A DNA stretch of 64,000 nt from a bacterium (GTDB lineage: Bacteria > Patescibacteriota > Patescibacteriia > Patescibacteriales > GWE2-39-37), in contig JBAWWA010000007.1 in NCBI GenBank assembly GCA_037146995.1, forward strand, positions 22 to 64,021, in the 5' to 3' direction. Within the stretch, counting starts at the first letter, position 1. Each line of letters opens with the position of its first letter. The notes beneath the pieces are model-generated. The model saw only the letters and a list, made by a program, of their open reading frames with translations, was not told where the DNA came from and did not search any database. A program made the translations under genes and the position numbers. Shown one piece after another: positions 1 to 64,000 of this stretch.

Positions 1-2
1 CG

Positions 3-812
3 CTTGGTGGTGGTGAACCGACACTACATCCAAATTTTATTGAAATATTAAAATTTGCCAGGAAATGCGGCATTATTCCAAACCTAGCTACCAATGGTGC
101 TGAGCTTTCGGCAAAAAATATTCTTGGCATTGCTAGATACGCCGGAGCCGTTGCTTTGAGTGTAGAGTTTATAGGTGATGAATTTGAAAAAAGGCGAGGC
201 TTTGCTTTTGAGACCTGGTTAAAGAGCTATAAAAAACTTAAACGCGTTGGCGTTAGAGTGGTATTTCAATTAACCGTGAGTCAAGCCAATATTGCCGATT
301 TGCCGAAAATAATTGACTATTTATATCAGCTACAGCCCTATGGCATTATTTTTTTAACCTTCAAGCCTTATGGCCGTGGCTTGAATTTTGACGCACCATT
401 GTCAACTGTTGATCTTAAAGTGGTTCAAGATACTCTGCGTCAGTCAATTTCAGATTCTGATTCAGAGATAAATATCGGCTATGATTGCTGTCTTGGCAAT
501 GGCCTGGTCGGTCTCGGTCTTCAAGGTGATGAACAAATCAAAGGTTGCAGCGCAATGCGGTCTAGTCTAGCCATTAATGCCAATCTCGATGTCGTGCCAT
601 GTAGCTTTACAGCTCAACCGGTAGGTAATTTGGAGCATAATACCATTAAAGATATTTGGTTAAATCAGGCTGCGACAGATTGGCGTAACAGATTTGTTGA
701 GAAAATACAGCTTGATCATTTGTGCTCTAGTTGCAAGTATAATATAAACTGTCTTGGCGGCTGCCCTGAATTCAAATTAGTAAAATGCTACAAAGAAAAA
801 AGTCCTTGTTAA
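3..812 (+). CDS. radical SAM enzyme with C-terminal SPASM-type Cys-rich domain (5' end outside window)
   Basis: Frame 3 is open from the window edge (LGGGEPTLHPNFIEILKFARKCG..., a radical-SAM GGGEP-type motif) and runs into the listed ORF. The C-terminus carries Cys clusters GCSAMR..VVPCSF and CSSCKYNINCLGGCP typical of SPASM auxiliary Fe-S domains. The CxxxCxxC site lies upstream of the window. Confidence 0.75.
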   Translation, partial: LGGGEPTLHPNFIEILKFARKCGIIPNLATNGAELSAKNILGIARYAGAVALSVEFIGDEFEKRRGFAFETWLKSYKKLKRVGVRVVFQLTVSQANIADLPKIIDYLYQLQPYGIIFLTFKPYGRGLNFDAPLSTVDLKVVQDTLRQSISDSDSEINIGYDCCLGNGLVGLGLQGDEQIKGCSAMRSSLAINANLDVVPCSFTAQPVGNLEHNTIKDIWLNQAATDWRNRFVEKIQLDHLCSSCKYNINCLGGCPEFKLVKCYKEKSPC

Positions 813-825
813 TCCAAGGACTTTT
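797..825. terminator. bidirectional hairpin terminator between convergent genes
   Basis: AAAAGTCCTTG-TTAATC-CAAGGACTTTT: an 11-bp stem flanked by an A-run and a T-run, overlapping the stop codon at 810-812. Confidence 0.6.
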
Positions 826-829
826 GAGT

Positions 830-1897
830 TTAAAAAACAAAGGTGCGAATACCTGCGTAGCTAATTAGCAAGCCCATCCAAACAGACAGGGCGGAGGCAT
901 ACTCAGTTAGTGGCGTATTGAAATATAATTTACCGATTGGCACGCATTTATGGGCTGGACTAAAATTGTAACCTGCAAATTCCATGCAGAAAAACCAAAC
1001 GAGATACTGCGGGCCGTAAATACTGACGAGAATTGCTAGTAGACCGGCAAATTTACCTGAACTGCCCATAAACCAGCTAGCGCCAAAGGCTAATAAGGAA
1101 ATTGCAATCGCCCCGGTCAAGGTGTGAATGTCGAGCCAAGTTGAATGTCTGATAAATACCTCTATCTCTTTACCGTAGCAAGCGGTAATTTTCCCGAAAA
1201 AAATAATCAAGGCCAAAAATCCCACTAGATTCCATTTAATGTAGCTATTAATTTTTTTAAAATCGTAACTCTCAGTAGCGATTATGTAGTAAATGGCTAA
1301 ATCTAGCATGATATATGAACTCCAAGAGTCATAAATAATAATAGCAAAAATTGCCACCATAAAAGGCGCGAACCCACGTAGTAGTCGTAACCAATTAATT
1401 GGTTCAGATGAGTCAACAATCGATATTTCATTTTCCTCAACTCTTACGCCGATATACCAAAATATATAAACAATTGAAATTGCGAGTAGAGGTAATGAAT
1501 AGGCCATAAATTGCGGCCAGGACAGAGACAGGGCAGCCATAGGTACGATAACGGTCTTTTCGAGCGGCGACCAAAGGTAGTAATGATGCGTTGATAAATA
1601 ATCAATGATGCCAAACTTTTCACGACCACCACTCTTTATAGCTTTATCACTGGTAATTAGCGAAAGAACTCCAGCTGAGACAACGACTCGACCACTAATA
1701 GGTAGAATACCAGATATTAATGAGATTAAAGCTAAAACAATTTTTTTATTTTTAACCCTTGCGATAATCAGGCGAAAAATATCATTAAACAAACCATGGT
1801 CTTTGATAATACCTGAGGCCACCATAACACCGATCAATAACAATAAATAATGCTGAGCATGTAGACCCTCAATTAATGCTCCAGTCAACTTTTCCAT
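830..1897 (-). CDS. polytopic integral membrane protein, putative transporter/permease (function unknown)
   Basis: 355-aa ORF with about 10 hydrophobic segments and a strong SD (GGAGGT) 7 nt upstream of the ATG. The family was not recognised with confidence. Confidence 0.6.
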   Translation of the reverse strand: MEKLTGALIEGLHAQHYLLLLIGVMVASGIIKDHGLFNDIFRLIIARVKNKKIVLALISLISGILPISGRVVVSAGVLSLITSDKAIKSGGREKFGIIDYLSTHHYYLWSPLEKTVIVPMAALSLSWPQFMAYSLPLLAISIVYIFWYIGVRVEENEISIVDSSEPINWLRLLRGFAPFMVAIFAIIIYDSWSSYIMLDLAIYYIIATESYDFKKINSYIKWNLVGFLALIIFFGKITACYGKEIEVFIRHSTWLDIHTLTGAIAISLLAFGASWFMGSSGKFAGLLAILVSIYGPQYLVWFFCMEFAGYNFSPAHKCVPIGKLYFNTPLTEYASALSVWMGLLISYAGIRTFVF

Positions 1898-2037
1898 TTT
1901 ACCTCCCTTTGTTTATTTTTTTATAAAGAACATATGGCTATTTATACCAATATTTTCATAATTTAGCAAGAATCAAGACTTTGACTTTTTATGAAAATTG
2001 GGCTAGTATTATTCTATATTTACTCGTATTACACAGC

Positions 2038-3303
2038 ATGCTAGACATAAAATTTATCAGGGAAAACCTGGAACTTGTAAGACAAAATTGCAAAAATCGC
2101 TTAGTAGAAGTCGACCTAGATCGACTAATTGCTCTTGACATAGAAAGACGTGCCACCGAGACTGAACTTGATATACTTCGAGCCGAGCGCAATAAAGTTT
2201 CAAAAATCAAACCGACACCTGAGCTGATAGAAAAAATGAAAACTGTCGGCGAAAAAATTAAAAATCTTGAAGCAAAGTCTGAAGAGCTACTACCAGAATA
2301 TCGCAATCTACTATTGATGATTCCGAACATGACCCATCAGGATGTTAAGGTTAGTGATAACGAGGACGATAATCCGGTCATTGAGACTTATTTAACGCCA
2401 ACTAAATTTGATTTTGTACCGCTCGACCATGTTGAATTAGCTGAAAAGCACGATTTGATTGATTTTGAAAGAGGTACTAAAGTCTCTGGGGCTAAATTTT
2501 ATTATCTAAAAAAGGAACTAGTTATGCTTGAGCTGGCATTGATTCAGTATGCTCTGAGCATCGCCACGCGGCATGGCTATATTCCTATTATAACGCCTGA
2601 TCTTGCCAAAAGAGAGGTGCTTGAAGGTCTAGGCTTCAATCCCAGAGGCGAGTCGACGCAGGTCTACAACGTCAATGATTCCGATTTATGCCTCATTGGG
2701 ACGGCTGAGATTACGATGGGTGGATACCACATGAATGAGGTTTTTTCTGAACTTGAGTTGCCAAAAAAATACGTGGCAATTTCACATTGCTTTAGAACCG
2801 AAGCAGGGAGTTATTCGAAGTTTTCTAAAGGAATTTTTCGCGTCCATCAGTTTACCAAAATTGAAATGTTCCAATATGTAACGCCAGAAATTTCCGAAGC
2901 TGCTCACCTAGAAATTCTAGGCATTGAAAAAGAAATCTTTCAAGGACTTAAAATACCTTTTAGGGTTGTAGACCATTGCACTGCAGACCTAGGCGGACCA
3001 TCGATTAGGACTTATGACCTGGAGGCCTGGATGCCTGGAAAACCCAATGCAAAAGAGGGTATGGGTGATTGGGCTGAAATAACCTCGACCTCAAATTGCA
3101 CCGACTATCAATCACGTGGCCTAAACATTAAATACAAGGATGTAAACGGTGACCGGCACTTTGTCCATATGTTAAATGGCACAGCTGTCGCCGTGACCAG
3201 AGCGATGATAGCCGTAATTGAAAATTATCAAACCGCCAGCGGTTTGATCATGATTCCACAAGTCTTATTACCATACATGGCAGGGATAACCGAGATAAAA
3301 TAA
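2038..3303 (+). CDS. serS: seryl-tRNA synthetase
   Basis: Canonical N-terminus MLDIKFIRENLELV plus a coiled-coil arm. Class II motifs are present (FRTEAGS, HQFTKIEMF, GTAVAVTRAMIAVIENYQ). The ATG at 2038 is preferred over the TTG at 1981. Confidence 0.95.
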   Translation: MLDIKFIRENLELVRQNCKNRLVEVDLDRLIALDIERRATETELDILRAERNKVSKIKPTPELIEKMKTVGEKIKNLEAKSEELLPEYRNLLLMIPNMTHQDVKVSDNEDDNPVIETYLTPTKFDFVPLDHVELAEKHDLIDFERGTKVSGAKFYYLKKELVMLELALIQYALSIATRHGYIPIITPDLAKREVLEGLGFNPRGESTQVYNVNDSDLCLIGTAEITMGGYHMNEVFSELELPKKYVAISHCFRTEAGSYSKFSKGIFRVHQFTKIEMFQYVTPEISEAAHLEILGIEKEIFQGLKIPFRVVDHCTADLGGPSIRTYDLEAWMPGKPNAKEGMGDWAEITSTSNCTDYQSRGLNIKYKDVNGDRHFVHMLNGTAVAVTRAMIAVIENYQTASGLIMIPQVLLPYMAGITEIK

Positions 3304-3316
3304 TTAATTTTGAAAT

Positions 3317-4174
3317 ATGACACAAGGAGGTCGCCGTTTCAAAAAGCACGACTATCACAAAAAGAAATACTCAAACCCTTTATTTAACAATAAGAAGACG
3401 GTTAGTTTTAGTTTTGTCAAACTGCTAGCTAAAATTAATTTTAAATCGACGTTCGTTTTTTTTATTGTATTTATTTTAATCGTCGGCGCTATTTGGTTTT
3501 TTACGTTTTCTAATTATTTTCGCATCCAAAATATTAGTCTCACCATACCGAGCAAGTATTCTCAAGCTGAAATCAATCAATTAGTTTGGCAAGAAGCCGA
3601 CGGTAAAGCCTTATTTTTTTCAAAGCATAATATTTTATTTTTTAACACTGAAAACATTAGAAATCTTATTAACAATCGTTATACAGTCAGTAATTTGAAA
3701 GTGGTAAAAAAATTACCTAACAAAATTTTGATTTCTTTTGAGGATAAAGTTTATAAGATCTTATGGCAAGAAGCTAATCTAAACTACCTCATAAGCCCTG
3801 AAGACGGGCTAGCGAAGTCGATAGATACCAATTTGATTAAAGTTGATGGTTTACCGACAATCGTAAATACTGGGCAAATTAAAATTGTCGATAATAAATT
3901 AACGGATACGAAATTGGTGACTTTTATTTTTACCGCCAATATGCAGCTAGCCAAAAACTCAAAATTCAAAATCGAAAATTTTAGGGTAGGGGATGACATC
4001 GGCCTGATTGAGGTCAAATTCAAAGATGGGCCGATTGTGAAATTGTCAACTGAAGAAAACTTGGACAAACAACTCGAAAAATTATATAATATAATCAACT
4101 TGAAATTAAAAGATGATTTTAAAAATAAATCTTATATAGATGTGCGCTATGGTGACACGGTTTATATAAAATAA
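3317..4174 (+). CDS. FtsQ/DivIB-like cell-division protein (N-terminal TM + POTRA-like domain)
   Basis: Basic N-terminus and a single TM (FVFFIVFILIVGAIWFF), followed by a POTRA-like pattern FRIQNISLT...LKVVKKLPNKILISFEDKV. Assignment is by pattern only. Confidence 0.5.
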   Translation: MTQGGRRFKKHDYHKKKYSNPLFNNKKTVSFSFVKLLAKINFKSTFVFFIVFILIVGAIWFFTFSNYFRIQNISLTIPSKYSQAEINQLVWQEADGKALFFSKHNILFFNTENIRNLINNRYTVSNLKVVKKLPNKILISFEDKVYKILWQEANLNYLISPEDGLAKSIDTNLIKVDGLPTIVNTGQIKIVDNKLTDTKLVTFIFTANMQLAKNSKFKIENFRVGDDIGLIEVKFKDGPIVKLSTEENLDKQLEKLYNIINLKLKDDFKNKSYIDVRYGDTVYIK

Positions 4175-4181
4175 TATTCTT

Positions 4182-4538
4182 ATGGCTGTAAAAAAGGAGG
4201 CAGTTAATACTCATAAAAAAATCTCACCCAAAAAAACTATACCCAAGGCAATCAAGCCAACTAAAATCGTGAGACAAATCGCTCCCGAAGAGCCACGTCT
4301 AGAATCACTGGCACTGATTAGTCATCTTCATGCCAAGTCAGATCGTAAGCCAATCAAATTCACCTTCAGCTTTTTACGCCTAAATGCTTTTTTAGAATCA
4401 AATCCGAGTTTGTGGTGCATTGCCTGGGCTTTATTATGGCGAGGCTTTATCTTAATTGTGTTGTCAAAATTCATCTTTAGCTTAAGTACAAGTCTGTTAA
4501 CAAACTTCCTTTACAACTCATTTTTAAAATTCTTATAA
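4182..4538 (+). CDS. hypothetical membrane protein with Lys-rich N-terminus
   Basis: 118-aa ORF 7 nt after the previous stop, with a hydrophobic C-terminal half. No recognisable family. Confidence 0.4.
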   Translation: MAVKKEAVNTHKKISPKKTIPKAIKPTKIVRQIAPEEPRLESLALISHLHAKSDRKPIKFTFSFLRLNAFLESNPSLWCIAWALLWRGFILIVLSKFIFSLSTSLLTNFLYNSFLKFL

Positions 4539-4539
4539 T

Positions 4540-4695
4540 ATGTTTGACGCTGAAAAGATTTTTAGATTTGTCTTTGGCTTTGGCATAGTCATATTTTGCG
4601 TAACCGTTATTGGCTTGTTTTTACTCGGTCTCAAAGTCTCACTCATCTTTACGCCAAAGATTGAAATGATGGGGCTTGTTATAACTACTTACTAA
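4540..4695 (+). CDS. possible 51-aa small membrane protein
   Basis: Not in the ORF track (<60 aa). The ATG is coupled to the previous stop (TAAtATG). Translation is MFDAEKIFRFVFGFGIVIFCVTVIGLFLLGLKVSLIFTPKIEMMGLVITTY, and a hairpin follows. Confidence 0.3.
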   Translation: MFDAEKIFRFVFGFGIVIFCVTVIGLFLLGLKVSLIFTPKIEMMGLVITTY

Positions 4696-4714
4696 AACCG
4701 AACAGACCTATATA

Positions 4715-4734
4715 AAAGCCCATAATTGGGCTTT
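4715..4734 (+). terminator. hairpin downstream of small ORF (weak T tract)
   Basis: AAAGCCCA-TAAT-TGGGCTTT, nested inside a second inverted repeat AACCGAACA (4696-4704) / TGTTCGGTT (4750-4758). Confidence 0.45.
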
Positions 4735-4802
4735 ATTCTTAATAACCTATGTTCGGTTAATCTACATTACGCGAACCTATAGATATTGCTTTTTGAATAA
4801 GG

Positions 4803-4808
4803 TATAAT
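4803..4808 (+). promoter_or_regulatory. -10 box TATAAT 6 nt upstream of the recombinase ATG (leaderless candidate)
   Basis: ggTATAATataaccATG, with no SD possible. The -35 region is weak. Confidence 0.4.
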
Positions 4809-4814
4809 ATAACC

Positions 4815-5777
4815 ATGAAATCTAACAAGCCCATAATCGAACACAACCAAGACTTCCTGGATTATATCGAGATTGAAAAAGGCCTCTCCTCTGTCTCGCA
4901 AGCCAACTATCATCGCTTCCTCAAAAAGTTTTATAATTGGCTTGATTTAGAAAATTTAAAAAAATTAAAGCCGCATGAATTGTCCGCCGAACATATTTGG
5001 AGTTATCGGCTGTACCTATCACGCAGCCTAACTGACAAGAAATTACCCCTCAAAAAGTCGACCCAAAATTACTACCTCATTGCCCTACGCAATTTATTAA
5101 GTTTTTTTGTGGAAAAAGACGTGGAATCTATCCCGCCCGATAAAATAAAATTAGCCAAGGATAAGCACGCCAAGGAGGTAAAATTCTTAAAAATCGATCA
5201 GTTAGAGCGGTTACTCCTGGCACCGGATATCAAGCAGCTTTCTGGCCTGCGTGACCGGGCTTTACTCGAGACGCTGTTCTCCACCGGTCTGCGGGTGGCT
5301 GAATTAGCAGCCCTTAATAGAGAACAGTTGCGTATCAGGAAGGAGACTAATTTTCTCGAAATTAGTGTCGTGGGCAAGGGAAGTAAGGTCAGGACAGTCT
5401 ATTTTTCTGAGCGAGCCATTACCTGGATCAGAAATTACAACAATAAAAGAACCGACACCGACCCTGCCCTTTGGATAAATTTTAATCCAGGCAAAAAGGA
5501 GGATGAAATCGATTCAAGGCGCCTGTCAATTCGCAGTATTGAAAATATCGTCAAAAAATACGTGATCACGTCTGGTTTACCAATCATGTCGAGTCCTCAT
5601 ACCCTTAGGCATACCTACGCCACAGATTTATTGGCCCAAGGCGTGGATTTACGTTTAGTGCAAGAATTTTTGGGTCATTCCAATATCTCAACGACCCAAA
5701 TCTATACCCATGTAACCAACAAACAGCTCAGCGACGTTCATAAAAAATTCCATTCTGGCAAAAATTTGCATAAGTAG
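4815..5777 (+). CDS. tyrosine site-specific recombinase, XerC/XerD type
   Basis: N-terminal SAM-like core-binding domain. Catalytic signature is complete: LRDRALLETLFSTGLRVAEL (Arg), GKGSKVR (Lys), HTLRHTYATDLL (His-x-x-Arg), LGHSNISTTQIYTHV (His, Tyr). Confidence 0.85.
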   Translation: MKSNKPIIEHNQDFLDYIEIEKGLSSVSQANYHRFLKKFYNWLDLENLKKLKPHELSAEHIWSYRLYLSRSLTDKKLPLKKSTQNYYLIALRNLLSFFVEKDVESIPPDKIKLAKDKHAKEVKFLKIDQLERLLLAPDIKQLSGLRDRALLETLFSTGLRVAELAALNREQLRIRKETNFLEISVVGKGSKVRTVYFSERAITWIRNYNNKRTDTDPALWINFNPGKKEDEIDSRRLSIRSIENIVKKYVITSGLPIMSSPHTLRHTYATDLLAQGVDLRLVQEFLGHSNISTTQIYTHVTNKQLSDVHKKFHSGKNLHK

Positions 5778-5794
5778 CCCTTCCCCGTATTTAA

Positions 5795-5825
5795 TAAAAA
5801 ACCGCTAATTTTAGCGGTTTTTTAT
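5795..5825. terminator. bidirectional rho-independent terminator
   Basis: AAAAAACCGCTAA-TTT-TAGCGGTTTTTT between convergent genes. Confidence 0.7.
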
Positions 5826-7055
5826 TTATTGTAAATAATCTAACGGATTGACTGGGATACCGTTTAAACGGACCTCAAAATGCATGTGTGGGCCAGAGGT
5901 TAGTTTACCGGCTCCGGGTGTGCCTGGCATGGCACCAGACAAACCGATAACATCACCTTGATTGACGTATGAGTCTTCTTCGACCAAAATCTTTGAAACA
6001 TGACCATAAACCGTGGCTAAACCGTCAGCATGCACGATCATAATGTAACTATAACCCATACCGGCATCCTTGGCTCTTGCCACATAACCGGCGGCGGCGG
6101 CGTGGACTTTGGTGCCTTGGGGTGCTCGAATATCAATTGCGGGATGTTCGAACAAGTATCTGAATGGATAATCAGGATCATGAAAATAGGCAGTGATAGT
6201 ATTTTTAGGGACTGGCCAAGTTAGGCCATCAGGATTACTAACCAACTGTTCTTTGCTAGCTTGTAATTTCTGACGGGCTTTTTGCTCATAACTGACTGCA
6301 TCTGCCGAGGCCTGGGATTGTTCTTTTTTGGCTTGAGCAATTAGCGTTTCATATTCAGCCTCCGAGATCATGATTTGCGACAAAATTACAGATTTATTTT
6401 CCTTTTCCGCTTGCAGTTTAGCTAATTTGTCGTCGTATTCAATTTTCAGCTTAGCAAGTTCGGCGACTTTGGTATTTAACTCTGCTTTTTTAGTTTCGAG
6501 TGAGGCTTTGACATCGCGCAAACTGCCAAGACTCAAAGCTAGTTCCCCGTTAACGTCACCTAGGTATTTGAGTTGGTTTAGAAAATCAGAAAATGAATCA
6601 TTTAAAAGCAGTATTTCAAGCGAACTTGTCTGATTTTCCTTGTACAATACTCGCAAGACTGAGCTAATATGTTCTTTTTCCTTGTCGATCGCTTCCTGCT
6701 TATCAAAGATTTCTAAATTGGTCTTGCGCACTTGAAGTTCAGTCTGGTCAAGATTTAATTTAATTGAGTCGGCCTCGATCTGTGTTTTGGCTACATGATT
6801 GTCGAGCATGGCAATCTGATAATTCAAATCTATTTTTTCGTCTTGCTTTTGCGCAAGCAGAGCCTCGTATTCCTTTTGCTTTTTTTGCAGTTCATCGGCC
6901 TGCTCTCGCTTGAGACGAATTTGACGATTCAGCTCTACTACCTCTGGGTTATTCGAGGCGTCTGTCACTTCACCCCTGGCCAAAAATATTCCCGAACTAA
7001 CGGGTATTATCATAATTAGAACAAGAAATAATATTTTGATTTTGGATTTTAACAT
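5826..7055 (-). CDS. M23 family metallopeptidase with long N-terminal coiled coil (EnvC-like murein hydrolase/activator)
   Basis: Signal/TM at the N-terminus and about 250 aa of heptad-rich sequence. The C-terminal LytM domain carries the motifs HPAIDIRAP, GHVSKILV and GPHMHFEVRLNG. Confidence 0.85.
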   Translation of the reverse strand: MLKSKIKILFLVLIMIIPVSSGIFLARGEVTDASNNPEVVELNRQIRLKREQADELQKKQKEYEALLAQKQDEKIDLNYQIAMLDNHVAKTQIEADSIKLNLDQTELQVRKTNLEIFDKQEAIDKEKEHISSVLRVLYKENQTSSLEILLLNDSFSDFLNQLKYLGDVNGELALSLGSLRDVKASLETKKAELNTKVAELAKLKIEYDDKLAKLQAEKENKSVILSQIMISEAEYETLIAQAKKEQSQASADAVSYEQKARQKLQASKEQLVSNPDGLTWPVPKNTITAYFHDPDYPFRYLFEHPAIDIRAPQGTKVHAAAAGYVARAKDAGMGYSYIMIVHADGLATVYGHVSKILVEEDSYVNQGDVIGLSGAMPGTPGAGKLTSGPHMHFEVRLNGIPVNPLDYLQ

Positions 7056-7063
7056 ATGCTTCT

Positions 7064-7073
7064 ATTATAGCAC
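7064..7073 (-). promoter_or_regulatory. extended -10 promoter (TGTGCTATAAT) 8 nt upstream of the M23 peptidase ATG
   Basis: The minus strand reads caaaaTGTGCTATAATagaagcatATG, so the leader is very short or absent. Confidence 0.5.
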
Positions 7074-7205
7074 ATTTTGCCTATACCTGAAAATAGTATG
7101 CTATTTTGGTCCGACATTTGCTAGCCAACCAAAGGTGCTTTCAAAATTCTTGATAATCAAGTCAAAGACCGAGGCGCGCTGTTGCGGGGTGAGGATGTAA
7201 AAAAT

Positions 7206-7259
7206 AAAAAAATCCCCTTCAAATTAGTATTAACTACTTAGTATCTAGGGGATTTTTTT
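7206..7259 (-). terminator. gltX terminator (long-loop hairpin)
   Basis: AAAAAAATCCCCT ... AGGGGATTTTTTT with a 28-nt loop, directly after the gltX stop. Confidence 0.5.
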
Positions 7260-7266
7260 AAGTATT

Positions 7267-8766
7267 TTATTTGCCCAGTTTTTCAATAGCAAATCTGAGT
7301 CGCACTAAGGTCTGGTCTTTATCCAGGGCCTCTGCCACCTCAAACGGTCCAGGACTGGCCTTATGTCCGGTCAACGCGACCCGCAGTGGCCAGAGATATT
7401 CACCATTGGTCTTGCCAAGATTCTTGATATGGCCGAGACAAGCATCCGAGGTCGAGTGCTTGGTCCATTCGGCCGCTGGAATATTTTCAAGTACCTGATA
7501 TATATCCTTTAAATTCGTCTTGATATCTTCATAACTAAATTGTTTCCATTTGAGGAGCTCTAGGTCGTAATGCGGCTTAATAAACAAAAACTCAGTCAAT
7601 TCACCAATATCACTTAATTTTTTCATCCGATCCTGAGCCAGAGCGACGTATAATTTTAATTTTGAAGGTAGCAAGGCCTCGCCGGTTTGATTATTAATAT
7701 AACCCTGCCCCACAACCTCAATCAATTTGGCCTCAACCAAGTATGGCACAACAAGTTTTAGTAATTGCTCATGATCGAGCTGCCGTAAATAATAACCATT
7801 GAGATAGTCCAATTTTTCCAAATCAAAAATCGCCGGACTTGTCCCGATATCCTCGATCTTGAATTGCTCGCAGATTTGCTCAAAGGTCAGGATCTCCTCT
7901 TCACCTTTGGGATGCCAACCGAGCAAGCCACAAAAATTAATCATTGTTTCCTTGAGATAACCCTTGGCTAAAAAATCCTCCACCGAAACATCGCCTTGTC
8001 TTTTTGACAATTTCCCTCCTTCTTTATTAAGTATCAATGGAGCATGAATGTATTTTGGGGCAGACCAACCGAAGGCCTGGTAAAGCAAGATATTTTTGGG
8101 GAAAGATGAGATCCATTCGTCACCGCGCACGATATGCGTAATCTCCATCAGATGATCATCAACTACGTTGGCAAATTGATATGTCGGCATGCCGTCTGAT
8201 TTGATCAAGACGTGATCCTCAAGATTTTCAGCCTTAAAACTGATATCACCATGAATCTCGTCATGCACCACGACTTCCCCGCTAAGCGGCATTTTTTGGC
8301 GAATAGTATAAGTTTCACCTGTGGCAATTTTTGCCTCAACTTCTTCATGACTAAGATCGCGACAGGCTCGATTATAACGTGGTGGTAATTTATTGGCATT
8401 TTGCTCCTCGCGTAGACTCGTCAATTTTTCAGCCGAGCAAAAACAATAATAGGCCTCATTTTTGGCGAGTAGCTCCTTGATATATTGATCATAAATTACC
8501 TGACGTTCACTCTGAACATAGGGTCCAAAATTACCGCCCAAGCCTGGCCCTTCATCAAAATGGAGGTCGAGCGCTGCAAAAACTTCGTATAACTTTTCAG
8601 CCGCTCCAGCAATCTGTCTTTTCTTGTCAGTGTCTTCAAGACGAAAAATACACTGGCCACCATAGTGTCTAGCGATAAAAAAATCAAACAAGGCCATACG
8701 TAAACCGCCGACGTGCAAATAACCGGTGGGCGATGGAGCAAAACGAACTCTAACTGACGTATTCAT
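7267..8766 (-). CDS. gltX: glutamyl-tRNA synthetase
   Basis: N-terminus VRVRFAPSPTGYLHVGGLRMALF (HIGH-type motif) and KLSKRQG (KMSKS motif). The 499-aa length fits. Confidence 0.95.
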   Translation of the reverse strand: MNTSVRVRFAPSPTGYLHVGGLRMALFDFFIARHYGGQCIFRLEDTDKKRQIAGAAEKLYEVFAALDLHFDEGPGLGGNFGPYVQSERQVIYDQYIKELLAKNEAYYCFCSAEKLTSLREEQNANKLPPRYNRACRDLSHEEVEAKIATGETYTIRQKMPLSGEVVVHDEIHGDISFKAENLEDHVLIKSDGMPTYQFANVVDDHLMEITHIVRGDEWISSFPKNILLYQAFGWSAPKYIHAPLILNKEGGKLSKRQGDVSVEDFLAKGYLKETMINFCGLLGWHPKGEEEILTFEQICEQFKIEDIGTSPAIFDLEKLDYLNGYYLRQLDHEQLLKLVVPYLVEAKLIEVVGQGYINNQTGEALLPSKLKLYVALAQDRMKKLSDIGELTEFLFIKPHYDLELLKWKQFSYEDIKTNLKDIYQVLENIPAAEWTKHSTSDACLGHIKNLGKTNGEYLWPLRVALTGHKASPGPFEVAEALDKDQTLVRLRFAIEKLGK

Positions 8767-8926
8767 AAATATTAAATAAAATTGAAATTAATAAAATTGA
8801 AATCAAAATAAAAATATAAAGGCGTTGCTGACGAATAACATTTGACTGATCAAGCCGATCCTTGTCGAGGATCAGACTAGTCACATCGTTTAACAAATAG
8901 ATATATTTTTTAAAACCAAATTTCAT
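8750..8926 (-). CDS. possible 58-aa small membrane protein overlapping the gltX start
   Basis: My own translation is MKFGFKKYIYLLNDVTSLILDKDRLDQSNVIRQQRLYIFILISILLISILFNIYEYVS, with a C-terminal TM. It is below the ORF-track cutoff and has no clear SD. Confidence 0.25.
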   Translation of the reverse strand: MKFGFKKYIYLLNDVTSLILDKDRLDQSNVIRQQRLYIFILISILLISILFNIYEYVS

Positions 8927-8973
8927 ATTATTTTCACTACTACTCTCAAATCAATCAAGAGTTTTTTATTTGA

Positions 8974-10164
8974 TTAGCTTTCTTTAATGTACTCATTAAA
9001 CTTGTCCAGAAATTTTTGATAGCCGTCACGACGAATTTCATAGGTTTGCGTCAGTAATCGATCAACTGGCACCCAGCGCCAGGCCGTATGATCCCAAAAA
9101 TTTATAGCAAAATGTTCATCACTGCCCAAATATTCTGCTACATAAAGCGATTGTTTTTGACCTTTGTAGCCTAAGTGCCGTTGCACCTCTGCCCGCCTTT
9201 GCTTATGAAAATTATAGCGAAAGACGTTTTTGTATACACGACGTGTCTCAAACTGTGTCACTCCTAATTCTTCAAAAAGCTCTCGCCGACCAGCTCGCTC
9301 GATCGACTCGCCATCGGTACCACCCTGAGGGAGTTGCCAGTGACCCGACATATCCGCGCGCTCGACCATCAGTACAACGTGGCCACTGGGACTTTTTTTA
9401 TAGAGAAAACAAGCCACATTTGGTCGATATAGGTAAGGCAAGATAAATTGCCATTTGATAAATTTATACAAAAAAACCGCGACAGCGTTCCAGATCCGAC
9501 CCAATCGTTGCGGCTGTTTGTATAATCGCCACAACCACTCGACTCCAATCAGGCGCATAACCTGCGGTGCGCGCGCTATCTTGCCAGTCAAGAAATCTAG
9601 TGCCCCGCCAATACCCATGACTAGCGACAATGAAGGTACTCCGCCCCTTAAATGATAGAGCATTTTTTCCTGAAATGGTGCCCCTAAAGTCGAGAGGATG
9701 ATTTGAGGCTTGAAATCATTTATCATAGTGACATCTAGCTTCTTTTCAGTCCGACTGCAATCCATTACTTTGGCTATCGCCCCCGGATATTTAGTTTGTA
9801 GCATTAGTCTTAGATCATGTTCACTCGACAAGCCATGCTGCCAATTCAAAATCAAGACCTTTAATCTTTGTTCGCTCGCTAGGCCGAGGACGTATTGCAC
9901 CAAGTCGGCACCCGGATAGCGTTCTATATTATGGCCGATCAAGCGAGCCGCCAGTTGTGGTCCAGATCCATCAAGTACGGCCAAGTCGGCATGGTTTAAA
10001 ATATAAAAAAACTCCTCATCATGCTGTGCAGCCAGGATGAATTCGGCATTGGGGGTGACGATTAATTTTTGCTGATTTACTTTTAAATAATCATCAATCT
10101 TTCGTTCAACGGCATTTCTTGAAAGATTCGATAAATTTACTCCTAAAATATTAACTTTGGACAT
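8974..10164 (-). CDS. fusion protein: GT26 (WecG/TagA/CpsF) glycosyltransferase domain + C-terminal RppH/NudH-like Nudix hydrolase domain
   Basis: Residues about 1-240 carry LIVTPNAEF, LAVLDGSGP, GAPFQEKM and GVEWLWRLYKQPQRLGR, which fit the GT26 family. Residues about 245-396 carry YRPNV..., HWQLPQGG, the Nudix core ESIERAGRRELFEELGV, GQKQ and WRWV, and align along the whole length with E. coli RppH as I recall it. Confidence 0.8.
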   Translation of the reverse strand: MSKVNILGVNLSNLSRNAVERKIDDYLKVNQQKLIVTPNAEFILAAQHDEEFFYILNHADLAVLDGSGPQLAARLIGHNIERYPGADLVQYVLGLASEQRLKVLILNWQHGLSSEHDLRLMLQTKYPGAIAKVMDCSRTEKKLDVTMINDFKPQIILSTLGAPFQEKMLYHLRGGVPSLSLVMGIGGALDFLTGKIARAPQVMRLIGVEWLWRLYKQPQRLGRIWNAVAVFLYKFIKWQFILPYLYRPNVACFLYKKSPSGHVVLMVERADMSGHWQLPQGGTDGESIERAGRRELFEELGVTQFETRRVYKNVFRYNFHKQRRAEVQRHLGYKGQKQSLYVAEYLGSDEHFAINFWDHTAWRWVPVDRLLTQTYEIRRDGYQKFLDKFNEYIKES

Positions 10165-10170
10165 AAAGTC

Positions 10171-10199
10171 ATCTTACCCCATGAATTCAAAATCTACAA
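10171..10199 (-). promoter_or_regulatory. promoter TTGTAG-17-TAAGAT ending 6 nt before the ATG (leaderless candidate)
   Basis: The minus strand reads cTTGTAGattttgaattcatggggTAAGATgactttATG. Confidence 0.45.
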
Positions 10200-10278
10200 G
10201 CAATATGCTTGACAATTATGACATATTTTGGTTAAATGTCGTTACAATTTCGTACATTTTAGACAATGGAGGGTGGTT

Positions 10279-10728
10279 ATGCCAACACTGAATCGCGAGG
10301 AAATTTTGAAAATAATACCTCATGGCACCGACGCGTTGATTTTGGATGAAATTTGCGATTATAATCTAACCCCAGGGTCGGAGTTTATTATTGCTAAGGT
10401 TACGCTTTCAACAGATTATAGCAAAATTTTTGAAGGACATTTCCCTGGTTTTCCGGTTGGGCCGGCTCACTGGCAAATCGAAATCGGCTGCCTAGCTGCT
10501 ACCACTCTTTGCGCCCTGATCAAGGGCCAACTCGAACAACCAATTGTCCTGACCGAGCTAAAAAAATTCAAATTCCGTAATTATGCCAGGCCTGATGACA
10601 CCCTGCTTGTGATTATCGATGAGGTCAAAATCAAAAAGCAGAGAATTTTTGATTGTAAGATCACTTTAAATAATCCAACGAATAACAGTTTAATCTGTAG
10701 TGGCTACGTCTCTGGTTGGCTCACTTAA
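10279..10728 (+). CDS. FabZ/FabA-like hot-dog fold dehydratase
   Basis: The motif HFPGFPVGPAHWQIEIGCLAA matches the FabZ HFPxxPVxPG...E active-site pattern. The ATG at 10279 is preceded by GGAGGG, so the upstream extension to 10228 is unlikely. Confidence 0.65.
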   Translation: MPTLNREEILKIIPHGTDALILDEICDYNLTPGSEFIIAKVTLSTDYSKIFEGHFPGFPVGPAHWQIEIGCLAATTLCALIKGQLEQPIVLTELKKFKFRNYARPDDTLLVIIDEVKIKKQRIFDCKITLNNPTNNSLICSGYVSGWLT

Positions 10729-10740
10729 AACTCTCCACAA

Positions 10741-10762
10741 GCGCTAGAAAATAGCGCTTTTT
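10741..10762 (+). terminator. rho-independent terminator
   Basis: GCGCTA-GAAAA-TAGCGC followed by TTTTT. Confidence 0.65.
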
Positions 10763-10768
10763 ATGTAC

Positions 10769-10797
10769 TTGACACATTGGCCAGACTATTTTATATT
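10769..10797 (+). promoter_or_regulatory. sigma-70-type promoter of clpB (TTGACA-17-TATATT)
   Basis: Consensus -35 at 10769-10774, a 17-nt spacer, and the -10 at 10792-10797, immediately upstream of CIRCE. Confidence 0.65.
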
Positions 10798-10801
10798 TAT
10801 A

Positions 10802-10828
10802 TTAGCACTCTACCTTTGAGAGTGCTAA
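10802..10828 (+). promoter_or_regulatory. CIRCE operator (HrcA binding site)
   Basis: TTAGCACTC-tacctttga-GAGTGCTAA is a perfect match to the CIRCE consensus TTAGCACTC-N9-GAGTGCTAA. It sits between the promoter and the clpB start. Confidence 0.85.
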
Positions 10829-10843
10829 ATATGAATTAAAAAT

Positions 10844-13480
10844 ATGATGAATATGTTTGAAAAATTTACCCATAAATCACAAGAAGCCATCATCAACGCT
10901 CAAATAATCGCTCAAGACTCAGGTCAACAGCAAATCGAAGCAGTCCATCTGCTCGCCGCCCTACTCGAACAAAACGAGAGTTTAGTTAAACCAGTATTAG
11001 AAAAACTCAAAATCAACCCGCGTGATGTTTTGCGTGACACTGACAAAGCCATTGAGGCCCTACCCAAATCAAGTGTCTCGAGTACCGTTGGCACTGTTCA
11101 AGGCACGCAAGAAGTTGCTCAAGTCCTTGATCAAGCCAAGAACGAGGCCGATAATTTCGGTGATGAGTTCATCTCAACCGAACATATTTTACTCGCTTTA
11201 GTTTCAGTCAAATCCAAAGTTAGCAAGCTCTTGCAAAATTATGGTGCGACTTATGACGCCTTTTTAAAAATCCTAGCGGAACTGCGCGGCAATCACAAAA
11301 TTACCGACCCAGACCCAGAAACCAAATACAAGACGCTTGAAAAATACGCGGTTAATCTCACAGCCCTGGCTAGGGCTGAAAAGTTAGACCCAGTCATTGG
11401 TCGTGACAACGAAATTCGCCGTATCATGCAGATTCTCTCCCGTCGCAGCAAAAATAATCCCGTCCTGATCGGCGAAGCCGGTACAGGCAAGACTGCCATC
11501 GTTGAGGGGTTAGCTCAGCGTATAGTTTCGGGTGATGTGCCAGAGACCCTCAAGGGCAAAGAGCTAATCAGTCTTGATCTCGCTTCCTTGATCGCCGGTG
11601 CCAAATTCCGTGGTGAATTTGAAGATCGCCTCAGAGCTGTCATTAAAGAGGTCAAAGCCCAAGAAGGCAAAATCATCCTATTCATCGATGAGCTTCATAC
11701 CCTGGTGGGCGCCGGGGCCTCTGAAGGTGCAATGGACGCCTCAAACATGCTCAAGCCTGCCCTGGCCCGCGGTGAACTCCATGCGATTGGCGCAACCACC
11801 ACCAAAGAATACCAAAAATATATCGAAAAAGATGCTGCCCTAGAGCGTCGCTTTCAACCAATTTGGGTAACTGAACCCGATCAAGAAGACGCCCTCTCTA
11901 TTCTGCGTGGTATCAAGGAAAAATACGAAATCCATCATGGTGTCCGCATTACTGATGACGCCCTGATTGCCGCCGTTAAACTGTCATCACGCTACATTGC
12001 TGATCGCTTCTTACCTGACAAAGCTGTTGACTTAGTGGATGAAGCTGCCTCTGCCCTGCGCCTCGAAATCGACTCTAGCCCGGCTGAACTCGATAATATG
12101 AAGCGCGAGATCAAGCGCCTCGAGATAGCCAAGGCCGCCATCAACAAAGAAAAAAAAGGCAGCCCCAAACTACGTGGCATCAACAAGGAATTAGCCCAAC
12201 TCAAAGAAAAGGCCAATCAGCTCGAACTCCATTGGCTCAATGAAAAAGAAGCGATCGGTAAAATCCGCGTCTCCAAAAAGAAAATCGATGAGCTCAAGGC
12301 CAAAGCCGAAATCATTGAACGTCGCGGTGATGATCTCACTCAGGTTGCCGAGATCCGCTATGCCGAAATTCCCGCTCTTGAAACCGAGATAAAAAAACAA
12401 GAAACAAATCTCAATAAAATACAACAAGCCGGCCAAAGAATTCTCAAAGAAGAAATTGACGAAGAGGATATCGCTAAAGCCGTTTCCCGTTGGACCGGCA
12501 TCCCGGTAACCAAAATGCTTGAAAGCGAGATTCAAAAATTAGCCAAAGCCGAAGATGTTTTGCGTAAATGCGTCGTTGGCCAGGATCAAGCCATTGGCAA
12601 ACTGGCTAATGCCCTACGCAGGTCACGCGCTGGCATTGCCGAAGAAAAGAAACCAGTAGGTTCATTTCTTTTTGTTGGTCCAACCGGCGTAGGCAAGACC
12701 GAACTCGCGAAGGCTTTGGCCGAGTTCATGTTTAATGACAAAGACGCCATGATACGAGTCGACATGAGCGAATTCATGGAAAAGCACTCAGTGGCCAAAT
12801 TCATCGGCTCACCTCCTGGTTATGTTGGTCACGATGAGGGTGGGCAGTTGACCGAAAAAATCAGACGCAAACCCTATAGCGTCATCTTGTTTGATGAAAT
12901 CGAAAAAGCCCATCCTGATGTCTTTAATGTTATGCTCCAAATCCTTGATGATGGCCAATTAACCGATTCTAAGGGCCGTACGGTCAACTTCAAGAATTCC
13001 ATTATTATCATGACCTCCAATCTCGGCAACGAGGTCATCAAGGAACACTCACTTGGCTTTCACCAAAACGACGATGACGCCAAGGAAAAAGAATGGGAGT
13101 TAAAAGAGATGCAGGAAAAAATCGACAAGGTCCTAAGAGACCATTTCAAGTTGGAATTCCTCAACCGCATCGACGAAATTCTAATCTTCCAACCACTGTC
13201 CAAAGAGTCACTCGCCAAGATTGTTGATATCGAAATAACCAAGGTTGCCACCAGACTCAAAAACAAAGAAATCATCATCAAGGTCGGATCAAAGGTCAAA
13301 AAACTTTTAGCCGATAAGGGTTATGACATCACCTTTGGTGCACGACCCCTCAAACGCCTGATTCAAACCAAAATTCTCGATGAATTAGCCATGGAAATAA
13401 TCGAAGGCAAAATCAAGGAAGGCAATGAAGTCGTTATCGACATCAATGCCAAAGACGAGGTAGTTTTGAATGTAAAATAA
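10844..13480 (+). CDS. clpB: ATP-dependent chaperone/disaggregase ClpB
   Basis: Clp N-domain, two AAA+ modules (GEAGTGKTA; GPTGVGKTE), a long coiled-coil middle domain, and the sensor/GARPLKR motif. The start could be 10844, 10847 or 10853. Confidence 0.95.
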
Positions 13481-13490
13481 GCACAGAATA

Positions 13491-13522
13491 AAAAAACCAT
13501 CAACCACGTTTGATGGTTTTTT
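13491..13522 (+). terminator. rho-independent terminator of clpB
   Basis: AAAAAACCATCAA-CCACGT-TTGATGGTTTTTT. Confidence 0.75.
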
Positions 13523-13573
13523 GTTGAAGCTATTAGGGTTTCGTGCTATTCTTAAGTAGTTATAAAAATATTC

Positions 13574-15076
13574 ATGATTACACAAAAATATTACATTTTA
13601 GTTTTACTCTTACTGGCGAACATCATGGTCATGTCACCAGCCTTGGCCGAAGGCGAATTTAACCCAAATTACATTATAGACGACACCGAGATTAATGATT
13701 ATAGCTCATTGAGCCGCAAAGATATTCAGGAGTTTCTCGATGATCGTGGGGGTTTTATTGCCAGTTATCGGACCAATGCCTGTACTGACGAAGATATTTA
13801 TCTGGGACGCGCTTGCTCGGGCGAAGAAATGTCAACAGCGGATATTATTTTTGACAGGGCAATTAACAACAAGGTCAATCCCAAATTTTTTATCGTCTTA
13901 CTTCAGAAAGAGCAAAGCTTGATCGAAAAAAAAACACCAACTCAGAATCAATTGGATTGGGCTTTGGGTTATGGTTGTTACGACAATCAGGCGTGTTTTC
14001 CGCGCTTTCGCGGTTTTTGGAAACAACTCAATAGTGCCAGCTTGCAATTTCGTGATTACATGGATAGTCCTGATAGCTACACTTACAGGGTAGGTCAGAC
14101 CTACACTATCTCAAATAGTGGGCGCGGACCAAGTATTGTTACTCCACAAAATCAAGCCACTTGCTCACTCTACAATTACACTCCACATGTCTATAATGGC
14201 AATTTTAACTTTTACAATATCTGGCAACGCTATTTCACACGCAACTACCCTAATGGTTCATTGGTTCAAGTGCCGGGTGAAAAAACGGTCTGGGTTATTC
14301 AAGATGGTCGTAAACGCGCCTTCAAGTCACGCGGCGCTTTGATGTCACGTTATGATGTCAACAAAATCCTCAATATCAGCAAAGTAGATTTGGACAAATA
14401 CTTAACTGGCAGCCCAATTAATTTTGCCCAATACGCGATCGTGCGAGCACCAAGCGGCGCTTTATTTTTACTAGTCAATGACACCCGACGTGGTTTTGCC
14501 TCCCAGGCTGTCTTCCGTAAAATGGGCTACAACCCCGAGGAAATCGTCAATGGCAGCTGGAACGAACTAAACAGTTACAAAGAAGGCGCCAAGATCACTG
14601 CCTCTTCGACTTATCTGACCGGCGCCCTACTTCAAGACAAGAAGACCGGTGGCATTTACTGGGTAGTCGATGGTACCAAAGCACCGTTATCGGATAGAAT
14701 TTATCTAACCACAATGTTCAAGGGTAAAAAAATCATCAAAGTCTCTTCAGCAGAACTCAACCAATATCAAAAAATCGAACCAGTTATTTATCCTGATGGC
14801 GAACTTATAAAAACCAAGAACAAATCAACTGTTTATGTCATCTCAGATGGCCAAAAACGATCCATCGAGTCTGGACGCATATTTGAAAGTCTGAAGTATA
14901 ATTGGAAAAATGTCATTATCGTACCCGATAATATTTTGTACTACTATCCAGACGGCGAAGATATCAAAGAAAAAACCACAAGCGCCAATGTTGGCAATTC
15001 ACCTGAATTAAATCTCAATACCACTGCTACATCAACGGCGACAATTAGTACCACCACCAATTTATTACTAAACTAA
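13574..15076 (+). CDS. secreted protein: N-terminal globular domain + four ~57-aa tandem repeats + Thr-rich tail
   Basis: Signal peptide LLLLANIMVMSPALAEG. Four repeats carry the core motifs TVWVIQDGRKRAF, ALFLLVNDTRRGF, GIYWVVDGTKAPL and TVYVISDGQKRSI. The C-terminus is TTATSTATISTTTN. No family was recognised. Confidence 0.6.
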   Translation: MITQKYYILVLLLLANIMVMSPALAEGEFNPNYIIDDTEINDYSSLSRKDIQEFLDDRGGFIASYRTNACTDEDIYLGRACSGEEMSTADIIFDRAINNKVNPKFFIVLLQKEQSLIEKKTPTQNQLDWALGYGCYDNQACFPRFRGFWKQLNSASLQFRDYMDSPDSYTYRVGQTYTISNSGRGPSIVTPQNQATCSLYNYTPHVYNGNFNFYNIWQRYFTRNYPNGSLVQVPGEKTVWVIQDGRKRAFKSRGALMSRYDVNKILNISKVDLDKYLTGSPINFAQYAIVRAPSGALFLLVNDTRRGFASQAVFRKMGYNPEEIVNGSWNELNSYKEGAKITASSTYLTGALLQDKKTGGIYWVVDGTKAPLSDRIYLTTMFKGKKIIKVSSAELNQYQKIEPVIYPDGELIKTKNKSTVYVISDGQKRSIESGRIFESLKYNWKNVIIVPDNILYYYPDGEDIKEKTTSANVGNSPELNLNTTATSTATISTTTNLLLN

Positions 15077-15079
15077 AAT

Positions 15080-15865
15080 ATGTCTATTGTTTTCGCGGCA
15101 ATTACCCCTCACTCTCCGCTCTTATTACCGACCATCGGCAAAGAACATGTCAATCAGCTTAGTGCGACCAGAATCGCCTTTTCGCAACTGGCTGAAGATA
15201 TGTATAGCCACAAAATCGAAACTTTACTCATAATTTCTCCGCACTGCACGGTCAAAAATTCTGCTTTTTTAATTAATCAGTCACCAGAATTTATCGCCAA
15301 TTTAGAAAAATTCGGCGACTTCACCACCAAAAGCAACTACCAAGGCGATCTCGGTCTGACTCATGAAATTAGAGAAGGTTTAGAAGTAGAGGCACCACTG
15401 AATTTAATCACCATGTCTGAGCTTGATTATGGCTCACTTATCCCCCTTGAACTCTTGACTATGGGTCTAAAACCCCAAATCATGCCAGTTTATCCATCTA
15501 CTGGCAATTTACAAGATCACTTCATTTTTGGTCAGCAGCTAAAAAACTTCCTAATATCGTCACCTAAAAGAATTGGCATCATTGCCTCAAGCGACCTCTC
15601 ACACAAACATGCCGTCTCAGCGCCAGCCGGCTACTCACCCAAGGCACAAAAATTTGATTACAAAGTCATTGAACTACTACAAAAAAAACAGACTTCAGAT
15701 TTATTAAATCTCAAGCCCGAATTATTAGCTGAAGTGGCTGAATGTGGCCTTAGACCGATATCTATTTTGCTTGGAATATTAGATAAGACTAATTATTCAG
15801 TGCAAAAACTCAGTTACGAATCGCCCTTTGGTGTTGGTTATCTGACTATGAAGTTTAATATTTAG
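15080..15865 (+). CDS. class III extradiol dioxygenase (LigB/DODA)-like family protein
   Basis: N-terminus IVFAAITPHSPLLLP (like the xHGSP motif), LLIISPH and SSDLSHKH. The family assignment is moderate and the substrate is unknown. Confidence 0.55.
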   Translation: MSIVFAAITPHSPLLLPTIGKEHVNQLSATRIAFSQLAEDMYSHKIETLLIISPHCTVKNSAFLINQSPEFIANLEKFGDFTTKSNYQGDLGLTHEIREGLEVEAPLNLITMSELDYGSLIPLELLTMGLKPQIMPVYPSTGNLQDHFIFGQQLKNFLISSPKRIGIIASSDLSHKHAVSAPAGYSPKAQKFDYKVIELLQKKQTSDLLNLKPELLAEVAECGLRPISILLGILDKTNYSVQKLSYESPFGVGYLTMKFNI

Positions 15866-16170
15866 ACAACTTCATTCTTTTTGTCATGATCCTGTCGTTG
15901 TGCTTCAATAACTTTAAAAAAATAGGCCCAACGATTACCAGTCTTACATAATTCCTTTGTATCATTTAGGGCTCGTTCGATCTCCTCCTTGGAATAATTT
16001 TTACATACCTTAAAGACCGAGGCACGTTTGAAATTTGGCACGCCCAATTCGGCAATTATGCGCAAGGCCAAATCCTGCCACTCATAGGCCGGTGGCTTGA
16101 CCCGTTGTTTTTCGGTATTTAAACGGGCAAACAAATTACCCAATGATTGAAAACCTTCATTCTTTTTCAT
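15862..16170 (-). CDS. hypothetical protein (102 aa)
   Basis: Clean ORF, convergent with and overlapping the previous gene by 4 nt. Helical, basic C-terminus; no family recognised. Confidence 0.5.
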   Translation of the reverse strand: MKKNEGFQSLGNLFARLNTEKQRVKPPAYEWQDLALRIIAELGVPNFKRASVFKVCKNYSKEEIERALNDTKELCKTGNRWAYFFKVIEAQRQDHDKKNEVV

Positions 16171-16255
16171 CTCTATATCATATCAAGAGTTGAGCCTACA
16201 CTCAAGTTGACACATTTGGTAAAATCTGCTTAAATATGGAATATAAAATAAACTA

Positions 16256-16735
16256 ATGGCCAAAGTTCTCAAAATATTAACCCTGCCTCATTATGAGACT
16301 GAGTTACGTCAAATTTCCAAGCCCATAGCACTAGAAGACTTGTCAAAGACTCTTTTTAGACAGTTACTTGCCAATATGGCCCGCACCATGATAAAAAAGG
16401 ATGGCATAGGCCTGGCTGCCCCGCAAATTGGCCAATTTCTACGACTCGCTGTCATTAATACCAAAACCGGTCCAATTTGGTTAATCAATCCCGAAATAAT
16501 CAAGAAATCTACCAGCACCGTCATCGATGAAGAAGGTTGTCTTTCAATACCTGGTTATTATGCCAAAGTCAAACGCCACAAGGAAATTACCTGCAAGTTT
16601 ATGGATCACCAAGGACTTGAAGCCAAAATTGAGGCCTCAGGACTGCTAGCCCGAGCAATTCAACACGAAATCGATCACTTGGATGGAATTTTATTCATCG
16701 ATCGCATGGAAAAGAAAAATAATGCCAAATCTTAA
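16256..16735 (+). CDS. def: peptide deformylase
   Basis: All three deformylase motifs are present: GIGLAAPQIG, EGCLSIPG and QHEIDHLDG. Confidence 0.95.
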   Translation: MAKVLKILTLPHYETELRQISKPIALEDLSKTLFRQLLANMARTMIKKDGIGLAAPQIGQFLRLAVINTKTGPIWLINPEIIKKSTSTVIDEEGCLSIPGYYAKVKRHKEITCKFMDHQGLEAKIEASGLLARAIQHEIDHLDGILFIDRMEKKNNAKS

Positions 16736-17687
16736 AGTCTTGTTTTTAGGGACACCAACTTTTGCCTTGGACTCATTATCAGCTTTGTTAAATGATGATT
16801 TTTTTAAGGTGGTCGGCGTTGTAACTCAACCAGACAAGGCCATAGGTCGATCAAACAAACTTGTTACACCACCAATCAAAGATTTAGCCCTCAAAAATGG
16901 CCTTAATGTTTTTCAGCCTGTCAAAATAAAAGACGCCCTAGAAACCATTCAAGCTTTAAAACCTGATATTATCATTGTTGTGGCGTACGGACAGATTATC
17001 CCTGATACAATCTTACAAATTCCCAAATATGGCTGTATTAACGTCCATGGTTCACTACTGCCAAAATATCGCGGAGCTGCAGTCGTCCAAGCGCCAATCA
17101 TAAACGGTGACCCCGAAACTGGTGTCACCATCATGGTTATGGATTCTGGACTAGATACCGGACCAATTTTATCCCAAGAAAAAATCTCTTTAGCCCCAAA
17201 CGAAACAACAGCTTTACTTTTCCCTAAACTATCAAAATTGGGCGCCAGTCTATTGGTTCGGACTATAAAAAAATATATCGCGGGCCAGATTTTTCCCAAA
17301 CCCCAAGACAACACACGAGCCTCGAAAGTCGGTCTTATTAACAAGGTTGATGGCCTGATTAATTGGTCCGACTCGGCGACTGCCATCGAACGACAAATTA
17401 GAGCCATGAATCCGTGGCCGATGACTTTTACAAATTGGCAAGACAAGACCCTAAAAATCATTGCCGCCAAGTCCGTACCGCTAAACATCAATCAATATGA
17501 ACCTGGCGAAACCTTTATGCACTATGATGATTTTGCCGTCCAATGTGGCATTAACGCTCTTATCATTACTGAACTCCAACTGGAGGGTAAAAATGCCATG
17601 ACGAGCACTAATTTCTTGATGGGTAATTCAAAAATCATCCACCAAATACTGGGCAAACCCTTTGACAAGCCACCAATAATAGGTTAA
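16722..17687 (+). CDS. fmt: methionyl-tRNA formyltransferase
   Basis: N-terminus LKVLFLGTPTFAL, then VVTQPDK and INVHGSLLPKYRGAAVVQ (SLLP motif). The ATG at 16722 overlaps the def stop, and the upstream extension to 16683 is rejected. Confidence 0.93.
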   Translation: MPNLKVLFLGTPTFALDSLSALLNDDFFKVVGVVTQPDKAIGRSNKLVTPPIKDLALKNGLNVFQPVKIKDALETIQALKPDIIIVVAYGQIIPDTILQIPKYGCINVHGSLLPKYRGAAVVQAPIINGDPETGVTIMVMDSGLDTGPILSQEKISLAPNETTALLFPKLSKLGASLLVRTIKKYIAGQIFPKPQDNTRASKVGLINKVDGLINWSDSATAIERQIRAMNPWPMTFTNWQDKTLKIIAAKSVPLNINQYEPGETFMHYDDFAVQCGINALIITELQLEGKNAMTSTNFLMGNSKIIHQILGKPFDKPPIIG

Positions 17688-17712
17688 TATTAAAATCGTT
17701 AAATCAAAATAT

Positions 17713-17784
17713 GGCCCGTTCGTCTAATGGTTAGGACATCAGATTCTCATTCTGGTAATAGGGGTTCGATTCCCCTACGGGCTA
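17713..17784 (+). tRNA. tRNA-Glu (anticodon CUC)
   Basis: Hand-folded cloverleaf: acceptor GGCCCGT/ACGGGCT, D arm GTCT-AATGGTTA-GGAC, anticodon arm TCAGA-TTCTCAT-TCTGG, T arm AGGGG-TTCGATT-CCCCT. It is 72 nt with no encoded CCA. Confidence 0.85.
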
Positions 17785-17790
17785 CAAACT

Positions 17791-17815
17791 AAAACAGACT
17801 TTATGGTCTGTTTTT
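17791..17815 (+). terminator. terminator after tRNA-Glu
   Basis: AAAACAGAC-TTTATG-GTCTGTTTT. Confidence 0.6.
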
Positions 17816-17950
17816 GGTTGTAGCTTGTTGTGGGATAAGAAGTCCTATCTATTGAGTAAGCACATTCAGCGAATTTAAATATAGAAACGAAAATATTCTA
17901 ATTATATTAAAAATATTTAAATTGCTAGTGGAAGGATCTAATCCCAGTGA

Positions 17951-17970
17951 GATTCCCCTACGGGCAACAA
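17951..17970 (+). repeat. duplicated 3' end of tRNA-Glu (att-like direct repeat)
   Basis: GATTCCCCTACGGGCaACAA matches 17768-17787 (GATTCCCCTACGGGCtACAA) at 19 of 20 positions. No complementary T-stem or acceptor 5' half lies upstream, so it is not a second tRNA. Confidence 0.7.
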
Positions 17971-17985
17971 TTAAAGCCATGCAAC

Positions 17986-18016
17986 AAAAAACCGATCTTA
18001 ATTTGAGATCGGTTTT
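17986..18016. terminator. bidirectional terminator
   Basis: AAAAACCGATCT-TAATTTG-AGATCGGTTTTT. It serves the minus-strand 61-aa gene and any plus-strand read-through. Confidence 0.7.
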
Positions 18017-18046
18017 TAAGTTGTGGTATGACTCATTCATCCCCCT

Positions 18047-18232
18047 TTAAGCGCCTAAAAGCATTCGTGTACGAAATCCATCCCGCTGTAAAGCGTTAAT
18101 GATTTCACTGACATCCTCACCTGTTTTGTGCATTTCCAGCACTCTATTTGAGGCTATTAAAGCCTCGAGTCGAACTTGCATCAAGAGCTGAGTGAGCGAA
18201 CAATCGTTTTCTGGCCGCGTAGTTGATAACAT
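18047..18232 (-). CDS. small helical protein (61 aa), unknown function
   Basis: Consensus SD (AAGGAGG) 7 nt upstream of the ATG, its own promoter at 18307-18335, and its own terminator. Confidence 0.6.
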   Translation of the reverse strand: MLSTTRPENDCSLTQLLMQVRLEALIASNRVLEMHKTGEDVSEIINALQRDGFRTRMLLGA

Positions 18233-18306
18233 GGCAATACCTCCTTGTGTTTTTTGTTTTAAAAGGAACTCCTTTTGATACTTAGGAAAGTTAAATATGT
18301 AAAGTC

Positions 18307-18335
18307 ATTATAGCACATTTTGACAATAATTGCAA
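18307..18335 (-). promoter_or_regulatory. promoter TTGCAA-17-TATAAT with TGTG extended -10
   Basis: The minus strand reads TTGCAAttattgtcaaaaTGTGCTATAAT, giving a 5' UTR of about 70 nt before the 61-aa ORF. Confidence 0.6.
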
Positions 18336-18359
18336 GACCTTGGATAATATAGCAATTTT

Positions 18360-19448
18360 TTAACCATTTATCAAAGTTTCAGTTACGATCTCTGCCATCG
18401 CTTCGGCAGCGTTGGCCGGCATAATTTTCTTTGAGCTTACTGCAAGTTCATCTAATAACTTCTTGTCTTCCAGTAATTTCATAATAATCTTAGCAAACAA
18501 TTCTGGTGTCAATTCATTCTGTTTTAGGACGATGGCGGCGTTCATCTCACCGATCATTCGAGCATTTTCCTCTTGATGACTATTAGGCATAGGGATTAAA
18601 ACCATGGGCTTACCTAGATAGCTAATCTCGGTGATAAAACCAAGACCTGCTCTGGATATCACAATATCGCTCGCAGCAAATGACTCGGTCAAAGTTGTTG
18701 AGTCCAAAAAATCAAAAGCGATATAGCGCGGGTTATTCTCCGATCTGGTCTTGCTTGCTCCAGTCTGATGAATAATTCGAGCATGTAACGTCAGCTCTGC
18801 CAACGATTCAACCACGAGTTTATTGATCGCCTCAGCGCCAGTGCCACCGCCAACTACTAATATTATAGGCAAATCATCCTTGAAGCCAAAACGATGAATC
18901 GCATTTTGACGATCTAGCAGGTGTACTTTTTTTATCTCAGGTCGCACTGGATTACCGATCAATCGCGCTTTAGCACCGTAGTCATTTAATGACCGAGCGA
19001 ACACCACCGTAATGACTCGTGCAAATGGCGCCATTATTCTATTAGCCAGACCAGGCACAAAATCCATTTGATGAACTAAAACGGGAATCCGCAACACCCA
19101 AGCAGCGATGGCCACAGGGACAGCAACAAAGCTTCCAGCAGTTACCACTATTGCAGGCTTGAATTTTAATAAGACAAATAAAGACTGCCAAAAGCCGTAA
19201 AAAATTTTCAAAATATCACTGATATTAAACAAAGAAAAATAGCGTCGAAATTTGCCACTCGCAATACTTACATATGGAATCGCTGCTTCGTCCACCATCT
19301 CAAACTCAATACCTTTTTTGGTGCCGAGCCATAAAAATTCAAGTCCGTCATTATTCAACTTTAACTCCTCTACTAGGGCAATGAGCGGCGTGACTGAACC
19401 ACCAGTACCGCCTCCGGACAGCAGGATTCTGTTTGGATTTTTTTTCAT
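18360..19448 (-). CDS. murG: undecaprenyldiphospho-muramoylpentapeptide beta-N-acetylglucosaminyltransferase
   Basis: N-terminus ILLSGGGTGGSVTPLIAL, a C-terminal GT28 domain (GGGTGAEAIN, SRAGLGFITE), and dcw-cluster context. Confidence 0.92.
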   Translation of the reverse strand: MKKNPNRILLSGGGTGGSVTPLIALVEELKLNNDGLEFLWLGTKKGIEFEMVDEAAIPYVSIASGKFRRYFSLFNISDILKIFYGFWQSLFVLLKFKPAIVVTAGSFVAVPVAIAAWVLRIPVLVHQMDFVPGLANRIMAPFARVITVVFARSLNDYGAKARLIGNPVRPEIKKVHLLDRQNAIHRFGFKDDLPIILVVGGGTGAEAINKLVVESLAELTLHARIIHQTGASKTRSENNPRYIAFDFLDSTTLTESFAASDIVISRAGLGFITEISYLGKPMVLIPMPNSHQEENARMIGEMNAAIVLKQNELTPELFAKIIMKLLEDKKLLDELAVSSKKIMPANAAEAMAEIVTETLING

Positions 19449-20587
19449 ACTCTATTTTGACGACTTATATTAATAATAACCCCGATAGCTGACATGGCTG
19501 CCATTATAGCTGAACCACCGCTCGAGATAAATGGTAGTGGCACTCCAGTCATGGGCATAAAATCAATCATCCCCCCGATATTAATAAATGCTTGCACAAC
19601 TAACCAACTACCGATACCAATAGCCAATACCTTACCGAAGTGGTCCTGTGACCTAATGGCTATTAGATAACTGCGATAAAAAATATTCAAAAAAAGTGCA
19701 ATCAAGGCAGCTGAAAATATAAAACCCAACTCCTCGCCAATGATTGGGAAGATCGAGTCACCGCTAACCTCTGGGAGATACATTAATTTTTGCCTTGAAG
19801 CGCCAAAGCCACGCCCCCATAGACCACCCGAACCAACAGCAATCATTGACTGATTCAATTGATAGCAATGCTGATCGGCACTCCAAGCGGGATTCCAATA
19901 ACATTTAAAACGACGCGCCTGATATGGCATCAATGTGGTCATCAAGACCAGTGCTAGCACGCCGGCGGTCACGATCCAAGCGATATGTTTGATATTACCA
20001 CCACCCACAAAATAAGCAATCAAGGATGAAACGGTAATAATTGATAAAGTACCAAAGTCTGGTTGCAACATCATGAGGATGGCAATCACCCCGTAAACCA
20101 CAAAAAAAGGCAAGGTACCCTGCTTGAAATCAGCCACCACTTTGCCCCGAGATTCGAGCCAAGCCGCCGCATAAATTAAAAAAAACAATTTGACAAATTC
20201 TGACGGTTGCAAAGAAAAACCAAAAATCGAAATCCAGCTACGTGCTTTGTCATTGGCCGAAGAGGATAAACCAGGAACAAAAACCAACATCAATAAAAAG
20301 ACTGAAAATATTAAAAAATACAAACTATACTCTCGCAAACGATGATAATCAAACCGAGCAAAAAAGACAAAAAAAACCATACCAATTCCCAAGGCCATGA
20401 TCTGATGTTTCAAAAAATAATATGCATCACCAAAGCGCGAATAAGCCAAAGCTCCAGAGGCGCTCGATAACATAATCAGGCCAAATAAAATCACGACCGA
20501 CACGGTAATAATTAAATTCAAGTCAGCTTCACGCTTGTTGTCTTTAGTGATTAATAAGCGATTAATTGTATTGCGCAAATAGGACAT
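19445..20587 (-). CDS. ftsW: SEDS-family peptidoglycan polymerase FtsW/RodA
   Basis: Ten-TM protein with the motifs SEFVKL, QPDFGT and GVPLPFISSGGSA, located between mraY and murG. Confidence 0.88.
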   Translation of the reverse strand: MSYLRNTINRLLITKDNKREADLNLIITVSVVILFGLIMLSSASGALAYSRFGDAYYFLKHQIMALGIGMVFFVFFARFDYHRLREYSLYFLIFSVFLLMLVFVPGLSSSANDKARSWISIFGFSLQPSEFVKLFFLIYAAAWLESRGKVVADFKQGTLPFFVVYGVIAILMMLQPDFGTLSIITVSSLIAYFVGGGNIKHIAWIVTAGVLALVLMTTLMPYQARRFKCYWNPAWSADQHCYQLNQSMIAVGSGGLWGRGFGASRQKLMYLPEVSGDSIFPIIGEELGFIFSAALIALFLNIFYRSYLIAIRSQDHFGKVLAIGIGSWLVVQAFINIGGMIDFMPMTGVPLPFISSGGSAIMAAMSAIGVIINISRQNRV

Positions 20588-21633
20588 TAAAGCGACTTAT
20601 CTAATAAAAAAATAACCAGTCCCATAGCCGCGGAAATTTGAGCGATTACCCAAAAACGCATAACTATCCTGGGTTCACTCCAGCCAATAGCCTCAAAATG
20701 ATGATGAATGGGAGATGAATGAAAGACTTTTTTACCCCTAAGGCGCTTTGAGGTTAATTGAATGATAACCGACAATGACTCAAAGACAAAAACTGAGCCA
20801 ATAATTGGTAATATCAACTGAGTATTTGTAAACATGGCCATTACTCCAAGTGTGACGCCCAGACTCATAGCACCGGTATCACCCATAAAAAATTTTGCCG
20901 GGTTAATATTGAACCATAAAAATGACAACAAGGCTCCGACAATCACCCCACAAAAAGTTGCTAGATCATATTGGCCGCGTAAAAAGGCGATCACGCCATA
21001 TGACATAAAACTCGAAACCAAAACCCCACCTGCCAAGCCGTCAAGGCCGTCAGTCTCATTTACCGAAAAGGCGGTTGAAACAATAACAATAATAAAAACT
21101 GGAATATAAAGCCAGCCAAGTTCAAACGTACCGATAAAAGGAATTCTAAAAGTATCCCAGCCTAATTTGAAATAAAACCACCAAGCGCCAATAGCGGCAA
21201 TAACGGCGTAAACCAGTAAACGATGCTTGATCGTCAGACCGCCCCCACCAAAAACGCCCTTACCACGAACATCGAGCCAGTCATCAAATAGGCCTGCCAA
21301 GGCGCTTGCTACCAAGATACCGAGTGGCATCAAGGTCTCACTGCGTGACAAGAAATTAAGTCTTGTTAAAATTTCCGAATCAAAAATCAATGGCAAAATA
21401 CTAAAGACGAGTGAAAACAATAAAACCGTGCCCCAGATTATAATCCCACCCATCGTTGGCGTGCCTGCCTTACCAGCATGAATCTTGCTAAAAATTGGGG
21501 TTAAGCCACTATTTCGTATACTCTTGCCCAACTTATACTTATATAAAAAGTGAGTCATTATAGGGGTCAGCGCAATAGCGGTCGCAAATGACAGTGAAGA
21601 CAATAAAAGAATTTTTATTATGTAGAAATTCAT
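20587..21633 (-). CDS. mraY: phospho-N-acetylmuramoyl-pentapeptide transferase
   Basis: Motifs GTPTMGG, NETDGLDGLA, MGDTGAMSLG and PIHHHFE. Confidence 0.95.
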   Translation of the reverse strand: MNFYIIKILLLSSLSFATAIALTPIMTHFLYKYKLGKSIRNSGLTPIFSKIHAGKAGTPTMGGIIIWGTVLLFSLVFSILPLIFDSEILTRLNFLSRSETLMPLGILVASALAGLFDDWLDVRGKGVFGGGGLTIKHRLLVYAVIAAIGAWWFYFKLGWDTFRIPFIGTFELGWLYIPVFIIVIVSTAFSVNETDGLDGLAGGVLVSSFMSYGVIAFLRGQYDLATFCGVIVGALLSFLWFNINPAKFFMGDTGAMSLGVTLGVMAMFTNTQLILPIIGSVFVFESLSVIIQLTSKRLRGKKVFHSSPIHHHFEAIGWSEPRIVMRFWVIAQISAAMGLVIFLLDKSL

Positions 21634-21634
21634 A

Positions 21635-22051
21635 TTAACGAAAATTTATCAAGTAAAGGCTTCCTATGGCCGCAATTATGAGATTGTTCACGACGAAAGA
21701 TCCTAACATATATAAGTGAATAAAAAATTTATCTTCACGATTAAAAACATATGCACATATCAAGTTCAATACATAAAACAAAAAGCCTATTGCCGGTAGG
21801 TAATATAAACTACTCGAACTACCAATATAATCGACGCCAAAATTTACACTATAATGCATAATCATCTGTGAGTCGCCAACTTTTGTGGCCAATAAATAAG
21901 CCAAAACAAAAGCGGCGCTTACAGAACCAAAATTTAACAAAAGATAGTTTCTGTAAACGAGGTCGGTAAATAATTTTACGAAAAAATTTCTGAGACCTGC
22001 GCGACTATTTAGAAAGAAATTACTGATTTTGATTAGACTATGCATATACAC
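21635..22051 (-). CDS. hypothetical membrane protein (138 aa) at the head of the mraY operon
   Basis: Three or four TM segments, 1 nt from the mraY start. No family recognised. Confidence 0.5.
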   Translation of the reverse strand: MYMHSLIKISNFFLNSRAGLRNFFVKLFTDLVYRNYLLLNFGSVSAAFVLAYLLATKVGDSQMIMHYSVNFGVDYIGSSSSLYYLPAIGFLFYVLNLICAYVFNREDKFFIHLYMLGSFVVNNLIIAAIGSLYLINFR

Positions 22052-22113
22052 AGTCTACCATAATAATTTCCTATTTTAAAGACCTGAAACATTAATTAAA
22101 AACTGTCCACTAT

Positions 22114-22142
22114 TTTCAATAATATATAAATTATGCTATAAT
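22114..22142 (+). promoter_or_regulatory. pilus operon promoter (TTTCAA-17-TGcTATAAT)
   Basis: The extended -10 overlaps the ATG at 22141, which argues for the 22162 start of pilB. Confidence 0.5.
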
Positions 22143-22161
22143 GTTGATAAGTATAAAATAC

Positions 22162-23889
22162 ATGTTAAACAAGGAGCAGATTCAAGATGTACTAATAGAT
22201 GCTGGCGTAATTACTTTGCCAGCTTTTGATTTACTCATCAAAGAATCACAAGAAAACCAAAAAAATATTGAAAACTTAATAATCGAAAAAAAGATTATTA
22301 GTCAGCATGCGCTTTACGAAGCGGCGGCCAAATTTTTTGGTGTTCCTTTTATAGACCTCAAGGATCAAGCCATTAGAAAGGACATTTTATTATCCATTCC
22401 TGAGTCCATTGCCTCAACTCACGGATTAGTAGCCTTTGCTGGCGACAACAAAGAAATCAAAATTGCCACCACCGATCCAGAAGACTTGGAAACTTTCGAG
22501 TTTATCAAAAAAAAGACTGGCCTTTTTGTTATCGTCCATCTAACCACTCCCGAAGGCGTACAATTTGGCTTAAAACAATACCACAAAAATCTCAAAGCGG
22601 AGCTTGACAGTTTAGAGGCCTCTAGCTCAACACCCACTGAACTACCAGGTGAAGATCTTAAAACCTTAGCATCTGACCTGCCTGTAGTTAGAATAGTTGA
22701 TACTTTACTCGAATATGCCATCTTTGAAGATGCCTCAGATATTCATATCGAACCTGAAGAAAAAGAGGTTAACGTTCGTTATCGTACCGATGGCCTCATG
22801 CATCACGTCATGACCTTGCCCAAAAACGTTCAGGCCGGCATTTTGGCTCGTATCAAGGTTTTAGCTAATCTAAAAGTTGATGAACATCGCTTACCTCAAG
22901 ATGGCCGTTTTAAAATATCAAATAAGGATTATAACGTTTCCTTTCGTGTTTCCATTATTCCAACCTATGATGGTGAAAAAGTCGTCATGCGCTTACTGCG
23001 TGAAAAAGCACAGGTTTTAACTCTCGAACAATTAGGCTTTCATCCGACCGCCTTTGAAATTGTCAAACGTAACATCGAAAAACCTCATGGTATGTTACTG
23101 GTCACGGGACCGACTGGTTCAGGAAAAAGTACCACTCTCTATACAGTGCTAAATATCTTAAATAAACCGGATGTCAATATTGTCACCATCGAGGACCCGA
23201 TCGAATATCGCATGCCGCTCATTACCCAATCACAAGTTAATCCCAAGATCGGCTACACTTTCGCCTCTGGACTCAGATCTTTTTTAAGACAAGACCCTGA
23301 TATTATTATGGTTGGAGAAATTCGTGACGAAGAGACGGCTGAAATCGCCGTTCATTCAGCCATGACTGGTCACATGGTATTGTCAACTCTTCACACTAAC
23401 GACGCTATCAATACTTTGCCACGTCTTTCTGACATGGGTGTGGCCACTTTTCTTGTTGCTACAACAACCAATCTCATCATCGCTCAGCGTTTGGTAAGAA
23501 AAATATGCCCTAATTGCGTACAAAGCTACAACCTAGACGCCAAAACAATCGAAGACCTAGGTAATCACTTCAAAATGGAAAAAATTATCGAAACCATGAT
23601 TCGTGAAAAAGCTATCATTGCTGATAAGGGCCTCGATAAATTACTTTTTTATCATGGTAAAGGTTGTAAGCAATGCAATAATACCGGTTACAAAGGCCGA
23701 ATCGGTATCTATGAAACCCTTGAAATTACCCCGCTTATTCAAGACATGATTATGAAAAAGGCCACTGAAAAGGAAATTAAACAAGCTGCCCTAGATCAAA
23801 AAATGCTTGCCATGGTTGAAGATGGTTTTATCAAAGCCAAAAATGGCGTCACAACTTTAGAGGAAATAATGCGCGTAACCAAAGAATAA
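22162..23889 (+). CDS. pilB: type IV pilus assembly ATPase PilB (GspE family)
   Basis: N-terminal GSPII_E_N-like domain, Walker A GPTGSGKST, Asp/His boxes (IMVGEIRD, GHMVLSTLHTND), and the tetracysteine CPNC...CKQC. Confidence 0.9.
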   Translation: MLNKEQIQDVLIDAGVITLPAFDLLIKESQENQKNIENLIIEKKIISQHALYEAAAKFFGVPFIDLKDQAIRKDILLSIPESIASTHGLVAFAGDNKEIKIATTDPEDLETFEFIKKKTGLFVIVHLTTPEGVQFGLKQYHKNLKAELDSLEASSSTPTELPGEDLKTLASDLPVVRIVDTLLEYAIFEDASDIHIEPEEKEVNVRYRTDGLMHHVMTLPKNVQAGILARIKVLANLKVDEHRLPQDGRFKISNKDYNVSFRVSIIPTYDGEKVVMRLLREKAQVLTLEQLGFHPTAFEIVKRNIEKPHGMLLVTGPTGSGKSTTLYTVLNILNKPDVNIVTIEDPIEYRMPLITQSQVNPKIGYTFASGLRSFLRQDPDIIMVGEIRDEETAEIAVHSAMTGHMVLSTLHTNDAINTLPRLSDMGVATFLVATTTNLIIAQRLVRKICPNCVQSYNLDAKTIEDLGNHFKMEKIIETMIREKAIIADKGLDKLLFYHGKGCKQCNNTGYKGRIGIYETLEITPLIQDMIMKKATEKEIKQAALDQKMLAMVEDGFIKAKNGVTTLEEIMRVTKE

Positions 23890-23892
23890 TAT

Positions 23893-25017
23893 ATGGCAGT
23901 TAATTTACCAAGCACTAATACAACACCAACAGAAGCAGTTTCTCTTCACAAAAAGATCGACCTTTTTTTGATGAACATGTCTTCGGTCCCTACCAGCGAA
24001 CTACTTTTTTTCGTTCGCAATCTCGGTATTATGTTAAAAGCCGGTGTTTCCCTAGTCGCCTCCCTCACAACCTTAGCCAAACAAACCGATCATCCAAAGT
24101 TTAAACTTATCATTACTGACGTTTCACACAGCGTTGAAAAGGGCTCCTCATTTGCTGACAGTCTGCGTCTTCACAACAAAACTTTTGACGACCTATTCAT
24201 CAACATGATCGAAGCCGGAGAAATCTCTGGCCGGCTCGAGAGTGTCTTTGCTGAATTATATTTACAAATGAAAAAGCGCTATCAGTTGATCTCAAAAATC
24301 AAAGGCGCCCTCACCTATCCAATTGTTATTTTAGTGGCCATGACCGGTATTGGCACCTTTATGATGGCTTTTATCGTCCCTAAGATTACGGCCATGTTCA
24401 AAGAGTTCAATGCGGAATTACCAATTGCTACCAGAATTTTAATCATCATTAGTGACGCCTTAGCCCAACACGGCATTCTCGTTTTAATTTTTACCGTTAT
24501 TTTCATTTGGATCGCCATTAGAGTTATCAAGACCCCAAATGGCACTTTTTATTCTCAATTATTTTTACTAAAAATGCCGGTTTTCGGACCGATTATCAAG
24601 AAAATCAATCTTGCCAAGTTCTCAAGAACTATCAGCGCCCTGCTTAAAACCGATATCATGATCATTAAGTGCTTTCAAATTACCGCAAGCACTCTGGGAA
24701 ATGTACATTATCGCTTATCCCTCGAAGAAACTGCCGAAAGAATTAAAAAAGGTGTACCTATCCATGAAGTGTTGTCACAATATCCAAATCTTTATTCTCC
24801 CTTAGTCATTCAGATGGTAGCAATCGGTGAACAAACCGGCGAAGTCGACAGTATTCTTGGCGAACTAGCTGATTTCTATGAGGATGAAGTAGATCAAATC
24901 ATGGAGTCTTTGCCATCCATTATCGAGCCGATTTTAATTCTAGTTATGGGTATTGCTGTTGGTGGCATTGCAATCGCCATTATGATGCCGATGTATTCAT
25001 TATCCTCAGCCATGTAA
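23893..25017 (+). CDS. pilC: type IV pilus platform protein PilC (GspF family)
   Basis: Two GspF repeats (MIEAGEISGRLE / MVAIGEQTGEVD) and three TM segments. Confidence 0.9.
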   Translation: MAVNLPSTNTTPTEAVSLHKKIDLFLMNMSSVPTSELLFFVRNLGIMLKAGVSLVASLTTLAKQTDHPKFKLIITDVSHSVEKGSSFADSLRLHNKTFDDLFINMIEAGEISGRLESVFAELYLQMKKRYQLISKIKGALTYPIVILVAMTGIGTFMMAFIVPKITAMFKEFNAELPIATRILIIISDALAQHGILVLIFTVIFIWIAIRVIKTPNGTFYSQLFLLKMPVFGPIIKKINLAKFSRTISALLKTDIMIIKCFQITASTLGNVHYRLSLEETAERIKKGVPIHEVLSQYPNLYSPLVIQMVAIGEQTGEVDSILGELADFYEDEVDQIMESLPSIIEPILILVMGIAVGGIAIAIMMPMYSLSSAM

Positions 25018-25022
25018 ATCTT

Positions 25023-26153
25023 ATGAGATTATTTAATCAAATTTCAAATAACGCCTTCGGACTGGATATTTCAAATCTGACTTTGAAATTATGTGAAACC
25101 GAAGCCAAGGGCAAGATTCAACGCCTGCAAGCCATTAGTCGCATTGACATCCCCAAAGGCATTATCGAAGGCGGAGTAATCTTAAAACAAGAAGAATTTG
25201 TAAAAGCGCTTAAAAAGCTGATTAATGAGCCACTTTACGGCAAGGTCTTATCAAGAAACGTAGTGGCCTCCCTACCTGAAGAGAAAACATTTATTAAGCT
25301 CATCGAACTTGGCCGCAATCCTAACAGTCTTAAAGAAATTATTGCTTCTGAGGTAGAAAAAAATATCCCTATGCCAATTACGGAAATGTATCTTGATTGG
25401 CAAGTCATTACTGATTCAGCTGAAAAAAAACTCATCTTGGTTGCTGCCTGCCCGAAAATCGTTGTTGACAAATACGTAGAAACCTTAACAATGGCTGGCT
25501 TGTCTGTGCAAGCGCTCGAAATTGAATCAATTGCCACCTGTCGAGCACTGCTACTTGAAGAAGCCACCAAGACTACAGAAAGTAAAGAATGCTATATTAT
25601 TGCCGATATAGGCGGTCAAAGCACTAATATCATTGCTTATGCTCAAGGCGTGATCCTTTTTTCAGTTAGCGTTCCGATCGCTAGTGACAAAGTCACAGAG
25701 CGCGTCGCCGAAGCATTGAAGATCGATCTTGAACAAGCCGAAAAAGCCAAAATCGTTTGTGGCTTGAATCCAGACAAAGCCGAAGGTATCGTCAAGCATA
25801 TACTCGAAGCTATTACTGACCAGCTACTCCGAAAAATCAACGAAATCATTCGCTTTCAAGCCCATCACTATCCAAGCTTCGGCAAGGTCTCAAAAATCAT
25901 TCTAACTGGCGGTGGCGCCAATACCGAACATCTTGATGAATTTATTAGCAAAGCAACCAACTTGCCAGTTGAGCTAGGGAGTGTCTTTACCAATTTAAGC
26001 AATGATGATGCCCAGTGGATAGAGATTCTCAAAACCACTAAAAAGCTTTTAAAATTTCCAGAATTTGTGAGTGATAGCAAAAATAATGGCAGTAGTAACT
26101 ACACGACAGCAATCGGCCTGGCACTACGTGATAAAATGATTCAAAATAATTAA
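25023..26153 (+). CDS. pilM: type IV pilus assembly protein PilM (actin-like ATPase fold)
   Basis: N-terminus FGLDISNLTLKL, ADIGGQSTNI and ILTGGGAN, positioned after pilC. Confidence 0.8.
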   Translation: MRLFNQISNNAFGLDISNLTLKLCETEAKGKIQRLQAISRIDIPKGIIEGGVILKQEEFVKALKKLINEPLYGKVLSRNVVASLPEEKTFIKLIELGRNPNSLKEIIASEVEKNIPMPITEMYLDWQVITDSAEKKLILVAACPKIVVDKYVETLTMAGLSVQALEIESIATCRALLLEEATKTTESKECYIIADIGGQSTNIIAYAQGVILFSVSVPIASDKVTERVAEALKIDLEQAEKAKIVCGLNPDKAEGIVKHILEAITDQLLRKINEIIRFQAHHYPSFGKVSKIILTGGGANTEHLDEFISKATNLPVELGSVFTNLSNDDAQWIEILKTTKKLLKFPEFVSDSKNNGSSNYTTAIGLALRDKMIQNN

Positions 26154-26879
26154 ATGATCAAGTTAAATTTGGTTCCTGAATATATCAAAAATGATCAGAA
26201 ATTAGAGCGAATATTGGCTTTAAATATTCGCGCTTTGTTGATTCTTTGTTTCGGTTTTTTTATAGCCTCTGGGGTTATTCTTTACGCTCAACTCAGCTTG
26301 CAAGACGCCTATGACGATTTTACAGCCCAAAGTAACTTAATTGCAGACAACTCTAAAGACTACAACAACAAAGTTGCAACACTAAATAATAGAATTAGTG
26401 TTGTTAGTAAAATTAAACTAGAAAACTTCGACTGGCCTGCATTTCTTGAGCACTTCTCTCAAAACATTCCGCCCAACATAATAGTAAATAGTGCCAGCTT
26501 TAATCATGTAAATGACTTCATAAGCTTGTCGGTTATTGCCAAGACTCGTGAGGACTTACTAGCCCTTAGAACTAATCTCGTGGCCTCAGGCATTATTAGT
26601 TCTTTTGAATTTCCAGTCAGCATTATGTTGCAAAAAGAAAACATCAAATTTGAAATCAATTCTCAGGCAATATTTTCCCTACCACAAGCCCCAGTAGCCT
26701 CATCTAGCACAACCACGACAGCTGTAATCACAGCCAGTACTTCGCCAGAAATTATCACAGCCTCAACTACAATCAAAAAAAAGACGACAAAATCTAAAAA
26801 AAATAGCCCCAAAAATGCAACCACTACTTCTAATATCTTAACTGCCCCTGAGGCCTCTTCCACAAATGGAATCAAATAA
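26154..26879 (+). CDS. pilN: PilN-like bitopic protein with Ser/Thr-rich C-terminal tail
   Basis: N-terminus MIKLNLVPEYIK (the PilN IN-LLP-type motif), one TM and a periplasmic-type domain. The last ~65 aa are S/T/K-rich. Confidence 0.55.
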   Translation: MIKLNLVPEYIKNDQKLERILALNIRALLILCFGFFIASGVILYAQLSLQDAYDDFTAQSNLIADNSKDYNNKVATLNNRISVVSKIKLENFDWPAFLEHFSQNIPPNIIVNSASFNHVNDFISLSVIAKTREDLLALRTNLVASGIISSFEFPVSIMLQKENIKFEINSQAIFSLPQAPVASSSTTTTAVITASTSPEIITASTTIKKKTTKSKKNSPKNATTTSNILTAPEASSTNGIK

Positions 26880-27411
26880 AACTAAAAAACTATTAATCAA
26901 TAAATTTTTAATTTTTAACATTGCCGCAATGGTGCTGATTTTTTGTTCAATGTTTTTCATTATTTTGCCATCGACAGATAAACTAACCTCAATCAATGCA
27001 ACAGTTCAGGCAGACCAGGGGGAAACGGAAAACAAAAAAAGCCTCATAAAGCAAAGCGACAATTTAAATATTGGCATCAAGGACGTTGAAACTAAATTAA
27101 ACGAATTTACCTCAGGCTTTATAAGTAAGGCCGACGAAGTCGATTTTATTTACACCTTAGAAAATCTTGGTAACAAATTAAATTTAAAAAATAATTTAAG
27201 TATTGGTGAAAAAAAGCCGATTGCAACCTTTCAGCAATCTGATATTCAAATTGTACTACAAGGCAAGTACATAGATGAAGTAGCCTATTTAAGTGAGATA
27301 AAAAAATTAAAATATCAAATCACAGTCAACTCTGTAAATTTCACTCAAGGCGGCGCTAGCGGTTCTGATAGTGTTAATATGACCGTCTTTGCAACTGTCT
27401 TTTGGCAATAA
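26866..27411 (+). CDS. pilO: PilO-like bitopic protein
   Basis: One TM, a coiled segment and a small domain. The call rests on position after pilN only. Confidence 0.45.
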   Translation: MESNKTKKLLINKFLIFNIAAMVLIFCSMFFIILPSTDKLTSINATVQADQGETENKKSLIKQSDNLNIGIKDVETKLNEFTSGFISKADEVDFIYTLENLGNKLNLKNNLSIGEKKPIATFQQSDIQIVLQGKYIDEVAYLSEIKKLKYQITVNSVNFTQGGASGSDSVNMTVFATVFWQ

Positions 27412-27415
27412 TAAT

Positions 27416-27697
27416 ATGACCAATAAAAGTATTACACTAAATCCAGATTCCCCAATTTTCATTCGGACCATATTACTTCTCTGTTATGTTATTACCGCGA
27501 CAGTTATTGGGCTGGCATTACAAAAATTTTATTCTGAATCGTTCAAGCTTTCATCAAGCTTAAATAGTCTCATCTCCTTAAAAACCGAAACCTCAGTAAC
27601 TCAAATCAATTACAAACAATTCAAAACTATTGAAGATTCTTTAAATAAACCAGAAATTTTAACTATACCTGCAAAAATCACGCCGATTATCAGGTAA
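27416..27697 (+). CDS. small single-TM protein of the pilus operon
   Basis: The ATG at 27416 lies 4 nt after the pilO-like stop (the track ORF starts at 27389 inside the previous gene). TM segment IRTILLLCYVITATVIGLAL. Confidence 0.4.
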   Translation: MTNKSITLNPDSPIFIRTILLLCYVITATVIGLALQKFYSESFKLSSSLNSLISLKTETSVTQINYKQFKTIEDSLNKPEILTIPAKITPIIR

Positions 27698-27703
27698 ATA
27701 TAT

Positions 27704-30700
27704 ATGAAGTTTTTTAAATACTCCCCAAAAAACGATCAAGGCTTTACTTTGGTAGAAGTCTTAATTTCGGCTTCAATCATTGCGCTACTTTTTGTTGCTG
27801 TTCTTAATTTAGCCGATTTGACGCTTAGCGTCACGAATAACAACAAAAATTATGTAACAGCAATCGCTCTAGCTAATGAAAAAATGGAGTTTATAAAAAA
27901 TTTAACTTACGATAAGGTTGATATCGCTAGTAGCACAAGTCTTGGAATAATAAATCAAAATGAGAAGATTGGCATATTTAATGTTTATACAAACATCGCA
28001 ACAATAAATGATGCCTATGATGGGACCGCAACTGATACCGTACCTAATGACTACAAACTCGCAACCGTAAAAGTTAGTTGGCCAACAAAAAATACAATTA
28101 AAGAAGTTGAGGTCAACGCCAGAATCATACCGTTAAATGAGGAGGTTGCAGATGGCACGGGTTTATTAATTTTAAAAGTAACAGACTCAAATTTCAATCC
28201 AATTGAGAATGCAGAAGTGACAATCAAGGGTAGTTCAACGCCAACCAATCTAGTTAAATACACAGATACAGATGGAGTTGTTTTACAACCCCTTTCCCCA
28301 GCTATCGATGAATACAGCGTTAGCGTCACTAAAAAGGATACACTAGGCAATAAAATATATAGCACCGACGAAACAATTGCCACAACCTCTTTTGTCGCAT
28401 ACAAAAAGCCATATTCAATTTTTGCAGCTAAAGAAACTGAAGATTCTTTTGTTATAGATAAATTATCAAACCTAAAAATAAAAACTCTTAATTACAACTT
28501 ACTTAAGAATTTTAAAGTCAGCGCCACCTCTACTGGAAATCAGGTTAGTAACATAAGCTTCGCTTCGGATGATTTTAATGGTGGTGGGTATTTGAATAAT
28601 ACTTACTTTACCTGGTTAGATAGCACCTCCTCAATCTCACAAATTTATGTTGATAAATTTAACAGTAATGATGTCAAAGTCATTGATCATGAATGGGCGA
28701 ATCCAGTCCAAATATCAACGTCATCATTTCAAGCAAATCCAGATATTGCCACTACTCCTAGCGGTGATAGTTACGTTGTATGGGATGATAGTTCGATTGC
28801 GCTTGGTAATTTAGCAAAAAATAATTCGACTTCACAATTAGCAAAATATGAACCTGATCATTCACTTGATTTTTTAAAAACTCAAGAAGAAAATAATCAA
28901 ACACATCTTTCTTATTTCAAGAATCTGATACTAAGGGTCAAAAGCATCTCCGCTAGTATCAAATTTTTTGCTCAAAAATCAACTGAACGATTTCTATCAT
29001 TATTCAATAATCACACGACCGACACTGCTTTGGCAACTGGACCAGCTGTTCAATTTATTGGAATGGCAGAAGGAGTTGGGGCATTTACTAATAATATTGA
29101 TATAAATGTACCTGTAGCACTAAAAAACTCCATACTTTCAAATGATTTAATTATAGCCTATATTGAAAGCAGCAAGGCTAATGCCACAATCAACACCCCA
29201 TTCGGGTGGCAACGTCTCACGGACTCCAATACCATGAGACCAGGAACTGATTTAGGCTGTACATCCAACAGGGATTCCAGTGGTGCAATATTTTATAAAC
29301 AGGCCGAGACCGCTCAATCACACTATGTTTTCAGCTCAACAAATAGCAGTTACAAGGTTGGAATAATAAGAATTTATAGAAATGTTGACATTGCTTATGT
29401 CACGACCAGCACTCTTAGGTGGACCTACTCACCTAAAACCATTGCTGGCTATTTAAGACCTAGTCCGTCCAACTTCGTTAATGGCGCTGGATGCCTTAAT
29501 GTTATGGGTTGGGGTGCCAACACCGCAAGCCTCGTTAATCACCAAGACTGGTGGAGTTTTTATGACCTTGTATTTCCAACTTTTTCCACTAATCGAAGTA
29601 AAATTGTCAATACTAAATCATCAATGGTAACAGCTGACTGGCCAAATTTAAGTGGAACAGGAGATACTGCACCCCAAGTTATTAACCCCAAACAAAACAT
29701 AGATCAATGCTCAATCGGCTGGTCATTAATGCTAAAACCAATTGATCTGGATAATTATATCAATGTAGCTGGTTATGCCAACACGCTCTCTAGCGCCATC
29801 ATTCCAAGCACAAATAATGATTTAGGAGGTAAAATCATTATTACTAGGGATTATCCTGGTACAACATTAATTAAAAATATTAAACTTACTGAATATGGCA
29901 GCGTAGACGCAAAAACATCTTTATCAAATGTTAGAGCGTACTATAAAATTGACACCACTGGTTCAACCTCACCTAAAAATTGTGATGATGTAAATTATAC
30001 TGGCCTATCAACACCCTTTGGGTCTCCACAAAATTTTGATTCAGAAAATGGTTCTCTTACTTTTACGCAAGACGTCTCAATTTCATACCCCAATGCTCTT
30101 TGTTTATTCATTATCTCAGATATAAATAGTAATGCCACTTCAGGTAATGATATTATTCTTAAAATTAAAAATCCATCAACTGATATACAAACAAGCTCCG
30201 GCTCTGTAAAGCCTGCTTTTTCAACAAATGCAAGTTCTACAATCCTAATTTATGACACCAGGTTAAATCAAATACACTATAGGTTTAGGTATGATGACGA
30301 TTCTGAGGCGAGTTCTACTTGGGCCACAACTCAAGATAGTAAGCTTATTACTAAACTTGACGCACCATTACGACTCAGGTTTGAGATTAATAATTCTGGT
30401 GGCGTTACCTCAGATGCCGTGAATTATCAATTAGAGTACGCTAAAAAGGGTGCTACATGCTCTGGCATCACTGCAAGTTCATGGAAAAAAGTCTTAACAA
30501 ATAATTCCGAAGACTGGAAAATTAATTTTAGTGGCCATATTGTAGATGGTGCATCCAGCACAAATATCATGAACGGACTTTCAGATGAAAATACCAATTT
30601 TATCGATGGATTTGTATCCAATCTCAGTAATCCACTTTCAAAGAAAATTACATTGTCGCCTTTAAACTTCACTGAAATTGAATTTGCAATTAGCTCCACA

Positions 30701-31903
30701 ACCAATACCAAAGATGAAACTAATTATTGCTTTAGACTCACAAATTTCGGCGATACTTCGAAGTTTGTTTATAGCAACTATCCTGAAATCACCGTTTCTG
30801 GCGATCGAAATATTTTTATAAAAAGTCTTAACAAAGACGGTGAAACACGCTGGCAAATAAAAAAAGTAAATTCTTCTGACACTTCAGAGCAAACTAATCC
30901 TAAAATTGCCTTAACCTATAACGACAATCATCCAACCTCAACCATTGCTTGGGTTGACCACAGAAACGGTAATGCCGATATTTATGCTCAAAGTTTTGGA
31001 CCAGATGCTTTAAAAATCTGGCCCACTGATGTACAAATAACGAGTTCTTCCACGGATGAAAACTCTGTTGAAATAAAATATGACAAAACTGATGATAACT
31101 TCGTGCTCGCCTGGGTAAATGAAGCTTTAACTGGTAAAACTTTATTTTTGCAAAAATTTTCATTAAACGCTAGCTCTGTCTGGAGTATGCCGATTGAAAT
31201 TAACGCAACTTCGGGCGAAAAATATTCACCATCACTAACAATTGACAATAATGACAACATTTATGTAGCCTGGGAAACAATTATAAGTGGCAAAAGCAAA
31301 ATCAGACTTGCAAAACTCGATGCTACTGGTACGCTATTATGGTTAATTCAACCCAGCAGCGAAGACGGTTCGAATCAACTATTACAACCAAGTATTTTTA
31401 CCGACGACTCAAATGTCTATATTTCCTGGGTTGATGATCGTAACAATAATTATGATATATACGCTCAAAAGATTAGCTCCTTAGGTACTAAACTATGGTT
31501 AACTGATCAAAGATTAAATACCGAATTAAATATTTCCGACCAACTACATCCCAAGCTTTTAATCAATAATGATGGCACACTTTTTGCAGCCTGGGAGGAT
31601 AGCAGAATTGCACCAAAAACTCATGCGTATGCTGCAAGATTCAATGACCCGATTGCCTTTACTCCCATGGGAAATGTGTCAATTAAAATAAGCGGCGCCA
31701 AAGAAATTGGTGAGGGTGTGCTAAAATATAATTTAACACCATTTATAACCGACTCTAACGGCGATCTTAGCATACCGATTGAATGGGATAGTGTTGGATA
31801 CACAATTTTTTCTAGTTCAACTATTATGATGATCGATCCGTACTTGCCAATGAATATTGCACCTAATGAAAATAAGCTAATAAATATATTTATTAAACCT
31901 TAA
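27704..31903 (+). CDS. giant (1399 aa) pilin-like protein: prepilin signal/PilV-like N-terminus fused to multi-domain adhesin-like body with C-terminal beta-propeller-type repeats
   Basis: N-terminus MKFFKYSPKNDQG/FTLVEVLISASIIALLFVAV has the class III signal (G-1, F+1, E+5). A CarboxypepD_reg-like segment follows (LLILKVTDSNFNPIENAEVTIKGSS). Five tandem repeats carry the motif W(V/E)D.R..N.DIYAQ at nt ~30897-31645. The ORF is uninterrupted. Confidence 0.85.
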   Translation: MKFFKYSPKNDQGFTLVEVLISASIIALLFVAVLNLADLTLSVTNNNKNYVTAIALANEKMEFIKNLTYDKVDIASSTSLGIINQNEKIGIFNVYTNIATINDAYDGTATDTVPNDYKLATVKVSWPTKNTIKEVEVNARIIPLNEEVADGTGLLILKVTDSNFNPIENAEVTIKGSSTPTNLVKYTDTDGVVLQPLSPAIDEYSVSVTKKDTLGNKIYSTDETIATTSFVAYKKPYSIFAAKETEDSFVIDKLSNLKIKTLNYNLLKNFKVSATSTGNQVSNISFASDDFNGGGYLNNTYFTWLDSTSSISQIYVDKFNSNDVKVIDHEWANPVQISTSSFQANPDIATTPSGDSYVVWDDSSIALGNLAKNNSTSQLAKYEPDHSLDFLKTQEENNQTHLSYFKNLILRVKSISASIKFFAQKSTERFLSLFNNHTTDTALATGPAVQFIGMAEGVGAFTNNIDINVPVALKNSILSNDLIIAYIESSKANATINTPFGWQRLTDSNTMRPGTDLGCTSNRDSSGAIFYKQAETAQSHYVFSSTNSSYKVGIIRIYRNVDIAYVTTSTLRWTYSPKTIAGYLRPSPSNFVNGAGCLNVMGWGANTASLVNHQDWWSFYDLVFPTFSTNRSKIVNTKSSMVTADWPNLSGTGDTAPQVINPKQNIDQCSIGWSLMLKPIDLDNYINVAGYANTLSSAIIPSTNNDLGGKIIITRDYPGTTLIKNIKLTEYGSVDAKTSLSNVRAYYKIDTTGSTSPKNCDDVNYTGLSTPFGSPQNFDSENGSLTFTQDVSISYPNALCLFIISDINSNATSGNDIILKIKNPSTDIQTSSGSVKPAFSTNASSTILIYDTRLNQIHYRFRYDDDSEASSTWATTQDSKLITKLDAPLRLRFEINNSGGVTSDAVNYQLEYAKKGATCSGITASSWKKVLTNNSEDWKINFSGHIVDGASSTNIMNGLSDENTNFIDGFVSNLSNPLSKKITLSPLNFTEIEFAISSTTNTKDETNYCFRLTNFGDTSKFVYSNYPEITVSGDRNIFIKSLNKDGETRWQIKKVNSSDTSEQTNPKIALTYNDNHPTSTIAWVDHRNGNADIYAQSFGPDALKIWPTDVQITSSSTDENSVEIKYDKTDDNFVLAWVNEALTGKTLFLQKFSLNASSVWSMPIEINATSGEKYSPSLTIDNNDNIYVAWETIISGKSKIRLAKLDATGTLLWLIQPSSEDGSNQLLQPSIFTDDSNVYISWVDDRNNNYDIYAQKISSLGTKLWLTDQRLNTELNISDQLHPKLLINNDGTLFAAWEDSRIAPKTHAYAARFNDPIAFTPMGNVSIKISGAKEIGEGVLKYNLTPFITDSNGDLSIPIEWDSVGYTIFSSSTIMMIDPYLPMNIAPNENKLINIFIKP

Positions 31904-32499
31904 TGTCAAAAATAAGCAAATTGAACAATAGCGCCTTTACCATGATCGAGCTTGCCATTGGTATTTTTGTTTCGATTATTTTAGCCTCAATCGGATACGC
32001 TTTTATATTTAACTCAATAAAATCTACAACTTTTGAGGCAGAACAGGCTACTGCTATAACTTCTGCCAGACAAGGTGTTGATATAATGGCCAAAGAACTT
32101 CGAGGAATAAATGTAAAAATGGGATCCCCTACCGGAGCCATAGAATCCTTTTCCGATGATGAAATTATTTTTTATTCGGATATCAACGATGATGAAAAAA
32201 CTGAAAAAATCAGGTATTTTATGAGTGCAACTACAACTCTGAGTAAAATTGTCTGGGCGCCTGGACCAAATAAAGACTACAATACAATACCATCAGCCAC
32301 TACTACGGTCTCAAAATACATAAACAATTTGACTGAGCCGATTTTTGAATATTATGGCAATGATACTTTAAATACGGTTGTAACTGATATAACACAAATT
32401 TCATTAATCAAAATTACCCTTAAAATTAATGTTACGCCATGGCGGGCACCGGGCGATTTTTATTTAACCTCAGCTGTAAAATTAAGAAATAGAAATTAA
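31903..32499 (+). CDS. pilin-like protein (prepilin-type N-terminal cleavage/methylation domain)
   Basis: N-terminus MSKISKLNNSA/FTMIELAIGIFVSIILASIGYAF. The start overlaps the previous stop (TAATG). Confidence 0.8.
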   Translation: MSKISKLNNSAFTMIELAIGIFVSIILASIGYAFIFNSIKSTTFEAEQATAITSARQGVDIMAKELRGINVKMGSPTGAIESFSDDEIIFYSDINDDEKTEKIRYFMSATTTLSKIVWAPGPNKDYNTIPSATTTVSKYINNLTEPIFEYYGNDTLNTVVTDITQISLIKITLKINVTPWRAPGDFYLTSAVKLRNRN

Positions 32500-32503
32500 T
32501 ACA

Positions 32504-34093
32504 ATGCTTTCATTAAACAACAACAAAGGCTCAATGTTAATAATTGTTCTTGTGGCATCAAGCCTATTGATTGTTATTTTGGTTGGTGCCATTTCCTCTG
32601 CCAATTTGCAACTAAAATTAAACCTACAAAAAGTATCAAATGCGCAAGCACTCCACATAGCTGAGGCTGGCATAAACTACTATCGATGGGTTCTCTATCA
32701 CAACAACTTTGATTTTTGTAATAGTGAAACATGCAAACCCGGGCCCAATTATGGACCCTATGGTCCCTATTCATACAAAAACGATACCGGTCAAGTGATA
32801 GGTTATTATGAACTATATATTACCCCACCAGAATCAAATAAGGCGCAAAATGTCAAAATCAAAGCTACCGGTTGGACCGTACGAGATCCACGTATCAAAC
32901 GCTCGATTGAGGTTGTTGCTGGCTTAACATCATGGGCATCTTACAATGTAATATCAAATGGCTTTTTTCGAACTTTAACAAATTATACAGGAAAAGTACA
33001 TGGAAATTCAGGAATATCATTCCAAGGCTACGGCAAAAGTAACAGTGAAGTATCCTCTACACTGACTGAATTCAATGACCCTGACCACGGTAATGCTCTT
33101 GTTATTTTTAGTGGTAATACTGCAACCGACAAACTAGAATACGGCATACATTATGATGATGACAAGGATTTATTTGACCACCCATTAGGTATTCCCCTAG
33201 ATCCATTTGTCGATGGCACCTGTGCGGCTGGCAGGACATGTACCCCAGAATTTCAGCCAACAAGGGCCGATGTTTTTCCTAAAGGAAGAGTACTTGGTGC
33301 ACCTGCCATAGGTTTTGATTTACTTAATCTTCACGTAAGTAACGCCCTAATTCTCGCCTCGACGAGCGGCGTAGTCCTTGAACCATCTGGCGTTAAAGGC
33401 TACCATTTAACTATAATTCCTAATCCTACTGCAACCGACACAATTGCGGTTAGAAAAGTAAATAAAGAGTTTGGTGACTGCGGATTCGATGGCACCGCAA
33501 AAAGTTGTCAAAGTATTAGACATGATGCCGGAGCCGAAGATCCTCCTTTTTATATTACAATACCGACAAACGGCATAGTCTTTGTGAAAGATAAAATATG
33601 GATTGATGGCACAATTAATAATGACAGGGTTACAGTTTACGCCTTTGGTGGCAGCTTATCTGGCAATACTACCGATATTATCACCAATAATGATCTCAGA
33701 ATTACCAGCAGTAGCACTGATAAAATAGGGCTAATCGCACAACGAAGTATTTTGGTTGGCTATGAAAGTGCTGATAATTTAACAATTGATGCTGACTTGA
33801 TTGCAAAAAATGGCTATTTAAGAAGAGATTGCTATAGTTTAGCCTATGCAAAAGCTGCAGCCAATAATGCTGCCAATAATGGCGGTATAGGACTTAACTG
33901 GACTTATCTAGGGAGAAATAGTATTACCATTAATGGCTCTAATGCTACCTCTGGTCGAGGCGCCTATAGCTGCACCTCAGGTAGTTACTACACAAATACG
34001 TATCAAAATTTTGATGACAATATGGCCAACAACCCGCCTCCTAACTTTCCAACCACCGGTAATTACAAATTCTTATCCTGGCGGGAATTATAA
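32504..34093 (+). CDS. PilX-N-like pilus-associated protein with beta-helix-like C-terminal region
   Basis: The N-terminus NKGSMLIIVLVASSLLIVILVGAISS resembles the PilX N-terminal domain and has no F+1/E+5. The C-terminal half has repetitive G/N/T-rich beta-strand-like segments. Confidence 0.6.
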   Translation: MLSLNNNKGSMLIIVLVASSLLIVILVGAISSANLQLKLNLQKVSNAQALHIAEAGINYYRWVLYHNNFDFCNSETCKPGPNYGPYGPYSYKNDTGQVIGYYELYITPPESNKAQNVKIKATGWTVRDPRIKRSIEVVAGLTSWASYNVISNGFFRTLTNYTGKVHGNSGISFQGYGKSNSEVSSTLTEFNDPDHGNALVIFSGNTATDKLEYGIHYDDDKDLFDHPLGIPLDPFVDGTCAAGRTCTPEFQPTRADVFPKGRVLGAPAIGFDLLNLHVSNALILASTSGVVLEPSGVKGYHLTIIPNPTATDTIAVRKVNKEFGDCGFDGTAKSCQSIRHDAGAEDPPFYITIPTNGIVFVKDKIWIDGTINNDRVTVYAFGGSLSGNTTDIITNNDLRITSSSTDKIGLIAQRSILVGYESADNLTIDADLIAKNGYLRRDCYSLAYAKAAANNAANNGGIGLNWTYLGRNSITINGSNATSGRGAYSCTSGSYYTNTYQNFDDNMANNPPPNFPTTGNYKFLSWREL

Positions 34094-34095
34094 CT

Positions 34096-34126
34096 ACAAA
34101 AAATCGACCCTTAGGTCGATTTTTTG
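34096..34126. terminator. bidirectional terminator between pilus locus and Fe-S operon
   Basis: ACAAAAAATCGACC-CTTA-GGTCGATTTTTTGT. Confidence 0.75.
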
Positions 34127-35355
34127 TAGAGCGGATTTATTTTTCGCAAATTGCTAATTATCGGCGGAAGAGTTTTTATTAGCATATCCATTTCAGCTTT
34201 GGTATTATATTTGCCCAAGGTTATCCTTAACGAACCGTGAGCGACTTCAACTTTTATACCCATGGCAATCAAGACGTGAGAAGCCTTTAAACTGTTTGAG
34301 GCACAGGCTGAACCGGTCGAGACGCAAATACCCGCCATATCGAGAGCTATTAGTATCGATTCACCCTCTACACCCAAAAATGAAAAATGGGCATGTCCTG
34401 GTGTAGCCACTTGACGATCAGTATTGAGAATAGTTTCCGGTATTGTCTTCAAAATACCAGTCACCAAATAATCCCTAATAATGGAAATTTTTTTATTTTG
34501 GACTTCCCTGTATTTTGGCGTGATTTTTTTGAGTGCCCGTCCCAAGCCAACAATGCCCGGTGTATTCAACGTGCCTGAACGGCGATTATTTTGGTGATGC
34601 CCACCCAGTTGCTGTGCTATAATTGGCGTACCATACCTAACATAAAGTAGGCCAATTCCTTTCGGGCCATAAAGCTTATGTGCCGACAATGAAAGCAAAT
34701 CGACATACAAATGATCAACATCACAACTCAAATAATTTCCAGCCTGAGTGGCGTCTGTATGAAAAATAATTGGTTGCGGTTTATCACCACGCTCGTTCAC
34801 ACTATATTTTTTCCATTGGCGTAGCTTGGCCCCATTATGATTGTGAATAATTTTGCCAATTTCCTTGATCGGTTGGATTGCACCAACCTCACTATTGACA
34901 TACATCACAGAAACCAAGACAGTATTTTCTTTGATTGCCGCTTTAAACTCGTCTATATCCACCACGCCATTCGCTTTAACTCCGAGAAAAGTTACATCAA
35001 CTCCCATTTTCCGCAACTTCCCCATTGGCTCGATAACCGAATCATGCTCAACAACGGAGGTGATCAAGTGCAGTTTTTGATCTGGATTTTTTCTTTGAAG
35101 AGCCTCTATTACACCAAATATGGCCAAATTATTTGATTCGGTCGCGCCATTAGTAAAAATCACTTCATCATTTTTACAATTTAAAAAATCAGCACAAGCC
35201 GACTTGGCCGTCTCAACAGCACTCATCGCTTCTTGACCAAAATAATGAATCGACGAAGCATTGCCATATTTGGTGCTTAAATATGGCAACATGGATTTTA
35301 CAATATCAGCATCAACCGGCGTAGTTGCACTGTGATCAAGATAAATATATTTCAT
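34111..35355 (-). CDS. iscS: cysteine desulfurase (NifS/IscS class)
   Basis: Motifs IYLDHSATTPVD, SLSAHKLYGPKGIG (PLP lysine) and STGSACAS (catalytic Cys loop). Confidence 0.92.
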   Translation of the reverse strand: MKYIYLDHSATTPVDADIVKSMLPYLSTKYGNASSIHYFGQEAMSAVETAKSACADFLNCKNDEVIFTNGATESNNLAIFGVIEALQRKNPDQKLHLITSVVEHDSVIEPMGKLRKMGVDVTFLGVKANGVVDIDEFKAAIKENTVLVSVMYVNSEVGAIQPIKEIGKIIHNHNGAKLRQWKKYSVNERGDKPQPIIFHTDATQAGNYLSCDVDHLYVDLLSLSAHKLYGPKGIGLLYVRYGTPIIAQQLGGHHQNNRRSGTLNTPGIVGLGRALKKITPKYREVQNKKISIIRDYLVTGILKTIPETILNTDRQVATPGHAHFSFLGVEGESILIALDMAGICVSTGSACASNSLKASHVLIAMGIKVEVAHGSLRITLGKYNTKAEMDMLIKTLPPIISNLRKINPLYKKST

Positions 35356-35356
35356 T

Positions 35357-35581
35357 TTAAATGGCGGTTACTTTTTTTACTGTAGGTAGCTCTGCCTTGA
35401 GTGTCGCCTCGATACCCTGCTTTAGAGTAATAGAAGACATCGGGCAATGAGCGCAATGGCCTTGCAATTCAACCTTTACTTCACCCGTCGCTTCATCAAA
35501 ACTGACGAGCTTTACATCACCACCATCCATCTGCAAACTTGGTCTTACTTTTTCTAGCACGGCTTGAATCTTATTTTTCAT
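35357..35581 (-). CDS. NifU C-terminal (Nfu-type) Fe-S cluster carrier
   Basis: 74 aa with LQMDGGDVKLV and the GHCAHCPMS CxxC motif. Confidence 0.8.
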   Translation of the reverse strand: MKNKIQAVLEKVRPSLQMDGGDVKLVSFDEATGEVKVELQGHCAHCPMSSITLKQGIEATLKAELPTVKKVTAI

Positions 35582-35640
35582 ATGTTTTATATTTTTTACT
35601 TCATCCTTGGTATTTCCTGGATAAAATAAATAATAATATA

Positions 35641-36024
35641 TTAATTAGGCTTATAATCTTTCAGGGCTTTTTTTAAGGCATCAATCGCGAGCATTGAGCA
35701 ATGAATTTTTGGTGCTGGCAATCCGCCCAGGTCTTGAACAATATCATCTTTTGTAATTCCTAGCGCTTCCTTAATAGTCTTACCTTTAATTCTTTCTGTA
35801 TATGCCGATGAAACTGCAATAGCTGCAGCACAACCCAAGGTCTCAAATTTAATATTTTTTATAACTGAGTCATCTTGCACCTTAACATCCTCAATCTTAA
35901 GATAAATTTTCATCACATCACCACACCCAACGTTGCCAACTTGACCAATCGCATCAGCATCTTTGATGGTTCCCTGATTTTTTGGCTTTTTAAAATGTTT
36001 TAAAACTTCCTTGCTGTATATCAT
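35641..36024 (-). CDS. iscU: Fe-S cluster assembly scaffold IscU/NifU N-terminal type
   Basis: Three conserved Cys in GCGDVMK, LGCAAAIA and KIHCSMLA. Confidence 0.9.
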   Translation of the reverse strand: MIYSKEVLKHFKKPKNQGTIKDADAIGQVGNVGCGDVMKIYLKIEDVKVQDDSVIKNIKFETLGCAAAIAVSSAYTERIKGKTIKEALGITKDDIVQDLGGLPAPKIHCSMLAIDALKKALKDYKPN

Positions 36025-36039
36025 ATTATTGTTAATTCG

Positions 36040-36777
36040 TTATTTAATAGTTACAGGCGTACCAACTTCAGCCCAGTCAAATAATTTTTTGGCGTCTCCA
36101 ATTCCAAGCCTGACACATCCATGAGAAACTGGTTTACCAAGATGATTTTGCCCTTCCTTGAAACCATTGGGCCACTCTGGTAATTCATGAAATCCTATCG
36201 ATCCATCCTTCATGCCCAGCCAATATGGCATCCAAAGACCGTATTTTTTTGACCAGGCACGTTTGCTTTTATTAACTATTTTATACTCACCTTTGGGCGT
36301 TGGCATACTTTTTTTTCCTGTCGAAACTCTGAATCTGCCTAAAATAATTGAGCCGGTAGAATATTCAATTTCTTGTTTTTTTAAATTTACCGCAATATGC
36401 TTGATTAGTTTTTTACCTGATAATGGGTTAAAGCCCTGATCAAATGCCAGCTTATCTGTTCGTCCATCACCATCAGAATCTGGATTATTAAGTTTTGACC
36501 TCAATTTAATCTCTATTAAATCCGATAAGCCATCTTTGTCAGTATCTAATTTGTTTAATTTTATATTTTTAGCATTTATTGGTGAGTAGCCATTCTTAAT
36601 CTCTTCTGAATCTGTATAGCCGTCAGCGTCCGTATCCACTGAATTTGGATCTGTCATATACAAATTTAACTCCTCATTATCAGACAAACCGTCAGCGTCC
36701 GTATCCACGATATTTTTCGCATAAGCCATGTTGACCAGTAAGAATGAACAGACCAGCAAACCAAGAATTTTTTTCAT
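36040..36777 (-). CDS. L,D-transpeptidase (YkuD domain) with four thrombospondin-type-3-like Ca-binding repeats
   Basis: Signal peptide, then the repeats DTDADGLSDNEE, DTDADGYTDSEE, DTDKDGLSDLIE and DSDGDGRTDKLA. The C-terminal YkuD domain has the catalytic HGCVRL. Confidence 0.85.
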   Translation of the reverse strand: MKKILGLLVCSFLLVNMAYAKNIVDTDADGLSDNEELNLYMTDPNSVDTDADGYTDSEEIKNGYSPINAKNIKLNKLDTDKDGLSDLIEIKLRSKLNNPDSDGDGRTDKLAFDQGFNPLSGKKLIKHIAVNLKKQEIEYSTGSIILGRFRVSTGKKSMPTPKGEYKIVNKSKRAWSKKYGLWMPYWLGMKDGSIGFHELPEWPNGFKEGQNHLGKPVSHGCVRLGIGDAKKLFDWAEVGTPVTIK

Positions 36778-37190
36778 TATTTTTGTTTTTTTATTAGATC
36801 TTCCAAAGTGAGACTTTTCAAAGTCTGATTTAAGCGAATTTCAATATAGCCGAGTATGGTATCTGAAGCACAATGACAATTACTACTACATTCAACTGAC
36901 TGACCACCACTCGCCGCGCAACTAAATAAGCTTTTGGAGCCCTCCAGAGCTTCTAAGACTTCATATAGCGTTATTTCTTGTGCAGTTTTAGCCAACTCAT
37001 AGCCACCATTACTACCCTTTGAAGCTGTAATTATTCCGGCTTTTTTTAGCCTCGAGACCAATCTTTCCAAATAATCAGAGGACAAATTTTCCGTTTTGGC
37101 AATTTGTGCCACAGAAAGCAGGCCATTTTGATGGATGGCAATCTGAATTAAGGCTCTTAAACCGTATGTTGATCGGGTCGAAAATTTCAT
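36777..37190 (-). CDS. Rrf2-family transcriptional regulator (IscR-like)
   Basis: N-terminus MKFSTRSTYGLRALIQIA and a C-terminal Cys cluster (CAASGGQSVECSSNCHC). The stop overlaps the L,D-transpeptidase ATG by 1 nt. Confidence 0.85.
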   Translation of the reverse strand: MKFSTRSTYGLRALIQIAIHQNGLLSVAQIAKTENLSSDYLERLVSRLKKAGIITASKGSNGGYELAKTAQEITLYEVLEALEGSKSLFSCAASGGQSVECSSNCHCASDTILGYIEIRLNQTLKSLTLEDLIKKQK

Positions 37191-37262
37191 ATCCTACTCT
37201 TTTAGTTGGTATTATAACTATATAATATTCGTACATCAGTGTCAAGTCACAATTTATTAATA

Positions 37263-37291
37263 TTGACAAGACACCCTAGACATAGTAATAT
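37263..37291 (+). promoter_or_regulatory. promoter TTGACA-17-TAATAT upstream of rpmA
   Basis: Consensus -35 and good -10, predicting a leader of about 100 nt. Confidence 0.55.
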
Positions 37292-37395
37292 ATAAAAAGT
37301 GGCTAAAAAATCGTGGTTTTTGTCACTTTTTTATTTATTTTAAGGTAAACTTAGTAAATAGACTTTAAGTCTTTACTCAGTATAAATATACCGGT

Positions 37396-37674
37396 ATGGC
37401 AACAAAGAAATCTGGTGGTTCCACTACCCTGGGTCGCGATTCCGCGGCGCAACGTCTAGGCGTTAAGTTATTTGGTAGCGAAGCTGCCAAGCCTGGCGCA
37501 ATTATCATTCGTCAAAGAGGCACAAAATATCATCCTGGAAAAAATGTTAGAATTGGTAAAGATGATACTTTATATTCAACGGTGATTGGCAAGGTAAAAT
37601 TTTCAACTAAAAAAATTATCGGCTACAATAATAAACTACGAAAAATCTCAATTGTCGAGGTTGTAACTGAATAA
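37396..37674 (+). CDS. rpmA: 50S ribosomal protein L27
   Basis: N-terminus [24 protein letters not shown], then [16 protein letters not shown]. Confidence 0.95.
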
Positions 37675-37708
37675 AAAAATCCCGCTTCAATGAAAGCGGG
37701 ATTTTTTT
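37673..37708. terminator. bidirectional terminator
   Basis: AAAAAAATCCCGCTT-CAATGA-AAGCGGGATTTTTTT. Confidence 0.8.
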
Positions 37709-38969
37709 ATTTCTTTTGTGGAGTCAATATTTTCAACGCCTCACTCAACTGAGGGTCTTTATTATCGTTAAAATCCTTAGGTGTCAAGTCAATGACTTTA
37801 TCGGGCGTGATACCCTTTTCGGTAATATTATTACCCTTGGGTGTTAACCACTGAGCAACTGTTACTTTAATCGAAGAGCCGTCTTTTAAGGTTTCAAGAG
37901 CCTGAACTGAACCCTTGCCAAAGGATTGCTTGCCGATTAAGGTTGCTTTGCCATAATCCTGCAAAGCACCAGACACGATTTCAGAAGCCGAAGCACTGCC
38001 TTGGTTTATCAAAACCACGGTTTTGATGTTTTTTAACCTGGGAGAACCAACGGTTTCATAGGCTTTTATCTTGCCATCACTAAATTTTTCACTCACAATA
38101 ACCCCGCTTTCCACCCAATAACTAGCCATACTAATCGCCGTATCCAAATATCCGCCAGGATTATTTCTTAGATCCAAAATGAGGCCTTTTGGTTTTTTTG
38201 CCACCACGTCATCCACAGCCTTGGCAAACAAATCTTCGGTATCATTATTAAAATTTGAAACTGTAATAACATAAATTCCATCTTTTCTTAATTCAGTCTT
38301 TACACTTTTAACAATTATTACGCCTCTAATGATTTTAATTTCCACACCCTTGTCTTCACCAAGATGAGTGACATTCAGCTTTACTTCTGTTGCCCTAGCC
38401 CCACGAATTTTTTTGACGGCGATATCGGTACTCATACCCAGGGTTATCTCGCCATTAATGGCGTTGATTTTATCACCAGCCCTGATACCGGCTTTCTCGG
38501 CTGGCGTATCTGGTAATGGAGCAATAACAACCAATCTATCATTTTTTATACCAATTTCTGCACCAATACCTTCAAAAGTGCCTGCCATATCATTATCAAA
38601 ACTTTCGGCCTCGGTTGGATTCATAAAGACCGTATAGGGATCACCTGCGGAGGCTACCAAGCCCCTAATGGCTCCATACATCATATCCTTATCTGTTAGC
38701 TTGTCGCTCTTTACATAATCGCGCTTCATTAAATCCCAGGCATCCCAAAAAAGTTGAAAATTAGCATCATTTGATAATTGTTTATTTTTATACAAGCCCT
38801 TTACGACAGGCGTTGACGAACTACTGCTTCCAACCTCTGAAATGAGAGAAATTGTACTTTTTAAGTCCTGCCCGGATTGCCAAAAATAGCCACTTGCAAA
38901 AGCCATGGTCATACCCCCAATAAACACCAGAATGGCCACAATTCGATTTATTTCAAGATTTTTCTTCAT
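37707..38969 (-). CDS. S41 family C-terminal processing peptidase (Ctp/Prc-like) with PDZ domain
   Basis: N-terminal TM, a PDZ segment (AEKAGIRAGDKINAING), and the motifs DLRNNPGGYLD, SASASEI and GKGSVQ. Confidence 0.9.
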   Translation of the reverse strand: MKKNLEINRIVAILVFIGGMTMAFASGYFWQSGQDLKSTISLISEVGSSSSSTPVVKGLYKNKQLSNDANFQLFWDAWDLMKRDYVKSDKLTDKDMMYGAIRGLVASAGDPYTVFMNPTEAESFDNDMAGTFEGIGAEIGIKNDRLVVIAPLPDTPAEKAGIRAGDKINAINGEITLGMSTDIAVKKIRGARATEVKLNVTHLGEDKGVEIKIIRGVIIVKSVKTELRKDGIYVITVSNFNNDTEDLFAKAVDDVVAKKPKGLILDLRNNPGGYLDTAISMASYWVESGVIVSEKFSDGKIKAYETVGSPRLKNIKTVVLINQGSASASEIVSGALQDYGKATLIGKQSFGKGSVQALETLKDGSSIKVTVAQWLTPKGNNITEKGITPDKVIDLTPKDFNDNKDPQLSEALKILTPQKK

Positions 38970-39098
38970 ATTTATGCATATTTATTATTTTTTTATAGTA
39001 ACACAATTGTAATTTACTGTAAAACTAGCAAGCCTTGCCATTTAGGGCCTCATAATCTACTATTAAGAGTAATATTACTAACCAATAATTATATTCCA

Positions 39099-40361
39099 AT
39101 GCAAGGAAAATTTATCATCGAGGGTGGTCATAAGCTGTCAGGCACTATTATTGTGAGTGGCGCCAAAAATGCTGCTCTAAAAATCATTCCCGCCGCAATT
39201 TTATCAAAAGACCCAATTCACATAACCAATCTACCGAGTATAGAGGATGTTGATCGATCACTTGAACTACTAATCGATCTGGGCGCTGACGTGAGCCGGG
39301 GTAAGAATCAATGCACAATCAATACAGGCAATATCCAGAAAACCATCCTCGAACCTAAGTTTGCCAACAAACTTAGAGCCTCGATTATGTTTGTCGGACC
39401 ATTACTTGCAAAATTTGGTGAGGTTAAATTTCCCCATCCTGGTGGTTGCGTTATTGGTGCGGGTACTCGTCCTATCGATTTATTCATTGAAGGCTTTGAG
39501 GCGATGGGTGCACATGTTACTATGGAGGATGCTTATTATCATATTACAGCCGAACGACTTACGGGCTGTGAATACTTTTTCACAACGGTCAGCGTTACTG
39601 GCACTGAAAGCTTGATGATGACGGCCACTTTAGCATCTGGTACGACCGTGCTCAAGAACTGCGCTATGGAACCAGAAATCACCGCCTTAGCCAATTATCT
39701 AAATTCTCAAGGAGCCAATATTGTTGGTGCTGGCAGTCCAACCATTATTATTACTGGCGTAGAAAAATTAGCCGCTGGCAATTTCAAAATAATACCTGAC
39801 CGCATCGAAGCAGGCACATTTATTATAATGGCCGTCGCAACAAAATCTGAATTAACCGTAACTAACTGTAATCCGCAAAATCTCGAGATCTTACTGGCAA
39901 TTCTTCAAAAAATTGGTATCAAAACAGAAATCGGCGCAGATTTTGTCAAAGTCATGCCTTCAAAAGACTTAAAACCTTATAGCATTAAAACCCATGAATA
40001 CCCCGGTTTTCCTACAGACCTGCAATCTCCTTTTACCGTTTTAGCTACACAATTCAATGGCAACTCGACCATTCACGAAACGATTTACGATCGACGCCTA
40101 CTTTTTACGGACATGTTAACACAGATGGGGGCAGACATTATCATGTGTGACCCGCATCGAGTTGTAGTAAATGGACCAACCAGTCTCCATGGCAGAAAGC
40201 TAACCAGCCCTGATCTGCGCGCCGGCATAGCTATGATTATTGCAGGTATAATTGCCAATGGCACCACAGAAATAGATAATATTTATCAAATCGACCGCGG
40301 TTATGAAAATATCGATCAAAGACTTAGGGATATTGGTGCTAAAATTACACGAATAAACTAA
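39099..40361 (+). CDS. murA: UDP-N-acetylglucosamine 1-carboxyvinyltransferase
   Basis: N-terminus MQGKFIIEGGHKLSGTIIVSGAKNAALK, then GGCVIGAGTRPIDL (active-site Cys loop). The track ORF start at 38877 overlaps the divergent gene and is rejected. Confidence 0.95.
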   Translation: MQGKFIIEGGHKLSGTIIVSGAKNAALKIIPAAILSKDPIHITNLPSIEDVDRSLELLIDLGADVSRGKNQCTINTGNIQKTILEPKFANKLRASIMFVGPLLAKFGEVKFPHPGGCVIGAGTRPIDLFIEGFEAMGAHVTMEDAYYHITAERLTGCEYFFTTVSVTGTESLMMTATLASGTTVLKNCAMEPEITALANYLNSQGANIVGAGSPTIIITGVEKLAAGNFKIIPDRIEAGTFIIMAVATKSELTVTNCNPQNLEILLAILQKIGIKTEIGADFVKVMPSKDLKPYSIKTHEYPGFPTDLQSPFTVLATQFNGNSTIHETIYDRRLLFTDMLTQMGADIIMCDPHRVVVNGPTSLHGRKLTSPDLRAGIAMIIAGIIANGTTEIDNIYQIDRGYENIDQRLRDIGAKITRIN

Positions 40362-40365
40362 ATTA

Positions 40366-41703
40366 ATGACACTGTCAATTAGGCGCTATCTTTATCTCTT
40401 TTTTATTGCTGCTTTTTTAGTAATAACCACGCTCGTCATAACTTATGCTAACGGCTATAGCCTTTTAAGCAGATCTGGTTTTTTTGTCAAAACTGGCATG
40501 TTGATCCTAGACACCGAGCCCCAAGGCGCTGTTATTTATTTAAACAATGAATTGCAAAAAAATAAATTAACACCCTGGAATCAAAAAAGTCTGACGACAC
40601 CTGCAAAAATTAAAAACCTAATTCCTGGTGAATATGAGGTCAAGCTTGAATTGGCAGGCTATAATACTTGGCAAAAAAAATTAACAATTTTACCTGGGCA
40701 AGCTACGTTCGCCGAAACGGTCATTCTATTCAAAAAGGACACACCGATTAAATTATCAGAATTAAATGTTGCCGATTTTTCACTTAATTTCGACAATAAG
40801 TTACTAGCCCTGCAAACTAATAATAAACTTGTAGTAATAAATACGACAAATTCCAATGAAATTTATAATTTGAATTATTCCGGTGGATTAACTTGGAATA
40901 AATTTTCCAATTTACTACTTTTAACTGATGGTCGGATTGTAAATTTCACCAATCAAGACGAAATTTCAACCATAAACTCATCCATATCAGGCAAGAAGCC
41001 AGTCTGGATTTCTGCGACTCAATTCGCCTCCATTAACAATAACAACATTCAAATTTACAACACTGATCAAAATTCAACACAAATAATCGATGCCCAGAAG
41101 ATTGGACTAGCTAATTTCTCTGATATTGCCGTAAAAGATCGAGAGCTATACGCTATTGGCAATAGCGACAGTGACAAAGCAGCGCATTTAATCATATTCA
41201 ATATTGATAACCTTGATGTCAATCAAAAAATTAAGCTACCTGGTCAAGGCTATACCATAATCGAAGTGAATAAAAATTTAGTCGCTCTAGAAAATAAAAA
41301 ATATTCAAACCTTATTATCATCGACAAAAACAGTGATCAACCACTCGTAACAAAAATTTCAAACTTCAAACAATTGCGCTGGACTGATGAACAAAATATT
41401 TATTATAGCAATGAACATGAACTATATTATGTCGATTTAAAAAACAACAAATCGCAAATCCTAGCCAGGATTAGTCAAAACATTAATGATATCTACATTC
41501 ATCCAAGCAACAACTATCTAATCTTTACAACTGACACCTCAATCAACACTCTAGAACTGGATGATCGTGATCATCATAATATAAATAATTTAGTCACGGC
41601 GGATAAAATAATAAAAACGAATTTTGATGATAAATTATTACAGTTTTACTACACTGTAAAAAATAATGACTCTGTAGTAATCTATAAATTCTTCACTAAA
41701 TAA
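40366..41703 (+). CDS. membrane-anchored PEGA-domain protein with repetitive beta-rich C-terminal region
   Basis: N-terminal TM, then a PEGA domain (LDTEPQGAVIYLNN...TPAKIKNLIPGEYEVKLELAGYNTW). The remainder is Asn-rich and beta-propeller-like. Confidence 0.6.
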   Translation: MTLSIRRYLYLFFIAAFLVITTLVITYANGYSLLSRSGFFVKTGMLILDTEPQGAVIYLNNELQKNKLTPWNQKSLTTPAKIKNLIPGEYEVKLELAGYNTWQKKLTILPGQATFAETVILFKKDTPIKLSELNVADFSLNFDNKLLALQTNNKLVVINTTNSNEIYNLNYSGGLTWNKFSNLLLLTDGRIVNFTNQDEISTINSSISGKKPVWISATQFASINNNNIQIYNTDQNSTQIIDAQKIGLANFSDIAVKDRELYAIGNSDSDKAAHLIIFNIDNLDVNQKIKLPGQGYTIIEVNKNLVALENKKYSNLIIIDKNSDQPLVTKISNFKQLRWTDEQNIYYSNEHELYYVDLKNNKSQILARISQNINDIYIHPSNNYLIFTTDTSINTLELDDRDHHNINNLVTADKIIKTNFDDKLLQFYYTVKNNDSVVIYKFFTK

Positions 41704-41723
41704 AAACCCCGTACGGGGTTTTT
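41702..41723. terminator. bidirectional terminator
   Basis: AAAAACCCC-GTAC-GGGGTTTTT. Confidence 0.75.
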
Positions 41724-42585
41724 AAATACTTTTTAAAAATTTTCGAATATCACTGCCTATGTCTTCACGATCTAGAGCATATTTCAGTGACGCCTCAAGA
41801 TAATTCAAAGGATCACCTGTTGTTAGCCATTCACCATCGACGATTGCCTTGGCTAAAAAAATATTGCCACTTTTAACGTATTGTTTAATAGCATCAGTAA
41901 TCCACAATTCATTACCCTTACCAAGAGCCGTGTGACGTAGAATATCAATTATATCCTCATCAAAAATATACCGCCCAAAAGCTGCTAGCCTTGATGGTGC
42001 CTCGAGCATATTAGGCTTCTCAATTATATCTTCAATTTCCATGGTATTTTCACGTAACTTTACAACCCCGTATCTTTCAACTTGATCGCGTGCCACTTCC
42101 TGCACTCCAAGCATTAATTTGCCATGATGATCAAAATCAGTAAGCATCTGTTTGGTAAACGATTGTGCTGACTTTACCAAATCATCGCCAAAACAATACA
42201 CAAAGGGTTCATTCTTGACCAAGCTTGCAGCTGACAAAATTGGCGTACCATTGCCATAAGGACCCTTTTGCCTAACATAAATGAAATTAGCCAAGTCAGC
42301 AATCTTCTTTATGCTTGATGCTAGCTCAATTTTTCCCGCTTGTTTTAATTCATTTATCAAGGCCCAATTATAATCAAAATGATCCTCAAGTGGCTTTTTA
42401 TCCCATTTTGTAACCAGGATTATATCCTCGATTCCAGCTTCAACCAATTCCTCTACCACCAATTGAATTATTGGCTTGTCGACAATAGGTAACATTTCTT
42501 TAGGCATAGCCTTAGTCGCAGGCAACAACCTTGTACCGGAACCAGCCACAGCCACGATAGCTTTTGTGATTTTTTTCTTCAACAT
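41722..42585 (-). CDS. galU: UTP--glucose-1-phosphate uridylyltransferase
   Basis: From the ATG at 42585: MLKKKITKAIVAVAGSGTRLLPATKAMPKEMLPIVDKPIIQ, and later VEKP-type IIEKP. The track extension to 42645 overlaps the upstream gene. Confidence 0.9.
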   Translation of the reverse strand: MLKKKITKAIVAVAGSGTRLLPATKAMPKEMLPIVDKPIIQLVVEELVEAGIEDIILVTKWDKKPLEDHFDYNWALINELKQAGKIELASSIKKIADLANFIYVRQKGPYGNGTPILSAASLVKNEPFVYCFGDDLVKSAQSFTKQMLTDFDHHGKLMLGVQEVARDQVERYGVVKLRENTMEIEDIIEKPNMLEAPSRLAAFGRYIFDEDIIDILRHTALGKGNELWITDAIKQYVKSGNIFLAKAIVDGEWLTTGDPLNYLEASLKYALDREDIGSDIRKFLKSI

Positions 42586-42586
42586 A

Positions 42587-43117
42587 TTAGAATTTATAAA
42601 TATATAATGGCAAATGATTTGCATCATCCCGCACCACCTTTTCACAGTGAATGCCAGGCAACATAAAACAATAAGAAATAAGTGTCGAACCTGACTTGGC
42701 CTCGGCTATAATTTTTTGAACGAATTTTTGAGTTAAATGAGCCGGTACGGCATAGACATATATCAAATCTGCCTCCCTTACATTAAATTTAAACAGATCA
42801 CCGAAATAAAATTTCAAGTCCTTATCACCTTTAAACAAACTCAAGACCAAGCAATACAAATAAAGTGGCAATGAAAGTTCAACACCTCGTGCTTTGTAAC
42901 CATATTTCAAAGATTCAATCACTACTCGACCATTGCCACAACCCAGATCCAAAAAATACTTCGACTGTCCATATGAAAATAACTCGAAAATTCTTGCCAG
43001 GTCCTTTCTATATGTCGGGACCCACGGCGCGAAACCCAAATTTGCCTTAATGATTGTGAAACTCGAAAATACCACCAAAGCTATGCCTAAAAATTCTAAA
43101 ATGTTTTCCATTTCCAA
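42587..43117 (-). CDS. membrane-anchored class I SAM-dependent methyltransferase
   Basis: N-terminal TM and SAM motif I LDLGCGNGRVV. Confidence 0.7.
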   Translation of the reverse strand: MEMENILEFLGIALVVFSSFTIIKANLGFAPWVPTYRKDLARIFELFSYGQSKYFLDLGCGNGRVVIESLKYGYKARGVELSLPLYLYCLVLSLFKGDKDLKFYFGDLFKFNVREADLIYVYAVPAHLTQKFVQKIIAEAKSGSTLISYCFMLPGIHCEKVVRDDANHLPLYIYKF

Positions 43118-43878
43118 AAATATTTAAGCCATGACATTAAATGAACCCTGGTCATCTTATTGGTAAAGATTGAGACACTCCAATGCTCTTTAGCACTAGC
43201 CCTCCCGTGATGATGCACGACTTTAATTAGTGGATAGTAAACAACTCTTAATCCCAAATTTTTAATACGCCGACACATATCCGTATCCTCAAAATACATA
43301 AAAAAACGCTCATCAAAACCTCCCAATTTTTCCAACACGCTCCGAGGCATTAGCAAGCATGATCCCATTATCCAGTCCACGTCCAGCGGTTGTTCCAAAT
43401 CATTGTCCTCGTACAAATAATTTCTAATGTATGCTTGATTGAAATTACCTAAAAATGTCCGGCGATAAAACGGCATCATTAAGCGTGGAAATTTGTAACA
43501 TGATTTCTGTTTTTCACCATCTGGATAAATCAAAGCCGGACCTATCAAGCCGATATTTTTGGCTGATTTTAAATAATTTAGCATTTTATCAAAATCACTA
43601 CTAATTATTTCTGTATCCGGATTAAGAATCAGGACAAAATCACCTAGAGCTAATTTAATGCCAACATTATTGCCACCACCCATGCCTAGATTAACATTGT
43701 TATTGACGATTCTCAGATTCAAATAACTGCCTGATAAATCGTCAATTCGCTCAATCGAGCAATTATCTACAACTATAACCTCAAAAGATATTTTTTTAAA
43801 ATATTTATAAATTGACTCAAGGCAATTAACCAACTTAACCCTTGTATTATAATTTACAATGACAATTGATATATCCAT
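43096..43878 (-). CDS. glycosyltransferase family 2
   Basis: Motifs ISIVIVNYN, VVDNCS, NLGMGGGNN, LNPDT and FMYFEDTD. Confidence 0.8.
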   Translation of the reverse strand: MDISIVIVNYNTRVKLVNCLESIYKYFKKISFEVIVVDNCSIERIDDLSGSYLNLRIVNNNVNLGMGGGNNVGIKLALGDFVLILNPDTEIISSDFDKMLNYLKSAKNIGLIGPALIYPDGEKQKSCYKFPRLMMPFYRRTFLGNFNQAYIRNYLYEDNDLEQPLDVDWIMGSCLLMPRSVLEKLGGFDERFFMYFEDTDMCRRIKNLGLRVVYYPLIKVVHHHGRASAKEHWSVSIFTNKMTRVHLMSWLKYFWKWKTF

Positions 43879-43887
43879 AAATAAATT

Positions 43888-44943
43888 TTACCAAACTATC
43901 AGCTTACTAGCCAGCCACCAATAAAGAGTGAAAAAATAATTTGCCAAAACCAGAGGTGTAGAGGCTATTTCTTGATATTCGATCACACTTTTCATCATAT
44001 CGGTAATTTTTTTATCCTTTATTTTTCGCTTGCTTTGTGCTAATGTTCGCGCCTTTAATATATACGACCAAGTACTAGCTTTTAAAAAATATCTATAAAC
44101 TTCAAATTTCTGTTTTATTGAATTATTTTTGATTGCAAAAAAAATCAGACCCAGCTCCATTATAAATAATGCTGGCAGTATAATGATTAGTGTTGCAATT
44201 TTTAAATTTTTAAAAAGTAGTATGATGCGATTTCGATCCATCCAGTAGTATTTTTGTATCGAGCGACTGAATTCATATTTATGATAAACAATGGAATTAA
44301 TTGCCAGATGACATTTATATCCTGCTAACCACATCAACCAACCCATATCCTGATCCTCTGCATACATCCAGAGTTCCTCGTCAAATAAACCTATTTCTTT
44401 AAGAACTGAGGCCTTATACAAAACTGCTGCTCCGCTTGGATAAAAGATCTCCCTATTGGGTGCACTTTTCAAGTCATCGTATTCTATATTATAAAAAAGG
44501 CTAAAACCAAAACCCAAAAAATGCGTCGCATTGCCAAGACTATTCACTTTAGTCATTGCCGGCCAAAGCATTAACCTAGACTGAACTCCGCCCACGTCGT
44601 CATTACTTTCAGCTTCAATTATTAGCTGGCTAATTGCACGAAGATCAAGAATAGTATCCATATTTATCAAAACCAGATATTTCAAACCTAGAGAAATAGC
44701 GGCTTTCATAGCAACATTATTACCCTTAGCGAAACCTGCATTATCTGAATTATGAAGTAACTCTGCCTCTGGAGCAATCTTGATTAATAATTCTCTACTG
44801 GCCTCAGTTGATGCATTATCTACGATAAAAATTTTACACCGAGCAATGCAATCTTGCTGTCGTAACGAAGCAATGCAATCAAGCAAATATTTATCTGCAT
44901 AGTCTTTATAATTTGGACTTATTATCACTGCAGTGTCTTGCAT
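43888..44943 (-). CDS. glycosyltransferase family 2 with C-terminal TM segments
   Basis: Motifs VDNASTE, NAGFAKGNN, INMDT and MYAEDQD, plus a hydrophobic C-terminus. Confidence 0.8.
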   Translation of the reverse strand: MQDTAVIISPNYKDYADKYLLDCIASLRQQDCIARCKIFIVDNASTEASRELLIKIAPEAELLHNSDNAGFAKGNNVAMKAAISLGLKYLVLINMDTILDLRAISQLIIEAESNDDVGGVQSRLMLWPAMTKVNSLGNATHFLGFGFSLFYNIEYDDLKSAPNREIFYPSGAAVLYKASVLKEIGLFDEELWMYAEDQDMGWLMWLAGYKCHLAINSIVYHKYEFSRSIQKYYWMDRNRIILLFKNLKIATLIIILPALFIMELGLIFFAIKNNSIKQKFEVYRYFLKASTWSYILKARTLAQSKRKIKDKKITDMMKSVIEYQEIASTPLVLANYFFTLYWWLASKLIVW

Positions 44944-45678
44944 TTATTTACAACTTAAAGATTTCTTAAAACCATTTTGTATCGCCTCTTTTTCACTGCA
45001 AAAATATTTTTCACCCGTGCGTATGTTTATGGTTATTTTTTTATAATCAGAGCAACTGGGGAGAAAATAATATCGCTGATGATCACTAGAAATATTGCCC
45101 TTTATCGTACAGACTCCTTGAATTTTTTTATAGCCGTACTGCTTGGCACATGTTGAACTCGCCCACAGTCCGGATTGCGAATTTTGTGCCACAATTTGTG
45201 CCTGTCTGAATTGCTTTTGATATTTATACGGTTTTTTATAGGTAAATTCAAAGGCAGCGCCAGTCTTGACTAATTCCAGGTTATAATTTTTTCCAGTTTC
45301 ATCAAAAACATAGCGCAACAATCGACCGAATTTGTCCCTATCTCCCTGTGACTGATCAGATTCTAGTCTCACTAGTTTATTTGTTAAGCTATTTTTTAAC
45401 TTCAAAGACGATTCTAAACCATAACATTCAATCGGTCGCTTAGGAGCAACAGACTCTGGTGCATTTATGCCCAGAAAACGAACACGCTCGATTTTATTCA
45501 TTATTTTAACATCTATAGTGTCACCATCAACAACCCTGGTAACATAGTAATAATCAACTGGCGCGGCGTTAATTGCTACTGTCTCATTGGCTAATGCCGC
45601 CACGAGCGAAAAATTATCCCTAACAACACAGCCCGATAAAAAAAGCAGTATCAAATTTAATATAATGAAATTTTTCAT
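44944..45678 (-). CDS. secreted lipoprotein thermonuclease (staphylococcal nuclease fold) with C-terminal Cys-bracketed module
   Basis: Lipobox LLFLSGC. SNase motifs VVDGDTIDV, RVRFLGINAPE and GRLLRYVF. The C-terminus is CTIKGNISSDHQRYYFLPSCSDY...YFCSEKEAIQNGFKKS. Confidence 0.85.
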   Translation of the reverse strand: MKNFIILNLILLFLSGCVVRDNFSLVAALANETVAINAAPVDYYYVTRVVDGDTIDVKIMNKIERVRFLGINAPESVAPKRPIECYGLESSLKLKNSLTNKLVRLESDQSQGDRDKFGRLLRYVFDETGKNYNLELVKTGAAFEFTYKKPYKYQKQFRQAQIVAQNSQSGLWASSTCAKQYGYKKIQGVCTIKGNISSDHQRYYFLPSCSDYKKITINIRTGEKYFCSEKEAIQNGFKKSLSCK

Positions 45679-46553
45679 TAGGTTTTATGCTTTAATGTAA
45701 TCTTTAAAAAAGAACCGAGCGCTGTTATAATTATTCCAACCGGCCAGGCAATATATAAAACACCATATTCAATCTTGCTGTGCCATTTTTTAAAATAAAG
45801 TAACATTGAATTTCTAAAATATATTTGAGTAGTTCCTCTTTCAACCTGAGAAAAACTACCGCCAACCAAGTCAATGCAAGTCGCCACTGGATTATACCAA
45901 ACTTCGCGACCCTGTAATTTCATTTGACGGCAATAATCAACCTCTTCGAACCAAATAAAATAACGTTCATCAAGTAGTGGCAGTTCGTCCGCGAAACGCC
46001 GCATTAAAAAAAATGAGCCCCTGACGGAATCCACTCGACTTGCCATTGAATAGTCAAAATCGAGGCGCAAATAAGAATCAAGTACATGCTTAAAAACATG
46101 CGGCAGCTTTAAAATTATCATCAACTGGTCGATCATTGTCGGGAAGCGCCTAACATGCGGCAGAATTTGGCCATCAAGCGACTCCAGGCGGATTCCAGAA
46201 ACTGCTGCCTGCTGATTGCTGTCCATCCAATTTACGGCTTGCTGCAGAGTATTACGCTCAACTATCATGTCTGGATTTAATAATAAAATATAGGCACCAG
46301 TTTTATTAGTTTTTTTTATCGCCATATTGTTAGCTCGCGCAAAACCTAGATTATCCTGATTAACAATCATATTAACTTGAGGAAATTCCGCTCTCACCAT
46401 TTCAACCGAACTATCACCTGAATTATTATCAACAACAAATACCTCGAACTCAAAATCAACTTCACTTAAATACAGTTGTTCTAAATTTTTTCTTAATTTA
46501 TCCAAAACATTCCAGGAGACAATTATTATCGAAAGCTTCATATTATTACTCAT
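45678..46553 (-). CDS. glycosyltransferase family 2
   Basis: Motifs LSIIIVSWN, VVDNNSGDSS, NLGFARANN, LNPDM and WFEEVD. Confidence 0.8.
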   Translation of the reverse strand: MSNNMKLSIIIVSWNVLDKLRKNLEQLYLSEVDFEFEVFVVDNNSGDSSVEMVRAEFPQVNMIVNQDNLGFARANNMAIKKTNKTGAYILLLNPDMIVERNTLQQAVNWMDSNQQAAVSGIRLESLDGQILPHVRRFPTMIDQLMIILKLPHVFKHVLDSYLRLDFDYSMASRVDSVRGSFFLMRRFADELPLLDERYFIWFEEVDYCRQMKLQGREVWYNPVATCIDLVGGSFSQVERGTTQIYFRNSMLLYFKKWHSKIEYGVLYIAWPVGIIITALGSFLKITLKHKT

Positions 46554-47592
46554 TAAATAATTGAGAAAATTCCACCTTGCTCATGACCACCTTGCTGCGT
46601 TGTACTTTATGTTTTATCAGACTTCTTAGACGAAAAACACTGAGCAATTCACCCAAAACAAATCTTTCAAATAACAGCCCATACACAATTTTGACTATGA
46701 TATGCATGCTTGCACGAATCCTTAATTCAAGAGTCATTAAAGCCCAATATTTATATATAATGATTAACTGATTTTTAAAAGACCAGCGTTTAATTTGAGC
46801 ACTGATTTTGCGTCTACCATTGATTATTGACATAAAACCACGATTCGAACCGGAGGCGCTTCTATCATGATATGCCACAGCATTGGGCACTAAAACAGTC
46901 TTTAGGCCGTGCAACTTAAATCGGACAGACAAATCACAATCTTCTTTGTACATAAAAAACAATTCGTCAAACAATTCATTATTCTCAAAATTAGATTTTA
47001 GAGTATTTAAATTAAACATAGCAGCCGCGCCGGTAAAGCCAAAAACTTCGACAGGCTTATATATTTGATTGCGATCAATTTGACCTTGCAAGTAATCATT
47101 AAACATAAAATTATGATTAGCAACCAGACCACAACTATCAATAATTTTAGTTTTAACATTATTAATAAAATCCCACCGAAGTAATTTCGGTACAGCCACG
47201 GCAACATCATGACATAGCAACAGATAATTATACAAAATTTGCACAAAATCTTGATTCAATATCATGTCAACATTTAACATCAAGAAAAAATCAGCCTGCT
47301 TTTCGATTGCCCGCTTGATCAGCATGTTATAGGCAGAGCCAAAACCAATATTGGCATGATCACCAAAAAATTCTGTTGTCAAATTAGCTTCAATTATTTT
47401 TTGTTTATTAATTTCAAATCCAGAGGTCGAATTATCATAAACCAAAAGTTCAAAGTCTTTGAATGTTTGACTTTCAAGCGAAGTTAAAAAATACGACAAA
47501 TATTTTGCCGTTGATTCATTATATGTAACAATCCCAATAATTATTTTATTCATTGCAATTAATTTCCTCCTTAAACTCTCTAATGAAATCAC
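46546..47592 (-). CDS. glycosyltransferase family 2 (start may be 47553, MNKIIIGIVTYNE)
   Basis: Motifs IGIVTYNE, VYDNST, NIGFGSAYN, LNVDM and MYKEDCD. Confidence 0.75.
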   Translation of the reverse strand: MISLESLRRKLIAMNKIIIGIVTYNESTAKYLSYFLTSLESQTFKDFELLVYDNSTSGFEINKQKIIEANLTTEFFGDHANIGFGSAYNMLIKRAIEKQADFFLMLNVDMILNQDFVQILYNYLLLCHDVAVAVPKLLRWDFINNVKTKIIDSCGLVANHNFMFNDYLQGQIDRNQIYKPVEVFGFTGAAAMFNLNTLKSNFENNELFDELFFMYKEDCDLSVRFKLHGLKTVLVPNAVAYHDRSASGSNRGFMSIINGRRKISAQIKRWSFKNQLIIIYKYWALMTLELRIRASMHIIVKIVYGLLFERFVLGELLSVFRLRSLIKHKVQRSKVVMSKVEFSQLFNE

Positions 47593-48196
47593 TCATATAC
47601 TCATGACGATGATTTGCCAAAATTCGACCAGTATCTGTAAGCATGCGTGCAGCTACGAATTTAAGCTTTACTTCATACTCAAGTATGCCAGTATCCTCAA
47701 CTGTATAAGAATATTTATCATGATCTTTTTCCTGTGCTAATAATTCTTCCCTGCCTGTATATATTTCCGCCCCAACCTTGCCTGCAAAATAAAAAGCCCT
47801 AGCTAGCCCGATTGCGCCAATTGAATCAAGTTTATCTGCATCAAAAATAATTTTTGCCTCTAAACTTTGCGGTGCCAAATTCTTTCGATATCGATGTGTT
47901 TTGATACAACCTATTATATTTTGCTTGTCGGCATCTGAGATAGGAAACCCAGCTAATATTTTTTCGGCTTGCTCGCTGCCGAGTTCAGCATGACAACCTT
48001 GACCCTTTGAATCCATCTCTGCCTTTCGACCTATATCATGTAGCAAAGCTGCCACCTCAACGACAAACAAATTAGCATTCTCTGCCTTGGCAATTTTCAA
48101 TGCTAGCAATCTAACAGAATTAACATGCAGCCAACCGTGACAACCACTGGCACCCTGCATCATTTCCTTGGCAATGGCCTCAATCTGATTAATCAT
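47546..48196 (-). CDS. HD-domain phosphohydrolase
   Basis: Motifs HGWLHVNSV and AALLHDIGR (HD motif), and FDADKLD. Confidence 0.75.
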   Translation of the reverse strand: MINQIEAIAKEMMQGASGCHGWLHVNSVRLLALKIAKAENANLFVVEVAALLHDIGRKAEMDSKGQGCHAELGSEQAEKILAGFPISDADKQNIIGCIKTHRYRKNLAPQSLEAKIIFDADKLDSIGAIGLARAFYFAGKVGAEIYTGREELLAQEKDHDKYSYTVEDTGILEYEVKLKFVAARMLTDTGRILANHRHEYMSDFIREFKEEINCNE

Positions 48197-48200
48197 ATGT

Positions 48201-48926
48201 TCAGATTACCATTCTCTTATCTAATTTTTCCCTAGCTAATTCCTGGGCCTTAAAGAGTGACTCAAACGTGCCTGCATCAAGCCATTCACCATTTACCATC
48301 GCAACATCAAGCTCCCCGAGTTTTAAAAAGTAATTATGTAGATCCACAATCTCTAATTCTCCCCTGTCGCTTGGTTTGCAATTCTTAGCCGCTTGCACTA
48401 CTCGATTATCATAAACATATAAACCAGTCAGAGCATAATCTGATATCCATTGCTGCGGCTTTTCTTGAATTTCAATCGCGTGCATATGTTCATCAAACTT
48501 AACCACGCCAAATCTTTCCGGGTCAGAAACTTTTTTTGCAAAAACTTTACCACCTTTCTTAAAATTCATTATTTCATCAGAAAAATCTTCCTCAAAAATA
48601 TTATCACCAAGAATCATGGCCACATTATCATCACCAATAAAACTCTCGCCAATAGTAAAAGCCTCTGGTAAACCAGCTGGCTTATCCTGAATCTCGTAAG
48701 TAAATTTAACTCCGAATTCTTTGCCTGATCCGAGTAAATTCAGATAATCCCCTGCGCGCTCTGGCGCAATAATAATTAGAATCTCCTTAATGCCAGCAGT
48801 AATTAAAGTATTCAAAGGATAATAAATCATCGGCCTATTGTAGATAGGCAATAGTTGCTTTGAAGTAATTTTTGTAAGCGGACGCAAACGAGTACCCGAA
48901 CCACCTGATAAAATAATACCTTTCAT
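48201..48926 (-). CDS. rfbA: glucose-1-phosphate thymidylyltransferase-like sugar nucleotidyltransferase (short form)
   Basis: N-terminus MKGIILSGGSGTRLRPLTKITSKQLLPIYNRPMIYYPL. The 241-aa length and rfbD/rfbB context fit. Confidence 0.8.
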   Translation of the reverse strand: MKGIILSGGSGTRLRPLTKITSKQLLPIYNRPMIYYPLNTLITAGIKEILIIIAPERAGDYLNLLGSGKEFGVKFTYEIQDKPAGLPEAFTIGESFIGDDNVAMILGDNIFEEDFSDEIMNFKKGGKVFAKKVSDPERFGVVKFDEHMHAIEIQEKPQQWISDYALTGLYVYDNRVVQAAKNCKPSDRGELEIVDLHNYFLKLGELDVAMVNGEWLDAGTFESLFKAQELAREKLDKRMVI

Positions 48927-48932
48927 ATAAAA

Positions 48933-49817
48933 TCATTTACTATTAATATATTCTCTTAACGCCTCCTTGTAACTTCTTAGGCTAATGAATTTCGTATTTT
49001 TTAAAACTGAAAATTTTGGCCGCTTAGCTGGTCTGGGAAAATCACCAGCCGTAATTGGCATGACTTTAGTTTTTGTGTGGGTCATCTCGAATAATGCCAA
49101 TACCGCTTGGTACCAGGTTGCCGAATCTTCATTAACTATATGATAAATACCATAACCATAATCATTTTGAATCAAGGTCCATACAGCTTGCGCCAAGTCT
49201 AACGTATAGGTAAAGCAACTAACCTCCTCATTGACAACATCAATCGATTCTTTTTCTCTAGCCAACTGCAACATAACATCAAAAAAACTCGCTTTAGCCA
49301 CCTCAGAAGTTCCTCGCGGGCCAAACAACTTTGATGTCCTGATGATATACCATTCAAGACCCTTGCCGGATAGCCTGATTATTTGCTCTTCGCCCATTCG
49401 CTTGGTCATCCCATATTTTGAAATTGGGGCTGGCATGGCCATCTCGTCATAGCCAGAAGTATTTTCGCCATCGAATACATAATCAGTCGAAAAATGAACC
49501 AAAATAGCTCCATTTTCAAGCGCTGCCTCTGCTAAATAACCCACTGCATCGGCATTTAATTTCTTACCAGTCTCAAAACCTTCATCAGTTTCGATCAAGT
49601 CAACCGCATTAAAGGCCACACAATTAATAATCACTCGCGGCTTAATGTCACTAATTTTTTTTTGCACCAACTCCTTATCGGTTATATCAATCTCTGTTCT
49701 ATCCCAGGCAATAACCTCATTTATCGCTGAAAAATCGACCTTGTCACCAGCTTGATCGATAATTTTAACAAGTTGCGATCCTAAATTGCCTTTCGCACCT
49801 AAAATTAATACTTTCAT
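48933..49817 (-). CDS. rfbD: dTDP-4-dehydrorhamnose reductase family (RmlD-type SDR)
   Basis: Motifs MKVLILGAKGNLG, STDYVFDG and YGMTKRMGE (YxxxK). Confidence 0.85.
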   Translation of the reverse strand: MKVLILGAKGNLGSQLVKIIDQAGDKVDFSAINEVIAWDRTEIDITDKELVQKKISDIKPRVIINCVAFNAVDLIETDEGFETGKKLNADAVGYLAEAALENGAILVHFSTDYVFDGENTSGYDEMAMPAPISKYGMTKRMGEEQIIRLSGKGLEWYIIRTSKLFGPRGTSEVAKASFFDVMLQLAREKESIDVVNEEVSCFTYTLDLAQAVWTLIQNDYGYGIYHIVNEDSATWYQAVLALFEMTHTKTKVMPITAGDFPRPAKRPKFSVLKNTKFISLRSYKEALREYINSK

Positions 49818-49819
49818 AA

Positions 49820-50785
49820 TTACTTCCTTAGATTACGCCACCACTTTTCATTTTCCTTATACCAATTTACTGTCAAAGTTAAGCCGGTTTTAAAATCAAT
49901 TCGCGGATACCAACCCAATTCTTGTTTTGCTTTTTCAATATTCATAGCATAGCGTAAATCATGACCCTTTCGATCCTCTACGTACTCGATCATTTCATGT
50001 CCAAAACCCATTAATGACAAAACTTGCTCTGTGATATCCAAATTAGATAATTCATTTTCTCCGCCCAAACAATAGGTTTCGCCAGGCTTGCCTTGCTTTA
50101 TTATCAACTCAACCCCGGCATTGTGATCATCAACATAAATCCAGTCTCTAATATTCGAGCCCTTACCGTATACAGGCACTTTTTTGCCATCGATGAGGTT
50201 TGTAACAAAGAGTGGAATTAATTTTTCGGGAAATTGAAATGGACCATAATTATTAGTACAGTTGGAAATTGTGATAGGCAATCCATGAGTATGATAATAA
50301 GCCCTTACCAAGTGGTCAGAGGCTGCTTTGGATGCACTATATGGACTCCGCGGATCATATGGAGTTTTTTCGTTAAATTTTTCATCCTCCATGGAAAGCG
50401 AACCAAAGACCTCATCGGTTGAAACGTGATGAAAGCGTTTATTGCCATTATTCCTCGCTGCTTCAAGAAGTACTTGAGTCCCTACCACATTCGTACGCAC
50501 AAATGAAGCCGAATCCCTAATGGAACGGTCAACATGAGACTCGGCCGCAAAATGCACGACTATATCGATTTTTTTTACAAGACCATCAACCAAAACAGAA
50601 TCGCAAATGTCACCTTGAACAAACTCATAATTTGGTGACACCTCTAGATCGACAAGACTCTCGCGCACGCCTGCATAGGTTAATAAATCCAAATTAATAA
50701 TTGAGTCTTGCGGATTATTTCTTAAATACTGTCTGATGAAATTTGATCCGATAAAACCAGCGCCACCTGTAACCAATAACTTCAT
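49820..50785 (-). CDS. rfbB: dTDP-glucose 4,6-dehydratase
   Basis: Motifs LLVTGGAGFIGSNF, HVSTDEVFG, YSASKAASDH and RDWIYVDDH. Confidence 0.92.
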   Translation of the reverse strand: MKLLVTGGAGFIGSNFIRQYLRNNPQDSIINLDLLTYAGVRESLVDLEVSPNYEFVQGDICDSVLVDGLVKKIDIVVHFAAESHVDRSIRDSASFVRTNVVGTQVLLEAARNNGNKRFHHVSTDEVFGSLSMEDEKFNEKTPYDPRSPYSASKAASDHLVRAYYHTHGLPITISNCTNNYGPFQFPEKLIPLFVTNLIDGKKVPVYGKGSNIRDWIYVDDHNAGVELIIKQGKPGETYCLGGENELSNLDITEQVLSLMGFGHEMIEYVEDRKGHDLRYAMNIEKAKQELGWYPRIDFKTGLTLTVNWYKENEKWWRNLRK

Positions 50786-50789
50786 AAAA

Positions 50790-51179
50790 TTAATTAACTA
50801 TTTTATTAAGCACCTCATTCATTTCACTTTCCCCACAAGTCATGGTCGGCCAGAAATTACTCAAACCGTCACCGAGCTTTCGAGGAATCAAATGCAAATG
50901 AAAATGAGAAACATCTTGACCTACTACCGATAGAACCACAAAATCAGCTGCTAATTTTTCTTTGAGCGTCACCATTAAGTCCTTAGCAACACTGAAAATA
51001 TGAGCTATTAAAGCCTCAGGAGTTTCAGTCATGTCCTTATAATGATCTTTTGGGATCACCAGCACATGCCCAGAAGTAACAGGCTTTATATCCAAAAATG
51101 CCAAACAGCTAGCATCTTCATAAACTTTATAGCAAGACAATTCGTTGGCAGCAATTTTACAAAAAATACATTCACTCAT
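50790..51179 (-). CDS. HIT-family nucleotide hydrolase/transferase
   Basis: CIFCKI, GHVLVIPK and the histidine triad HFHLHLIP. Confidence 0.85.
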   Translation of the reverse strand: MSECIFCKIAANELSCYKVYEDASCLAFLDIKPVTSGHVLVIPKDHYKDMTETPEALIAHIFSVAKDLMVTLKEKLAADFVVLSVVGQDVSHFHLHLIPRKLGDGLSNFWPTMTCGESEMNEVLNKIVN

Positions 51180-51180
51180 T

Positions 51181-52245
51181 TTATTTTCCTAAATCCTTAA
51201 ATAACGGCATGCCATTCGTCGTGCCCACCGGTATATACATCGTACCTTGCCTATCCTTCAGACTATTAATGTACTGATAGTAAAGGTAGTTTTGTGATAA
51301 ACTTTCATTAATTATTTTTTGCGAATCGCGTTGTCCTTCAGCCTCAATAATCTTTCTTTGCTTTTCTTTCTTTTCCTTTTCCAGAATAAAATCATATTTC
51401 TGAGCTTCCTGATCAGCCGCCAACTTCGCCTGAATGGCCGCAGATAAATCAGCAGGCAAACCAACATCACGTAAAAGAATCTGCTCTAGGATAATTCCTC
51501 TTGAGTCCATGCTCTTTTTGAGTCCGGCAAAAATCTTATCATTGGCCTCTTCGCGCTTGTCGGCATATATTTCTTTTGCCGTATATTGAGAAGCAACTCC
51601 ACGAATAGTTGAACGAATCTCGGGACGAATAACTTTTTCTTCATAATCCAAGCCGATAGTCTTGTAAATACTTGCGGCCTGCAAACGATCAAGCTTGTAT
51701 AAAACCGTTATATCCATAGAAATATTCAACCCCTCTTTTGTCAAAGCAGCGATTGAATCATCACCCACAACTTTACCTTCACCAATCGACCTCGACATGG
51801 TATATTCCTGGGTTTGTGCATTCATCCTAATAATATTGGCAAATGGGTTGACCAGATGAAAGCCAGGTTCAAGTGAAATATCCCTGACTTTACCAAATAA
51901 AGAATAAACCCCAACCTCACTAGCGTCGATAACATAAAAACTTGATGCAACCAACCATATTGCAAAAATCAATGCCAAAAATGCCATAACAGTCTTTTTT
52001 ACGCCGCCAAATATTTTATTACCCCAACTTAATGGATCGTATTCCACACTTGATGAGCTAGCCATAGGTTTTGAATTAATATTTTTAAGATTAAATAAAA
52101 TAAACACCGAAAATATGAAAAATAAGACAAATAATAATTTGCCAAAAATACCATACAAGAATAAAACTAAAAAAAACGTAGTAAGGAGTAATCTAAGCTT
52201 ATCCTGAACTGAGGCTTGTCTAAAAGTATTTATAAAAAATAGCAT
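51181..52245 (-). CDS. SPFH/Band-7 (prohibitin-like) membrane protein
   Basis: N-terminal TMs, then an SPFH core (VGVYSLFGKV...EPGFHLVNPF...) and a coiled-coil C-terminus. Confidence 0.8.
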   Translation of the reverse strand: MLFFINTFRQASVQDKLRLLLTTFFLVLFLYGIFGKLLFVLFFIFSVFILFNLKNINSKPMASSSSVEYDPLSWGNKIFGGVKKTVMAFLALIFAIWLVASSFYVIDASEVGVYSLFGKVRDISLEPGFHLVNPFANIIRMNAQTQEYTMSRSIGEGKVVGDDSIAALTKEGLNISMDITVLYKLDRLQAASIYKTIGLDYEEKVIRPEIRSTIRGVASQYTAKEIYADKREEANDKIFAGLKKSMDSRGIILEQILLRDVGLPADLSAAIQAKLAADQEAQKYDFILEKEKKEKQRKIIEAEGQRDSQKIINESLSQNYLYYQYINSLKDRQGTMYIPVGTTNGMPLFKDLGK

Positions 52246-52436
52246 TATGATCTAGAACTAAGTATTAAAATTATACTAATTATTAGCCAAAAAATCAATA
52301 AATATCCAGTATTTATATAGGCAAGTACTACACCAGGCTTTATAAACTCAAGTAGACAGGATATAGCAAAAAATATTCCTATAAATACGAATATTTCATT
52401 TAATATTAGCTTAAATTTATTTTTTTTAATTATCAT
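52245..52436 (-). CDS. small two-TM membrane protein (63 aa from ATG 52436)
   Basis: The stop overlaps the SPFH start. The ATG at 52436 is preceded by TATAAT plus 6 nt. The track start at 52502 would overlap the divergent SOD gene. Confidence 0.4.
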   Translation of the reverse strand: MIIKKNKFKLILNEIFVFIGIFFAISCLLEFIKPGVVLAYINTGYLLIFWLIISIILILSSRS

Positions 52437-52442
52437 GCTATA

Positions 52443-52448
52443 ATTATA
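52443..52448 (-). promoter_or_regulatory. -10 box TATAAT 6 nt upstream of ATG 52436 (leaderless candidate)
   Basis: The minus strand reads gttgcTATAATtatagcATG. Confidence 0.4.
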
Positions 52449-52495
52449 GCAACGTTCAAGCATATTGAGCAAACATTTATTATTAAACGATAAAT

Positions 52496-53071
52496 ATGAC
52501 ATACGAAATTAAAAATTATAATCACCTCTTGGGTCTAACTGGATTTTCAGACCAACTTTTAAACAATCATTTCACGCTTTACGGCGGCTATGTCACTAAT
52601 ACTAACAAGCTGGCCGACAGATTAAAGGAGCTAGAGCTCACAGAATCAGCACCGACGCCAGAATATACTGAATTAAAAAGACGTTTTGGCTGGGAATGGA
52701 ATGGCATGAGACTTCATGAATTATATTTTGACAATCTAACCAAGGACTCAAGCTCAGCCAGTGACTTAAAAATATCAGAATTGATAACGAAAAATTTTGG
52801 CTCATTTGAAAATTGGGAGAAAAGCTTTCGTTCCATTGCGGCTATGCGAGGAATCGGCTGGGTTATACTGTACCACGATGTCCAAGCTGACACCCTCGTC
52901 AATATATGGGTGAATGAACATGATGCTGGTCATCTTGCTGGTGCCAAACCACTGCTAATTATGGATGTTTTTGAGCATTCATTCATGCTTGACTATGGCC
53001 TTAAAAGAGCGGATTACATTAATGCATTCTTTAATGCGATAAATTGGAATTCTGTTAATAATCGAATATAG
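52496..53071 (+). CDS. Fe/Mn superoxide dismutase family protein (divergent N-terminal motif)
   Basis: The C-terminal DVFEHSFMLDY aligns to DxWEHAYY, LHELYF aligns to the second His ligand, and NNHFTLYGGYV aligns to the first His region. Confidence 0.7.
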   Translation: MTYEIKNYNHLLGLTGFSDQLLNNHFTLYGGYVTNTNKLADRLKELELTESAPTPEYTELKRRFGWEWNGMRLHELYFDNLTKDSSSASDLKISELITKNFGSFENWEKSFRSIAAMRGIGWVILYHDVQADTLVNIWVNEHDAGHLAGAKPLLIMDVFEHSFMLDYGLKRADYINAFFNAINWNSVNNRI

Positions 53072-53076
53072 AAAAT

Positions 53077-53104
53077 CAAAACCTCATCAATCGATGAGGT
53101 TTTT
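53077..53104 (+). terminator. rho-independent terminator
   Basis: AAAACCTCATC-AATC-GATGAGGTTTTT. Confidence 0.75.
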
Positions 53105-53110
53105 AATAAT

Positions 53111-53791
53111 ATGAAAAAAATAATTGTAATTTCACTGGGTGGATCATTGATTGTGCCTGAAAAAATAGACAGCGATTTTTTATCGGAATTCAAATCACTA
53201 ATTACTGCAGAAATTAATCATGGCTATAAATTTATTTTGATTTGCGGTGGTGGCAAAACTGCAAGGAACTATCAACAAGCAGCTAGTGTTGTTAGCAGTA
53301 TCAAATCTGAAGATCTTGACTGGCTTGGTATACATGCGACGCGCATCAATGCACATTTACTAAGAACAATATTTAGAAGCGTGGCAGAGTCAAGAATAGT
53401 CACTAACCCAACTGTCAATATAAAATTTACTAAAAACCTACTAATTGCCGCTGGCTGGAAGCCAGGTTTTTCGACTGATTTTGATGCAGTCCTGCTTGCT
53501 AAAAAATTCGGAGCGCATAAAATTATAAATCTCTCGAACATAACCTACGTACATGACAAAGATCCGAATTTACACAAGGACGCAAAACAGATTAAAGAAA
53601 TTTCCTGGAAAAATTTTAGAAAATTATTACCAAAAAGGTGGTCCCCTGGCCTAAATTCGCCATTTGACCCAATAGCAAGCAAGGAAGCAGAATCCTTAGG
53701 ACTGCAAGTAAATATTACAAACGGCCAAGATTTAATTAACCTAAAAAATTGCCTCAATGATGAAGAATTTTTTGGCACGATAATTAAGTAA
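53111..53791 (+). CDS. pyrH: UMP kinase, archaeal-type (short amino-acid-kinase fold)
   Basis: N-terminus IIVISLGGSLIVPE, then LICGGGKTAR, and GWKPGFSTDFDA aligning to GTHPGHTTDAVA of archaeal PyrH. The 226-aa length fits. Confidence 0.8.
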   Translation: MKKIIVISLGGSLIVPEKIDSDFLSEFKSLITAEINHGYKFILICGGGKTARNYQQAASVVSSIKSEDLDWLGIHATRINAHLLRTIFRSVAESRIVTNPTVNIKFTKNLLIAAGWKPGFSTDFDAVLLAKKFGAHKIINLSNITYVHDKDPNLHKDAKQIKEISWKNFRKLLPKRWSPGLNSPFDPIASKEAESLGLQVNITNGQDLINLKNCLNDEEFFGTIIK

Positions 53792-53801
53792 TTTCAGGCA
53801 C

Positions 53802-54947
53802 TTAGCCCAAAGACTTAAAAATCTCAAGGTACTGTGCAGATGTATTTTGCCACGTAAACTTGCTGGCCTGATCAAGACCTTGATTGATTAAGCTCGTTAG
53901 TAATTTTTCACTATTTAAAACTGATTCGATTGCTTTCGCAATCTCAATCACGGAATATGGACTTACATACAAGGCGGCATCACCAAGAATTTCTGGTAGG
54001 CTCGAGGCGTTACTAGCAATTGTAGGCACACCGCAAGCCATCGCTTCAAGCGGCGGAAAACCAAAACCTTCATAATATGAAGGAAAAACAAAAAGTTCAG
54101 CCAGATTGTACAATAATTGCTTGTCGTCCTCATTTACGTAACCAATAAAAATAATGTCCTTTTTATTTGGTGAATTATTAAACGCTTTCATGATTGTATC
54201 GAATTTCCAGCCATCACCACCGGCTATAACTAGTTGTAGCGCTGATGGCCAAGATCTTTTGTATTGATCAAAAGCGTAAATCAAGCTATCAATATTTTTT
54301 CTCGGTTCTACCGTACCCAAATACAAGAGATACTTACTAGCCAGCTGGTATTTATTTTTAAATGCAACCGTTTTGCCAGCATCAATGATCAGTGGTTTAT
54401 TTTTTTTATTCAAACCAGAATAAATAACTTTAACTTTTAGTGGGTTGATATCGAATATTTCAACAATATCTTTTTTAGTATTTTCAGATATCGCAATTAT
54501 CATCTCTGCTCTATTAAGCAATTTTTTCAAATTTAAATGATGATGCCAAAAATTTTTTCTAAAAGAAAAAAACTCCGGATATCTTAAAAATGATAGATCA
54601 TGCACTGTTAATACTAGCTTTGACTTAGGTGATAATCCATAAAAATTAATGTGTGGCATGTAAAATAAATCTACCCCACCAAGGAGCTGGTCAAAAAACG
54701 GTCGCCCAAATGGCTTTAATGAAAAATAATTAAGGAGTTTGTTCGGATAATCATATTTTTCACTCGAAACATTTTTACTAGTAAATACAGGCAATTTATC
54801 TTCTATGTTGTGACTAGAATTAAAAAAAAGACGATACTGATTTTCAGTATCAATCTCAAATATGCCAGTTAATAAATTTAATGTAAACTCGGAAACGCCA
54901 CTGTAATTACTGTCCTGCAGCGTTCTGCCATCAATACCTATGATCAT
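53802..54947 (-). CDS. glycosyltransferase family 4 (GT-B)
   Basis: C-terminal EGFGFPPLEAMACGVPTIAS (E-x7-E motif). Confidence 0.85.
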   Translation of the reverse strand: MIIGIDGRTLQDSNYSGVSEFTLNLLTGIFEIDTENQYRLFFNSSHNIEDKLPVFTSKNVSSEKYDYPNKLLNYFSLKPFGRPFFDQLLGGVDLFYMPHINFYGLSPKSKLVLTVHDLSFLRYPEFFSFRKNFWHHHLNLKKLLNRAEMIIAISENTKKDIVEIFDINPLKVKVIYSGLNKKNKPLIIDAGKTVAFKNKYQLASKYLLYLGTVEPRKNIDSLIYAFDQYKRSWPSALQLVIAGGDGWKFDTIMKAFNNSPNKKDIIFIGYVNEDDKQLLYNLAELFVFPSYYEGFGFPPLEAMACGVPTIASNASSLPEILGDAALYVSPYSVIEIAKAIESVLNSEKLLTSLINQGLDQASKFTWQNTSAQYLEIFKSLG

Positions 54948-56047
54948 AGACTAAATTCAGCTTGTTTTCTTTTGACAAAATCTTCTATTTTAATCTTGAA
55001 ATTTTCAACACTAAACTTTAATGCATGCTCGCGTATCGTCTGCGAATCGTATTTGCTGGTTTCAAATTTGTTCAAAATCACGGATAAGTCATCGGCAGAT
55101 TGGTGATCAAAAAATTCTCCAGTTATACCTTCCACCACCGTTTCAACGGCGCCACCACTTCGATAAGCAATAACTGGTCGACCACTGGCCTGCGCCTCAA
55201 CTACAGTAATGCCAAAATCCTCTTCTTGTGGATTAATAAAAGCTAAACAGTTTTTATAATAATCTGCTTTTTGCGTATTATTGATTCGACCCAAAAATTC
55301 AATATTAGAACAACCCTCTGCCATTTTTTTTAAACGGCTTTCATCAACGCCATCGCCGAAAATCTTTAATTTGTGGCTTGTTCCCTTAATAGCCTCTATC
55401 ACCAGGTCAATGCGCTTATACGGCGCAAGTCGGCCGCCCACCAAAAAATAATCTGAAATTTTATCAGAAATATTAAAACTCGATGTTTCAACCGGTGGAT
55501 AAATCACCTCTGAATCACGCCTATAGTATTTATTAATTCGCTTGGCAACGAACTTAGAATTGGCAATAAAATAATCAACCCGCTGAGCGGCATTAAAATC
55601 CCAGAGACGTAAGAATGACAACAATAATGATATAACCTTTTTAAAATACTTGTTATAATTCAGCTCGTTAATATACTGATGCGTATCACTCCACAAATAC
55701 CTGGTTGGGGTGTGGCAATAACAGATATGCATCGTCTTGGTCGAGGTAACTACACCTTTAGCAAAGGCACTTGCATCCGATATAACAACATCATAAGGCC
55801 TCAAATCAAAAAACTCTACCGCCATCGGCATGAACGGTAAATACCAACGATAATGACTAACGCCGCCAGGCATCTTTTGAATTATCGAAGTTTCAATTCT
55901 CTTGTTTTTATAATTCTTGCTGGCGTTTTCTGACTCGTATAATAAAGTATATATCGGCGCCTCCTTGTACATATCGCAAAAAACTTGCAGCACCTTTTCA
56001 GCGCCGCCATCTTGAGCAAGATGATCATGTATTAATGCTACTTTCAT
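54944..56047 (-). CDS. glycosyltransferase family 4 (GT-B)
   Basis: EDFGITVVEAQASGRPVIAY. The stop overlaps the next gene in an ATGA. Confidence 0.85.
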   Translation of the reverse strand: MKVALIHDHLAQDGGAEKVLQVFCDMYKEAPIYTLLYESENASKNYKNKRIETSIIQKMPGGVSHYRWYLPFMPMAVEFFDLRPYDVVISDASAFAKGVVTSTKTMHICYCHTPTRYLWSDTHQYINELNYNKYFKKVISLLLSFLRLWDFNAAQRVDYFIANSKFVAKRINKYYRRDSEVIYPPVETSSFNISDKISDYFLVGGRLAPYKRIDLVIEAIKGTSHKLKIFGDGVDESRLKKMAEGCSNIEFLGRINNTQKADYYKNCLAFINPQEEDFGITVVEAQASGRPVIAYRSGGAVETVVEGITGEFFDHQSADDLSVILNKFETSKYDSQTIREHALKFSVENFKIKIEDFVKRKQAEFSL

Positions 56048-56048
56048 T

Positions 56049-57464
56049 TTATTCTGTCTCCCTGGATCGCAAAACAGCCCAAGGCGTTCTGATTAGGATT
56101 GACAAATCAAGTAATAAATTCCAATTTTCAATATAATAAGTATCTAGCTTTACCTCTTCCTCAAAAGATAGATCAGACCTGCCAGAAACTTGAGCAAGAC
56201 CGGATATTCCTGGCTTTATAGTTAAAACTTTTTTATGTGCTTGTTCATATTTTGCAACCTCTTCAGGCAAATGTGGCCTTGGTCCAACCAAACTCATGTC
56301 ACCACGTAAAACTAGAAAGAATTCCGAAAGCTCATCGATGCTCCAGCGCCTAATAAACCTGCCAATACGTGTCACTCTTGGGTCATCCTTTATCTTTACC
56401 AATGGAGAACCACCTCGCAAATCCTGCTCAGCCAACTCCCGATAACGCATACTATCAGTACCAGGACGCATAGACCTAAATTTGAAATAACGAAACAATT
56501 TCCCGCCCTGCCCGACTCGATACACAGGAGTTCCATCGTCTTTTTGCCCAAAAAATACCGGCCCCTTTGAGTCTAATTTAATCGCAATCGCCGCAAAAAT
56601 CGTAATTGGACTTGATAAAATAATTAAGAATAAAGATCCGAATATATCAAAAGCCCGCTTAACAATACGCCCCCACCCCTCAAGCGGGGTTTTTATCACC
56701 TCCACAATAGGTAAACCGGCAATTTCTTGTACATCAGTTTTTAAAACCTTAGCATCAAGTAGGTCGGCAACATAACGAAATATCAAATGATGTTCATAGG
56801 CAAAGTCATACATCCGCAGGGTTTCAGCCTTGGACATATTAGGATCAGCCTGAATTAACTCATCCAAATTTTTATTTTCTAGATATGCTCGTAGCTCTTG
56901 TGAAGTTTCAAGTGAAAAATCTTTCAGTCTTTTAACCACGTCAAAACCTTCTTTCTTCTCGGTCGAGAATTTTGTCATCAAGATGTCCGCACTTTTACTA
57001 TCACCAATAATTGCGATTTTGTGTACACCAATGCCTTGCACGAATAAATGACGTTGAAGTAAGCGCACTAAACCTCGAGCAAAAATTACATAAATAATGG
57101 CGAGTAGCCAGCCAGCTAAAACTATAAAGCGTGAAGAGAATAAATCACGCGAGAAAAAAATAATTACAACAATCAAGACAAGGCCAGTGGATGAGGCCGA
57201 AACAACTTCATACATTTCCTTGATTAAACTACGTGTGCCTCGCATTTTATAAAGACCAGCCAAAGCAAAAATTATGACCCAAAACAGACTAATAATAACT
57301 AAAATCTTTAAATAAGCACCGAATGGTAAGCTAAAAATAACAGGCCTGATTTCGGCAGTAAATTGCGAAAAACGAATATTATAAGCGGTCACACCGGCCG
57401 CAATAAACATCAAAAAATCTAGGGGTACTAATAAAAATGAAAAAAATAATTCAACGCGCTTCAT
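56049..57464 (-). CDS. polyprenyl-phosphate glycosyl-1-phosphate transferase (WbaP/EpsB-type priming enzyme)
   Basis: Four N-terminal TMs and a central domain. The C-terminal bacterial sugar transferase domain has KRAFDIFGSLFLIILSSP, MSLVGPRP and KPGISGLAQV. Confidence 0.9.
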   Translation of the reverse strand: MKRVELFFSFLLVPLDFLMFIAAGVTAYNIRFSQFTAEIRPVIFSLPFGAYLKILVIISLFWVIIFALAGLYKMRGTRSLIKEMYEVVSASSTGLVLIVVIIFFSRDLFSSRFIVLAGWLLAIIYVIFARGLVRLLQRHLFVQGIGVHKIAIIGDSKSADILMTKFSTEKKEGFDVVKRLKDFSLETSQELRAYLENKNLDELIQADPNMSKAETLRMYDFAYEHHLIFRYVADLLDAKVLKTDVQEIAGLPIVEVIKTPLEGWGRIVKRAFDIFGSLFLIILSSPITIFAAIAIKLDSKGPVFFGQKDDGTPVYRVGQGGKLFRYFKFRSMRPGTDSMRYRELAEQDLRGGSPLVKIKDDPRVTRIGRFIRRWSIDELSEFFLVLRGDMSLVGPRPHLPEEVAKYEQAHKKVLTIKPGISGLAQVSGRSDLSFEEEVKLDTYYIENWNLLLDLSILIRTPWAVLRSRETE

Positions 57465-57481
57465 AATTTTTGTAAATTCAT

Positions 57482-57878
57482 ATGATCAAGCTAAGCTATA
57501 AGCCGGATTCTGTATGCACCTTTTTGGCACACGATAATCATCTATCTGGGATAGCCGTTGCCGACTACCTCAAGCGAGCCACTTTTGATCAAGTTTGGTT
57601 TAGTAAACTTGCTTTGCTCTTGCTCCAGATGGGGTTTACCACGCAGCCAACTCACGTTGGCGCGAGTCATGTAGCATTGATTAGGAAATTTCTTATTAAT
57701 CAATACACCAAAACACTTTTCACCTTTCTTGAATGCTTTGCATTCAATAGTATAGTCTCTGTGGCACTTTCCGTAAGCTTACGCCTCGTGGCCGTTAGCC
57801 ACCATCATTTTTTCCGGAGTCCGGACTTTCCTCTTTATCCATTTTAGACAAAGCGATTATCCACTTACCTTGATCATA
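57482..57878 (-). ncRNA. rnpB: RNase P RNA, bacterial type A
   Basis: The minus strand carries the universal elements GAGGAAAGTCCGGACTCC (CR-I), GGTAAACCCCATCTGGAGCAAG and ACAGAATCCGGCTTATAG (CR-V). The P1 helix is GATCAAGGTAAG / CTTAGCTTGATC. Ends are approximate (+/-5 nt). Confidence 0.88.
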
Positions 57879-57899
57879 TAAAATTACAATCACCTCTAC

Positions 57900-57928
57900 A
57901 TATTACCCAAAAATGGCCAAAATGTCAA
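57900..57928 (-). promoter_or_regulatory. rnpB promoter TTGACA-17-TAATAT
   Basis: The minus strand reads gTTGACAttttggccatttttgggTAATATgtag, about 20 nt upstream of P1. Confidence 0.65.
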
Positions 57929-57977
57929 ACGAAATTAATACTTTTTGGCTAATTTTGGTCATTAATATTTAATATTA

Positions 57978-58006
57978 TTGACAATTATCACAAAATATGA
58001 TAATAT
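57978..58006 (+). promoter_or_regulatory. promoter TTGACA-17-(TGa)TAATAT for the 108-aa orphan gene
   Basis: Consensus -35, a 17-nt spacer and an extended -10. Confidence 0.65.
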
Positions 58007-58070
58007 ATATTATTAATTGGCACATTAAATATCAAATTCAACAAACCTAAAACGGAATGGAGGTTTAATT

Positions 58071-58397
58071 ATGTCAAAGGTATACGCAACAATAAACTCT
58101 GAAAATTGTAGTAATGGAACGAAGTGTTGCCAATACATGATTCCCTTAAAAACCACTGCCGCCTTGCCCATTGGAACTCCAATTTATAACCAGACACTTA
58201 TCAAGGAATTTCATTGTGCATTTCACGTGATAGGGATTGAATATTTCTCTGACAGTGATATTATTGGACTCTCAATTATATCGGACGGCGTAGATTATGC
58301 TAACCAAGATGACTACGAACAATACCTAAAAAGAATCGCAAAAATCGCAACAAAAAATAAATGGGGCAATTCCTATAAACTTACTGAGTTCAAATAA
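58071..58397 (+). CDS. hypothetical protein (108 aa), orphan transcription unit
   Basis: SD GGAGGT 8 nt upstream, with its own promoter and terminator. No family recognised. Confidence 0.55.
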   Translation: MSKVYATINSENCSNGTKCCQYMIPLKTTAALPIGTPIYNQTLIKEFHCAFHVIGIEYFSDSDIIGLSIISDGVDYANQDDYEQYLKRIAKIATKNKWGNSYKLTEFK

Positions 58398-58408
58398 GAA
58401 CTCATAAA

Positions 58409-58439
58409 AGGAGCGGACAAAATCCGCTTCTCTTTTTTT
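58409..58439. terminator. terminator between convergent genes
   Basis: GAGCGGA-CAAAA-TCCGCTTC followed by TCTTTTTTT. Confidence 0.65.
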
Positions 58440-59565
58440 ACAAAACTCCTTTTGAAATTTCTTTCCTTATCCTCTCCATGAGAACTAGATAAAATTCAAT
58501 ATTATTTAAAGTTGCTAAACGCAGACCAAGTGGTTCATTTATTTTGTAGAGATAGTTTAAATATCCTAGAGTATATTTTTTAAGCGCCGGAATTTTTGAT
58601 AGCGGATTAATAACCTGCTTACTGCTTGCAAATTTACTATTTGTAATATTAAGAGTTTTATAAAAATCTTTACTAGATAAATTTTTATTTTTTACAAAAT
58701 GAAAAAGACGACCATGACGACCTTCACGAGAAGGAATAACACAATCAAACATGTCTATACCCTGTTTAACCGCATAAACAATCTGCTCAGGATAACCAAC
58801 CCCCATCAAATATCTCGGTTTATTTTCTGGTAATAACGGCGTTAGCTCTGCCAATAACTTATTCATCTCACCACTAGTTTCACCAACTGCTAAACCACCA
58901 ATATTGTACCCGTCAAAATCTAGTGCAACCAATTCATTCAAGCTTTGCTTGCGCAATTCCAAATCTAAACCGCCTTGTATTACTGCATGTACCAGTGGTT
59001 TATTTTTTATTTTTTTAAATTCTTTTTTAGAACGCTCTGCCCACTTAGTGGTAATATCAACTGAATGTTTTAGCTCTTTTTCTGTTGCCGGCAAAGCTAC
59101 GCACTGATCAAGACATACTGCAATATCAACACCAAGATCAGCTTGAATTCTTAAAGCCTTTTCCGGTGTTAGCAAGTGTGTCGAGCCATCAATATAGGAT
59201 TTGAACTCAACCCCATTATCACCAATTTTTACGAGCGATTTACCTGAACGATTTTTGGTCCCAGAAAGACTAAAAATTTGAAAACCACCTGAGTCTGTCA
59301 AGATATTCCCTGACCAGTCACTAAATTTATGCAGGCCACCCATTTTTTTAACATGACTTGCCCCCGGACGAAGCATTAAATGATAAGTGTTGGACAAAAC
59401 TATCTGCGATCCCAACAAGCGAATTTCATCCATAGAAACATGCTTGAGCACCCCTTGAGTAGCAACTGGCATAAAAAATGGCGTATTTAAAATACCATGA
59501 GCCGTTTTGTATCTACCAAGTCGAGCAGCTGAGCGAGCTGATTTTTTAACCAATTTAAAACTCAT
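58438..59565 (-). CDS. tgt: tRNA-guanine transglycosylase (queuine/preQ1 tRNA-ribosyltransferase)
   Basis: Motifs FMPVATQG, LSNTYHL, LTDSGGFQ, GGLAVGE and YLMGVGYPEQ...GIDMFDCVIPSR. The C-terminal Zn-site residues are absent (see findings). Confidence 0.92.
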   Translation of the reverse strand: MSFKLVKKSARSAARLGRYKTAHGILNTPFFMPVATQGVLKHVSMDEIRLLGSQIVLSNTYHLMLRPGASHVKKMGGLHKFSDWSGNILTDSGGFQIFSLSGTKNRSGKSLVKIGDNGVEFKSYIDGSTHLLTPEKALRIQADLGVDIAVCLDQCVALPATEKELKHSVDITTKWAERSKKEFKKIKNKPLVHAVIQGGLDLELRKQSLNELVALDFDGYNIGGLAVGETSGEMNKLLAELTPLLPENKPRYLMGVGYPEQIVYAVKQGIDMFDCVIPSREGRHGRLFHFVKNKNLSSKDFYKTLNITNSKFASSKQVINPLSKIPALKKYTLGYLNYLYKINEPLGLRLATLNNIEFYLVLMERIRKEISKGVL

Positions 59566-59975
59566 CTTAAGATGCCTAATTGCTTATCAAGAGCTAAATT
59601 GACCAATGCATCTGCCTCTTTATTGTATTCACGACGCACATGACTAAAGGTTGTTTTTTTAAAGCTCATTCGAGCATTATATATTTTAACAAAAAGTGGA
59701 GCTAGTCCAGGATTTTTAACTTTGTAATTACCATTCAATTGCTCAACGACCAGCAAGCTATCTAAATAAAAATCAAGGTCTGTTGCGCCCAGCACCAAAG
59801 CCTTCTCCATGGCGGCAATTACGGCCTTATACTCGGCTACATTATTAGTAGCTTCGCCGATATATTCACTCACTTGAGCTACAAGCTCACCTGCTTCATT
59901 TTTTAAGGTAGCACCTATTCCAGCTGGGCCAGGATTACCACGAGCACCACCATCTGAATAAATAATTAACTTCAT
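59562..59975 (-). CDS. rnhA: ribonuclease HI family protein
   Basis: Motifs IYSDGGARGNPGPAG, NNVAEYKA, DSLLVV and NKEADALV (DEDD residues). Confidence 0.85.
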   Translation of the reverse strand: MKLIIYSDGGARGNPGPAGIGATLKNEAGELVAQVSEYIGEATNNVAEYKAVIAAMEKALVLGATDLDFYLDSLLVVEQLNGNYKVKNPGLAPLFVKIYNARMSFKKTTFSHVRREYNKEADALVNLALDKQLGILR

Positions 59976-61708
59976 AATACTTTTATATCGATAATTCTTA
60001 ATTGAACCTCTCTACGGCCATTAAATTCATTTATATCTAAATTATATGCCAGATCGATCATGGCACCAATTTTTAAATTTGGCCACTTGTCTGTAGCGTT
60101 AAAAGCAATAGCAGAATAAACGACCGACTTATCTTGCCGTATCTTTAGTTTTAGATGATTATTTTGTTGACCCATAAAATTTAAATCAACCAATTCAACC
60201 TTCAGGCTAGCAAATATTGGCTGAGGGTTTCCCTCGCCAAACGGCGAAAAGGCGTTAATTTTATTGATTAGATTTTCATCAATATCAACGAGTTTCAACG
60301 CCAAATCAATAACTAGGGTCGGTCCGACCAAGGTGCCACCAATTTTGTTTTTGCAATACTCTTGCAAGGTTAACATAAATTGCTCCAAATTTTCTTTACC
60401 ATTTATACTAAAACCGCAAGCCGCTTTGTGACCGCCATATTTAGATAAAAATTTATCGCACGCTTCTAGTGCCTCGATCAAATTAAAGTTCTCAACACTT
60501 CTTCCAGATCCTTTGTAATGGTTATTTTCTCCCGAGATTACAAGTGTCGGCTTGTGATTTCTCTCAGCTATTCTACCAGCTACCAAGCCGATAACGCCTT
60601 CATTCCAAACAGCGCCCTCAGGATTTACCGCAATAATAATTTTATGCAGACTTTCTGACTCAACAATATTCTTGTCTATATAATCAACCACTTCATCGGT
60701 AATTTTTTGACGCTCAAGATTATTATTGTTTAATGAATTAGCCAATCGTTGTGCCTCAAGCTCATCCGAACATGTAAGTAGCTCAAATGCAGCGTTGGCG
60801 TGTTCAACACGGCCAGCCGCATTTAATCGGGGCGCGATTTGAAAGCCCAAGTTCCAGGCATCAACCGGACGAGCTGAATTTATTTTTGATACTTTAATTA
60901 ATTCTCGTAAACCTAGTCGTTTATGATTATTAATGATTTCAAGTCCCTTTTTTACTAATATTCTATTTTCACCCGTCAATCTCACGCAATCAGCTACTGT
61001 GCCGATAGCTACCAAGTCAAGAATTCTATCCTCAAGTCTATTTTTCAAATCCAGATCAAGCTTTGTCTTTCTAATAATGGCAACGGCTAATTTTGCAGCC
61101 ACACCTACACCGGCTAGAAATTTATATGGATAGCCCTCATTCGGCATCATCGGATTAATGATCAAACAATCTGGCGTATCCTCAGCAGCTGGTGGCACAT
61201 GATGATCTGTTAGTAAAACTTTGAGATCCAGCGACTGCGCGAAGGAAATTTCTGACTTACTCCTAATACCATTATCAACGGTAATAATCAACTTGGTGCC
61301 TTTTAGCGCCAAGCCTTTTATCGCTTCAATATTCATGCCGTAGCCCTCTGTTACTCGGTCAGGAATATAAATAGAGACATCAGCTTTTAGCAATTTCAAA
61401 GTCTCATACAAGACTGACGAGGATGTTACGCCATCAGCATCATAATCACCGTAGATAACGATTGGTTGAGCTGATTTAATGCACGATATAACAAGAACCG
61501 TCGCCTCTTCCATTTTAGAAAACAAAAATGGATCCTCGGCGTTATGAGCATAAGAGGAATGAAAAAAAATATGAGCAGCTTCCGGTGTATTAATTTGTCG
61601 CCCAATTAATAAATTAGCAATCACTGGATGAAATTGAGAAAAACTTTGCAATTGCTCATCATTTATTTCAGTCTTAATCTTCCATTCTTTTGCAATTTTT
61701 ATATTCAT
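59972..61708 (-). CDS. recJ: single-stranded-DNA-specific exonuclease RecJ
   Basis: DHH motifs (YGDYDADGVTS, VDNG, LTDHH), DHHA1 (GGHKAACG) and a C-terminal OB-like domain. Confidence 0.92.
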   Translation of the reverse strand: MNIKIAKEWKIKTEINDEQLQSFSQFHPVIANLLIGRQINTPEAAHIFFHSSYAHNAEDPFLFSKMEEATVLVISCIKSAQPIVIYGDYDADGVTSSSVLYETLKLLKADVSIYIPDRVTEGYGMNIEAIKGLALKGTKLIITVDNGIRSKSEISFAQSLDLKVLLTDHHVPPAAEDTPDCLIINPMMPNEGYPYKFLAGVGVAAKLAVAIIRKTKLDLDLKNRLEDRILDLVAIGTVADCVRLTGENRILVKKGLEIINNHKRLGLRELIKVSKINSARPVDAWNLGFQIAPRLNAAGRVEHANAAFELLTCSDELEAQRLANSLNNNNLERQKITDEVVDYIDKNIVESESLHKIIIAVNPEGAVWNEGVIGLVAGRIAERNHKPTLVISGENNHYKGSGRSVENFNLIEALEACDKFLSKYGGHKAACGFSINGKENLEQFMLTLQEYCKNKIGGTLVGPTLVIDLALKLVDIDENLINKINAFSPFGEGNPQPIFASLKVELVDLNFMGQQNNHLKLKIRQDKSVVYSAIAFNATDKWPNLKIGAMIDLAYNLDINEFNGRREVQLRIIDIKVL

Positions 61709-61755
61709 TAATAAATATTTTATAATTATAAATAAGCCAAGCTATTTTTTTTAAG

Positions 61756-61872
61756 TTATTTCATAAAAACTAAAGATACCTCCCAAGCCAACATTGAAAA
61801 TATAACAAAAATACTGACAGCGGCCCAAATAATTTTTATAATTTTACGTTTCTTTTTAAATGTTAACGCCAT
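61756..61872 (-). CDS. possible 38-aa single-TM peptide coupled to the lepA stop
   Basis: My own translation is MALTFKKKRKIIKIIWAAVSIFVIFSMLAWEVSLVFMK. The ATG lies 2 nt after the lepA TAA. It is below the ORF-track cutoff. Confidence 0.3.
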   Translation of the reverse strand: MALTFKKKRKIIKIIWAAVSIFVIFSMLAWEVSLVFMK

Positions 61873-61874
61873 AC

Positions 61875-63665
61875 TTATCGTTTAAGAATTTTAATGAAAG
61901 TATCTGATGGAATATCTACGCTACCTTTACCCATAGCCATCATCTTCTTTTTACCCTTTTTTTGCTTATCCAGTAACTTGTTCTTTCTAGTGACGTCGCC
62001 ACCGTATAATTTGGCCGTAACATCCTTTCTCATTGCAGAAACTCTCTCAGCGGCTATTACCTTACCACCAATAGCCGCTTGCAATTTAATAACAAACATT
62101 TGATGCGGTAAAGTATCTTTTAATACATTAACAACTTCTGAGCCACGCCGATGAGCTTCATCTCTGTAAACAATGATCGAAAGCGCCTCGACAATTTCCT
62201 CAGCAACTAATATATCCATTCTCACCACATCAGCGGGCCTGTAATTTAAAAATTCATAATTGATAGAAGCATAGCCTGAACTGATGCTTTTTATCTTGTC
62301 ATAATAATCAGTCAAAATGGCTGACATTGGAATATCATAATGCAATACAGCCCTCTCAGTATCTAAATATTCGATATTTTTGTATATCCCTCTTTTTTCT
62401 TGAGTAAAATTCATAATCGAGCCAATCGTATCCTTGGGGGTCACGATATCCATCTTAACCCACGGCTCTTCGATTGATTTTATCTCCTGTACGGGCGGCA
62501 AGAGATGAGGACTAGTAACAATCACTTCATCACCAGCAGTACGATATACATAATAAGAAACACTGGGCACAGTAACAATGAGATCTAGATTAAACTCACG
62601 TCGCAGGCGTTCTTGAAATATCTCCAAATGAAGTAAACCCAAAAATCCACAACGAAAACCAAAACCCAGAGCTTGAGAATGTTCTGGTTCGTACACTAAG
62701 GCAGCATCATTTAATTTCAATCTCGATATCGCCTCTCTTAATACTTGAAACTCGTCTCCCTCTTTGGGGAAAATTCCTGCAAAAACCATAGGCTTTGCCT
62801 CTGTATAACCCTGAAGTGGTTCGACCTTGCCCAAATCTTTTTGCAGAATTACTGTATCGCCAACGCGGCATTCGGTTACATCTTTAAAGCCGGTCACAAT
62901 ATAACCAATATCGCCCGTTTCTAGCATACCAGTCGAAAAATAGTCAGGTTTAAAAATGCCCACATCTATAGCTTCTGATTTCGCACCCGTCGCCATGAGA
63001 TTAATTTTATCACCTTTACTTATCTTGCCATCTATAACTCGCACGTAGGCAACTACCCCTCGATATTCATCATAATTGGAGTCAAAAATTAGCGCCCTGG
63101 CAGGCTTTGAATCATCACCAGCTGGTTCAGGAATTTTGGCTATAATCTGATCGAGTATCTGCTCAACACCCGCACCTGTCTTGCCTGAGGCTGGAATAAT
63201 TTCGTCATCACGCGACCCCAGGAGTTTAGAAATCTCATTTTTTGTCTTGGCAATATTTGATGCTGGCAAATCAATCTTGTTAACCACAGGTATTATTTCA
63301 AGGTTTTGTTCAAAGGCCAAGTAAAGATTGGCCAAAGTTTGAGCCTGTATACCTTGTGTTGAATCAACTAAAAGTATAGCACCCTCGACCGCTGCAAGAC
63401 TTCGTGAAACCTCATAACTAAAATCAACATGACCAGGAGTATCAATCAAGTTAAATATATAATCCTTGTACTTCATGGTAACAGGCGCTAATTTGATCGT
63501 AATACCACGCTCCCGCTCTAGATCCATTTTATCCAAAACCTGATCTTTCATTTTTCTTTTGTCTACAGTGCCAGTTACCTCCAACATCCGATCCGCCAGC
63601 GTTGATTTACCATGATCGATATGAGCAATGATGCAAAAATTTCTGATTTTCTTCATATTAGCCAA
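61875..63665 (-). CDS. lepA: elongation factor 4 (LepA)
   Basis: G-domain motifs AHIDHGKST, DTPGH and NKID, plus the LepA-specific C-terminal domain. Confidence 0.97.
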   Translation of the reverse strand: MANMKKIRNFCIIAHIDHGKSTLADRMLEVTGTVDKRKMKDQVLDKMDLERERGITIKLAPVTMKYKDYIFNLIDTPGHVDFSYEVSRSLAAVEGAILLVDSTQGIQAQTLANLYLAFEQNLEIIPVVNKIDLPASNIAKTKNEISKLLGSRDDEIIPASGKTGAGVEQILDQIIAKIPEPAGDDSKPARALIFDSNYDEYRGVVAYVRVIDGKISKGDKINLMATGAKSEAIDVGIFKPDYFSTGMLETGDIGYIVTGFKDVTECRVGDTVILQKDLGKVEPLQGYTEAKPMVFAGIFPKEGDEFQVLREAISRLKLNDAALVYEPEHSQALGFGFRCGFLGLLHLEIFQERLRREFNLDLIVTVPSVSYYVYRTAGDEVIVTSPHLLPPVQEIKSIEEPWVKMDIVTPKDTIGSIMNFTQEKRGIYKNIEYLDTERAVLHYDIPMSAILTDYYDKIKSISSGYASINYEFLNYRPADVVRMDILVAEEIVEALSIIVYRDEAHRRGSEVVNVLKDTLPHQMFVIKLQAAIGGKVIAAERVSAMRKDVTAKLYGGDVTRKNKLLDKQKKGKKKMMAMGKGSVDIPSDTFIKILKR

Positions 63666-63723
63666 TTTTCTTGTTCTTTTTTAAACATAAAGCGAGAAAA
63701 ATTCTCGCTTCTTGGATTGATTT

Positions 63724-63752
63724 ATATTACTAATTTTAAAGAAAAATGTCAA
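63724..63752 (-). promoter_or_regulatory. lepA promoter TTGACA-17-TAATAT
   Basis: The minus strand reads TTGACAtttttctttaaaattagTAATAT. The leader contains the hairpin AGCGAGAA/TTCTCGCT (63691-63710). Confidence 0.55.
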
Positions 63753-63756
63753 CAAA

Positions 63757-64000
63757 TTATTTAACATTCAGTTTATAATATCTGTCAATAAATTCACTTA
63801 TTTCCCTTTTAATTTTATTTAACCGAGCGCTGCTTTGAACGCCAAAAATCTCCTCAACTTCAGTCATGCAAATGTGTTTTGTTAGCTCTAATAAATTTTC
63901 ATTTTCGTGAATATTGATCAATCTAAAGCTATTTCTATGTTTTAATATATTACCACCAACCAGCTCCCAATCGGTCAGATCCTCAACTAATCTTTTTAAA
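63757..64000 (-). CDS. C-terminal part of a hypothetical protein (start outside window)
   Basis: The open frame from the window edge reads ...LKRLVEDLTDWELVGGNILKHRNSFRLINIHENENLLELTKHICMTEVEEIFGVQSSARLNKIKREISEFIDRYYKLNVK*. It is absent from the track because no long Met-initiated ORF fits in the window. Confidence 0.4.
   Translation of the reverse strand, partial: LKRLVEDLTDWELVGGNILKHRNSFRLINIHENENLLELTKHICMTEVEEIFGVQSSARLNKIKREISEFIDRYYKLNVK

What the first reader, a model, noticed from the sequence alone, without database searches (positions are those of the whole stretch)
8974..10164. Single ORF fusing a GT26 (TagA/WecG) glycosyltransferase to an RppH/NudH-like Nudix hydrolase
Residues ~1-240 match the WecG/TagA/CpsF family, which transfers ManNAc/ManNAcA onto lipid-linked GlcNAc in teichoic-acid or ECA linkage-unit synthesis. 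Without any linker (…FLYKFIKWQFILPYLYRPNVACFLY…), the ORF continues into a ~150-aa domain. That domain aligns along its full length with E. coli RNA pyrophosphohydrolase RppH as I remember it: YRPNV, WQxPQGG, the Nudix core E-x7-RELFEELGV, GQKQ, WRWV and R..Y...F.

I am not aware of a described GT26-Nudix fusion. Three possibilities follow: the Nudix domain hydrolyses the UDP/UDP-sugar product or substrate of the transferase; it cleaves a pyrophosphate-linked lipid or polymer; or the organism has simply fused two unrelated genes. The junction lies at about nt 9430. The gene appears to have a leaderless promoter (TAAGAT + 6 nt + ATG).
Basis: partly seen in the sequence, partly recalled or inferred. 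Interest (0 to 1): 0.55.

Follow-up and report, generated by a model that had tools for sequence, protein, structure and literature searches.

The report
Glycosyltransferase fused to RppH-like hydrolase
This is a real gene, widespread in ultra-small (CPR/Patescibacteria) bacteria, that joins a TagA-type cell-envelope sugar transferase to an RppH-type nucleotide/RNA-end pyrophosphatase; it arose by joining two neighbouring genes, and what the joined enzyme does has never been tested.

Summary
Window 8974-10164 (-) is one 396-aa ORF. Residues 1-245 are a complete GT26 (WecG/TagA/CpsF) enzyme including its catalytic C-terminal tail. Residues 246-396 are an RppH/Ap4A-hydrolase-type Nudix domain.

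It is not an artefact. 119 of the 120 best database relatives (45-68% identical) carry both Pfam domains, and 71 of the 80 best GTDB species loci encode both domains in one ORF. All named sources are Patescibacteria. Catalytic residues of both halves are nearly invariant.

The origin is resolved. GT26 -> Nudix -> gltX -> M23 peptidase is a conserved CPR gene string.
- In Ca. Uhrbacteria and one Falkowbacteria genome, GT26 and the Nudix are separate adjacent genes.
- In some Parcubacteria, a LigT (RNA 2',3'-cyclic phosphodiesterase)-Nudix fusion occupies the same slot.
- Several lineages kept GT26 and lost the Nudix.

Best reading: a fusion of adjacent genes. The Nudix half is the lineage's RppH-like 5'-polyphosphate (RNA/NpnN/NDP) hydrolase, now held at the membrane by the TagA tail. 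Direct coupling, such as clearing inhibitory UDP, has chemical precedent but no support here. A lipid-pyrophosphate substrate is unlikely.

The architecture is common in public data, is annotated only as a glycosyltransferase, and I found no paper on it.

The parts
8974..10164 (-). Complete 396-aa ORF encoding the GT26-Nudix fusion protein (stop codon 8974-8976)
   Evidence: ORF listing. Both Pfam domains lie in one frame. An identical protein and identical DNA occur in a separate assembly. 119 of the 120 best homologues have the same two-domain architecture.
9568..10164 (-). GT26 (GT-E fold) core domain, aa 1-199, with catalytic and substrate residues T37, N39, D65, R82, Q165, E166 and D190
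   Evidence: PF03808 and TIGR00696 score above their cutoffs. T37, N39, D65 and Q165 are 120/120 conserved, and R82 is 116/120. The AlphaFold2 model superposes on TagA/TarA 5WB4, 5WFG, 7MPK and 7N41 with TM 0.83-0.89. Residue roles are from PMC6493773 and PMC8784642.
9430..9567 (-). TagA-type C-terminal tail, aa 200-245. It carries the catalytic arginines R213, R220 and R223 and the hydrophobic membrane patch (V202, V208, L211, Y215). Its last helix (aa 218-244, nt 9433-9513) runs straight into the Nudix fold.
   Evidence: R213 and R220 are 120/120 conserved and R223 is 119/120. Hydrophobic residues sit at the positions mutated to solubilise TagA (I203, L209, L212, I216 in PMC8784642). The model has a continuous helix 218-244 followed by strand 246-258. 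This segment is essentially gap-free in 120 homologues. Amphipathic moment peaks over aa 206-238.
8977..9429 (-). RppH/Ap4A-hydrolase-type Nudix domain, aa 246-396. The Nudix box is G281...V302 (nt 9259-9324).
   Evidence: PF00293 hit. RppH NCBIfam models score 50-76 bits, below their equivalog cutoffs. The best structural matches are E. coli RppH 7SP3 and 4S2Y, TM 0.79. Residues matching RppH's phosphate and Mg2+ ligands are kept: R247, N249, R269, Q280, E295, E298, E299, Y317, Q336, D358 and R378 (roles from PMC7144940).
10171..10176 (-). -10-like hexamer TAAGAT, 6 nt upstream of the ATG (candidate promoter of a leaderless mRNA)
   Evidence: The sequence is present but the promoter scan did not call it. 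In relatives, hexamers matching TATAAT at 5/6 or better cluster 5-8 nt upstream of the ATG (30 hexamer matches across the 77 loci, 13 of them perfect), and a Shine-Dalgarno-like core occurs in only 2 of 77. This is inference only.
8750..8926 (-). Conserved 58-aa ORF between the fusion gene and gltX. It looks tail-anchored (MKFxFKKYxYLxND... followed by a C-terminal TM helix) and may be an operon partner.
   Evidence: jackhmmer finds it in 13 of the sources searched (the window, 3 relatives fetched earlier, and 9 GTDB loci), always downstream of the fusion. In 5 loci the stop-to-stop frame that holds it overlaps the end of the fusion gene by 9-16 nt. Gene callers also call it in L001 and L005.
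5826..8766 (-). Conserved downstream neighbours on the same strand: gltX (7267-8766) and an M23 peptidase (5826-7055). Together with the fusion they complete the string GT26-Nudix-gltX-M23.
   Evidence: Pfam domains from the precomputed tables. GltX is found in 59 of 80 GTDB loci and M23 in 57 of 80. The same string occurs with unfused GT26 and Nudix in Uhrbacteria and with LigT-Nudix in Parcubacteria.

Best explanation
The gene encodes a genuine bifunctional peripheral-membrane protein. It arose when two adjacent genes of a conserved CPR gene string (GT26 -> Nudix -> gltX -> M23 peptidase) lost the stop codon and spacer between them.

N-terminal half (aa 1-245). This is a complete, catalytically competent GT26/TagA-type inverting glycosyltransferase. 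[quoted passage not shown] Its C-terminal tail supplies three catalytic arginines and binds the membrane.

C-terminal half (aa 246-396). The last helix of that tail continues directly into an RppH-type Nudix domain. This domain is most likely the lineage's RppH/NudH orthologue. I predict it is an Mg2+-dependent hydrolase that removes phosphate or pyrophosphate from nucleotide 5'-polyphosphates: tri- or diphosphorylated or Np4-capped RNA 5' ends, dinucleoside polyphosphates and, more slowly, NDPs and NTPs.

The two chemistries are probably independent. The fusion gives co-expression and places the Nudix at the membrane.

Shown here: the architecture, conservation of the residues, the fold, the synteny, and the existence of unfused, swapped and lost variants. 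Inferred: the substrates of both halves, the membrane location, and the independence of the two activities.
For: The fusion is real and old.
- 119 of the 120 best homologues carry both Pfam domains at 96-100% coverage.
- 71 of 80 GTDB loci encode both domains in one ORF, including copies only 30-35% identical.
- Both halves and the tail are under similar constraint: mean pairwise identity 0.51 (core), 0.57 (tail) and 0.53 (Nudix).

The GT26 half looks competent.
- T37, N39, D65, Q165, R213 and R220 are 120/120 conserved; R223 is 119/120 and R82 is 116/120.
- These residues are the ones shown or proposed to be catalytic in TagA (PMC6493773, PMC8784642).
- The fold matches TagA with TM 0.83-0.89.

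The Nudix half is RppH-like.
- Every E. coli RppH residue that contacts the 5'-phosphates or Mg2+ (PMC7144940) has an identical or conservative counterpart in 115-120 of 120 sequences. These are R8, N10, R27, Q37, Y77, Q95, K140, E53, E57 and E120.
- The best structural neighbours are RppH bound to Ap4A and to RNA.

It is a fusion of adjacent genes.
- Ca. Uhrbacteria has ClpB<-|->GT26 (251 aa), a free Nudix (145 aa), gltX and M23. Four in-frame stops separate the first two genes and there are no Ns.
- Falkowbacteria UBA11705 has the two genes split by a 105-nt spacer.

The N-terminal partner varies while the Nudix stays put.
- A LigT(2H)-Nudix protein lies in the same slot, between hyp500 and gltX-M23.
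- Flank homology to the window is strong: hyp500 4e-103, GltX 1e-114, M23 7e-99.
- Its partner is annotated as an RNA 2',3'-cyclic phosphodiesterase, which points to RNA-end chemistry.
- In a rough tree, GT26-fused, LigT-fused and a few free Nudix copies form one CPR subclade.

The link is not obligatory.
- GT26-only orthologues are nested inside the fusion clade at 4-5 places, mostly in the same synteny.
- Some fusions carry 40-55 extra residues between the domains.
- More distant free relatives sit in housekeeping neighbourhoods.
Against: - The domain scores 50-76 bits against the NCBIfam RppH equivalog models, whose cutoffs are 116-259, so it is not a strict RppH orthologue.
- The nucleobase cleft is remodelled relative to E. 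coli RppH and most free relatives. Among the 120 close homologues, S32 becomes His (117/120), V137 becomes His/Tyr and F139 becomes Val/Ile. Among the 50%-identity representatives, W99 becomes Leu/Val and F121 becomes His. The preferred substrate may therefore differ.
- The junction is essentially gap-free in 120 close homologues (one gapped sequence at aa 240), and the model has pTM 0.83 with one continuous connecting helix. This hints at a fixed mutual orientation, which independent activities would not need.
- The fusion has been kept across deep divergence. Even when unfused, the two genes stay adjacent. That is compatible with a functional link.
- I could not check whether genomes with the fusion also carry a second RppH-like gene. 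No biochemical data exist for any member.
Confidence: 0.55

Rival explanations
1. Dedicated nucleotide partner. The Nudix domain has been recruited to serve the glycosyltransferase. It hydrolyses the UDP product to UMP + Pi, or trims the UDP-sugar donor, right at the active site. That would relieve product inhibition and pull lipid-linked glycan synthesis forward.
For: - TagA follows an ordered Bi-Bi mechanism in which UDP leaves last and is a competitive inhibitor (PMC6493773, read).
- E. coli RppH hydrolyses UDP and other NDPs, weakly at pH 7-7.5 and almost completely at pH 8. The base slides out of the deep cleft to do so (PMC7144940).
- The fused clade has specifically remodelled that cleft.
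- The connector is rigid and of essentially fixed length, and pTM is 0.83.
- The two genes stay adjacent even when unfused.
Against: - The same Nudix subclade is fused to an RNA 2',3'-cyclic phosphodiesterase in the same genomic slot, with no GT26 within 10 kb. It shares part of the cleft remodelling.
- GT26 orthologues lost the Nudix at least 4 times without leaving the locus.
- Some fusions have 40-55-residue inserts between the domains.
- All residues that hold a longer 5'-polyphosphate or dinucleotide are retained.
- No test of activity or of inter-domain geometry was possible.
Confidence: 0.2
2. Regulatory coupling in the manner of RppH-DapF. The GT26 half acts as a built-in allosteric partner or localiser. 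It ties RNA 5'-end decay, or alarmone/cap turnover, to the state of envelope-glycan synthesis or to the membrane.
For: - In E. coli, RppH is bound and stimulated by DapF, a cell-wall precursor enzyme (PMC4227774 and PMC6061855 abstracts). RppH-DapF complexes 6D13, 6D1Q and 5YGU are among the closest structures.
- The TagA tail switches between a soluble dimer and a membrane-bound active monomer (PMC6493773). That switch could gate the attached Nudix.
- The geometry is conserved.
Against: - This is purely by analogy. GT26 and DapF are unrelated, and nothing here shows an interface or allostery.
- The free, LigT-fused and GT26-only variants show that neither domain needs the other.
Confidence: 0.12
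3. Lipid or polymer pyrophosphatase. The Nudix cleaves the pyrophosphate of undecaprenyl-PP or of Und-PP-linked glycan intermediates, for carrier recycling or proofreading at the membrane.
For: - The connector is a hydrophobic/amphipathic helix that should hold the Nudix at the membrane surface.
- From my own knowledge, not tested here: some Nudix enzymes hydrolyse prenyl diphosphates.
Against: - The domain keeps the full set of RppH residues that bind a nucleotide 5'-polyphosphate and a base (R269, the counterpart of RppH R27, is 120/120). It also keeps the GQxQ and YR.N motifs.
- Its closest relatives are free cytoplasmic-type Nudix proteins and RNA-phosphodiesterase fusions.
- No feature suggests a lipid-binding groove.
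Confidence: 0.05
4. Artefact. A sequencing or assembly error merged two ORFs in this contig.
For: Genuine unfused versions exist in other lineages, so a stop could in principle have been lost by error.
Against: - A separate assembly gives the identical sequence.
- Hundreds of independent genomes and metagenomes have the same continuous ORF. The junction is essentially gap-free and conserved, with A227 and F231 invariant.
Confidence: 0.01

Closest known systems
TagA/TarA (GT26, GT-E fold), e.g. Thermoanaerobacter italicus TagA (PDB 5WB4, 5WFG, 7MPK, 7N41)
   Same: - The match runs the full length, including the C-terminal tail (aa 1-229, E=2e-30), and the fold agrees at TM 0.83-0.89.
- The catalytic Asp65 and Thr37, Asn39, Arg83, Gln167, Asp191 and the tail Arg214/221/224 are all conserved.
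- The hydrophobic membrane patch is conserved.
   Different: - It scores 110 bits against the TarA equivalog model, whose cutoff is 350.
- Uracil contact K166 is Phe/Tyr here, and Y137 has no aligned counterpart, so neither the UDP-ManNAc donor nor a teichoic-acid role can be assumed.
- No TagO, MnaA, TagB or LCP gene lies in the 64-kb window.
- A 150-aa Nudix domain follows the tail.
E. coli RNA pyrophosphohydrolase RppH/NudH (PDB 4S2Y, 7SP3, 6VCx)
   Same: - It is the best structural match of the C-terminal half (TM 0.74-0.79).
- The sequence matches end to end.
- All phosphate- and Mg2+-binding residues are conserved (roles from PMC7144940 and PMC8833179).
   Different: - It scores below all five RppH equivalog cutoffs.
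- The base cleft is remodelled: S32 to H, V137 to H/Y, F139 to V/I, W99 to L and F121 to H.
- In this protein and about half of the fused clade, the Nudix loop is one residue shorter.
- It is fused to another enzyme instead of standing alone.
E. coli RppH-DapF complex (PDB 6D13, 6D1Q, 5YGU)
   Same: An RppH-type enzyme is physically joined to an enzyme of cell-envelope precursor synthesis. This is a possible precedent for cross-talk (abstracts of PMC4227774 and PMC6061855).
   Different: That association is non-covalent, and DapF is unrelated to GT26. Here the link is covalent through a helix. No evidence of allostery was obtained.
CPR LigT(2H phosphoesterase)-Nudix proteins (e.g. KKU39550.1, Parcubacteria; named 'RNA 2',3'-cyclic phosphodiesterase')
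   Same: - It has the same Nudix subclade and the same genomic slot, directly upstream of gltX-M23 and flanked by hyp500, LigB, Def and Fmt.
- The Nudix is again the C-terminal domain of a two-enzyme fusion.
   Different: The N-terminal partner is an RNA-end phosphodiesterase rather than a glycosyltransferase. There is no GT26 within 10 kb.
Unfused GT26 + Nudix gene pairs (Ca. Uhrbacteria JACQSD010000026.1; Falkowbacteria UBA11705 DOZJ01000003.1)
   Same: They have the same two genes in the same order, with the same flanks (ClpB upstream, gltX-M23 downstream).
   Different: They are two separate proteins with 75-105-nt spacers containing stop codons. Their Nudix has the canonical G-x5-E loop.

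Membership tests
GT26 / WecB-TagA-CpsF glycosyltransferases (PF03808, GT-E fold) | The profile match exceeds the curated thresholds | tested here: met
   PF03808 scores 115.2 bits against a cutoff of 27.4. TIGR00696 scores 84 bits against a cutoff of 69.
GT26 / WecB-TagA-CpsF glycosyltransferases (PF03808, GT-E fold) | Catalytic base Asp65 plus pocket residues Thr37, Asn39, Arg83, Gln167 and Glu168 (T. italicus numbering, PMC6493773) | tested here: met
   D65, T37, N39 and Q165 are 120/120 conserved; R82 is 116/120 and E166 is 117/120.
GT26 / WecB-TagA-CpsF glycosyltransferases (PF03808, GT-E fold) | C-terminal tail with Arg214, Arg221 and Arg224, and a hydrophobic membrane-binding patch (PMC8784642) | tested here: met
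   R213 and R220 are 120/120 conserved and R223 is 119/120. V202, V208, L211 and Y215 are hydrophobic at the patch positions. The model has helices 201-206, 209-216 and 218-244.
GT26 / WecB-TagA-CpsF glycosyltransferases (PF03808, GT-E fold) | GT-E three-dimensional fold | tested here: met
   The AlphaFold2 model has pLDDT 93. Foldseek matches 5WB4, 5WFG, 7MPK and 7N41 with TM 0.83-0.89 and rmsd 2.1-2.6 A. This is a predicted structure, not a solved one.
TagA/TarA proper (UDP-ManNAc:GlcNAc-PP-undecaprenol ManNAc transferase of wall teichoic acid) | Equivalog-level sequence match | tested here: not met
   NF041710 scores 109.8 bits against a cutoff of 350. WecG NF002980 scores 83.5 bits against 323.
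TagA/TarA proper (UDP-ManNAc:GlcNAc-PP-undecaprenol ManNAc transferase of wall teichoic acid) | UDP-ManNAc contacts: N39 and Q167 (sugar), D191 (ribose), K166 and Y137 (uracil) (PMC8784642) | tested here: inconclusive
   N39, Q165 and D190 are invariant. K166 is F164 here (Tyr or Phe in the family), and Y137 has no aligned aromatic residue.
TagA/TarA proper (UDP-ManNAc:GlcNAc-PP-undecaprenol ManNAc transferase of wall teichoic acid) | Pathway partners TagO/WecA, MnaA (UDP-GlcNAc 2-epimerase), TagB and an LCP ligase in the genome | tested here: inconclusive
   None is found in the 64-kb window, which instead has MraY, MurG, FtsW, MurA, a Bac_transf initiating transferase, GT2 and GT4 enzymes and RmlA/B/D. 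The rest of the genome was not available.
Nudix hydrolase superfamily (PF00293) | Profile match and Nudix box G-x5-E-x7-R-E-U-x-E-E-x-G-U | tested here: met
   PF00293 scores 58.5 bits against a cutoff of 21.1. The stretch E286-x7-R294-E295-L-F-E298-E299-L-G-V is present, but the spacing is G281-x4-E286, one residue short. E295 is 119/120 conserved and E298 and E299 are 120/120.
RppH/NudH RNA pyrophosphohydrolase | Equivalog-level sequence match (NCBIfam PRK00714 models) | tested here: not met
   The best score is 76.0 bits against a cutoff of 116; the others score 50-71 bits against cutoffs of 118-259.
RppH/NudH RNA pyrophosphohydrolase | 5'-phosphate and Mg2+ ligands R8, N10, R27, Q37, Y77, Q95, K140, E53, E57 and E120 (PMC7144940) | tested here: met
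   Conservation among 120 sequences: R247 120, N249 115, R269 120, Q280 120, Y317 117, Q336 119, R378 120 (Arg in place of Lys), E295 119, E299 120, and D358 as 96 Asp plus 24 Glu.
RppH/NudH RNA pyrophosphohydrolase | Nucleobase cleft R27, S32, V137 and F139 | tested here: not met
   Only R27 is kept. S32 is His in 117/120. V137 is His 80, Tyr 22 and Phe 7. F139 is Val, Ile, Cys or Leu. The 50%-identity representatives show the same trend, plus W99 to Leu and F121 to His.
RppH/NudH RNA pyrophosphohydrolase | Removal of pyrophosphate or phosphate from RNA 5' ends; Np4 decapping | not testable with these tools
   This needs enzyme assays with pppRNA, ppRNA, Np4-RNA and Ap4A.

The most novel reading that the evidence does not exclude
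The Nudix half is not just a passenger. It may be a membrane-held NDP or UDP(-sugar) pyrophosphatase that removes the inhibitory UDP made by the attached glycosyltransferase. That would be the bacterial counterpart of the Golgi logic in which a UDPase sits next to glycosyltransferases. Alternatively, like RppH-DapF, it may be a hard-wired link that couples RNA 5'-end decay to envelope-glycan synthesis in organisms with minimal regulatory capacity.
Probability: 0.2. Interest if true: 0.65.

Novelty: new variant of a known kind. Interest (0 to 1): 0.4.

Why it matters
CPR/Patescibacteria make up a large share of bacterial diversity, and their envelope biogenesis and RNA turnover are almost unstudied. 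This protein is a conserved core-locus gene in hundreds of their species. Current annotation describes only its first 240 residues.

Recognising the second half as an intact RppH-type enzyme does three things:
- It corrects the annotation.
- It identifies the likely RNA 5'-end or dinucleoside-polyphosphate hydrolase of these lineages.
- It provides a natural series of variants (fused to GT26, fused to an RNA cyclic phosphodiesterase, free, or lost) for testing whether gene fusion in streamlined genomes reflects function or mere adjacency.

If the two activities turn out to be coupled, it would be a second, independent case, after RppH-DapF, of RppH-type enzymes being tied to cell-envelope synthesis.

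Tried and rejected
- Artefact hypothesis: rejected.
- L087, where the closest free Nudix (P0122) lies next to a GT26 gene, looked like a split version. The two ORFs flank a run of N in a scaffold, so I discarded it as evidence.
- Nudix remnants downstream of GT26-only genes: none found. L064 and L069 end 131-182 nt after the gene and cannot be judged.
- A second family-type Nudix in the window or in about 1.3 Mb of related flanks: only one weak hit, in L037. This says nothing about the rest of those genomes.
- Literature: three searches found no description of a GT26-Nudix fusion or of RppH in CPR. The apparent 'TagA' mentions in CPR papers were an author's surname.
- Foldseek against the PDB found no entry spanning both halves.
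- I could not obtain model coordinates or PAE, so the distance between the active sites is unknown. The pTM of 0.83 is only indirect evidence for a fixed orientation.
- The NJ trees are distance trees without support values and serve only for coarse placement.
- GTDB record titles such as 'uncultured Gammaproteobacteria' and 'Bacillota' for loci with CPR synteny were treated as unreliable labels, not as evidence that the fusion occurs outside CPR.
Full report
**1. The observation**

Window 8974-10164 on the minus strand is a single 396-aa ORF. The profile hits are:
- Pfam PF03808 (Glyco_tran_WecG) over aa 59-224, E=3.6e-33.
- Pfam PF00293 (NUDIX) over aa 246-381, E=9.6e-16.
- NCBIfam TarA, WecG and the superfamily model TIGR00696 over aa 2-239, and five RppH models over aa 246-394.
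- Against PDB sequences, aa 1-229 align with Thermoanaerobacter italicus TagA (7MPK, E=2e-30). Residues 246-391 align with E. coli RppH and Lupinus Ap4A hydrolase (E about 1e-11 to 1e-12).

One detail was missed: the Nudix-box loop is one residue short, G-x4-E instead of G-x5-E.

**2. It is not an artefact**

- A separate Logan assembly of run SRR7053542 is 100% identical over 5,686 nt spanning the gene. It is the same population, so it supports the assembly rather than adding an independent lineage.
- The large protein database returned 719 relatives at E<=1e-5. 119 of the 120 best carry both Pfam domains at 96-100% coverage and 45-68% identity.
- I ran my own HMMs for the two halves on six-frame ORFs of the best 80 loci. 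71 loci have both domains in one ORF, 8 have GT26 only, and 1 has two adjacent ORFs.
- Named records are Falkowbacteria, Parcubacteria, Jacksonbacteria, Moraniibacteriota and 'Patescibacteria group'. Some titles ('uncultured Gammaproteobacteria', 'Bacillota') sit on loci with the same CPR synteny and look like placeholder labels.
- GC content and codon usage do not change between the halves.

**3. Anatomy**

I aligned the 120 homologues with TagA, RppH and Ap4A hydrolase.

*GT26 half.* The residues that the TagA papers identify as catalytic or substrate-binding are essentially invariant. These are T37, N39, D65, R83, Q167 and D191, plus the tail arginines R214, R221 and R224 (PMC6493773, PMC8784642). 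The four hydrophobic tail positions that had to be mutated to solubilise TagA are hydrophobic here.

*Nudix half.* E. coli RppH uses R8, N10, R27, Q37, Y77, Q95 and K140 for the 5'-phosphates, and E53, E57, Q37 and E120 for Mg2+ (PMC7144940). Every one of these has an identical or conservative counterpart in 115-120 of 120 sequences.

*Base-binding cleft.* The cleft is changed.
- In the 120 close homologues: S32 becomes His (117/120), V137 becomes His/Tyr and F139 becomes Val/Ile.
- In the 50%-identity representatives: W99 becomes Leu/Val and F121 becomes His.
- Most free relatives keep the E. coli-like aromatics there.

*Connection between the halves.*
- AlphaFold2 with this alignment gives pLDDT 93.2 and pTM 0.83.
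- The last tail helix (aa 218-244) runs without a break into the first Nudix strand.
- That segment is essentially gap-free in 120 sequences (one gap, at aa 240) and is amphipathic and hydrophobic.
- Foldseek matches the two halves separately to TagA/TarA (TM 0.83-0.89) and to RppH (TM 0.74-0.79). RppH ranks ahead of the Ap4A hydrolases, and nothing in the PDB spans both halves.

Mean pairwise identity is similar for the core, the tail and the Nudix: 0.51, 0.57 and 0.53. A motif regex found the Nudix catalytic core in 64 of 68 complete GTDB fusions. Of the other four:
- L035 has the motif beyond my search span.
- L027 has a Glu-to-Gly change.
- L045 and L062 were mis-sliced by my script and were not assessed.

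**4. Context**

The window is a typical CPR core region. It holds SerRS, a Xer-type recombinase, an M23 peptidase, GltX, the fusion, a FabA-like protein, ClpB, Def and Fmt. It also holds MurG, FtsW, MraY, type IV pilus genes, MurA and an L,D-transpeptidase.

Further along is a lipid-linked glycan cluster with RmlA/B/D, four GT2s, two GT4s and a Bac_transf initiating transferase. There is no TagO, MnaA, TagB or LCP in these 64 kb, so the glycan that the GT26 half serves cannot be named.

The order fusion -> (small ORF) -> gltX -> M23 recurs widely. ClpB is often divergent upstream. GltX is found in 59 of the 80 GTDB loci and M23 in 57.

**5. Origin of the fusion**

Four observations settle the origin.

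(a) *Unfused in Uhrbacteria.* In Ca. Uhrbacteria (GCA_016206165.1) the same string reads ClpB<-|->GT26 (251 aa), free Nudix (145 aa), gltX, M23. Four in-frame stops lie between the first two genes and there are no Ns. A second assembly is identical over its 2,336 nt, which begin at the end of GT26 and run through the spacer and Nudix into gltX.

(b) *Split in one Falkowbacteria genome.* In Falkowbacteria UBA11705 the two genes are separated by a 105-nt spacer with stops in all frames.

(c) *Different partner in the same slot.* In some Parcubacteria and other Patescibacteria, the slot directly upstream of gltX-M23 holds a LigT(2H phosphoesterase)-Nudix fusion.
- The flanks are homologous to the window: hyp500 E=4e-103, LigB, Def, Fmt, GltX 1e-114, M23 7e-99 and SerRS.
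- No GT26 lies within 10 kb.
- In a rough tree, the GT26-fused, the LigT-fused and a few free Nudix domains form one CPR subclade. It is separate from E. coli-type RppH.

(d) *Repeated loss.* GT26-only genes are nested within the fusion clade at four or five places, mostly with the same synteny and with no Nudix remnants.

So GT26 and the Nudix are old operon neighbours that fused early in a large clade: all the deepest branches of the GT26 tree are fusions. The Nudix was later split off once and lost several times. The Nudix can also take a different N-terminal partner. More distant free relatives lie in unrelated housekeeping neighbourhoods.

**6. Mechanism**

I am confident of the following.
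- The N-terminal 245 residues are an active GT26 enzyme.
- By the TagA model, it works as a membrane-bound monomer on a polyprenyl-PP-sugar acceptor and a UDP-sugar donor.
- The C-terminal domain is an active RppH-type Nudix.

My best reading (confidence 0.55) is that the Nudix is the lineage's RppH/NudH-like hydrolase of nucleotide 5'-polyphosphates: RNA 5' ends, Np4 caps, dinucleoside polyphosphates and, slowly, NDPs. The fusion mainly provides co-expression and membrane placement. The supports are:
- the complete RppH phosphate and Mg2+ apparatus;
- the RNA-end phosphodiesterase as an alternative partner in the same slot;
- the free, split and lost variants.

The main rival (0.2) is direct service to the transferase by hydrolysing UDP. 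UDP is TagA's last-released product and a competitive inhibitor (PMC6493773). E. coli RppH does hydrolyse UDP, with the base leaving the deep cleft (PMC7144940), and that cleft is what the fused clade remodelled. The rigid connector and the persistent adjacency fit this rival. The LigT variant, the repeated losses and the 40-55-residue inserts in some lineages do not.

A DapF-like regulatory link (0.12) rests on analogy only. A lipid-pyrophosphate substrate (0.05) is disfavoured because all nucleotide-binding residues are retained.

**7. Membership**

The protein meets every tested GT26 criterion. It fails the TarA and WecG equivalog thresholds and differs at the uracil contacts. I therefore file it as GT26, not as TagA proper.

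The Nudix half meets the Nudix and RppH catalytic-residue criteria and has the RppH fold. It fails the RppH equivalog thresholds and the base-cleft test. It works like an RppH, but it is not shown to be one.

**8. Promoter**

TAAGAT lies 6 nt upstream of the ATG. It has no convincing -35 element, and the scan did not call it.

Among 77 relatives, hexamers matching TATAAT at 5/6 or better concentrate 5-8 nt upstream of the start codon (30 matches, 13 of them perfect). A second cluster lies at 22 and 27 nt in one subclade. Only 2 of 77 have a Shine-Dalgarno-like core. A leaderless or very short-leadered mRNA is therefore plausible but unproven.

**9. Novelty and verdict**

Both enzyme families are well known, and the fused architecture is abundant in public CPR genomes. 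It is annotated only as a glycosyltransferase, and I found no paper on it. It is a new, uncharacterised variant of known kinds.

Its origin is explained: it is a fusion of adjacent genes. Its combined function is untested. Interest is moderate (0.4). It would rise if the two activities prove to be coupled.

Noticed in passing
window 8750-8926 (-): A conserved 58-aa ORF lies between the fusion gene and gltX (MKFGFKKYIYLLNDVTS... followed by a C-terminal TM helix, so it looks tail-anchored). It turns up in 13 of the sources searched (the window, 3 relatives fetched earlier, and 9 GTDB loci), always just downstream of the fusion. In 5 loci the stop-to-stop frame that holds it overlaps the end of the fusion gene by 9-16 nt. 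In the window it overlaps the gltX start by 17 nt. It may be a membrane partner of the operon.
   Followed up: partly
L093-L097 (e.g. LCMP01000009.1 8440-9423); proteins P0275, P0163, P0194, P0200, P0252: A LigT/2H RNA 2',3'-cyclic phosphodiesterase fused to the same Nudix subclade occupies the same syntenic slot upstream of gltX-M23 in some Parcubacteria and other Patescibacteria; a member of its protein cluster is also recorded from Jacksonbacteria. Both H-x-T motifs are intact. This would make a putative two-ended RNA 'end-processing' enzyme. I saw no description of it in the searches run for the main question, none of which targeted it.
   Followed up: partly
window 10197-10211: A perfect palindrome, CAAGCA-TAT-TGCTTG, lies in the divergent intergenic region between the fusion gene and the FabA-like gene. 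The scan flagged it as terminator-like, but its position suggests an operator instead.
   Followed up: no
window 44944-45678, 47546-48196 and 50790-51179 (all -): A staphylococcal-nuclease-like protein, an HD-domain protein and a HIT-family (Ap4A/HinT-like) protein are interleaved with the rhamnose, GT2 and GT4 glycan genes. So nucleotide-hydrolysing enzymes again sit among glycan-synthesis genes.
   Followed up: no
L019, L021, L024, L033, L051, L056, L075 (GT26 domain); L035, L065, L071 (junction): Some sublineages carry insertions of about 20-60 residues inside the GT26 domain. Others have 40-55 extra residues between the tail and the Nudix, so the tight junction seen in the window's clade is not universal.
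   Followed up: no
L009, L014, L018-L021 and many other GTDB loci; L045: Records titled 'uncultured Gammaproteobacteria' (TPA_asm, binchicken and SRP co-assemblies) and one titled 'Bacillota' carry the CPR-type fusion, and most checked also show CPR synteny (L045 has M23, Xer and SerRS but no GltX hit). The organism names in these titles look like placeholders or misassignments.
   Followed up: no
L027 (CAYYDR010000001.1) 9995-11191: One otherwise intact fusion has RELRGE in place of RE..EE. It has lost a catalytic Glu of the Nudix box, so its Nudix half may be inactive.
   Followed up: no
upstream regions of the GT26(-Nudix) genes in L004, L013, L020, L027, L029, L034, L076 and others: One subclade has a perfect TATAAT 27 nt upstream of the ATG and a second -10-like ATTATA element 5 nt upstream. 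These may be alternative promoters or a conserved short leader.
   Followed up: no
P0218 (466 aa, Holosporaceae, named RNA pyrophosphohydrolase): An RppH-like Nudix is fused to a divergent polysaccharide deacetylase (PF04748) in an alphaproteobacterial endosymbiont. This is another RppH-type domain joined to an envelope-related enzyme.
   Followed up: no
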